A stretch of DNA of 32,000 bases from Ignicoccus pacificus DSM 13166 (GTDB taxonomy: Archaea; Thermoproteota; Thermoprotei_A; Sulfolobales; Ignicoccaceae). The DNA lies in contig CP006868.1 in assembly GCA_025340205.1 (NCBI GenBank), positions 1,380,001-1,412,000 on the forward strand, written 5' to 3'. Under the pieces are notes generated by a model. That model saw only the letters and a program-made list of their open reading frames with translations, did not search any database and was not told where the DNA came from. Below, piece after piece: positions 1 to 32,000 of this stretch (its first letter is position 1; each line of letters opens with the position of its first letter). The position numbers and the translations under genes were made by a program.

Positions 1-2
1 GA

Positions 3-467
3 GAGGAGCCCACCAGACTAGTGATAGTATTCCCCAAGGACAAGGCAAAGATCGCCGAGATAGTCGAGCTAGCCATCTTAGTAGGAATCAAGGACGTGAT
101 CCCGACCACTCTCCTCATCGATAGGGTAATACTGGAGAAGAGCGACGCCGATAACAAGGTGGAGCTTCAAGACATGAAGGATACCATAGATGCCAACGTG
201 GACCCGGGCGACTTCGTGGACATAAGCGGAGCCCCCAAGCTACCCGCAGCCCTAGGAGCCGTCGTGGCCAGAGACAAGGAGGCTCACCTGGTCTATGTAC
301 CTCAGGCCGAGGAAAAGGAGGAGGTAATGAAGGCATACGAGGAGCTGGGCAAGATGGATCTAAAGAAGGCCATTGCTGAGTTCAGGGCCTCCGGAAAGAT
401 AGACGAGGAGCTAAGGAAGTTGCTGGAGAAAGTAGTACTCAAGAAGCCCAAGGTAATAATCCTTTAA
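3..467 (+). CDS. hypothetical protein, 5' end cut by window edge
   Basis: The frame is open from nt 3, with no stop upstream of the GTG at 21, and ends at TAA 465-467. Composition is coding-like with a Lys/Glu-rich C-terminus. No family recognised by eye. Sits directly upstream of aroA. Confidence 0.5.
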   Translation, partial: EEPTRLVIVFPKDKAKIAEIVELAILVGIKDVIPTTLLIDRVILEKSDADNKVELQDMKDTIDANVDPGDFVDISGAPKLPAALGAVVARDKEAHLVYVPQAEEKEEVMKAYEELGKMDLKKAIAEFRASGKIDEELRKLLEKVVLKKPKVIIL

Positions 468-516
468 GCTAGGAAAAGAGTTTTTCTTCCTACGTTCCTT
501 CAGACCGGGAAGCTGG

Positions 517-1788
517 ATGAAGATTACAGTTCAGCCCTCCACCGCCAGGGGGTCCTTGGAGGCTCCTCCGAGCAAGAGCTGGGCCCAGAGGATGCTCTTC
601 CTGTCCCTCCTCGCTGATGGGGAAAGCGAGATAGGGAGGCTGCCCAAGTCCGACGACGTCTTGGCGTCACTGGAAGCCGTCAAGGCGTTCGGAGCGGAAG
701 TGACGAGGGAGAAGGATAAGGTAAAGATCAGCGGGGGAGAGGTAAAGGTACCTGAGAACGTAATAGACATGAGAGGATCCGGAACGGGAGCCAGGATAGC
801 GATAGGAATAGGCACCTTGGTTCCGAAGGGCTTCGGGACTTGCATCACCGGGAACGAGAGCCTTAGGAGGAGGCCGATGGGGCCGGTGGTGGAGCTCTTC
901 AATTCCTTGGGAGCGGAGGTGAGAAGTCTAAGGGGAGGGAAGCTTCCCGTCGTCTCCTTCGGAGGTCTCCCGGGAGGGGAGGCTGAGGTAGACGGGAGCG
1001 TCACGAGCCAGCACGTCACCTCCGCCCTGATAGCTGGAACCAAAAGCGAGAAGGGAGTTACTCTAAAGATAAAGAACCTGGTCTCCAGAGCTTACGTAGC
1101 ATTAACTGAGGAGGTCTTGGAGCTGTTCGGGGCTAAGGTAGAGTGTTCTGAGGACTACTCCCATTGCTCCGTGGAGCCTTCTGACCTCTCCCCCATATCC
1201 ATGGACGTCCCCGGAGATTACGCACTAGCTGCCTTTCCTATGGCATTAGCCGTAATAACGAAGGGAAGGGTCGTGATAGAGGGACTTCCCGCCCCGAGGC
1301 AAGGACCCGGGGATCACAGGATAATAGATTACTTGAAGGCCTTTGGAGCTCAGGTTACCTATATCAGCGGGAAGCTGGAGGTCACCATGAGCGGTAGGCC
1401 GAAGGCGGTCAAGCTTAACTTGAGAGACGAGCCGGACTTGGCCCTCCCCATAGCCGCCGTAGCCGCGATAGCTCAAGGAGAGACCGTCCTAAGGGGACTA
1501 TCCCACTTGGCATATAAGGAGTCAAACAGATTGGAGCAGATAGTGAGGGTGCTGGAGTGCTTCGGAGTTAGGGCTAGGGTCGATGCCGGCTCCATAAGGA
1601 TATGGGGAACCGTGGCCTTGAAGCCTTGCGCCATGAAATGCCCAGACGACCACAGAGTGGCGATGATGGCGTCTCTACTTGGAGCTTACGTGGGAGCGAG
1701 GATTGATAACGCCGAGTGCGTAGCGAAGAGCTGGCCCGAGTACTGGGACGTGCTCAAGAGGCTGGGGGTGAGACTCATTGAGTACTAA
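517..1788 (+). CDS. aroA: 3-phosphoshikimate 1-carboxyvinyltransferase (EPSP synthase)
   Basis: 423 aa. N-terminal 'G.L..PPSKS..QR' motif (GSLEAPPSKSWAQRML), 'LRRRPMGPVVELFNSLGAEV', 'KESNRL' and 'DDHRVAMM' are classic AroA signatures. Confidence 0.93.
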   Translation: MKITVQPSTARGSLEAPPSKSWAQRMLFLSLLADGESEIGRLPKSDDVLASLEAVKAFGAEVTREKDKVKISGGEVKVPENVIDMRGSGTGARIAIGIGTLVPKGFGTCITGNESLRRRPMGPVVELFNSLGAEVRSLRGGKLPVVSFGGLPGGEAEVDGSVTSQHVTSALIAGTKSEKGVTLKIKNLVSRAYVALTEEVLELFGAKVECSEDYSHCSVEPSDLSPISMDVPGDYALAAFPMALAVITKGRVVIEGLPAPRQGPGDHRIIDYLKAFGAQVTYISGKLEVTMSGRPKAVKLNLRDEPDLALPIAAVAAIAQGETVLRGLSHLAYKESNRLEQIVRVLECFGVRARVDAGSIRIWGTVALKPCAMKCPDDHRVAMMASLLGAYVGARIDNAECVAKSWPEYWDVLKRLGVRLIEY

Positions 1789-2221
1789 GTGGGAGGTCAA
1801 GGAAGATAAGGACGGGATAAGGATTAGGGGTTCCGTGGACATATTGGTGGATCCCAAGAGGGTCCCTGAGGACGCTTACGATCTGGACTTCGTGGTGCTT
1901 ACCTCTAGGAGTGATGAGAAGGTCCTAGAGAAGGTGTTGGAGGCCAGCGAGGCCACTCTAATAACTCCTTCAGCTGTGAAGAGAACTATCAGGAAGAGGT
2001 ACATCGTTGACACTGTGGAAGGAATAAAGGGATTGAGCGACGACGTGTGGGTAATAGCGAAGGACGGGAAGCTGGCCATCTTCTTGTATACCGAGGAAGG
2101 TCCGGTGGCGATAGCTGATGACTTCCCAGAAGAGATGCTGGAAAAGGCCTCGGATTACGTCTATGGAGAAAAGCTAAGAGAGGTTCTCAAAAAAGGCAAT
2201 ATCGGAGGAAGGGTGTTCTGA
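1778..2221 (+). CDS. hypothetical protein
   Basis: 147-aa ORF with a TTG start that overlaps the aroA stop by 11 nt. Its stop overlaps the next ATG by 1 nt, so it looks operon-like. No recognisable motif. An alternative in-frame GTG lies near 1834. Confidence 0.5.
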   Translation: MSTKWEVKEDKDGIRIRGSVDILVDPKRVPEDAYDLDFVVLTSRSDEKVLEKVLEASEATLITPSAVKRTIRKRYIVDTVEGIKGLSDDVWVIAKDGKLAIFLYTEEGPVAIADDFPEEMLEKASDYVYGEKLREVLKKGNIGGRVF

Positions 2222-2829
2222 TGCTGTCAGAGTTCCTCACCGAGGGATCAACGGCCCTGAGGCACCTCATCGCCGCTACCATATCACTTATTTTCAATCC
2301 ATACATGTTTGCAATTACACTGTTCCCCATTGCGCTCTACAAGGACGGTAACGTCTGGTACGCATTCCTTTCAGTACTGTCCTTAGCCGTCTTCCCCCTC
2401 ATAGCGCACTTCAGGGGAGTTAGGCAAGGGAAGGTGAACTGGAACATAGACGAGAGGTGGAAGAGGCCTCCCTTGCTCTTCCTCTCAGCCTTGGGGGGCT
2501 TCTTCGGCTTCTTGTTGTTGAGGTTCTTGGGATCCTACTACATAGCAATTGCTACCTTGATCTACGCTACCACGGCCTTCGCCGTAGCCATATGCTCTTA
2601 TAAGATCAAGGTGAGCGTCCACACCGCTACCGCCGTCACCACGGCCATAATCGTGGCTTGGTCCATGGGCGCCTTCTGGGGAGGGATAATGGGAGTGATA
2701 GCGGTGATAGTGGCCTGGTCCAGGCTGATTCTGAAGGCCCACAAGCCGGTGGAGGTGGCTGAGGCCTACGCCCTATCCTCCTTAAGCGCCATCCTCGTCT
2801 TGGCGCTCCTGAGAGCCATCCCCTTATAA
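2221..2829 (+). CDS. polytopic membrane protein, PAP2 (acid phosphatase/phospholipid phosphatase)-like
   Basis: About 6 hydrophobic segments. 'WKRPP', 'SVHTA' and 'SRLILKAHKPVE' resemble the PAP2 motifs (K..RP / SGH / SR.....H...D), but imperfectly. Confidence 0.45.
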   Translation: MLSEFLTEGSTALRHLIAATISLIFNPYMFAITLFPIALYKDGNVWYAFLSVLSLAVFPLIAHFRGVRQGKVNWNIDERWKRPPLLFLSALGGFFGFLLLRFLGSYYIAIATLIYATTAFAVAICSYKIKVSVHTATAVTTAIIVAWSMGAFWGGIMGVIAVIVAWSRLILKAHKPVEVAEAYALSSLSAILVLALLRAIPL

Positions 2830-2846
2830 GCTTTTCACACTCTAAC

Positions 2847-2856
2847 ACTTATAAGG
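2847..2856 (+). promoter_or_regulatory. TATA box for tRNA-Leu
   Basis: ACTTATAAGG lies about 30 nt upstream of the tRNA 5' end (2883). The same CTTATAAG octamer also occurs at 2823-2830 over the stop codon of the preceding gene. Confidence 0.5.
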
Positions 2857-2882
2857 GTTACTCTCGTCACCCCACACGAAGG

Positions 2883-2970
2883 GCGGGGGTGCCCGAGCCA
2901 GGTCGAAGGGGGCGGGCTCAAGACCCGCTGGCGTAGGCCGGCGTGGGTTCAAATCCCACCCCCCGCACCA
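2883..2970 (+). tRNA. tRNA-Leu (anticodon CAA), class II, genomically encoded CCA, no intron
   Basis: Acceptor stem GCGGGGG/CCCCCGC. Anticodon stem GCGGG/CCCGC with loop CUCAAGA (U33, CAA, G37). Long variable arm (TGGCGTAGGCCGGC). T arm GTGGG-TTCAAAT-CCCAC. Discriminator A2967 followed by CCA 2968-2970. Confidence 0.93.
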
Positions 2971-3006
2971 ATCCTCTCACGTTGACCCCACTTTTATTCC
3001 CCTTCA

Positions 3007-4143
3007 ATGAGGTCCTCGAACAGATGTACTATGAAGCATCCGTTCTGGTATGGAAAGCTGATACTGGAGGACTTGGGATCCCAGTTCAACTTGGACGAGC
3101 TCTTCGAATCCTTAAGGACTCCCGGAAGGCACATGTGCTTGAGAGTGAACTTGCTCAAGGCTTCACCAGAAGAAGTAATGGAGGAGTTGGAGGAGAAGGG
3201 ATACAAGCCCTACCAGCCGTTTAAGGAAGTTCCGGAGGCGGTTTGCGTAAGGGTTGAGGGACCCTTCGAGATACCTAGGTTAGAGAGGTTCGTGATAGCA
3301 GATAAGTACGCTGCCGAAAGCGTCTATGTAGGGGCCAACCTCTACTCTCCCGGAGTTCTGAAGAGCGAGGCGGAGCCGGGAAGGGAGGTCTCGATCCTAG
3401 CAGAGAGAACTCTGGAGCCAGTGGCCATAGGTATTTCCAAAATAGGGAGAGAAGTTCCTGAGAGGGGGATAGCGGTAGAGGTTACCCTCTCCAAGTACAA
3501 GGCTCCCAAGTTCAGGGAGCTCAAGGCCTTCGAAGAGGGGAAGGTCTATCCCCAGAGCCTCCCAGCTATGGTGGCCGTTAGGGCGTTGGAGCCGGAGGGA
3601 TTGGTAGTAGACCTCAACGCTGCCCCGGGAGGGAAGAGCTTCCACGCCTATGAGCTGCTCAAGGGAAAGGGGAAGGTGATCTCCTTCGAAGTATCGAAGA
3701 AAAGAGCGAACAAGATGAGGAGGGAGATGAGGAGGCTCGGTCATGAGATAGAGCTAATGGTAAAGGACTCGAGGTACGCTGACCTAGACTTCCCCGAGCT
3801 CGTGGAAAAGGCGGACAGGGTAATAGTGGATCCTCCTTGCACGAGCATCGGAGTAATTCCTAAGGTATGGGACGAGAAGAAGGATGAGGACATGCTCAAC
3901 TCCTTCAAGTACCAAATCCAGTTCGTGAAGGTTGCTTACAAGCTGTTGAAGAAAGGCGGATTAATGCTCTACTCCACTTGCACCTTGACTAAAAAAGAGA
4001 ACGAGGAGGTCCTCGACTTTGCACAAGAGCTGGGGTTCGAGATAGTGGAAAGGGATACCCCCTGGGGAAAGGCTCCCGTAAAGGTGGTGCCCTATGTCCA
4101 CCAAGAGCCGGGCTTCTTCATTTCAATATTAAAAAAGCCTTAG
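3007..4143 (+). CDS. RNA (cytosine-C5)-methyltransferase, NOL1/NOP2/Sun (RsmB/Trm4) family with PUA-like middle domain
   Basis: SAM-binding 'VVDLNAAPGGKS', catalytic 'DPPCTSIG' (motif IV Cys) and 'LYSTCTL' (motif VI Cys), plus N-terminal 'RVNLLK'. The start may be the second ATG at 3031, given a TTTTATT box near 2990. Confidence 0.85.
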   Translation: MRSSNRCTMKHPFWYGKLILEDLGSQFNLDELFESLRTPGRHMCLRVNLLKASPEEVMEELEEKGYKPYQPFKEVPEAVCVRVEGPFEIPRLERFVIADKYAAESVYVGANLYSPGVLKSEAEPGREVSILAERTLEPVAIGISKIGREVPERGIAVEVTLSKYKAPKFRELKAFEEGKVYPQSLPAMVAVRALEPEGLVVDLNAAPGGKSFHAYELLKGKGKVISFEVSKKRANKMRREMRRLGHEIELMVKDSRYADLDFPELVEKADRVIVDPPCTSIGVIPKVWDEKKDEDMLNSFKYQIQFVKVAYKLLKKGGLMLYSTCTLTKKENEEVLDFAQELGFEIVERDTPWGKAPVKVVPYVHQEPGFFISILKKP

Positions 4144-5774
4144 GAGTGGATCCTCTCGAGGAACCCTTCCACTCCGGTGTCCTTGGTTAGGTGGCTTACC
4201 ACTATTCCTGCTATGAAGGACGCCGGAACGCTGTAGAGCGCCGGCTGAACCAGAACCGGCACGGGTCCCAGCGCCTTAGCTCCTCCCAGCCTCAGCAAGA
4301 CGAAGAGGACCGCCACTATCAGTCCTACTACCATAGAAGCCACCGCCCCCGCTCTGGTGAACTTCTTCCACCACAGAGTCATTATTAAGGTAGTGGCAAA
4401 GGAGCTAGCTGCGATTCCGAAGGCTAGGACGACTAGGTAGGAGACGTCGAACCCCTTGAGAAGCAGTCCCCCTAGGATCGCTATAGCACCGACTATCGCC
4501 GCCACAATCCTGGCCACGAAGAGCTGCTCCTCCTCGGTAGCCTTGCCCTTCCTTATTATGTTGGCGTAGAGGTCGTAAGCGACGCTGTTGGTAGCCGCCA
4601 CCATCAGTCCTCCCACGGTTGAGAGTATAGCAGCGAAGGCGCCGGCAGCGGCCAGGCCCATTAGGAGCTCCCCTCCTAACAGCTTACCGCTCATAACTAC
4701 TGGCATGTTCTTGGCCCACGGAGTGTATCCTTGCACCAACCATCCAACTATTAGGGAGAACAGCACCGTTCCGGCTGCGAATCCTACGAATATCGAGAAG
4801 AGGTAGAAGCCTCCTATGTTGAATATCGCGCCGACCGTTCCCTTTCTGGCGTCCTCGGGCCTGGGCACGGTGTAGAAGTAAATCAGTATGTGAGGTAGTC
4901 CCATCGTTCCTAGAATTATTCCTAGGGCCAAGCTCAGCTGGTTCCACACGTCTCTGGCGAAGGCTCCCGGCTGGACCAGCCTTATCAGGTTGGGATGCTC
5001 GCTTAAGGTGACCTTGGCCAAGGCCAAGCTCTTTTGTAAGGCCTCATCGAAGGTTATTGTATTAACGTTGGGCATGTACTGCTTTACCATGTCTGGAGTG
5101 ACGTACTTCTTAGCTAAGGCTGGAGGAGGCACTTGGTATGCCTTGTCTAAGATAGCTCCGGGACCTCCGAAGGCCACCAAGTAGGCTAAGAATATTATTA
5201 GCATCGCTATCCAGAGCACCAGCGCTTGGAACACTTGGCTGTAGACGGTGGACCTAATTCCTCCCATCATCACCACTAGCACCACTATGGCTCCGACTAC
5301 GACGACCGCTACCGGGTAGGGCCAGTTGAGGAGGAGGCTCATTAGCGAGCCAGCTCCGATCATTTGGGGTATCATGTAGAATGTCGAAATTATTACAGTT
5401 GCTATCATCGCTAGCGCCCTAAGCTCTTGAGCCCTAGCGAACCTCTCGTTGAGGATGTCCGCAACGGTGAACTTTCCAACCTTCCTCACGAACTCCGCCG
5501 CAACGATTAGGACCAATACCCATCCGGCGAAGTAGCCTATGGGGTCCCAGACTCTGTCGAGACCGTAGTTGCTGATCCCTCCCGCCACTCCTAGGAAGGA
5601 CGCCGCCGAAAGGTAGTTGGAGGTCAACGCCCAAGCGATGAGGATCCACGGAACAGATCTTCCTGCTGCATAGAAGTCTTGTATGCTCTTAACCCTCTTA
5701 TAGCTCCACCAAGCTATTCCCATTGTTATTAATGCAACCACTATAACCATTATCAGCGCTATTACAGAGAACAT
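4140..5774 (-). CDS. sodium:solute symporter family (SSF) transporter, ActP-like cation/monocarboxylate permease
   Basis: 544 aa with about 13 hydrophobic helices. An SSF-type N-terminal region is present ('AAGRSVPWILIAWALTSNYLSAASFLGVAGG'). A DUF485-like small gene lies upstream, as in yjcH-actP pairs. Confidence 0.8.
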   Translation of the reverse strand: MFSVIALIMVIVVALITMGIAWWSYKRVKSIQDFYAAGRSVPWILIAWALTSNYLSAASFLGVAGGISNYGLDRVWDPIGYFAGWVLVLIVAAEFVRKVGKFTVADILNERFARAQELRALAMIATVIISTFYMIPQMIGAGSLMSLLLNWPYPVAVVVVGAIVVLVVMMGGIRSTVYSQVFQALVLWIAMLIIFLAYLVAFGGPGAILDKAYQVPPPALAKKYVTPDMVKQYMPNVNTITFDEALQKSLALAKVTLSEHPNLIRLVQPGAFARDVWNQLSLALGIILGTMGLPHILIYFYTVPRPEDARKGTVGAIFNIGGFYLFSIFVGFAAGTVLFSLIVGWLVQGYTPWAKNMPVVMSGKLLGGELLMGLAAAGAFAAILSTVGGLMVAATNSVAYDLYANIIRKGKATEEEQLFVARIVAAIVGAIAILGGLLLKGFDVSYLVVLAFGIAASSFATTLIMTLWWKKFTRAGAVASMVVGLIVAVLFVLLRLGGAKALGPVPVLVQPALYSVPASFIAGIVVSHLTKDTGVEGFLERIHS

Positions 5775-5785
5775 GAGCTATCACC

Positions 5786-5992
5786 TCACTCCTTGCTCTT
5801 AAGGTAAGTGTATAGAATAACCGTGCCCCAAGTGATAGGGAACATGAGTAAGGCGTAGGCTAGCCCCACGGTAAGTCCTCCTGCTATTGGTGTTCCCGCG
5901 ACCTTCTTGAAAGCGCCGAAGAGTATGGCCATTCCGAAGTACACGATCAAGTATGGCACTATCAACTTCAGGACTACTGACCGGTCATTCAT
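5786..5992 (-). CDS. small two-helix membrane protein, DUF485 (YjcH)-like symporter accessory protein
   Basis: 68 aa with two hydrophobic helices ('GGLTVGLAYALLMFPITWGTVILYTYL'). It lies 11 nt upstream of the SSF gene on the same strand. Confidence 0.55.
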   Translation of the reverse strand: MNDRSVVLKLIVPYLIVYFGMAILFGAFKKVAGTPIAGGLTVGLAYALLMFPITWGTVILYTYLKSKE

Positions 5993-6148
5993 ATATTCTC
6001 CACCTCTTGGTATATGCTCCGCTGCTCGATATATAAAACATTTTTAACTGACTAAACAAGTTCAATTCAGTCTATTCTTCAATGGAGATATTGAATAAGG
6101 CGTAACCTCATAACCACAGATCGCGATATATACACGGAGGTCGTCACC

Positions 6149-6586
6149 TTGGACAAGCTCCTACTCGCGTATGATGGCTCCGAGCCCGCGAAGCACGCCC
6201 TTGAAGTTGCAACTGACTTAGCTAAGAAGATAGGTGCAAAGATTTACATCTTGTACGTGGTAGACGTTAACGCTGCCACCGAGCTCTTCGGAGAGTACTC
6301 CGGGAAGATAGCTGAAGAGCTAATGGAGAAGGCTAAGGAGATTTTAAAAGAAGCTATGGAAAAGGCTAAGGAGAAGGGAGTTGAAGCGGAGGAAGTCGTG
6401 GAAGCCGGAACCCCGGCAGAGAAGATAGTCGACGTAGCGAAGAAGATAGACGCCTACATGATAGTGATGGGTGCCCACGGATACAGCGGCATAAAGAGGC
6501 TCTTGATAGGCAGCGTTTCTGAAAAGGTAATAAGGATGAGCGACAGACCCGTGCTCATAGTCAAGAATCCCAAGCATCACAAGTGA
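6149..6586 (+). CDS. universal stress protein (UspA family)
   Basis: 'LLLAYDGSEPAKHALEVA' and 'MGAHGYSGIKRLLIGSVSEKVIRMSDRPVLIVK' are typical Usp ATP-binding-type motifs. TTG start with GATATATA at 6125-6132 just upstream. Confidence 0.88.
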   Translation: MDKLLLAYDGSEPAKHALEVATDLAKKIGAKIYILYVVDVNAATELFGEYSGKIAEELMEKAKEILKEAMEKAKEKGVEAEEVVEAGTPAEKIVDVAKKIDAYMIVMGAHGYSGIKRLLIGSVSEKVIRMSDRPVLIVKNPKHHK

Positions 6587-6589
6587 TTT

Positions 6590-7624
6590 TTACCACCACA
6601 CCGCCGGGAGCTTATTCAATACCTCATATCCTCCCTTCTTCACCAGTACCATCTGCTCTACCCTAATTCCTCCTACCTTCGGGAAGTATACTCCAGGCTC
6701 TATCGTCACCACGTCCCCTTCCATTAGTACGTGAGAGGAGGATTGAGAGAGATATGGAGGTTCGTGTACCTCTACCCCGACCCCGTGACCTAATCCGTGG
6801 ATGAAGGCTTCTTCTAAGCCGTACTCCTTGAGGACTTCCCTAGCCTTAGCGTCCACGTCTTTTGCCTTCACTCCAGCCTTTATCATCTTGATGGATTCGT
6901 TAACGGCCTCTAGCACCGCCATCATCCAATCCCTAAAAGGGGATTTCTCGGGGGCATAGCTCCTCGTTATATCGCTCCTATAACCGTCTAGGACCGCGCC
7001 GAAGTCGAAGAGGGCAATATGGTCCCTAGAGAACTTGTTCCTTCCAGGGACGTAGTGAGGGTGGGCGCTGCTCTCTCCAAAGGCAACTATCGAGGGGAAG
7101 GCGTACTCTTGGGATCCCCTCTCCCTCATGTGCATCTCCAGAATTCCAGCGGCCTCCCTCTCCTCAACTCCCTCCTCCAGCTCCTCCCAAGAGTCCTTGA
7201 ACGCCTCCTCCGCTATTCTTAGAGATTCCCTCATCCTCTCTATTTCGTAGTCATCCTTGGATCTCCTCATCTCCTCTACCCTTTTCGATATGTCTCCCGC
7301 ACCCAGCTCCACGATTAGCGAATTGGCGAGCGAGAAGTTCAAGTACTTGAGGTCGGCAAAGTAGGGAGGCTTACACTCTTGCTCTATCACCTTCCAGAGG
7401 GCTCTCCTAGGCCCCTCCTTCACCTCTACCCAAGGAGTTCTTTCTCTAGCTCTCTCTAGCTCAAGCTTGGGAACCACGTACTTTACGTCTTCCTCGGTTA
7501 TCAAGATCATTCCGGTGTCTAGGCCGGTCATCCATTTGACGTTCTCCGGAGAAAGCAACGTAACACATCCGGGCATCCTGAGCTGCTTTATCTTTCTCCA
7601 AAACGAGTATTGAAGGTCCACCAA
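6590..7624 (-). CDS. Xaa-Pro aminopeptidase/dipeptidase (peptidase M24B)
   Basis: Metal-ligand motifs are present: 'LFDFGAVLDGYRSDITR', 'HGLGHGVGVEVHEPPYL', 'VVTIEPGVY' and 'GGIRVEQMV'. Confidence 0.88.
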   Translation of the reverse strand: MVDLQYSFWRKIKQLRMPGCVTLLSPENVKWMTGLDTGMILITEEDVKYVVPKLELERARERTPWVEVKEGPRRALWKVIEQECKPPYFADLKYLNFSLANSLIVELGAGDISKRVEEMRRSKDDYEIERMRESLRIAEEAFKDSWEELEEGVEEREAAGILEMHMRERGSQEYAFPSIVAFGESSAHPHYVPGRNKFSRDHIALFDFGAVLDGYRSDITRSYAPEKSPFRDWMMAVLEAVNESIKMIKAGVKAKDVDAKAREVLKEYGLEEAFIHGLGHGVGVEVHEPPYLSQSSSHVLMEGDVVTIEPGVYFPKVGGIRVEQMVLVKKGGYEVLNKLPAVWW

Positions 7625-7666
7625 GACTCGGTACCAAGAGATACGAGGGACCTTTTGAAAAAAACG

Positions 7667-8308
7667 CTACAGCTTCCTCAGCACGTACATTCCTCCCGCC
7701 ACTGCCGCCACTAGGACCAGTATCATCACTATCGTTCCTACGTCGGCAAATCCTATGTACTTTGTAACCGTTATCGTTACCGTTACCACTGTAGCGTTCT
7801 TCCAACCCTTCGGCAGTATCGTCACTTGCGTGAAGCCGTAGGAATCACCCATGTTCGATCCGTCCCCGTTAACGGCGTTAACGGCGATCGAGAATATCAC
7901 CGGCTTGGGCTTGGTAGGAGCCTTCCAAGCGAAGCTCCACTTCCTCTTCAAGGCTCCCTGGGAGGTGTGGGTCAGTATCTCGTGTCCAAAGAGGTCGGTG
8001 GTCAGGAAGGTGTCCTTGGGATCGGTCACTATCAGCTTTCCGCCGCTGACGCTTACTGCGAAGCCTCCACAAGCCACTCCTCCCTTACACGGAGGTCCCT
8101 TGGTTATCTCGATGGTAATGTTGTATACCTTGCCAGGCTCGTAGTACTTCGGGAGCCCTATTACCTTAAACTTAGGAGGGTGTTGAGCCGCTCCTATGTG
8201 ACACTGAGCACAATCTAAGGCCGGGGCTCCGTTGCTCATCGCTAAAGCTAGAGATCCCAAAAGGAGAACGAAGATGAGAATTCTTTTCTCCATCATTATT
8301 TCCTGCAC
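7667..8308 (-). CDS. secreted, C-terminally membrane-anchored protein with a single CxxCH haem-c motif and a beta-sandwich (reeler/DOMON-like) body
   Basis: A signal-peptide-like N-terminus (MEKRILIFVLLLGSLALAMS) is followed by 'CAQCH'. 'YYEPGKVYNITIEI', 'GGFAVSV' and 'WSFAWKAPTKPKPVIFSIAVNAVNGDGS' follow. The C-terminal TM helix ends in RKL. The true start is probably the internal ATG (MEKR...). Confidence 0.6.
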   Translation of the reverse strand: MQEIMMEKRILIFVLLLGSLALAMSNGAPALDCAQCHIGAAQHPPKFKVIGLPKYYEPGKVYNITIEITKGPPCKGGVACGGFAVSVSGGKLIVTDPKDTFLTTDLFGHEILTHTSQGALKRKWSFAWKAPTKPKPVIFSIAVNAVNGDGSNMGDSYGFTQVTILPKGWKNATVVTVTITVTKYIGFADVGTIVMILVLVAAVAGGMYVLRKL

Positions 8309-8378
8309 CTACCGTTCAGTATACCATCGACAAGCGTTTAATATATTGAGAGTTTACGTTGACAAAAAGTTATATTTG

Positions 8379-9104
8379 TTACTGGGAATAGGCCTTGGCT
8401 ATCTGGCGGAAGGCGTTGAGTATTATTACCAGACCTATGATCTTCACCGCCACGTCGTAGGCCAGAGGTATCATCATAGTACCCTTCCTGAGCGCTGCGG
8501 AGGTGCTGTGGACGTTGGAGAGCGCTAGGTGGCTGACCACGGCTATTGCAGCGGTACCGTAAATGGCGATTCCGACCGCTATCATGAGGGCAGTCTTGTC
8601 GCCGGTCTCCTTGTAGACGTCGTAGAGTAAGTAGGCCACTCCGAAGGGCACTAGGGTCTGGAAGAGTATGTGAGGCAAGTAGAAGAATATCGGTATGGTC
8701 AAGTTACCCAGGGCCTTCTGGATCCCTTCAATGGCCGGTCCTCCGAGGCCTCCGAGCACTAGCATCGCTCCAAAGGCGTAGTAGGCTCCTAGGATCAGCG
8801 CTATCTGCAGAGCCAGCTTCTTGTGGGGGTGGTCGACGGCCTCGAGTATGGAGTAGAGGACTAGGAGCAGTCCTATGAAGCTGAAGACCGTTCCTACCCT
8901 GGAACCCATTCCGATGCTCTGACCTAGGAATCCTTGTATTATTACCTTACAGAGAAGCTGGCCTAGGCCCAGTATGATGACTCCTACGGCGAAGGCCTTC
9001 ATCCAGCTTAGGCCGGTTTCAGAGGCCTCCTTGAGGGCCCATATTCCTATGCCCAGCTCCACCAATCCTAGGACGAGTCCGTAAAGCACGATGAGCTCGA
9101 ACAC
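8379..9104 (-). CDS. polytopic membrane protein, function unknown
   Basis: 241 aa with about 7 hydrophobic helices. Several His residues lie near helix ends (VDHPHKK, LPHILF, VSHLALSNVHS). It sits directly upstream of the CxxCH protein on the same strand. Confidence 0.6.
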   Translation of the reverse strand: MFELIVLYGLVLGLVELGIGIWALKEASETGLSWMKAFAVGVIILGLGQLLCKVIIQGFLGQSIGMGSRVGTVFSFIGLLLVLYSILEAVDHPHKKLALQIALILGAYYAFGAMLVLGGLGGPAIEGIQKALGNLTIPIFFYLPHILFQTLVPFGVAYLLYDVYKETGDKTALMIAVGIAIYGTAAIAVVSHLALSNVHSTSAALRKGTMMIPLAYDVAVKIIGLVIILNAFRQIAKAYSQ

Positions 9105-9179
9105 TCGCTCTCACCGAGGTAGTGATCAAAAGCAAATCTTTTATTGTTGACTAGATGTATGAAGTGTCGTACTATCAGA

Positions 9180-10193
9180 TTAGCATATTCTCGGAACGAG
9201 CTCTCCTATGGGCTTCTCCAGTATCCTCAAACCTCCCACTGGGGTCTTGGAGATCACGTAGCCGGGCCTTCCCTTCCTCACCTCTCCTATTATCGCAGCC
9301 TCCTCGAAACCGGCCTTCCTCAATACCTCCAAGGCTTCCTCTTCCCTTCCTCCCTTCACTACGAATATCGCTTGACCCTCAGAGGCTAAGGCAAAGGGCT
9401 CGACTCCGAGCATTTCGGCGTACTCCTTCACTTGGGGCCTTAGAGGGACCTTGCTCTCATCTAGGAACACCGTCGTCTTGCTCCTCTCCGCCAGCTCGTT
9501 CAAAGCCATAGCTAATCCTCCTCTCGTCGGATCTTTAGCGGACTTGAGGTCGGGGCCTAGGGCCTCCCTAAGGGCCTTCACGGCCGGCCAGACGGGTCTG
9601 ACATCGCTCTTTAGGGTCTCGACCTTTATTCCGAACTGCAAAGCTAAGATGGTCGCTCCGTGGTCCCCTACCGGGCCTGTTACCAAGATCTTATCTCCCG
9701 GCTCAGCTCTATCTAAGGTCAACAAGGGTTCCTCGGCGATTCCTATTCCGACAGTCGCTATGGTGATCTTATCCAAGCTCCCCTTGGGCATTACCTTCGT
9801 ATCCCCTCCCAACAGAGCAACGTTCATGGAGTTGAGGACGTCTGCCATCGACTTAATTATTTCCTTTAGATCCTTGAGGGGGAAGCCCTCCTCGACCGCT
9901 ATGGCATCAAACATCGCCTTGGGCTCGGCTCCCATGACTGCCACGTCGTTTAGGGAACCGGTGGCGGCGAGCTTCCCTATGTTTCCTCCAGGGAAGAAGG
10001 GAGGATTGACGGTATAGTTATCCACGGAGATCACGACGTGCTTCCCGTCCCCTATGGGGATGGTTGCGCCGTCTTCCATCTCCTCTAACCCAACCCCTCC
10101 TAAGCTCTTCAACTTGAAGAGGGGGAGAATGAACCTCTCCACGAACTCCTCCGTCTCTTTCCCTCCTGCCCCAATAGCGAGAGTGACGCTCAT
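9180..10193 (-). CDS. hypE: hydrogenase expression/formation protein HypE
   Basis: AIR-synthase-like fold motifs are present ('LAIGAGGKETEEFV', 'GGDTKV'). The diagnostic C-terminal 'PRIC' is the last four residues. Confidence 0.9.
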   Translation of the reverse strand: MSVTLAIGAGGKETEEFVERFILPLFKLKSLGGVGLEEMEDGATIPIGDGKHVVISVDNYTVNPPFFPGGNIGKLAATGSLNDVAVMGAEPKAMFDAIAVEEGFPLKDLKEIIKSMADVLNSMNVALLGGDTKVMPKGSLDKITIATVGIGIAEEPLLTLDRAEPGDKILVTGPVGDHGATILALQFGIKVETLKSDVRPVWPAVKALREALGPDLKSAKDPTRGGLAMALNELAERSKTTVFLDESKVPLRPQVKEYAEMLGVEPFALASEGQAIFVVKGGREEEALEVLRKAGFEEAAIIGEVRKGRPGYVISKTPVGGLRILEKPIGELVPRIC

Positions 10194-10228
10194 ACAATCG
10201 CCTTTTCCTAGGCTTAAGTGAGCAAAAA

Positions 10229-11242
10229 TTACCTTTTCCTGCTCAGCCGGTCAGACTTCCTGTAGAGGAAGTACGCTAGGGGCAAGATCATGGGAATAGG
10301 GGTTATAGGAGCTCCAGCCTCGTTGGACGTCATTAGGGTAGTTATTGTTTTGAGCTCGGTCGTATTCAAGTAGTAGAAGTACAGAGTTCCATCACCAAAT
10401 CCGATAGCTAAGCCTAGGTTCCATCCAACGGACTTTATGGTCAGAGGGTAGGTGACTTGGTATAGTAACTTTCCGTCGACGTTGAGCAAGCTGAGCTTTG
10501 TAGATGCACCAACTACCAGGTAAGAACAGTTGCCCAAGAACACCACTTGTCCGTAGCTCCCTAGGTCGTTCCTTATCCAGAGCAAGGTTGGAGAGGAGCT
10601 TAGGTCGTAGAGGTAGAGCCCTCCTACCGCCTTTACCGCCAAGTACTCCCCACAAGCAGCCACGCTCCAAGGCATCTCCGGGAGCTGTATTGGTGTACCT
10701 ATCTTCTTTCCATTCAAGTCTAATATCACTACGCTAGAGCTTATCGAATCTGGTACGAATATTGCCGTTCCGTTGAAGGCCGGATTGCTCAAAACGTTAA
10801 GCCCCGTCACGTTCCACTCCGCTTGTCCTTGGTAGTTGAACATCGCACAGCCGTTGTAGCAAGCCACAAATCCTCCGGGAACTAGTACTATTCCATAGCT
10901 GTAGTCGGTGCCTATGTAAACGCTGCTGTAATTCAGTGTGGTTTCATTGAGCAAGTAGACGTAGCCGTCATAGCTCAGCAAAGCAAAGGTCCCGTTCGCA
11001 TAACTGGTGGAGGAGGCTCCTCCAGGAGGACAAATTGTGTTCAGCAACTTCCCATCCGTCTTATTCAATATATAGAAGCACCCCGAGGAGTAGGAGGAGG
11101 GGGAGGAGGAAGCGACCACCGTGAGGTTTCCAACGCTCACGGAGTTAATGGAATAGGAAGAGGGTGTCAAGTACTGCCACAGCTGCTGCAAAGGGGAAGC
11201 GATCGCTATCGCCACGAGCGCCAGTAATACCAGTATCCTCAA
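10229..11242 (-). CDS. secreted repeat (beta-propeller-like) glycoprotein with C-terminal sorting-signal-like tail
   Basis: Has a signal peptide (MRILVLLALVAIAIASP). Tyr/Gly/Ser-rich beta-strand repeats include 'YDGYVYLL' and 'GGLYLYDL'. Multiple N-x-S/T sequons. The tail is '...LMTSNEAGAPITPIPMILPLAYFLYRKSDRLSRKR'. Confidence 0.6.
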   Translation of the reverse strand: MRILVLLALVAIAIASPLQQLWQYLTPSSYSINSVSVGNLTVVASSSPSSYSSGCFYILNKTDGKLLNTICPPGGASSTSYANGTFALLSYDGYVYLLNETTLNYSSVYIGTDYSYGIVLVPGGFVACYNGCAMFNYQGQAEWNVTGLNVLSNPAFNGTAIFVPDSISSSVVILDLNGKKIGTPIQLPEMPWSVAACGEYLAVKAVGGLYLYDLSSSPTLLWIRNDLGSYGQVVFLGNCSYLVVGASTKLSLLNVDGKLLYQVTYPLTIKSVGWNLGLAIGFGDGTLYFYYLNTTELKTITTLMTSNEAGAPITPIPMILPLAYFLYRKSDRLSRKR

Positions 11243-11287
11243 CGCACTTCCCTATGGGATGAGGAGCGAGGGGTAATGAATGAGAGT

Positions 11288-12763
11288 CTACTGGAAGTGT
11301 CTCCTCCAAGCCTCATAGCTTTCCCTTCCGAGCCTCAAGACCTCTTCCTCGTTGCTTATCGAATACCTGAGCCACTTCGGCTCCCACTCAGGCCTCCAGT
11401 TCTCCATTTTCTTAATATTAATCACCTTTGACAGAACCTCCATCTGCTTCTCGGGTGGAAGCGAAGGATCTAAGTACCTCATTATCGGCTTCTCACTTAA
11501 GCCAATTATCGCTTGGAGCCTCGCCCACCTTATGGGATAAAGGTCCACCTCTCCTAGATCCTTGTACTTGATCATTATCTTTTCCATATCCTTTGAGGGT
11601 ATGGGAGCTATCTGAAGAGGGGTCCAAGGCTTGGGGATCAAGGGATTGACGCTTACGTGGACCTTCCCTTTAATTGCCTCCTTCAAGTTCCCTATCTCCC
11701 TCTCGCTCATCTCTCCCTTCTCCTTCGGAACGACCATCATATACATCTTTGGTTTTAATTTATATTTGTAAATTATCTCTAACTTTTCTTTCAAGAACTC
11801 CGGAGGGAACCCCTTCCCCAAGACCTCAGCCTTCTCCTTCAATGTAGTCTCTGGAGCTATAGTTAAGGTCCTCTGACCCATCCTCTTTACAGCTTTCACC
11901 AGATCCTCGTCGACGCCCTCCAACCTTATGCTCGGAATAGACCCTTGAAGCTTGTGAGTGCTCAAGACCTTCAAGTACTCCTTATGATATTTGTAATCGC
12001 TCAAACTCAACGAGATAGTTATTATTTTCTCAAAAGGCGGACCGGCGGAATCCAAGGCCTCCTTAACCTGATCGAGCTTCCTCTGACGGAAGGGCTTGCT
12101 CGTCCAGCCCTCCAAACAGAAGCGGCACTTGTGAGGACAGCCTCTGGTCACTTCAACCAAGAAGCCCTTACCCCAAGGAGGCTCTATCGAGATGGGAAGG
12201 AACTGCTGAGCGAGCATCGGGGACTCTTCTAGCTCCGCCTCAGCCTTCCTTCCCTCCCTCTCCTCGTTCACCAACCACTCCTCCTCTAAACAATCGACGC
12301 AGTCGTAATGAATCGCCTCCGCGAGCTTCGGTATCGTGGGCTCGGCGTCCCCAAGTATTACGAAGTCGATCATGTCGAGGACTGGGAGGGGGTTGGCCGT
12401 AACCGCTAGCCCGCCCGCCATAACCACTTGTCCTTCAGAACCATATTCCCTTAGCATCTGAGCGAGGTAGGCATAGTCCAATTCAAAGGATAACGATGCT
12501 ATTACGTATTTGAACCTCTTTAGGGGAGTTCCGCTCTCCAGGCTCCTTCCACACGAATCGCTTGTGAATCTCTCAACCCTTATTCCTTGGCTAACTAACA
12601 AAGCGTATACTAGCTGAAAGCCCAGGCTCTGAGAGGCTACGGAGTAGGGAGCCGGGTATACCAAGGCTACGGAAGGACCTCTCCTGGAGAGGAACCTCAT
12701 TATCGGGTTGTACTCTACCACCTTCTTATCGCAAAGTCTTATCCTAACCAAATCTCTCTTCAT
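11288..12763 (-). CDS. radical SAM protein with N-terminal B12-binding-like domain
   Basis: The 'VEVTRGCPHKCRFCLEG' CxxxCxxC cluster motif is present. The N-terminal 'VALVYPAPYSVASQSLGFQLVYALL' resembles the TIGR03960-type uncharacterised rSAM family. Confidence 0.8.
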   Translation of the reverse strand: MKRDLVRIRLCDKKVVEYNPIMRFLSRRGPSVALVYPAPYSVASQSLGFQLVYALLVSQGIRVERFTSDSCGRSLESGTPLKRFKYVIASLSFELDYAYLAQMLREYGSEGQVVMAGGLAVTANPLPVLDMIDFVILGDAEPTIPKLAEAIHYDCVDCLEEEWLVNEEREGRKAEAELEESPMLAQQFLPISIEPPWGKGFLVEVTRGCPHKCRFCLEGWTSKPFRQRKLDQVKEALDSAGPPFEKIITISLSLSDYKYHKEYLKVLSTHKLQGSIPSIRLEGVDEDLVKAVKRMGQRTLTIAPETTLKEKAEVLGKGFPPEFLKEKLEIIYKYKLKPKMYMMVVPKEKGEMSEREIGNLKEAIKGKVHVSVNPLIPKPWTPLQIAPIPSKDMEKIMIKYKDLGEVDLYPIRWARLQAIIGLSEKPIMRYLDPSLPPEKQMEVLSKVINIKKMENWRPEWEPKWLRYSISNEEEVLRLGRESYEAWRRHFQ

Positions 12764-13500
12764 TCCGTCTCACCGAGGAGGGATTCGAGGATCTTGGAGA
12801 GGGCTACGGAAGCCTTCTCCCTTATCACTACATCAGCGAAGGGGGTCAAGGCGGTCTCATCCGGATTTATTTCGATGATGTAACCCCCGTTCTCTTTCGT
12901 TAATAAGGGAAGGCTCCCGGCTGGCTGAACCACAGCTGACGTTCCTATAACCAGAGCTACTTTCGCACTTGAGAACAACTCCTCGGCTTTAATTAAAGCT
13001 TCCATGGGTAAGGGCTCCCCAAACCACACCACGGCGGGCCTCATAGGAGAGCAGCACAAGGGACACTTGGGTACCCCCTTGGGGACCTCCTTCCACTTTA
13101 CCTCGAAGCCGCATCTAGTGCACTTAGCAGTCATTATGTCTCCATGGAGCTTTACTAAGCACTTGGTACAAGCCCTCTCGTGCAAGTCATCTACGTTTTG
13201 AGTTACCACGCATCTCAAGTAACCTAACCTTTCCATTTCCGCCAAGGCTAAGTGAGCTGGGTTGGGATCGGCTTTCTTTATCAAGCTTATTCTCCATTCA
13301 TACCATTCCCAGACGAGCTCCGGATCCCTCTCGAAGGCCTCCGGCGTGGCCAGCTCTTGGGGCGAGTACTTCCTCCAAAGGCCGTCCTTCCCTCTGAACG
13401 TGGGGATTCCCGAGTCGGCGCTTATCCCGGCTCCGGTAAGCGCCACGGCGTTGCCCTCACTTTTCTTAATGAGCCTCGCCACCTCCTCGTAAACTCCCAT
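12760..13500 (-). CDS. cobB: NAD-dependent protein deacylase (Sir2/sirtuin, CobB type)
   Basis: 'GAGISADSGIPTFRG', 'VTQNVDDLH' and the catalytic His in 'KLHGD' are present. A Zn ribbon (CTRC...CPLC) and 'GTSAVVQPA' complete the pattern. The stop overlaps the rSAM start as ATGA. Confidence 0.9.
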   Translation of the reverse strand: MGVYEEVARLIKKSEGNAVALTGAGISADSGIPTFRGKDGLWRKYSPQELATPEAFERDPELVWEWYEWRISLIKKADPNPAHLALAEMERLGYLRCVVTQNVDDLHERACTKCLVKLHGDIMTAKCTRCGFEVKWKEVPKGVPKCPLCCSPMRPAVVWFGEPLPMEALIKAEELFSSAKVALVIGTSAVVQPAGSLPLLTKENGGYIIEINPDETALTPFADVVIREKASVALSKILESLLGETE

Positions 13501-13624
13501 GCTCCCACCTTCCCTAACTAGAGATTCGACACTTGTCTAAGGGGGTTTCGTACACACACCCTTAAACTTCTGTTACACTAGAGTGTCGGGGTCTTAAGAT
13601 GGCGGTAACTCTGGTAGTCTGCAC

Positions 13625-13636
13625 TCAGGAGGAGTT
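13625..13636 (+). repeat. direct repeat copy 1 (TCAGGAGGAGTT)
   Basis: Exact 12-mer, repeated at 13777-13788. Both copies lie inside an ORF-free region. Confidence 0.9.
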
Positions 13637-13776
13637 CCAGGTTCCCGAGAGCGTCGAGCTCGACTTTTATCTAACTGAGGCTGCCCTCACCGGAAGGTGA
13701 TTTTTGGCTCAGAACCCGTGGACTCCTCATCTCCCTTTCGGGCCCCATAGGGGTCCTCATCGCCGTCCTTCACTTT

Positions 13777-13788
13777 TCAGGAGGAGTT
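13777..13788 (+). repeat. direct repeat copy 2 (TCAGGAGGAGTT), followed by a T-run
   Basis: Exact 12-mer identical to 13625-13636. Its GAGGAGT core is complementary to ACTCCTC at 13722-13728. Confidence 0.9.
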
Positions 13789-13830
13789 TTTCTATGCACC
13801 CTCTCGCCTACATCAGTGCACATGTTCTTC

Positions 13831-13840
13831 AATATATATA
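13831..13840 (+). promoter_or_regulatory. TATA box (AATATATATA)
   Basis: Centred about 26 nt upstream of the GTG at 13862, which is textbook leaderless geometry. The box is palindromic, so it could also fire toward the minus strand. Confidence 0.5.
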
Positions 13841-13861
13841 CTAGCTTCTACGAGAGCTAGA

Positions 13862-14155
13862 GTGGTGAAAAGCGTGAAGAGGGTAAGGATAAGGTTTACG
13901 AAGGCTAAGTGGCCTTCCAAGGCATTTGCTGAAATAATGAATGCCGTCGCCGAGCAATTCCCTGACTCCGAGGTGCTCTTGGTGAGAGCTGGCCAGAGCA
14001 TTCCTATATTAGATATAAACGTCTACGTGGAAGACCTAAGCGACAATCAGCTTAAGGAACTGGAGAAGAGGATTCTCAATATATTGACAGACCACGATAT
14101 AAGTCACGTTATCTATAAGAAGATGAAAGTGTTTGATGTAGAGGAGGAAAGTTAA
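13862..14155 (+). CDS. hypothetical small protein
   Basis: 97-aa ORF with good TATA geometry and coding-like Lys/Glu/Ile composition. No family recognised. Confidence 0.55.
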   Translation: MVKSVKRVRIRFTKAKWPSKAFAEIMNAVAEQFPDSEVLLVRAGQSIPILDINVYVEDLSDNQLKELEKRILNILTDHDISHVIYKKMKVFDVEEES

Positions 14156-14229
14156 ATTCTTTCCTTTAACACCGTGACTGAGATGCTTAAATACCTCAAT
14201 TCATATCTTGACAGCTTGGGGCCAGAAGG

Positions 14230-14760
14230 ATGAGCAGCACTACTAACTCTCAAGTGACCTTGAGCGAGCTCGAGAAGAAGGCGCTCAAGCTCATAATTGA
14301 GGCCGGAGAGGAGGGACTGCTCCAACAAGACCTCTGGAAGATGCTGGGAATAGACAGCAGAGACGGTTCCAGGATAGCTCTGAGGTTAGCCAAGAAGAGG
14401 TTGATCTACAGAGAGCTAGTCAACATAAGGGGAAGGAAGACCTACCGCTTAACCGCTCTGGTGGACAAGCTACCGGAAGAGGAGAAGGAGGAGGAAGAGA
14501 AGAAGACCGAGGAGGAGAAGGAAGTAAAGTACGTGAGGAAGGCGCCGAGACCTATAAGGCTGGACGTGAAGGTGAGCATGAAGCTCGTCAGCACAATACC
14601 GTGCACCACTTGCCCTCATCTAGACAAGTGCGCCGAGGGTCAGTTCTACGACCCTACCAAGTGTATGAAGCTGACCCAATGGCTGCACAAGATGGCCATC
14701 AAATTACAACAAAAGAGGCTTGCCAAGAGAGAGCTTCAAGCAGCCTCTTCGGTGGCTTAG
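14230..14760 (+). CDS. winged-helix protein with C-terminal Cys cluster, TFE-beta / RNA polymerase III RPC34-like
   Basis: The N-terminal wHTH-like segment is 'LSELEKKALKLIIEAGEEGLLQQDLWKMLGIDSRDGSRIALRLAKKRLIYRE'. An acidic/Lys linker follows. The C-terminal 'PCTTCPHLDKCAEGQFYDPTKCMKLTQWL' gives C-x2-C-x5-C-x10-C, like the Fe-S domain of RPC34/TFE-beta. Confidence 0.6.
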   Translation: MSSTTNSQVTLSELEKKALKLIIEAGEEGLLQQDLWKMLGIDSRDGSRIALRLAKKRLIYRELVNIRGRKTYRLTALVDKLPEEEKEEEEKKTEEEKEVKYVRKAPRPIRLDVKVSMKLVSTIPCTTCPHLDKCAEGQFYDPTKCMKLTQWLHKMAIKLQQKRLAKRELQAASSVA

Positions 14761-15391
14761 GTATTTCTCCAAGGTGGTAGTGCAGCTCATAACCGCATTT
14801 TCTACACCGAGGTCCGTCCCACGCCACCAGCCTCCCCATTTCCCTTATCGCGTTGGGAGTGTTGCACTTGGGACACCTCGTGTCCTCCCTCAAGGGATAG
14901 GTATGGTTGTAGACGTAATGGAACTTCTTGCTCAACCTCTCGTACAAATGATAATCGAAGACGTGTATGGGGACCTCCGGCGAGAGGTCCTCCGGAAGCT
15001 GGGATTCCTCCCTTATGACCAGCTCCACGTGTCTTCCTTCAGGGATCTCGGCCTTCTCCTTTGGAACCAATAGCATCGCTACCTCCTCGGGAAGGTCTAT
15101 GGGTTCCACGTACCGAACGCTCACGTAGAAGCCCTTCTTGACGAGCTCTTCCGCCACTTCATAGTCCAAGGGACCGTCGAAGACCACGTGTTTTACCTTG
15201 TAAACGTCGCATTTATACATTATCTCGTCCAATGATATTAATCTCCCGCTGCCTCCCAGGAACTCCACCGGGCCCTCCGGAGGGTTCCAAGAGAGGCCCA
15301 CGTGGAGGACTACGCTCCCGGGGAGGAAGTGGTATAGGTAAAGCCGCTCGACGAACGTTAGCGTTCCAGCTACTACTCTTATAGACGTCAT
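14699..15391 (-). CDS. hypothetical protein with C-terminal zinc ribbon
   Basis: 230 aa with 'CPKC...x18...CRKC' near the C-terminus. Divergent from rrp4 across a 51-bp gap. Its 3' end overlaps the convergent upstream gene by 62 nt. Confidence 0.6.
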   Translation of the reverse strand: MTSIRVVAGTLTFVERLYLYHFLPGSVVLHVGLSWNPPEGPVEFLGGSGRLISLDEIMYKCDVYKVKHVVFDGPLDYEVAEELVKKGFYVSVRYVEPIDLPEEVAMLLVPKEKAEIPEGRHVELVIREESQLPEDLSPEVPIHVFDYHLYERLSKKFHYVYNHTYPLREDTRCPKCNTPNAIREMGRLVAWDGPRCRKCGYELHYHLGEIPKPPKRLLEALSWQASFVVI

Positions 15392-15442
15392 CCCTCTCCC
15401 TATTAAAATACTGACTTCCGGTCTTTTGAAGCGGGTAGGAGT

Positions 15443-16150
15443 ATGGCAGAACAGCGTCGTCTAGTGCTTCCCGGCGAGCTCATAGCGCGCGGGGAGTACA
15501 AGCTGAACCAGAGGGATTACATGTACGTTTACGTCGAAGGGGATAAGATATACGCCGCCGTTCCGTGCGTAGTTACCATAAAGGAGAAGGAGATTCACAT
15601 AATTCCCTTGGAATCGGTCTACATACCCAAGCCCGGGGACTTAGTCATAGGATTGGTGGAGACTTTCATGCTGACCCATTGGGAGGTGGACATAAACTCA
15701 CCGTACACTGCCGTTCTCCACGCCAGCAACGTCTTGGGGAGACCCTTCATACCCTCGAAGGACAACTTGAAGGACTACTTGAGCCCCGGAGACTACGTCT
15801 TAGCTAAGATAGAGGTATTCGATAGGACTAGGGACCCGGTCCTAACGGTTAGGGGAGACAAGAAGCTCGGAAGGATCACCGAGGGCAAGATAATAGAAAT
15901 CAAGCCCTCGAGGGTGCCGAAGGTAATAGGAAGGAAGGGTTCGATGCTGAATATAATAAAGGGAGATACTGGTTGCGACATAGAAGTGGGAGCTAACGGG
16001 AGGATTTGGATAAGGTGCCCCAACAAGGACTTAGAAGACATAGTTACGCTAGCGATAAACCTAATAGAGAGGGAAGCGTTCACACCCAAGCTGGCCGAGA
16101 AGGTCAGAGTTCTTATTGCGGATGAGAAGCACGAGAGGGGACTGATATGA
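15443..16150 (+). CDS. rrp4: exosome complex RNA-binding subunit Rrp4 (S1 + KH domains)
   Basis: N-terminal '[10 protein letters not shown]', an S1 region '[11 protein letters not shown]' and a KH region '[12 protein letters not shown]'. It is first in an rrp4-rrp41-rrp42 operon with ATGA/GTGA overlaps. Confidence 0.9.
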
Positions 16151-16875
16151 GCGGAGGAAAGTCGCCCGTTCCATTGTTCAAGGACGGAAAGAGACACGAC
16201 GGAAGGGGTCCGATGGACCTAAGGCCGATAGAGATGAAGGTGGGAGTGCTCAACAACGCCAACGGCTCGGCTTGGGTGAAGTTCGGGAGGACCGAGGTCA
16301 TAGCTGCAGCTTACGGACCTAGAGAGCCTCCCAAGTTCATGAGCCTCCCCGATAGAGCCTTGCTCAGATGCAGATACCACATGGCTCCCTTCAGCACAGA
16401 CGAGAGGAAGAACCCCGCCCCTTCTAGGAGGGAGATAGAGCTTTCCAAGGTGATAAGGGAAGCTTTGGAGACGGTCGTTCTAACTCACTTGTTCCCCAGA
16501 ACCGTGATAGATGTGTTCGTGGAGGTCATTCAAGCTGATGGAGGAACTAGGACCGCCGCCATCACCGCCGCCTCGCTGGCCCTAGCTGACGCCGGAATAC
16601 CCATGAAGGACCTAGTTGCAGGAATAGCTGTGGGAAAGGTAGACGGCCACCTAGTGCTCGACATAGATCAGATCGAGGACAACTACGGAGAGGCTGACAT
16701 GCCTGTGGCCGGAGCAGTTAACTTGGATAAGGTGGTACTACTACAGTTGAACGGATCTCTTACTCCTGAGGAGTTTAACAAGGCCATGTACATGGCCTGG
16801 GAGGGCATTAAGAAGGTCTATGCCCTCCAGAAGAAGGCGCTTGAGGAGAAGCTTAGAAAGGAGGTGAACTTGTGA
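16147..16875 (+). CDS. rrp41: exosome complex exonuclease Rrp41 (RNase PH domain, catalytic)
   Basis: '[43 protein letters not shown]', '[20 protein letters not shown]' and the operon position. Confidence 0.92.
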
Positions 16876-17702
16876 TGTCGATCACACCCTTTAACGTTCC
16901 TATAGTTCCCAAGCTGAAGAGGGAGACCATACTTTCCCTAGCAAAGAGGGGAGTGAGGATAGACAAGAGGAGGCTCGACCAGTTTAGGCCAATAAGCATC
17001 CAGCTGGGAGCTGCTGGGAAGGCACACGGAAGCGCTCTGGTAAGCATAGGAAACACCAAGGTGCTGGCCGGAGTCAAGATAGAGCCGGGAAGGCCCTTCC
17101 CAGACACTCCAGAAGAGGGGGTGCTCAACGTAAACGCCGAGCTCGTTCCCTTAGCCTCCCCTGAGTTCGAGCCCGGCCCACCGGATGAGAACGCCATCGA
17201 ATTGGCCAGGGTGGTGGACAGAGCCCTTAGAGAGAGCCACGCCATAGACATGAGCGAGCTGGTACTGATACCGGGAGAGAAGGTCTGGGTGGTCTGGGTA
17301 GACATTTACGTGCTCGATCACGACGGAAACCTCTTCGACGCCTCGATGCTGGCAGCAATGGCTGCCCTCATGGACGCAAAGATACCCAACCACCAAGTGC
17401 TAGAAGACGGAAGCGTTGAGATCTTGGGACCCGGAGTAGAGCCTCTGCCGATAAGGAAGAAGGTTGTGAGCGTAACCTTAGGAATCCTCGGGGACACCTT
17501 CATAGTGGACCCGAGCTTGGAAGAAGAAGCGGTAGCTGACGGAAAGATCTTCTTTGCCTTCGACGACAGCGGCAACATAGTGGGAATTCAGAAGAGCGGA
17601 CCTGCTTGGCTTGACTTCAAGAAGGTCAGCGTGGCAATGGAAATCGCTAGGAACCGCTACCACAACGTCCTAGCGGCCCTGAACAAGGCCTTCCAATCCT
17701 AA
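16872..17702 (+). CDS. rrp42: exosome complex subunit Rrp42 (RNase PH domain, non-catalytic)
   Basis: '[20 protein letters not shown]...[18 protein letters not shown]', '[20 protein letters not shown]' and the operon position. Confidence 0.9.
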
Positions 17703-18378
17703 GCTTTTTGCAATCCTCCCAAGCGTCGAAGAAACACTCGACCCCAACCAAGAGCTCTTCGATCGCGTCCTCGCATATCTTGCCTTGAACCATGAATACT
17801 CCCAGCCCCAAGATGAAAGTTATGAGAGGACTTACGGTGTAGTGAAGGATGTCTATGCTTACCTCAAATACCTTATACAAGTAAAACATCACAAGTATCC
17901 TTATCCAAGATATGGGTAGACCTAAGATCAAGCCGGCTAAAGAGGCTCCGATCCTTCTCCTCCAACTGCACTTACACACTAGGGGGAAGAGCAAGAACAT
18001 GAGTGACCTCAAAGAAGAACAAGCTAAGGTATAGCTTGCCAAGAGCTCGTTTCCTTGAACTATTAATATCTCCTTCCCCAAGTACATTACCTTAAAGCCT
18101 AATGGAGAAAGCGCTTTCGCGAGAACCTCATAATCGAGGCTCAAGGTCGAGAACGGGGTAAGCTCTAGGAATATCGGTAGGAAGTACCCGAGCAGTATCA
18201 AGAAGTAGACGAGCGTTGGAGTGAAGCACTTGCTGTTCCTATAAGAGTAGACCAAGTAAAGCGCAGGAAGCAAGGTCAAGAGAGCTAGGAGAGGAGGGAC
18301 GCCTACCGGAGCTATAGCTTCGTAAAGGGACCACGAGCCAAAAAGGATTAGCATTAATAGAGCGACGCACTTCTTCAT
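17647..18378 (-). CDS. exosortase/archaeosortase-family membrane protein (class not assignable by eye)
   Basis: 243 aa and polytopic. 'YTLACSSLRSLMFLL' looks like an active-site Cys context. 'ISWIRILVMF' places an Arg 40 residues after that Cys, and 'DILHYTVSPL' supplies a His. Order and spacing fit the Cys/Arg/His pattern of the exosortase family. The gene starts 10 nt downstream of a putative substrate gene. Confidence 0.55.
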   Translation of the reverse strand: MKKCVALLMLILFGSWSLYEAIAPVGVPPLLALLTLLPALYLVYSYRNSKCFTPTLVYFLILLGYFLPIFLELTPFSTLSLDYEVLAKALSPLGFKVMYLGKEILIVQGNELLASYTLACSSLRSLMFLLFPLVCKCSWRRRIGASLAGLILGLPISWIRILVMFYLYKVFEVSIDILHYTVSPLITFILGLGVFMVQGKICEDAIEELLVGVECFFDAWEDCKKLRIGRPCSGPLGRCGSGS

Positions 18379-18388
18379 CTCTCTTCAG

Positions 18389-19306
18389 CTACTGTTGGAT
18401 TGCCTTACTCTTTTTCCTCTTCCTCAGCGCTGCCAGAGCTCCCGGAAGGGCCAGCACCAGAGGAACTGGTATCGTAGTGGAACTGTTGCTAGTCATAGTA
18501 TTCGTCATTATCATTGTAGTTGTCATCAGCATAGTCTTTGGAACCGGTAAGTAGACGTTGTCGTAGTAAGCTCCTCCCCTTCCTCCGAACTCGAAGTACT
18601 CCAAGGCGGTCGTGTTGTCGAAGGGTAGGGAGACGTTGGCGATGACCCCGCTGGTCACGTTTGTCAAATACACGTTAACACTTCCCACCTTGTAGTTCAC
18701 ATCGACCCTAAGCTCCATCCAGTTGAGGGAAGCGTTGCTCGTCAAGTTCCACTGGAATGGAAGTTGCTTGGTCACCGTAGTTCCATTAGACAGATAGGTA
18801 GTTACGGTCACGTTTCCGCTTACCGTTGTGTTGGTAGCATTGGCATAGAACGTAACGTTGATTAGTACCTTACCGTTAGATCCAACTAAGTAGACGCTGG
18901 TCCACTGGGTGGTATTAGGAGGTGCTAAGTCCTTATCAGGAGCTAGGTCTATCACGAACTCGTAGGTACCCATACTCAAGTTCCCTAGATAGTACTTCAG
19001 GGTGTAGTTACCGGCTAACAGAGAGTTAGGCTTGCTTATAGCGGTAGCGTTGCTCACGTTTAGGACTAGCGTTGCATTGGTAACGTTAATCGGAGTCGCT
19101 ATCAGCCCCGTCTCCGCTTGAAGGGTCGTAGGCGATATCGCTCCGACGGTCAAGTTATCGAAGGTTATGTTGACGTAGCTCAGCTTAGTCATGGTATAGG
19201 TTGTAGTGGTCGTTGTGGTCATCGTATAGGTAGTGTTCATCGCTAAGAGAATTGGTAATGCCATCAAGGCTAGTAACGCTATCCTCACCGATGTCACCGG
19301 AGTCAC
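18389..19306 (-). CDS. surface glycoprotein candidate with C-terminal sorting-signal-like tail
   Basis: A signal peptide is present. I counted 21 N-x-S/T sequons in 305 aa. Thr/Met-rich low-complexity stretches lie at both ends (NTTYTMTTTTTTTYTMT and TMLMTTTMIMTNTMTSNSSTT). The tail is 'IPVPLVLALPGALAALRKRKKSKAIQQ', i.e. Pro motif, hydrophobic helix, basic cluster. Confidence 0.65.
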   Translation of the reverse strand: MTPVTSVRIALLALMALPILLAMNTTYTMTTTTTTTYTMTKLSYVNITFDNLTVGAISPTTLQAETGLIATPINVTNATLVLNVSNATAISKPNSLLAGNYTLKYYLGNLSMGTYEFVIDLAPDKDLAPPNTTQWTSVYLVGSNGKVLINVTFYANATNTTVSGNVTVTTYLSNGTTVTKQLPFQWNLTSNASLNWMELRVDVNYKVGSVNVYLTNVTSGVIANVSLPFDNTTALEYFEFGGRGGAYYDNVYLPVPKTMLMTTTMIMTNTMTSNSSTTIPVPLVLALPGALAALRKRKKSKAIQQ

Positions 19307-19367
19307 CGCGCACGATTACTACAAAAGAGAGGAATTAGCGTTCGGAAACGTAGACGCCGCGACCCCT

Positions 19368-19377
19368 CATTATATAC
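19368..19377 (+). promoter_or_regulatory. TATA box (CATTATATAC)
   Basis: Lies about 35 nt upstream of the TTG at 19409. Confidence 0.4.
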
Positions 19378-19408
19378 TCCGAATTTCCTAGCCTTCCATA
19401 GGGAGACC

Positions 19409-19732
19409 TTGGACGAGGAGAGGATGAGGAAGGAAGCTGAGTACGTGGCGAGGATGCTGGAGAGAAAGGGTTACGAGACCTCGGTCAGGAAGTCGGTAGT
19501 CAAGAACTTGATCGGGGAAGAGGTGGTCAGCTTCAACGTTCTTGCGAGCAAGGGAGAGCACGTGGTTAGGTGGAAGGTAAGTGAGAACCGCTATGAGGTC
19601 AGCATAAGGATCTACGGCGAGGTGGAGGGAGAGCTCGAGGAGGAGGGCTATCATGTGGAGAAGGACGGGGAGTACACGAGGCTCTTCAAGAGGTCTAACA
19701 AGATGTTCGGCTTCTTGGACAAGGTGCCGTAG
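19409..19732 (+). CDS. hypothetical small cytoplasmic protein
   Basis: 107-aa ORF with a TTG start (alternative ATG at 19424). It is charged, has no TM segment, and sits upstream of the transglutaminase-like gene. Confidence 0.45.
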   Translation: MDEERMRKEAEYVARMLERKGYETSVRKSVVKNLIGEEVVSFNVLASKGEHVVRWKVSENRYEVSIRIYGEVEGELEEEGYHVEKDGEYTRLFKRSNKMFGFLDKVP

Positions 19733-19774
19733 CTAGCGCTTTTTGATCTTTCCTCCCACCACCTTGGGAGTCAG

Positions 19775-21064
19775 ATGAACGCGCTCAGATTGATCGCGGC
19801 GATAGTCGCGTTTGTCATAGCTTACTGGAGCCTCCACTCCATAAGGCCGCTGACGCCGGGAGCAGTTACCGCTGGGAACAAGCTGGAGATACCTTACTCT
19901 TGGGACATAAGCTCACACAACACGCCGCTAGCCGTGGTCACCCCTCCCAAGCCGGCCTACCTAAGGGTCAGCTCCTTCAACGTGTATCAAGACGGAAGGT
20001 GGGTAAGGGAAGGAGGGAGCTTCGGTCCCGGCGTCCTGAAAGGTAACACCTACACCATTTCAATAACTCCCTTCGCTGTCCTTCTCTACCCCGCCTTCCC
20101 CGTTCCCCAACCCTATCCCGGAACCCTCCCGAAGGTCATGGGAGGTACTGAGAACGGAGACACCTTCACCTTCAACGGCTTCAAGACCCAAGTGGTAGCG
20201 AAGTATACTGATCCCTTCCCCAAGGAACTCTTCCCTCAGCTTTTCGTTCCCTTGAGCCAAGTAGCTATCTTCAAGCCCAAGCACTGGTCTACGAAAAGGG
20301 TCCAAGAGCTGGCCCAAAAACTCTACAACGACTTCAAGGGGAGAACCCTCTACGCGTTGCTGGATTACATGACCAACTGGCTCAGACACAACTACAAGTA
20401 CACCTTAACTTACACGGGGACTCCCGGGAAGGATCCCGTCGATTGGTTCCTGTTCGTATCCAAGACCGGAATGTGCATGCACTTCGCCTCCGCAGCAGCC
20501 GTCCTCCTCAACGATATGGGAATAAAGGCGAGGGTTGTCTACGGATTTGCGGTAAGCTATCAGAGGGGGGACTTCAGGGTGTTCGTGACCCCCACCCACC
20601 TCTGGGTGGAGGTCTGGGTCCCCAACGTAGGCTGGATACCTTGGGATCCCTCTCCTCCTGCAGCCCTTAGGATCAACGCCCCTCAAGCCGTTGGAGGAGG
20701 GGGCGGAATAGCCCCTCCCGTCACCCCACAGAAGGCGCCGACCGCCCCGGGAAGAGGAGGGGGCGGAGGAAGGATCTCCGTAAACTTGAGGGACTTGGTT
20801 CCCTACCTAACAGCCTTCATTGTAATATTGATACTATTCTTCGATACCATTAAGAAGTGGCTGCTCTCGTGGCCCGTTGCCTTTAGAGAGTGTGCTGAGA
20901 GAAAGATAGGGAAGAAGGGGCTAACGCTCAGGGAGCTCGCCGAGATCACCGGAATAAAGGAGCTCGAGGAAGTTCAAGTTGAATACCTCAAGAGAGGTAA
21001 GTGGCTCAGAAAGGGATTCTGGAAGGCGTTAAAGTGGTGCCTAAGCAAGGCTCTGGGAAGGTAG
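19775..21064 (+). CDS. transglutaminase-like (Cys-His-Asp core) membrane protein with DUF4129-like cytoplasmic tail
   Basis: N-terminal TM segment. Core motifs are 'KTGMCMHFASAAAVLLNDMGIKARVVYGF', 'THLWVEVWVP' and 'GWIPWDPSP'. A Gly/Pro-rich linker and a second TM follow. The tail contains 'KKGLTLRELAEITG'. Confidence 0.85.
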   Translation: MNALRLIAAIVAFVIAYWSLHSIRPLTPGAVTAGNKLEIPYSWDISSHNTPLAVVTPPKPAYLRVSSFNVYQDGRWVREGGSFGPGVLKGNTYTISITPFAVLLYPAFPVPQPYPGTLPKVMGGTENGDTFTFNGFKTQVVAKYTDPFPKELFPQLFVPLSQVAIFKPKHWSTKRVQELAQKLYNDFKGRTLYALLDYMTNWLRHNYKYTLTYTGTPGKDPVDWFLFVSKTGMCMHFASAAAVLLNDMGIKARVVYGFAVSYQRGDFRVFVTPTHLWVEVWVPNVGWIPWDPSPPAALRINAPQAVGGGGGIAPPVTPQKAPTAPGRGGGGGRISVNLRDLVPYLTAFIVILILFFDTIKKWLLSWPVAFRECAERKIGKKGLTLRELAEITGIKELEEVQVEYLKRGKWLRKGFWKALKWCLSKALGR

Positions 21065-21394
21065 ATGCACCCCCTCCAAGCGGCTATAACGTTCTTGCTG
21101 TTTCTGGCTACGGTAATAGTCCTGCTAACTGCCTTCCAAGCTTCTACGGAGGTGATCCCCGACTTAGACGTCCTAGCTGAACCGGTTTACTATGAAGGAA
21201 AGAAGAGGAGGCTCGTGGAAGCCATGGTTGAGGAGGTGGAGAAGATGGAGAAGAAGGGAATAAGGGGACTGGTGGCCAGGTTCTTGCTGAAGAACGCTAG
21301 AGAGTACTTGAAGTTCAACATATGGGGAGCGGCAGCTCTAGAGTCCTCGAGAGCTTATAGGATCCTCAAGTCCTCGCGAACCACTTCTGAATGA
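21065..21394 (+). CDS. small membrane protein, function unknown
   Basis: 109 aa. Its ATG immediately follows the stop of the previous gene (TAGATG). One N-terminal TM helix (AAITFLLFLATVIVLLTAF). Confidence 0.5.
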   Translation: MHPLQAAITFLLFLATVIVLLTAFQASTEVIPDLDVLAEPVYYEGKKRRLVEAMVEEVEKMEKKGIRGLVARFLLKNAREYLKFNIWGAAALESSRAYRILKSSRTTSE

Positions 21395-22139
21395 GTCCGC
21401 TCCTCACCAACCTCTTGTAACCGTAGCCCATCTTTATCATTCCCAGCACTTCCTCCCTCTTCTCAGGAGGCACGTAGGATCCTCCCACGTGGGTAGCCCC
21501 TATCAGCCTGGCGAAGTAGGGGTGGACGGTGGCAGTTGGTCCTACCAAGGCCTTCACAGGGGCCTTCACCTTATCGAACACGAAGGCTATCCTCGGATCC
21601 AGCAAGGAGGAGCCGGTAGCTATTATGGCATCCGCCTCCTCCTCAAGGAGGGCATAGCTTCCGGGATAGGCCTTCACTCCCAAGTCCTTGGCACTACACC
21701 TAAGCATGTAGTTGTCCTCGTAAAGCACCACCTCTGCTCCAGCCTCCTTCACCTCCTCGACCACTCCGGCCATGTAACCTATCATCAGCACCTTCATACC
21801 CTTGTCTATTCCCAGCGCCTCCACCAGATCGGGGGCGGGCATCTCCACCTCTCCTCCATCGTCTATCCACTTCTGGGTGATTGCGGAGAGCGCCGCTAGG
21901 GCTAAGGAGGTCTCCGGAGCTCCGGTCCACGCCCTCTTGAAGAGTTCCCTTATGAAGGTCTCCTTGGTGGGGAGGAAGTCCGGGTACTCCATCTCGGGGG
22001 CGAAGGCGAAGCCTACCGCTCCCAAAGTCTTAACGTAGGATAGCTTCTTGGCTATTCCAAAGTCTTCGAGTTTAGCGGACGAGTACTTGCTTAAAGGTGA
22101 TCTTAAAGTCGCTATTAAAGCGTTCGCGAGCAGATTCAA
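21366..22139 (-). CDS. DUF4213/DUF364-like Rossmann-fold protein (putative metal-chelation domain family)
   Basis: 257 aa. 'VKTLGAVGFAFAP', then 'MKVLMIGYMAGVVEEVKEAGAEVVLYE' and 'ADAIIATGSSLL' fit my memory of the DUF364 layout. Not verified. Confidence 0.45.
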   Translation of the reverse strand: MNLLANALIATLRSPLSKYSSAKLEDFGIAKKLSYVKTLGAVGFAFAPEMEYPDFLPTKETFIRELFKRAWTGAPETSLALAALSAITQKWIDDGGEVEMPAPDLVEALGIDKGMKVLMIGYMAGVVEEVKEAGAEVVLYEDNYMLRCSAKDLGVKAYPGSYALLEEEADAIIATGSSLLDPRIAFVFDKVKAPVKALVGPTATVHPYFARLIGATHVGGSYVPPEKREEVLGMIKMGYGYKRLVRSGLIQKWFART

Positions 22140-22264
22140 GATCTCTACCCCTCTCTACCTCCGCTCCCAGCACCATTAACGCTTCCCTCATCTCTACAAT
22201 AGATTATCCTAGACTTAATGAGCCTATTTAACTAAATCCTTCGGGTAAGGGGTGGGGTTAGCTC

Positions 22265-22573
22265 TTGGAGGAAGGGAAGGTTTATGTCATCACTGACGAC
22301 ATCACTTGCCCTCTGTTCAGGCTGATAGGAGCGAGCGTGGTGAGGACCAAGGACCCTGAGGAGACCATGAAGGCTCTGAAGGAGCTCATCAAGAGGCCAG
22401 ACGTGGCAATGGTTATGGTTTCCTACGACGTCGCCGTTGGAAAGGAGGAGGAGATAAGGAACTTGGCCGCTGAGATATCCAAGCCTGTAATAACCTTGAT
22501 CCCCGGAAGAGTCCACAAGCCTCCCAAGCTGGATCCGAACAAGGTCCTCTTGAGAGCTCTAGGCTTCGGATGA
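22265..22573 (+). CDS. atpF: A-type (V-type) ATP synthase subunit F
   Basis: 102 aa. 'VYVITDDITCPLFRLIGASVV', 'DVAMVMVSYDVA' and 'PVITLIPGR' match the ATP-synt_F pattern. The subunit E gene follows. TTG start. Confidence 0.72.
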   Translation: MEEGKVYVITDDITCPLFRLIGASVVRTKDPEETMKALKELIKRPDVAMVMVSYDVAVGKEEEIRNLAAEISKPVITLIPGRVHKPPKLDPNKVLLRALGFG

Positions 22574-22619
22574 GGAGTTTAACCCCTTTCAGAGCTAGTG
22601 ATTTGGAAGGTGATAGGGC

Positions 22620-23249
22620 ATGCCCGGCAAGATCGAGATCATTGGAGATTACAAGAACTTGCTCAATTACATGAAGGAGGACGCTTACGCCAAGATAGAC
22701 AAGACCGTTGATCAGGCCTTGAAGGAGGCCGAGGAGCTCTTAGCTAAGAAGTTGGAGGAGGTCTACGCTCCCCTTGAGGTGGAGGTCGAGAGGATACTGG
22801 ATGAGGCTCAGCAGAGGATCAACGCCGAAAAGGCTGCTCTAGAGATGGAGAGGAAGAAGAAGGTTGAAGAGCTCAAGAAGATTTACGTGAACAAGGTAAT
22901 TGAAGAGGCTTGGAGGAGGCTCTTGGAGGAGGCCCAGAAGGGCAGCGAGAAGTACAAGAACTTGCTCAAGAACGCTCTAATCAGAATGTCCAAGGAAGCT
23001 GAGGGCGACGAGGTGGAGGTATATGCCCTCAAGAAGGATCTGGAGTACGTGAAGAAGGTAATTGAGGAGAACAAGCTGAGCAACCTGACCGTCGGAGGAA
23101 GTGCTGAGGAGAAGGGAATAGAGATCAAGGGAGGAGTGGTAGGCAAGTCCAAGAAGGCTGCTGTATGGTACAACTACAGCCTCGAGAGGCTCTTCGAGGA
23201 AGTAGTACAAGAGGTCTATTCTGAGGTCCTGGAAGCCCTCACTTCCTAA
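22620..23249 (+). CDS. atpE: A-type (V-type) ATP synthase subunit E
   Basis: 209 aa. The N-terminal half is a long coiled coil ('INAEKAALEMERKKKVEELKKIYVNKVIEEAWRRLL'). The globular C-terminal half contains 'VEVYALKKDLEYVKKVI' and 'YNYSLERLFEEV', like crenarchaeal AtpE. Confidence 0.72.
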   Translation: MPGKIEIIGDYKNLLNYMKEDAYAKIDKTVDQALKEAEELLAKKLEEVYAPLEVEVERILDEAQQRINAEKAALEMERKKKVEELKKIYVNKVIEEAWRRLLEEAQKGSEKYKNLLKNALIRMSKEAEGDEVEVYALKKDLEYVKKVIEENKLSNLTVGGSAEEKGIEIKGGVVGKSKKAAVWYNYSLERLFEEVVQEVYSEVLEALTS

Positions 23250-23797
23250 CTTTTTAGCTTGCTGAGCTCAAAGAACACCACTATGTCTCCCGGCTTCATC
23301 GTCTTCTCGGGAGGCTCCCACCTGCCTCTCACCAGGATCGCTATGGGTATCCCCTTAGGACCTGCCAGCTGGTAGGGGTCACACCCTTCCGGATCTGTAC
23401 ACTCCTTCGACCCTATGTTTATGGTACCCTTCAAGGCATTGTAGAGCAAGGTGCCAGCGTAAGGATGTGCGACCAAGGCCGCTACCACCTGAGCCAGAGC
23501 ATCTGCCGGGAGGACCACGTCCGCTCCCAGCCTAGAGAGGAGCAGGCCCACTTGCTCATCGTGGACCAAGGCGACGATCTTGGGCACCGTACACTCGGCC
23601 TCAAAGGCCTTTTCCACCACGTCTAAGACGGTATAAATAACCCTCTCGTCCTCTCCGCAAGCGACTACAGTATGGTAAATACAAACGTCCTCCTTTTCGT
23701 CCACCTTAGACGTCCTCTTGAGATCCGCTCCTCCCTCCTCGAGGACCTCAGCTACCGCGTCGCATTGGACGCCTTCACCCACCATCAGCACTCTCAA
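23246..23797 (-). CDS. TrkA-N/TrkA-C-like regulatory domain protein (degenerate nucleotide-binding loop)
   Basis: 'MRVLMVGEGVQCDAVAEVL', 'GADVVLPADALAQVVAALV' and the C-terminal 'IAILVRGRWEPPEKTMKPGDIVVFF' resemble RCK/TrkA domains. Confidence 0.4.
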   Translation of the reverse strand: MRVLMVGEGVQCDAVAEVLEEGGADLKRTSKVDEKEDVCIYHTVVACGEDERVIYTVLDVVEKAFEAECTVPKIVALVHDEQVGLLLSRLGADVVLPADALAQVVAALVAHPYAGTLLYNALKGTINIGSKECTDPEGCDPYQLAGPKGIPIAILVRGRWEPPEKTMKPGDIVVFFELSKLKS

Positions 23798-24500
23798 AGA
23801 ATTCCACCACCTTTCTTACAGCATTTATCATTGTCTCAATTATCTTCTCACCTTCCTCCTTCCTCGCCTCTGAGACGGACTTGGGAGAGCAACCGTACTC
23901 GGTGCTTATCCAAGGTATGGTCGCGCCTTCTAACGCCGGGGGACTCTTCACCGCTTTAGTCTTCCTCACGACGACGCTGTAGCCCAACGCTAGAGCGACG
24001 GAAGCCTCAGCTCTACAGAGGTCCTGAAAGTCCTTGTAGCCCGCCTCCTCGACGGCCTTCCAGAGGTCTATTACCGCAGCCTTCACGCCTTTCCTAAATA
24101 TCTCCATTACTACTGCTTGGAGAGGTGGGACCGCTCCCTTGTGAGCCACCACGAAGAGCACCGGCTTGCCGCTCAGCTGGTAGAGCTGTTCGGCTAAGCT
24201 GGACATGTGCCTTACCAGTATTTCAAGGGGCATAGTTATTGATTTAGCGTGTTCGGGACTGAAGCTGTAGTTTATGGAGGGAGCTACGTAGACTCCGGGA
24301 ATGGAACAAGCTACCCTCTCCGCGATCTTCGTGTCGAGGCCCATGGGGAGGGGGCCGTGATCCTCTAGGGATCCTACGGGAACCAGTATCGCCTTAGCGT
24401 TCTTGGCCTCCTTTGCGGCTGCGTCTGCTAGAAGCTTACACAAGCTAGACCCCATGGTCGCTTTGAAGGTGTCTTTAAATAATGAAGCGAGGGCTCTCAC
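23775..24500 (-). CDS. creatininase-family amidohydrolase (ArfB/creatinine amidohydrolase family)
   Basis: 'AILVPVGSLEDHGPLPMGLDTKIAERVA' matches the family motif PvGs.EqHGpHLP.g.D. The start may be the internal ATG (MGSSL..., about 24455). Confidence 0.7.
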   Translation of the reverse strand: MRALASLFKDTFKATMGSSLCKLLADAAAKEAKNAKAILVPVGSLEDHGPLPMGLDTKIAERVACSIPGVYVAPSINYSFSPEHAKSITMPLEILVRHMSSLAEQLYQLSGKPVLFVVAHKGAVPPLQAVVMEIFRKGVKAAVIDLWKAVEEAGYKDFQDLCRAEASVALALGYSVVVRKTKAVKSPPALEGATIPWISTEYGCSPKSVSEARKEEGEKIIETMINAVRKVVEFFESADGG

Positions 24501-24963
24501 CCCTTCCCTTCGGGGAGTTCCACGCAGCCTTTCACCATCCCAAGGCGAAATCTATTATCGCTTTTGATCCTTAACTTTTATTCCCTTGCTCTGATTGAGC
24601 TTAAAGTATCTATAACTTCACGCCTATGGGAACGCTTAACGTTCCATCTCATACCTTTCAATTGTCACATAATGACTAACCTTAAGCTTGCCCTTTGATG
24701 CTTCTATCTTTGTATTCATGAAAGCGGACAAGGATATGAGCGGTTTTCTCCCAGAAGTATGGAAAGGGAAGTTTGAGATTGATTGAATTGAAAGGGAGAA
24801 AGCGATGTTAAGAGAGGATGGAACTGAAGACTTGAAAGGGCAACAGAAGTCTCAATAGGGAATGGCAAGTGCACTTGTCAGTATGAGAGTATGCTTTACG
24901 AAAAGCGCTCCTTCTCGGGCACTTAACGACTCCATGCTGTTAAACGATCCAAAAGTCCATGAG

Positions 24964-24995
24964 CTTCTCAGTAAGAAGTACTTCTTACCGAGAAG
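24964..24995. repeat. 32-bp near-perfect palindrome (CTTCTCaGTAAGAAGT|ACTTCTTACcGAGAAG)
   Basis: Checked base by base. 15 of 16 positions pair, with the single mismatch at a24970/c24989. The central 18 bp (24971-24988) are perfect. Confidence 0.95.
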
Positions 24996-25206
24996 TCATT
25001 CCATATATCAGCAAGTTTTTCCGTGAACTGATAGGGAGATCGCTTGTTGGTATAAAATCGATCCATATGAGGGAGCTTCGAATGTCGCAAGAAGTTTATA
25101 TTGTCCCCGCGCTAAGGTATTGTTGAAGGCACAAAGGCCCTTCAATCTGAGGAACTTCCACGCCCTTTCACGGGTAAAGGATAGTAGCTTACTCGCCTCT
25201 ATCCAC

Positions 25207-25214
25207 TTTATATA
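25207..25214 (+). promoter_or_regulatory. TATA box (TTTATATA) for the DUF655-ksgA unit
   Basis: Lies about 35 nt upstream of the in-frame TTG at 25246. Family-like sequence of the product begins just after that codon. Confidence 0.5.
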
Positions 25215-25245
25215 CTCTCGCTCAACCTTTCCTTGGGACTCTAAG

Positions 25246-25914
25246 TTGCGCCGCGGTAGAGGACATAGGAATCCCCTCTGGTGGGTCAGAAGTGCCAGGA
25301 TACTGGACTTCCTGCCAGAGGGCAGGCCTTTGGATCCGCATCCCGAGCACCGCTCGAGACCGTTCATCCAAGCCCTAGAGGAGAGCAGACTGAAGCTCAT
25401 CTCCACCGGCGCCCGCTACGGGGCCACCTTTACCATCGGTGAGAAGATCAGCTTCAAGCCAATAGATGAAAGAATCATAGGAAAGATCTACGTTATAAAG
25501 TACGAGGACTTGACCGGGGTAGCTCAAGAATCCCTCCCAGAGGTGGTCAGGGACTTCGTTAAGGAAAACGAGAAACTCTTCGTTACCTTCCTAAACATAT
25601 CCGAGCCAATAACCTTGAAGCTCCATTCCCTTGAGCTGATTCCCGGAGTAGGGAAGAAGACTCTAAGGCATATACTCGATGAGAGAAAGGTAAAACCCTT
25701 TGAGAGCTTCGAGGACTTCGAGAAGAGGACCGGATTCAAGAACATAGTTGATGCCTTGGTTGAGAGGATAATAAGGGAGATCAAGGGCGAGGAGAAGTAC
25801 TACTTGTTCGTGGAACCCGAGGGAAGGGGGGTGTTCTTGAACTACCTCGGAGCGGTGAGAAGGCGTGTTAGGATGGACGAGGGCGGAGCTGGCGAGACTG
25901 GGGGTCAGACCTAG
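25246..25914 (+). CDS. DUF655-family predicted RNA-binding protein (OB-fold + helix-hairpin-helix)
   Basis: 'ARILDFLPEG', 'YEDLTGVAQESLPEVVRDFVKENEKLFVTFLNISEPITLKLHSLELIPGVGKKTLRHILDERKVKPFESFEDF' and 'EKYYLFV' fit the DUF655 pattern. It has the conserved archaeal position directly upstream of ksgA. The track ORF starts at 25120, but the added N-terminus has no family-like sequence and lies upstream of the TATA box. Confidence 0.75.
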   Translation: MRRGRGHRNPLWWVRSARILDFLPEGRPLDPHPEHRSRPFIQALEESRLKLISTGARYGATFTIGEKISFKPIDERIIGKIYVIKYEDLTGVAQESLPEVVRDFVKENEKLFVTFLNISEPITLKLHSLELIPGVGKKTLRHILDERKVKPFESFEDFEKRTGFKNIVDALVERIIREIKGEEKYYLFVEPEGRGVFLNYLGAVRRRVRMDEGGAGETGGQT

Positions 25915-26620
25915 CAAGAAGCTCGGCCAGAACTTCACCGTTAACCCCAAAATAATCGAATACTTCCTTTCTCAAGTTCCTCCTAGTTCCTTGGTCCTCG
26001 AAATAGGTGCCGGCTTAGGTGTCCTCACCGAGGCGCTCTCCTCGAGGGCCTCCAAGGTAATAGCGTTGGAAAAGGATAAGAGGCTGTGCGAGTACTTGGC
26101 GAAGAGGTTTAAGGGCAACGAAAAGGTGCTCATAGTATGCGGCGACGCCTTGGAGTACCCCTTGGAAGCGGAGATCTTGGTCGGCTCCTTGCCCTACAGC
26201 ATCTCAGGCCCCTTCTTGGGAAGGGTGTTTACAGAGGGGAAGTGGAAGAAGGCAGTATTCCTCCTCCAGAAGGAGGTTGCTGAGAGGTTAGTGACCGAAC
26301 CAGGAACTAAGGAGTACGGAAGGCTGAGCGTCATGGCTCAGCTATGTTGTGATGTGGAGCTGGGCCCCAAGTGGGGACCCAAGTCCTTCTGGCCTCCGCC
26401 GGAGGTGGAGAGCCAACACGTGGTCTTAAAGAGGAAAAGGTCACTACCGAAGGAGTTCTCTCAATTCCTAGCATGTGTATTTTCACAGAGGAACAAGAAG
26501 GCCAAGAAGGTTCTCCCTAGATGTGGCTCCAGCTGGGAAGGGGAGGAGAGGGTGAGGGAGCTGACTCCTCAGCATCTCTGGGAGGCCTTTGAAAGGTCAC
26601 GAACCTTGAAGGGCGTTTAA
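25865..26620 (+). CDS. rsmA: 16S rRNA (adenine-N6,N6)-dimethyltransferase KsgA/RsmA/Dim1
   Basis: 'KKLGQNFTVNPKII', the SAM motif 'VLEIGAGLGVLTEAL', 'GDAL' and 'LPYSISGPFL'. The GTG start overlaps the DUF655 gene by 50 nt. Confidence 0.9.
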   Translation: MLGWTRAELARLGVRPSKKLGQNFTVNPKIIEYFLSQVPPSSLVLEIGAGLGVLTEALSSRASKVIALEKDKRLCEYLAKRFKGNEKVLIVCGDALEYPLEAEILVGSLPYSISGPFLGRVFTEGKWKKAVFLLQKEVAERLVTEPGTKEYGRLSVMAQLCCDVELGPKWGPKSFWPPPEVESQHVVLKRKRSLPKEFSQFLACVFSQRNKKAKKVLPRCGSSWEGEERVRELTPQHLWEAFERSRTLKGV

Positions 26621-26647
26621 AGGGAAATGAATCGCATCGACCTCCCT

Positions 26648-26656
26648 CTATATATG
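26648..26656 (+). promoter_or_regulatory. TATA box (TCTATATAT)
   Basis: Only about 12 nt upstream of the ATG at 26664. The geometry favours the in-frame GTG at 26688 as a leaderless start. Confidence 0.4.
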
Positions 26657-26663
26657 CCATATC

Positions 26664-27092
26664 ATGCTACTCTCTAGGGGGCGCATCGTGGAACTTAAGG
26701 AGTTCTCCAGCTTCTCTGATGCTATAAAGTACGTTGAGGATCAACTAAATGGGCTCGAGAGGGAGGCCGAGCTCGTCGCCGGCATGCTCGAGAACATCGA
26801 GGAGGTCAGCTCTTCCTTCGAGGAGTTGAGCAAGGAGCTGGGAGGAGAAACCCACGAAGCCTTCTACAAGGCCACAATAGATGACATAACCTTGTACATA
26901 GAGCCAAGCCCTGTGGTTTTGGAAGAAGTAATAAAGAAGAGGGCTCAAGAGCTTTCCTCTCTAATAGAAATATACAGGAAGATAGGCGAGGTCCTCAAGA
27001 AGGCCTCCCAAGCGCTGGGTGATGGGGATGTGACCATCACCTTGGCCATAGAGCCCAACGAAGCCAAGGTCTTCATGAGATTGAAAAGGTGA
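26664..27092 (+). CDS. hypothetical coiled-coil protein
   Basis: 142 aa, acidic and helical in composition ('LEREAELVAGMLENIEEVSSSFEELSKEL'). No family recognised. It lies 6 nt upstream of the next gene. Confidence 0.6.
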   Translation: MLLSRGRIVELKEFSSFSDAIKYVEDQLNGLEREAELVAGMLENIEEVSSSFEELSKELGGETHEAFYKATIDDITLYIEPSPVVLEEVIKKRAQELSSLIEIYRKIGEVLKKASQALGDGDVTITLAIEPNEAKVFMRLKR

Positions 27093-27098
27093 TAAGAA

Positions 27099-28112
27099 TT
27101 GGACATAAACGAGAGATCTCGAATATTTGTAAACGTTTCGAGCAAGTTAGTGCTACTCACCAACGCGAAGCGTGTGGGAAAGGGGAGGTACACGCTTGAG
27201 GAGCTCAAGGAGAAGTCTAAGGGACTAAAAAACTCATGTTTGCTGGTTAAGATGAAGGACATCAGGGGCTACATTCTGTTATGCGACGGCGAGGTGTATG
27301 CCATTGCCTTTCAAGAGCCTCCAGCGCTAGGCGAGAGAGCCTTAGCCTTGATAGGAGAGGACCCGATAAGGGTAGAGATCTACGAGGTACCCAAGGACGC
27401 TGTAAAGAGGGCCGAGGAGTTCTTGGGACTTAAGGAAGAAGTGAAGCAGATGGGAGAGAAGGTAGGAAGGGTCCTAGCCGGTCTAAGCGAGAAGAAGAAG
27501 GCCAAGAAGGAGGAGAAAGAAGAAGAAATCCTTGAGGAAAGCCTCACGGAAGGAGTAATAACGGAGATACCGAGTGAGGAGGAGATACAAGTAGAGGTGC
27601 CTCCTCTAGAGGTCTTAGAGCTAATAGACTTGATTACCTTAAGCGACGAGTTGGCCTACTACTTGGAGAGGGAGGGAATAGAGGCAGAGAGCGACACGCC
27701 CGTTTCCTTAGACAGCACTTACGTGATAAAGATAAACATAAGGGAACCCGTTGGAATAGAAGAACTAGTAAGGGCGCTCTACGAGGCGGCGAAGAAGAGC
27801 GAGGCGACGACCCTCATAGAGGTAAACTTGCCGGGAGGAGCGAAGTACTACTTCGATCCGATATTGTATCAAGGATTCAACGAGGTAATGAGAAGGTTCG
27901 GTATTACAGAAGACGTGATAACATATATAGAGGCACAAGGAAAGGACAAGGCAACTATAGTGGCCTCGCTGAGATCCATGTTGCCTTCGAGGTACGCGTC
28001 CAGGATAATAGCTTCGCTAGTAGACGTGGCTAGGAAGAGGAGGCTCCCGTGGAAGAACATAAGCTTAAACGTAAGGGCAGGATCGATGGTCTTAGTGGGA
28101 GAAGTTCTCTAA
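27099..28112 (+). CDS. hypothetical protein with N-terminal PATAN/DUF4388-like domain
   Basis: The first ~110 aa are 'LLVKMKDIRGYILLCDGEVYAIAF....ALGERALALIGEDPIRVEIYEV'. This resembles the DUF4388 pattern (G.i.f..G.i..A ... GeeAl ... f.f). A Lys/Glu linker and an unassigned C-terminal domain follow. Confidence 0.55.
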   Translation: MDINERSRIFVNVSSKLVLLTNAKRVGKGRYTLEELKEKSKGLKNSCLLVKMKDIRGYILLCDGEVYAIAFQEPPALGERALALIGEDPIRVEIYEVPKDAVKRAEEFLGLKEEVKQMGEKVGRVLAGLSEKKKAKKEEKEEEILEESLTEGVITEIPSEEEIQVEVPPLEVLELIDLITLSDELAYYLEREGIEAESDTPVSLDSTYVIKINIREPVGIEELVRALYEAAKKSEATTLIEVNLPGGAKYYFDPILYQGFNEVMRRFGITEDVITYIEAQGKDKATIVASLRSMLPSRYASRIIASLVDVARKRRLPWKNISLNVRAGSMVLVGEVL

Positions 28113-28117
28113 AAACG

Positions 28118-28696
28118 TTATTTAGAAAATATGCTCTTGAGTCTGTAGATGAGCACGGTGAAGAAGCCGGGCTTGCTTCCATCTGGCAGTATGAGCTTTC
28201 CGCAGCTAGGACAAGTCTTCAGCTTCAAGTCAGCTCCACAGCTCCAGCACCTCTCACTGTCATAGGTGTTGAAGGATCCGCACTTGGGACAACGGTATAT
28301 CTTGAACGTCAAATCGGTCTTACAGTTATAGCATATGACGCTCTTCGCGGCCTTCAACATCTCAGTGAACTTCTCCAATATCCTGTCCAACGCGAAGTCG
28401 TATTTGATCACCAGCACTAGGTCCTTGTACTTGAACACGTAGAGTCTGGTGGTGTCATTTAAGAACACCTTTATGCTGTCAGTATCACCCAGTCCCAGCT
28501 TATTGGTTAGTTCGCTCATCCTGTCGTAGAGGGAGTTGGCAACCGCAGATACGTAGTCTGCATTCTCCTTCTCGATTCCAGCAATGAAGTAAGGTAGACC
28601 CTCGCTGCTTGCCGCCACGTAGCTTATTCCCCTGAGGTTGGCTACTGAGTCCACGAAGCTCTTCAAGCGAGCATCCTCCGCTGGTTGAGCGCTCAA
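28118..28696 (-). CDS. Roadblock/LC7 (MglB-like) domain protein fused to a double zinc ribbon
   Basis: The Robl-like core is 'LKSFVDSVANLRGISYVAASSEGLPYFIAGIEKENADYVSAVANSLYDRMSELTNKLGLGD...LVLVIKYD'. Four CxxC pairs follow (CYNC, CPKC, CWSC, CPSC). The longest ORF reaches 28840 but would overlap the well-aligned nadA start (28773) head-to-head. I prefer the TTG at 28696, with GTG 28759 as an alternative, because an AT-rich box (about 28727-28740) lies midway to nadA. Confidence 0.55.
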   Translation of the reverse strand: MSAQPAEDARLKSFVDSVANLRGISYVAASSEGLPYFIAGIEKENADYVSAVANSLYDRMSELTNKLGLGDTDSIKVFLNDTTRLYVFKYKDLVLVIKYDFALDRILEKFTEMLKAAKSVICYNCKTDLTFKIYRCPKCGSFNTYDSERCWSCGADLKLKTCPSCGKLILPDGSKPGFFTVLIYRLKSIFSK

Positions 28697-28772
28697 GTTA
28701 ACGTACCCAGTAGTTCGAGGTGAAAGATCTAAAATTAAAGTTGTGCTCTGGTAGTGCACCGGGACCAGAGCC

Positions 28773-29687
28773 GTGGAAGAGCTGGTTAAGAAAATAGAAG
28801 AGCTGAAGAGGACTAGGAACGCGTTCATACTAGCACACAACTACCAGCTTCCTGAAGTGCAAGACGTGGCCGACTTCGTGGGAGACAGCTTAGAGATGGC
28901 CAGAGTGGCTACCCAAGTGGATGCAGACGTGATAGTGGTCGCGGGAGTTAGGTTCATGGCTGAAGTGGCTAAGGTACTAAACCCCGATAGGATAGTCCTC
29001 CACCCTGAGCCCGCATCTGGATGTCCTCTAGCGGATCACATGACCCCCGAGATAATCAAGAGGTTCAGGGAAATGTACCCTCACGCTCCTCTGGTAACTT
29101 ACGTTAATTCCACCATAGAGGCAAAGGCCTTGAGCGACATAATAGTAACAAGTGCCTCCGCTTTAAAGGTGGTCTCCAAGCTGGACGATGAGATAATACT
29201 CTTCGGTCCCGACAAGAACCTCGCCTGGTACGTGGCCACTAGGACCGGGAAGACTCTCCTGGCCGTTCCTCCTTGGGGCCATTGCCCCATCCACGAGTAC
29301 TTGGTCTCTCCCTACTACCTGAGGAAGGCCAAGGAGAAGCATCCCGGATGCAAGCTCTTCGTCCACCCTGAGTCCCCTCCGGAGAGCCAAATGATGGCAG
29401 ACTTCGTGGGCAGTACAAGCCAAATGCTTAAGGCTATAGGCGAGATAGAGGCGAGTTGTTACATCCTAGGAACCGAGGAGGGATTGGCTTACAGAGCCAA
29501 GAAGATGTATCCGGACAAGGACATATTCCCTCCCGACTCCAGGACGGTGTGTATAGACATGAAGAAGATAACTTTGGATAAGATAGCTAGAAGCTTGGAG
29601 ACATTAAAGCCTCAAGTTAAGCTCAGAAAGGAACTAATGGAAGCGGCGAGGGAGGCCATAGAGAGGGGCCTAGAGCTCGCCAAGTAA
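28773..29687 (+). CDS. nadA: quinolinate synthase NadA
   Basis: 'RNAFILAHNYQLPEVQDVADFVGDSLEMA', 'YVNSTIEAKA', 'GPDKNLAWYV' and 'VHPESP'. The N-terminus lines up with archaeal NadA as I remember it. Confidence 0.92.
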   Translation: MEELVKKIEELKRTRNAFILAHNYQLPEVQDVADFVGDSLEMARVATQVDADVIVVAGVRFMAEVAKVLNPDRIVLHPEPASGCPLADHMTPEIIKRFREMYPHAPLVTYVNSTIEAKALSDIIVTSASALKVVSKLDDEIILFGPDKNLAWYVATRTGKTLLAVPPWGHCPIHEYLVSPYYLRKAKEKHPGCKLFVHPESPPESQMMADFVGSTSQMLKAIGEIEASCYILGTEEGLAYRAKKMYPDKDIFPPDSRTVCIDMKKITLDKIARSLETLKPQVKLRKELMEAAREAIERGLELAK

Positions 29688-30149
29688 TTCCTTGATTCTC
29701 TTCATTAAGGAATACCACTCTCCCACCGTCTTGAACTTGTACACCCTGGCCTCCTCTGCTCTCAATCCCTTAGGGGGAGTTCCTATGATCAAGGCATTCT
29801 TAGCGACTATTGGACATTCTAAAATGGCAGCGTACTTGGAACTCATGTTAGTTATCACTAGCTCCCAAGGACCTTTCAAATCTTCACACCTTCTCTTTAT
29901 CTTATCCATTAGCTCCTTCACTTCTTCCTTACTCATGTTCCCCAAGTACTTATCGTAGCTCTCTATCTCATCCTCGCACGAGATTATGCCGTATTTAGCG
30001 CTCAAGATGAAGCACTTAGCGTTTAGTTCATCTGCTATCAAAAATATGTTCTTAATGGGACCCATATAGATTTCCTTGGCCTTCCCCCTACCCTTCCTCT
30101 TCCTCTTAGTGCAAGATGTAATAACCAAAACTTTAGAAGTCGGGCTCAA
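29670..30149 (-). CDS. hypothetical protein, DUF6884-like
   Basis: 159 aa. 'VLVITSCTKRKR' and 'FILSAKYGIISCEDEIESYDKYL' resemble the DUF6884 pattern (SC..K ... ILSAkhGL...i.pYD..L). This is from memory and unverified. Confidence 0.4.
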   Translation of the reverse strand: MSPTSKVLVITSCTKRKRKGRGKAKEIYMGPIKNIFLIADELNAKCFILSAKYGIISCEDEIESYDKYLGNMSKEEVKELMDKIKRRCEDLKGPWELVITNMSSKYAAILECPIVAKNALIIGTPPKGLRAEEARVYKFKTVGEWYSLMKRIKELLGEL

Positions 30150-30888
30150 CTCCCTTTGCCCTTAGTAGCTCTCTAGCGAACCAAGCGAATCCCTTTCCAG
30201 CTGGCTCAGGAGCTACTATGTCGGCCTTAGCCTTAAGCACGTCTTGGGCATCTCCTACAGCTACCCCGACTCCGGCCTTTACTACCATGTCCAAGTCGTT
30301 CTCAGCGTCTCCGACGGCCGCCACCTCCCTCATCTCAAGCCCCAGCTTCTGGACTACCCTCTCCACCCCAGCTCCTTTTCCGCAAGTGGAGGGCATCACA
30401 TGAACTGCGTGTCTGCTCACCATTACAGCTATTCCCTTCTTCAAGTAGCCAAACTCCTCTAGGATCTCTTGGGCCTTCTTGGTGTCCTCCTCCGTGGTCT
30501 CCCCGGTAGGGGAGTTCAGGGCGAAGTCGCACCTCCTCCAAGGGTTCTGCCAAGAGGGAGTCCATCCCTTGACGGACCATATCCTCAGCAACACGTTGGC
30601 TGCCTCCTTGGCGAGCGAACAGAGGCCTTCGTCCACTACTAGCTCCTCCCACTTGAAGTCGCCTATTCCACAGCCGTTCTCGAAGACCACGGGGGCGGAG
30701 GTACCCAAGTACCTCTTCAACGCAAGTACTATAGGCCTACTGTTTCCGCTTACCAATATCACCTTTATTCCGTTCTTCTCCAAAGCCCTCAGCGCCTTTA
30801 TGGCATCCACATCCAGTAGGAATGAGATTCCTTGGGTGAGAGTTCCATCCACATCAGCGGCTACAGCCTTCACTTGCGACAAGTCCAC
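30133..30888 (-). CDS. HAD-superfamily (subfamily IIB) phosphatase, archaeal phosphoglycolate/sugar-phosphate phosphatase-like
   Basis: Motif I 'VAADVDGTLT', 'VILVSGNS' and motif IV 'GDAENDLDM'. Overlaps both neighbours on the same strand, by 17 and 19 nt. Confidence 0.75.
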   Translation of the reverse strand: MDLSQVKAVAADVDGTLTQGISFLLDVDAIKALRALEKNGIKVILVSGNSRPIVLALKRYLGTSAPVVFENGCGIGDFKWEELVVDEGLCSLAKEAANVLLRIWSVKGWTPSWQNPWRRCDFALNSPTGETTEEDTKKAQEILEEFGYLKKGIAVMVSRHAVHVMPSTCGKGAGVERVVQKLGLEMREVAAVGDAENDLDMVVKAGVGVAVGDAQDVLKAKADIVAPEPAGKGFAWFARELLRAKGVEPDF

Positions 30889-31472
30889 CTCTCGATCACC
30901 TCCTTGAGCTCGGAGTAGAGGGGGTGTAAAACGAGAGCGGACTTCCTTACCTCAGCCCAAGAGTCCCTCTGGGTTATCGTTACCAAGTACCTCCTCTTCT
31001 CCTCGTTTATCGGTGCCACGCTAACCGCCTTGTTGCCCGAGGTGAGGACTATGCCGTTCACCTTCATCTTTCCGAGGAAGTCTCCCTCTACCTCTCCCAT
31101 ATCACACAAGCTCAGCTCGTCCTCAACTACCGCCACTATCTCTCCCATCTCTATTTCATCCTCTTTCATTCCAACCTCAGTTATCATGGCTATCATTTCC
31201 GATACATAGTCCTTAAAGTTATCAAATCCTCCGAAGATCGTCAAGGACAATGCGTCGGGGGTTACGTAAACCTTGTACGCCGGGATCTCCGGGGGCTCGC
31301 CGGGCTTGATGCCGATGAGGCCGGGCTCTGGAGCCAAGATCTCGAAGGTTCCGTCGGCTTTGGGGAGGACCTCGGCGCTCCAGAACCCGTTCTTCGCCAA
31401 TTCCTTGCTCAGCAATGGTAAGTCCAAGGGCCTCTTGAAGTACATAGTCAACCTTACGCTTCCAGAGACCAA
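30870..31472 (-). CDS. hypothetical protein
   Basis: 200-aa ORF with coding-like composition. It is first in the three-gene minus-strand unit with the HAD phosphatase. No family recognised. Confidence 0.5.
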   Translation of the reverse strand: MVSGSVRLTMYFKRPLDLPLLSKELAKNGFWSAEVLPKADGTFEILAPEPGLIGIKPGEPPEIPAYKVYVTPDALSLTIFGGFDNFKDYVSEMIAMITEVGMKEDEIEMGEIVAVVEDELSLCDMGEVEGDFLGKMKVNGIVLTSGNKAVSVAPINEEKRRYLVTITQRDSWAEVRKSALVLHPLYSELKEVIERWTCRK

Positions 31473-31579
31473 CTTAACACCGCTTGACCTCCGCGAGGGG
31501 GTAGATAAGGCGCTCTGAGGAGGAGCTCCATGTACGTTAAAAATGCTCCTTTTCGCTCAACCTTTTGAAGGTAGGTAAA

Positions 31580-32000
31580 ATGAGGAGGTTCGCCCTCTAC
31601 CTCTTAGCCGCTCTCCTCCTACTGCCCCTCCTCCAAGCTGCTAGGCCAGCGGGACCAGTGATCCTCGTTGACCTAGCTCACGGAGAGAACACCAGGGGTC
31701 TCTGTCTGTTCATGAAGATGATGCCCGAGGCCTATTGGGAGATCCTAGTACCCTCCAAGAACTACCAACTGCCTCCGTGCTCCGTCAAGCCCTACAAGGT
31801 ACTGGTGGGAGACTTCTCCTCTAGGCAAGTGGTGGAGGCTCTCAAGGAGGTAGACGCCGTGATCATAGGCCAGCCAACTCAGTACTTCACTAAGGCTGAG
31901 CTCAAGGAGATAGCCAACTGGTTCAAGTCCACTCCCGGAAAGGTGCTCTGGTGCGCTGGCGACAGCGACTATCCCGCTCAAGGAGGAAACATGGAGGTAG
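31580..32000 (+). CDS. secreted protein, 3' end cut by window edge (not in supplied ORF track)
   Basis: From ATG 31580 I read an open frame to the window end with no stop. The translation is MRRFALYLLAALLLLPLLQAARPAGPVILVDLAHGENTRG...KEIANWFKSTPGKVLWCAGDSDYPAQGGNMEV. It has a signal-peptide-like N-terminus. 'ILVDLAHGE' is reminiscent of DUF4350-type domains, but only weakly. Confidence 0.6.
   Translation, partial: MRRFALYLLAALLLLPLLQAARPAGPVILVDLAHGENTRGLCLFMKMMPEAYWEILVPSKNYQLPPCSVKPYKVLVGDFSSRQVVEALKEVDAVIIGQPTQYFTKAELKEIANWFKSTPGKVLWCAGDSDYPAQGGNMEV

Follow-up and report, generated by a model that had tools for sequence, protein, structure and literature searches.

A candidate archaeosortase-family enzyme and its putative cargo with an unnamed C-terminal tail signal in the crenarchaeon Ignicoccus pacificus

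Introduction

Does a crenarchaeon possess an archaeosortase that acts on a surface protein of its own? Reviews have answered in the negative: neither archaeosortases nor substrates for them appear to be present in crenarchaea (PMC3387779), and archaeosortases are described from a subset of Euryarchaeota, with Sulfolobales lacking one (PMC6098224). The superfamily itself, the logic of its tripartite sorting signals and the placement of an enzyme gene next to its target are already well known, and a cargo gene immediately upstream of the enzyme gene is regarded as a hallmark of dedicated systems (Haft, bioRxiv 10.1101/2023.06.07.544157). Here, we analyzed a 32,000-nucleotide stretch of the Ignicoccus pacificus DSM 13166 genome (hereafter the window), in which a gene for a small polytopic membrane protein directly follows one for a sequon-rich secreted protein. 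We consider it probable, at roughly 0.7, that the locus pairs an archaeosortase-family enzyme with its own cargo, which carries a new type of tail signal.

Results

Organization of the locus

The two genes are both encoded on the minus strand:

17647–18378, minus strand: IPA_08145 (UXD22774.1), the sortase-like gene, an open reading frame of 243 residues with a TIGR04178 match
18379–18388, minus strand: spacer of 10 nt, 'ctgaagagag', from the cargo stop codon to the enzyme ATG, read from the sequence
18389–19306, minus strand: IPA_08150 (UXD22775.1), the putative cargo gene, an open reading frame of 305 residues with a GTG start

The reading frames and the spacer bear out the gene order of an earlier sequence-only reading, which had placed the cargo gene on the same strand, without naming that strand, 10 nt upstream of the enzyme gene, and the two genes are probably co-transcribed. 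At its 3' end, IPA_08145 shares 56 nt with a convergent Rrp42 gene. GenBank starts IPA_08145 at Met9 (235 residues); we favor Met1 because homologues carry basic N-termini ahead of the first helix. Both genes are labeled hypothetical in GenBank, and the automatic UniRef/UniProt label of IPA_08145 is 'Exosortase/archaeosortase family protein'.

IPA_08145 belongs to a small, unnamed branch of the exosortase/archaeosortase superfamily

IPA_08145 matches the curated NCBIfam model TIGR04178 with 25.6 bits (E 1.1e-05), a margin of 2.6 bits over the cut-off of 23, its residues 118–201 aligning with positions 5–94 of the 97-position profile. The archaeosortase-like character proposed for the protein is therefore backed by a match above a curated cut-off, and neither reversed, shuffled and block-shuffled versions of IPA_08145 nor two other membrane proteins of the window matched the model. 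Among 1.84 billion proteins, the family comprises 12 representatives, ten of which match TIGR04178 (best E 3.4e-10) and three Pfam Exosortase_EpsH (PF09721; best 1.3e-08). In the Pfam scan, IPA_08145 itself gave no PF09721 match, and its closest homologue, P0002, is without a TIGR04178 match on its own. A candidate Pfam assignment of IPA_08145 to Mem_trans (15.6 vs 25.7 bits) was dismissed as a hydrophobic-helix artifact. None of the named Art/Xrt subfamily models matched IPA_08145, the only one listed being XrtX with 12.7 vs 170 bits, and its relative P0010 scored 12–26 bits across all named subfamily models, whose cut-offs are 86–170. A word-indexed homology search with IPA_08145 returned only the protein itself and one metagenomic protein, reaching no named archaeosortase; the 12-member family profile added neither a new member nor a named archaeosortase in the same type of search.

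The relatives derive from hydrothermal-vent metagenomes and metagenome-assembled genomes (MAGs), two of the 11 being labeled Desulfurococcales or Thermoproteota. A contig search with the alignment of the second subgroup led to two named MAGs, and the Ignicoccus-type sub-alignment produced no match in genome and metagenome contigs, the source genome likewise not being recovered. Collectively, these profile matches support the assignment of IPA_08145 as an intact member of the superfamily, which consists of polytopic membrane cysteine peptidases. As far as sampled, its subfamily is small and unnamed, and has so far been encountered only in marine hydrothermal Desulfurococcales/Thermoproteota.

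Three putative catalytic residues are invariant and predicted to face outward

In members of the superfamily, a Cys, an Arg and a His are nearly invariant and form the suspected catalytic triad (Haft, bioRxiv 10.1101/2023.06.07.544157). The corresponding codons in IPA_08145 are:

18019–18021, minus strand: Cys120, predicted nucleophile, in the context TLACSSLRS; invariant in 12 of 12 members
17899–17901, minus strand: Arg160, 40 residues after Cys120, in the context SWIRIL; invariant in 12 of 12 members
17842–17844, minus strand: His179, 19 residues after Arg160, in the context DILHY; invariant in 12 of 12 members

The 243-residue translation thus contains all three residues with the contexts and spacings first noticed by eye. 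The fifth membrane helix carries Arg160 within a P-x-(N/S/P)-(W/A)-x-R-(I/V/L) motif. Across the family, whose members share 22–51% identity, the sole invariant columns are P68, C120, R160 and H179. In silico mutagenesis, in which variants of IPA_08145 were scored against the TIGR04178 profile, lowered the wild-type score of 25.6 bits to 20.8 for C120A (−4.8), 16.8 for R160A (−8.8) and 19.5 for H179A (−6.1), and the triple mutant lost the match altogether; the effects of five control substitutions lay between +0.8 and −2.5 bits. Most of the score therefore comes from these three residues, which fall on conserved columns of the profile, in agreement with the sequence-only reading. Judged from these sequences, the Cys/Arg/His arrangement in IPA_08145 is beyond chance.

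The AlphaFold2 model of IPA_08145 (pLDDT 91.3, pTM 0.85) shows six long membrane-spanning helices, in line with the polytopic nature read from the sequence, together with a single helix and a three-stranded sheet on the extracytoplasmic side and a Cys-rich tail in the cytoplasm. In the model, Cys120 lies just before the fourth membrane helix, right after the extracytoplasmic sheet, and His179 lies four residues into the sixth, counted from the outer side. Because of the helix boundaries and the loop charges under the positive-inside rule (KR-rich loops at 46–51 and 135–143), all three residues are predicted to be near the ends of helices 4–6, toward the outer face. PDB sequence and fold searches with IPA_08145 returned nothing meaningful, and no solved superfamily structure was found for comparison.

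The putative cargo ends in a tripartite tail outside the named CTERM classes

Two features of IPA_08150 would mark it as an exported substrate:

19238–19306, minus strand: predicted signal peptide MTPVTSVRIALLALMALPILLAM, with a basic n-region ahead of a hydrophobic stretch, read by eye
18410–18478, minus strand: tripartite tail TT-IPVP-LVLALPGALAAL-RKRKK, a motif, then a short hydrophobic helix that contains proline, then a basic cluster

The protein carries 21 N-x-S/T sequons, exactly the number counted earlier in its 305 residues, where 5000 composition-preserving shuffles give an expectation of 6.2 ± 2.1 and a maximum of 13. The Thr/Met-rich stalks described at both ends are likewise real, one (NTTYTMTTTTTTTYTMT) behind the signal peptide and the other (TMLMTTTMIMTNTMTSNSSTT) ahead of the tail. 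Apart from the signal-peptide helix, IPA_08150 is predicted to be all-beta, the single-sequence AlphaFold2 model being weak (pLDDT 41). It retrieved only itself in the word-indexed homology search, and Pfam and NCBIfam scans assigned it to no family. From these sequence features, IPA_08150 is predicted to be a secreted glycoprotein.

The tail is present as originally quoted, with six further residues, SKAIQQ, after RKRKK. A hidden Markov model built exclusively from the tails of other organisms retrieved it as the best domain match among the 280 open reading frames of the window (domain E 0.0025). None of the NCBIfam CTERM models reached its cut-off on the scanned tails, the sub-threshold scores including LPXTG (13.4 vs 15.9 bits), PEP-CTERM (7.3 vs 16) and JDVT-CTERM (12.5 vs 27), which upholds the earlier impression that the tail does not obviously match a named CTERM class.

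The tail type and the gene order recur in diverged relatives

Across relatives, the tail consists of (I/V)P-x-P, then a short proline-containing helix, then a basic cluster. At four loci, namely the window and the family loci L001, L009 and L013 of three other organisms, the enzyme gene is immediately preceded, in the same orientation, by a tail-bearing gene. In L001, whose motif reads VPLPL, the stop of the cargo-type gene overlaps the start of the enzyme gene; in L009, which has two carriers, the gap to the enzyme gene is 73 nt; and in L013, where the motifs IPLPL and IPLPF occur, five consecutive carriers precede the enzyme gene, which is overlapped by a carrier. Within the available sequence, no tail-bearing gene was found at 9 of the 15 family loci (L002/L003, L005/L006, L007, L010–L012, L014, L015). 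A mobile-element or viral origin, suggested by DUF5906 and toxin–antitoxin genes in the vicinity of the clusters in L009 and L013, found no support, as no relative turned up in IMG/VR viral contigs.

The criteria put forward for tripartite signals include carriers that have signal peptides and are otherwise mutually unrelated (criteria 6 and 7; Haft, bioRxiv 10.1101/2023.06.07.544157, section 5). All 12 tails analyzed here are C-terminal and have a basic cluster behind a hydrophobic helix (criteria 1, 4 and 5). Criterion 2 concerns several carriers per genome or, in dedicated systems, enzyme–target adjacency: the adjacency occurs in the window and in L001, L009 and L013, and L013 has five carriers, L009 two and the window one clear and one weaker carrier. 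Of the 11 carriers whose N-terminus is complete, 10 begin with a basic n-region and a hydrophobic stretch behind it, while L013_1960 reads less clearly (the truncated L001 carrier was left out of this count), and BLASTP detected similarity among carriers within the propeller group only. The stretch between the motif and the first K/R measures 12–18 residues in these tails (with the membrane-proximal IP taken in L008), and this hydrophobic segment often holds two or three prolines. The alignment of the 12 tails, a small sample, was anchored on I/V-Pro, which is constant for that reason; the second Pro occurs in 6 of the tails, L/A at +4 in 10, L at +6 in 8 and A at +7 in 8.

A second candidate cargo in the window

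About 7 kb from the pair, the window contains a further protein with a comparable tail layout:

10229–11242, minus strand: IPA_08095 (UXD22769.1), predicted secreted beta-propeller-like glycoprotein of 337 residues with 9 sequons, recognized by tail layout and homology

Its C-terminal end reads ...TLMTSNEAGAPITP-IPMILPLAYFLY-RKSDRLSRKR, and propellers with such tails, encoded within the sortase clusters of L009 and L013, are homologous to it (E 1e-32 and 1e-19, respectively). The tail model did not recover it among the open reading frames of the window. By sequence, IPA_08095 is a probable second, weaker client of IPA_08145, and the system would serve a few cargos rather than strictly one. An unrelated C-terminal anchor in the window (7667–8308) is without the tail motif. 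As a separate observation, an expansion of WD40/beta-propeller proteins has been noted in Ignicoccus genomes.

Comparison with known sorting systems

The ArtA/PGF-CTERM system of Haloferax volcanii and other Euryarchaeota resembles the present one in several respects: the enzyme is polytopic, of the same superfamily and carries the TIGR04178 signature; the Cys-to-Arg spacing is 40 in IPA_08145 and 41 in ArtA (Cys173/Arg214; PMC9263693); the cargo is, as predicted for IPA_08150, Sec-exported and heavily glycosylated with a Thr/Ser-rich linker; and the tail is tripartite, its motif abutting the helix without a spacer. However, the ArtA model TIGR04125 is unmatched by IPA_08145 and reaches only E 0.16 in one of the 12 family members; the signature is (I/V)PxP instead of PGF, with no PGF-CTERM match on the tails; the family is smaller, at 213–250 residues; and the crenarchaeal host, Ignicoccus, has two membranes and lacks an S-layer. 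The third experimentally critical residue of ArtA is Arg253 (PMC9263693), whereas the third invariant residue here is His179, as in the triad of Haft.

Among bacterial systems, VPLPA-CTERM/XrtD has a motif resembling those of L001 and L013, and the small XrtX and XrtH models are the next-best, sub-threshold matches of family members. Yet XrtD reaches only E 0.032 in one of the 12 members, VPLPA-type models find no match among the tails scanned, P0010 scores 25.9 vs 86 bits with XrtH and 18.3 vs 170 with XrtX, and the hosts of all three systems are bacterial whereas the present family is archaeal. The dedicated systems VPEID-CTERM/XrtE and JDVT-CTERM/MrtJ share the cargo gene immediately upstream of the enzyme gene, but the relation here is not one-to-one, with two to five carriers in L009/L013 and a probable second in the window, and many enzymes of the family stand without a carrier next to them. 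ArtE (TIGR04124), archaeosortase H (NF041736) and heimdallarchaeosortase (NF045528) are archaeal, belong to the same superfamily and are weakly matched by a few family members; IPA_08145 has no match to them at E ≤ 10, however, and P0010 scores 12.5 bits against the ArtE cut-off of 95 and 15.6 against the heimdallarchaeosortase cut-off of 130.

Discussion

An uncharacterized sortase/substrate pairing in a crenarchaeon, as the sequence-only reading had suggested, finds support in the family match, the conserved residues and the recurrence of tail and gene order: a tail-bearing gene abuts or overlaps the enzyme gene at four loci, and the tail model recovers the window tail. In the mechanism that we propose, IPA_08150 would be exported via Sec, lose its signal peptide and become heavily N-glycosylated at the outer face of the cytoplasmic membrane. 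Its C-terminal helix would hold it there transiently, with RKRKK in the cytoplasm and IPVP at the outer boundary of the membrane, level with Cys120, Arg160 and His179 at the outer ends of three consecutive helices. By analogy with Haloferax ArtA, Cys120 may attack the chain at or next to IPVP, whereby the helix and the basic cluster would be removed, and the new C-terminus could be passed to a membrane lipid as a covalent anchor or else be released. We infer the cleavage by IPA_08145 and the anchoring chemistry from this analogy, as we do which of the two Ignicoccus membranes would receive the product.

Permanently anchored surface proteins of crenarchaea usually show the same build, with a C-terminal helix behind a Thr-rich stalk. 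The tail of IPA_08150 could be such an ordinary anchor, its adjacency to the enzyme gene being incidental and the enzyme having other clients, or none, in this genome. The weakness of the motif, an I/V-Pro plus a semi-conserved second Pro, would fit this explanation, as would L002, the closest Ignicoccus-like relative, which keeps the enzyme gene in the same synteny without a cargo gene, and the several other family loci without nearby carriers. However, the arrangement recurs at four independent and highly diverged loci, each time on the same strand and abutting or overlapping the enzyme gene, and the five carriers in a row in L013 are hard to put down to chance. The tail helix is, moreover, unusual for a stable anchor because it is short (12–18 residues) and often contains two or three prolines, and the unrelated anchor at 7667–8308 lacks the motif. 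We therefore regard a permanent anchor as unlikely.

Two further explanations concern the enzyme rather than the tail. The exosortase fold and its triad might be used mainly in a glycan/lipid pathway and not on protein tails, for instance to process a component of envelope polysaccharide or glycolipid synthesis, or to couple one, the tail-bearing neighbors being a subgroup-specific association. Bacterial exosortases reportedly reside, typically, within exopolysaccharide loci; in one subgroup, comprising P0007, P0010 and P0011 and probably L014 and L015, the conserved neighbors are not carriers but a glycosyltransferase fusion of GT2 + GtrA type, in convergent orientation, and a repeat protein resembling squalene-hopene cyclase; and further glycosyltransferase genes are found in the vicinity of P0008 and P0013. 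In characterized or well-argued superfamily members, however, the link to a glycan locus comes in addition to protein sorting rather than in its place (bioRxiv 10.1101/2023.06.07.544157), cargo adjacency is seen directly in the Ignicoccus-type clade, and the three putative catalytic residues are of the peptidase/transpeptidase type, which together leave this explanation improbable. Still less credible to us is a decaying or functionally relaxed archaeosortase remnant with no current catalytic role. IPA_08145 is, to be sure, only 54% identical to its L002 ortholog vs 83–93% for the flanking genes, its family is extremely sparse and its GenBank label is hypothetical. But the reading frame is intact, the four invariant residues persist at 22–51% overall identity, as few as 12 sequences sufficed for a very confident AlphaFold2 model, indicative of a coherent co-varying fold, and envelope-exposed systems typically evolve fast.

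The pairing of IPA_08145 with a cargo of its own, then, remains the reading that we prefer. A more far-reaching version, which we put forward tentatively and with considerable doubt, holds that a Thermoproteota-specific archaeosortase with an '(I/V)PxP-CTERM' signal makes Sec-exported glycoproteins C-terminally lipid-anchored for either the outer membrane or the intermembrane compartment, WD40/beta-propeller members being among its clients.

What appears new at this locus, on the evidence of the sequences, is a crenarchaeal enzyme subfamily together with a tail signal outside the named CTERM classes. Together with its 11 relatives, the locus would represent a small branch of the family within the crenarchaea, one that retains its catalytic residues and has a cargo signal of its own, and would extend the taxonomic range of archaeosortase surface anchoring to a group that reviews call negative. 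How proteins reach, and stay in, the intermembrane compartment and the outer membrane of Ignicoccus is a question raised previously (PMC3387779), and I. pacificus can be grown in bioreactors (bioRxiv 10.64898/2026.09.08.750209). If lipid anchoring in the outer membrane proves true, it would offer a first handle on protein sorting to an archaeal outer membrane, and the fast-evolving, species-specific IPA_08150 would add to the strain-specific surface properties of Ignicoccus. The tail motif, in turn, could become a model for annotating surface proteins in Desulfurococcales MAGs.

The gene pair

A sequence-only reading had proposed an archaeosortase-like gene 10 nt downstream of, and on the same strand as, a gene for a sequon-rich surface protein. 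The ORFs and the spacer bear this layout out in Ignicoccus pacificus DSM 13166: on the minus strand, a 10-nt spacer separates IPA_08150 from IPA_08145 downstream of it, both genes lying on a common contig of 1.685 Mb.

17647-18378, minus strand: IPA_08145 (UXD22774.1), sortase-like protein, 243-aa ORF, 100% identical
18389-19306, minus strand: IPA_08150 (UXD22775.1), putative cargo, 305-aa ORF, 100% identical

At its 3′ end, IPA_08145 shares 56 nt with Rrp42, an exosome gene that runs convergently. The cargo gene adjoins a divergent 107-aa sCache-like gene, just past which (19775-21064, plus strand) lies the gene of a membrane protein whose core is transglutaminase-like (Pfam E 2e-21) and which carries a Gly/Pro-rich low-complexity stretch (GGGGGIAPPVTPQKAPTAPGRGGGGG) ahead of its C-terminal helix.

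IPA_08145 belongs to the exosortase/archaeosortase superfamily by sequence

Its sequence places IPA_08145 in the exosortase/archaeosortase superfamily, with the Cys/Arg/His set intact. The curated NCBIfam signature TIGR04178 matches residues 118-201 with 25.6 bits (cut-off 23), and because this margin is small, the match was subjected to three further tests. No TIGR04178 match was obtained for reversed IPA_08145, three full shuffles, three block shuffles preserving the hydrophobicity profile, or two unrelated polytopic membrane proteins of the same window. When 1.84 billion representative proteins were scanned in full with HMMER, an enzyme family of only 12 members emerged, of which 10 match TIGR04178 independently (best E 3.4e-10) and three match Pfam Exosortase_EpsH (best 1.3e-08). 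The proposed exosortase-family match stands for TIGR04178; the Pfam scan of IPA_08145 itself gave no significant match.

The predicted order and spacing of the catalytic residues are present as Cys120 (TLACSSLRS), Arg160 (SWIRIL, +40) and His179 (DILHY, +19). In the 12-member alignment, spanning 22-51% identity to the IPA_08145 query, only P68, C120, R160 and H179 are invariant. Single substitutions were made in silico and rescored against TIGR04178: relative to the wild-type 25.6 bits, C120A, R160A and H179A fall to 20.8, 16.8 and 19.5 bits, respectively, and the triple mutant loses the match, whereas control substitutions cost little (S122A 26.4, C135A 25.7, R140A 23.1, Y180A 25.8, W158A 24.7). 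C120, R160 and H179 therefore lie on the most conserved columns of the model, as the earlier reading had anticipated. Cys, Arg and His are the suspected triad of the superfamily, based on near-perfect conservation (Haft, bioRxiv 10.1101/2023.06.07.544157), and in the Haloferax archaeosortase ArtA, mutagenesis identified Cys173, Arg214 and Arg253 as critical (PMC9263693); Cys and Arg stand 41 residues apart in ArtA and 40 in IPA_08145.

The automatic UniRef name of IPA_08145 is "Exosortase/archaeosortase family protein", and GenBank lists it as hypothetical. None of the named subfamily models is reached by IPA_08145, XrtX alone appearing (12.7 versus 170 bits); its relative P0010 scores 12-26 bits against XrtH, CrtA, XrtX, XrtY, XrtG, XrtF, heimdallarchaeosortase and ArtE, with cut-offs of 86-170. 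The subfamily is very small, unnamed and crenarchaeal.

Predicted structure of IPA_08145

An AlphaFold2 model built from only 12 sequences, yet very confident (pLDDT 91.3, pTM 0.85), contains long helices at residues 2-22, 29-45, 52-71, 122-134, 139-171 and 175-201, an extramembrane helix (80-93) followed by a three-stranded sheet (96-116), and a C-terminal amphipathic helix (203-224) leading into a disordered Cys-rich end. Lys and Arg residues are concentrated N-terminally (MKK) as well as in loops 46-51 (two) and 135-143 (four), with none in loops 23-28 and 172-174; by the positive-inside rule, this pattern argues for six membrane helices in an N-in, C-in topology. Domain 72-121 would then lie outside, with Cys120 where helix 4 begins on the outer side, Arg160 within the outer portion of helix 5, and His179 four residues from the outside into helix 6. 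The PDB holds nothing comparable by sequence or fold (best fold E 0.32, TM ≤ 0.32), so the structure provides no independent test of the family. The presumably cytoplasmic residues 202-243 (window 17647-17775) are Cys-rich (C202, C217, C223, C232, C239) and may bind metal or serve in regulation; a G-x-(E/D)-C context around Cys is seen again in several relatives.

The tail of the putative cargo and the gene order recur in other organisms

IPA_08150 contains 21 N-x-S/T sequons, versus 6.2 ± 2.1 (maximum 13) in 5000 composition-preserving shuffles, as well as the reported Thr/Met-rich stretches at either end of its mature form. Its N-terminus is signal-peptide-like (MTPVTSVR followed by IALLALMALPILLA), and its tail reads as described, TT-IPVP-LVLALPGALAAL-RKRKK-SKAIQQ, with IPVP opening a 16-residue hydrophobic stretch that has an internal Pro and is followed by RKRKK. 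Searches found neither a homologue nor a Pfam or NCBIfam family for IPA_08150; a single-sequence model, unreliable at pLDDT 41, is all-beta except for the signal-peptide helix.

The decisive evidence for pairing the enzyme with tail-bearing cargo comes from other organisms, three of which repeat both tail and gene order.

L001 (from a vent metagenome; 40% enzyme identity): the upstream gene's stop codon and the GTG start of the enzyme overlap; tail ...STTT-VPLP-LLLAPFGIFL-KRRTK
L009: two same-strand genes upstream, encoding a propeller of WD40 type and a protein of 519 aa, with a 73-nt gap to the enzyme gene; tails R-IPTS-ALLILLAALFVWSI-RRE and K-IPSV-ALLAPLAEAF-RRIRKSK
L013: five consecutive same-strand genes upstream, the last overlapping the enzyme start; tails G-VPAP-LVLPVALSLL-RKK, A-IPLP-LMLALLGGVLT-RLRR, A-IPFA-VLAIPVAEAL-RRR, V-VPLQ-LLIAVIPLLN-RRR and G-IPLP-FIALPLALALG-RLAWRR

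One additional carrier lies near the enzyme gene at each of L004 and L008. Across 12 tails aligned on I/V-Pro, which is thus constant by construction, Pro occupies +3 in six, Leu or Ala +4 in 10, and Leu +6 and Ala +7 in eight each; the first basic residue lies 12-18 positions from the motif (for L008, the membrane-proximal IP is the starting point). The carriers have mostly signal-peptide-like N-termini, are mutually unrelated outside the tail save for one propeller group, and together with their tails agree with most of Haft's published sorting-signal criteria. An HMM built from ten tails of other loci, leaving out those of the window, found its best domain match among 280 stop-to-stop window ORFs in the IPA_08150 tail (E 0.0025, 12.1 bits). 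The tail indeed fits no named CTERM class: no NCBIfam CTERM model reached its cut-off on the tails scanned, and only LPXTG, PEP-CTERM and JDVT-CTERM matched, weakly and to their generic helix-plus-basic part.

Taken together, IPA_08150 is the most likely client of IPA_08145, by way of its tripartite tail, which is of an unnamed (I/V)PxP type. By analogy with ArtA, IPA_08150 would be cleaved and attached through its new C-terminus at its final membrane location.

The two loci with multi-gene cargo clusters each contain a DUF5906 (primase/helicase-like) gene, and L009 also carries HicA and DUF4258/DUF2283 toxin-antitoxin genes (L009 7359-9089 and 757-2216; L013 8792-10528), suggesting that these clusters may reside on integrated mobile elements. 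No enzyme relative was found among IMG/VR viral contigs.

Loci without an adjacent carrier

Adjacency of carrier and enzyme is not universal. L002 and L003, from a closely related Ignicoccus-like organism, share the Rrp41/Rrp42 synteny of the window. In L002 (385-1359; window 17647-19408) the sortase-like gene is kept, only ~250 nt from its conserved neighbour, and the 305-aa gene is missing; identities to the window are 93% for Rrp42, 91% for Rrp41, 83% for the 107-aa neighbour and 54% for the sortase-like protein. This contrast marks IPA_08145/IPA_08150 as a fast-evolving island in conserved synteny, with a species-specific cargo.

Within the sequence covered, tail-bearing ORFs are absent from L005-L007, L010-L012, L014 and L015. 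In one enzyme subgroup, the conserved neighbours are instead a glycosyltransferase fusion of GT2 plus GtrA type and a repeat protein resembling squalene-hopene cyclase (L007 6650-8671; L010 10707-12764; L011 10700-12753; also L014 4007-4714 and L015 9944-10906). The convergent, dolichol-phosphate-sugar-synthase-like fusion always follows the sortase-like gene and precedes the cyclase-like gene, whose product ends ...DGGWPVFYD..VPFE.VTAV.VWAL. Conservation of these three genes together may point to a connection with the metabolism of glycans or lipids.

A candidate second client

10229-11242, minus strand: IPA_08095, secreted propeller, 337 aa, signal peptide, nine sequons

IPA_08095 ends in IPMILPLAYFLY-RKSDRLSRKR, its lead-in TLMTSNE resembles TMTSNSS of IPA_08150, and it is homologous to tail-bearing propellers of the L009 (BLASTP E 1e-32) and L013 (1e-19) clusters. 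As the tail HMM scan of window ORFs did not recover it, IPA_08095 is rated a weaker candidate client. Pfam does not recognise it directly, and recognises its L009 homologue as WD40/beta-propeller. WD40-repeat proteins of unknown role are unusually expanded in I. hospitalis (PMC2614490), which lends the propeller link some biological interest; IPA_08095 may be part of this expansion peculiar to Ignicoccus hospitalis. A secreted 213-aa protein (7667-8308, minus strand) carries CAQCH, a motif of haem-binding type, and matches the Reeler domain weakly. Its C-terminus is an ordinary helix, VGTIVMILVLVAAVAGGMYVL-RKL; as it has no I/V-Pro motif, this protein was used within the window for contrast with the sorting tails.

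Taxonomic range and significance

The two named genome matches, both MAGs, carry the labels "Desulfurococcales archaeon" and "Thermoproteota archaeon"; hydrothermal-vent metagenomes are the source of other members. In MAG GCA_054016855.1 there are two diverged sortase-like paralogues, one per subgroup (L004 6001-6702; L010 10001-10753). L004 and L005 share the order SpoU-methylase, 118-aa protein, sortase. Queries with the Ignicoccus-type clade found no match in genome and metagenome contig collections, where the source genome itself was likewise unmatched.

A literature search found no paper tying Ignicoccus to a sortase system; the Haft 2023 preprint (bioRxiv 10.1101/2023.06.07.544157) mentions halophiles and methanogens. 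The observation made from the sequence is confirmed and its sortase/cargo interpretation supported. According to a 2012 review, crenarchaea appear to lack archaeosortase homologues and matching substrates (PMC3387779), and a 2018 review describes archaeosortases as present in some of the Euryarchaeota, with none in Sulfolobales (PMC6098224). The interest of the pair stems mainly from these statements that crenarchaea are without such systems, and from the unusual envelope of its host.
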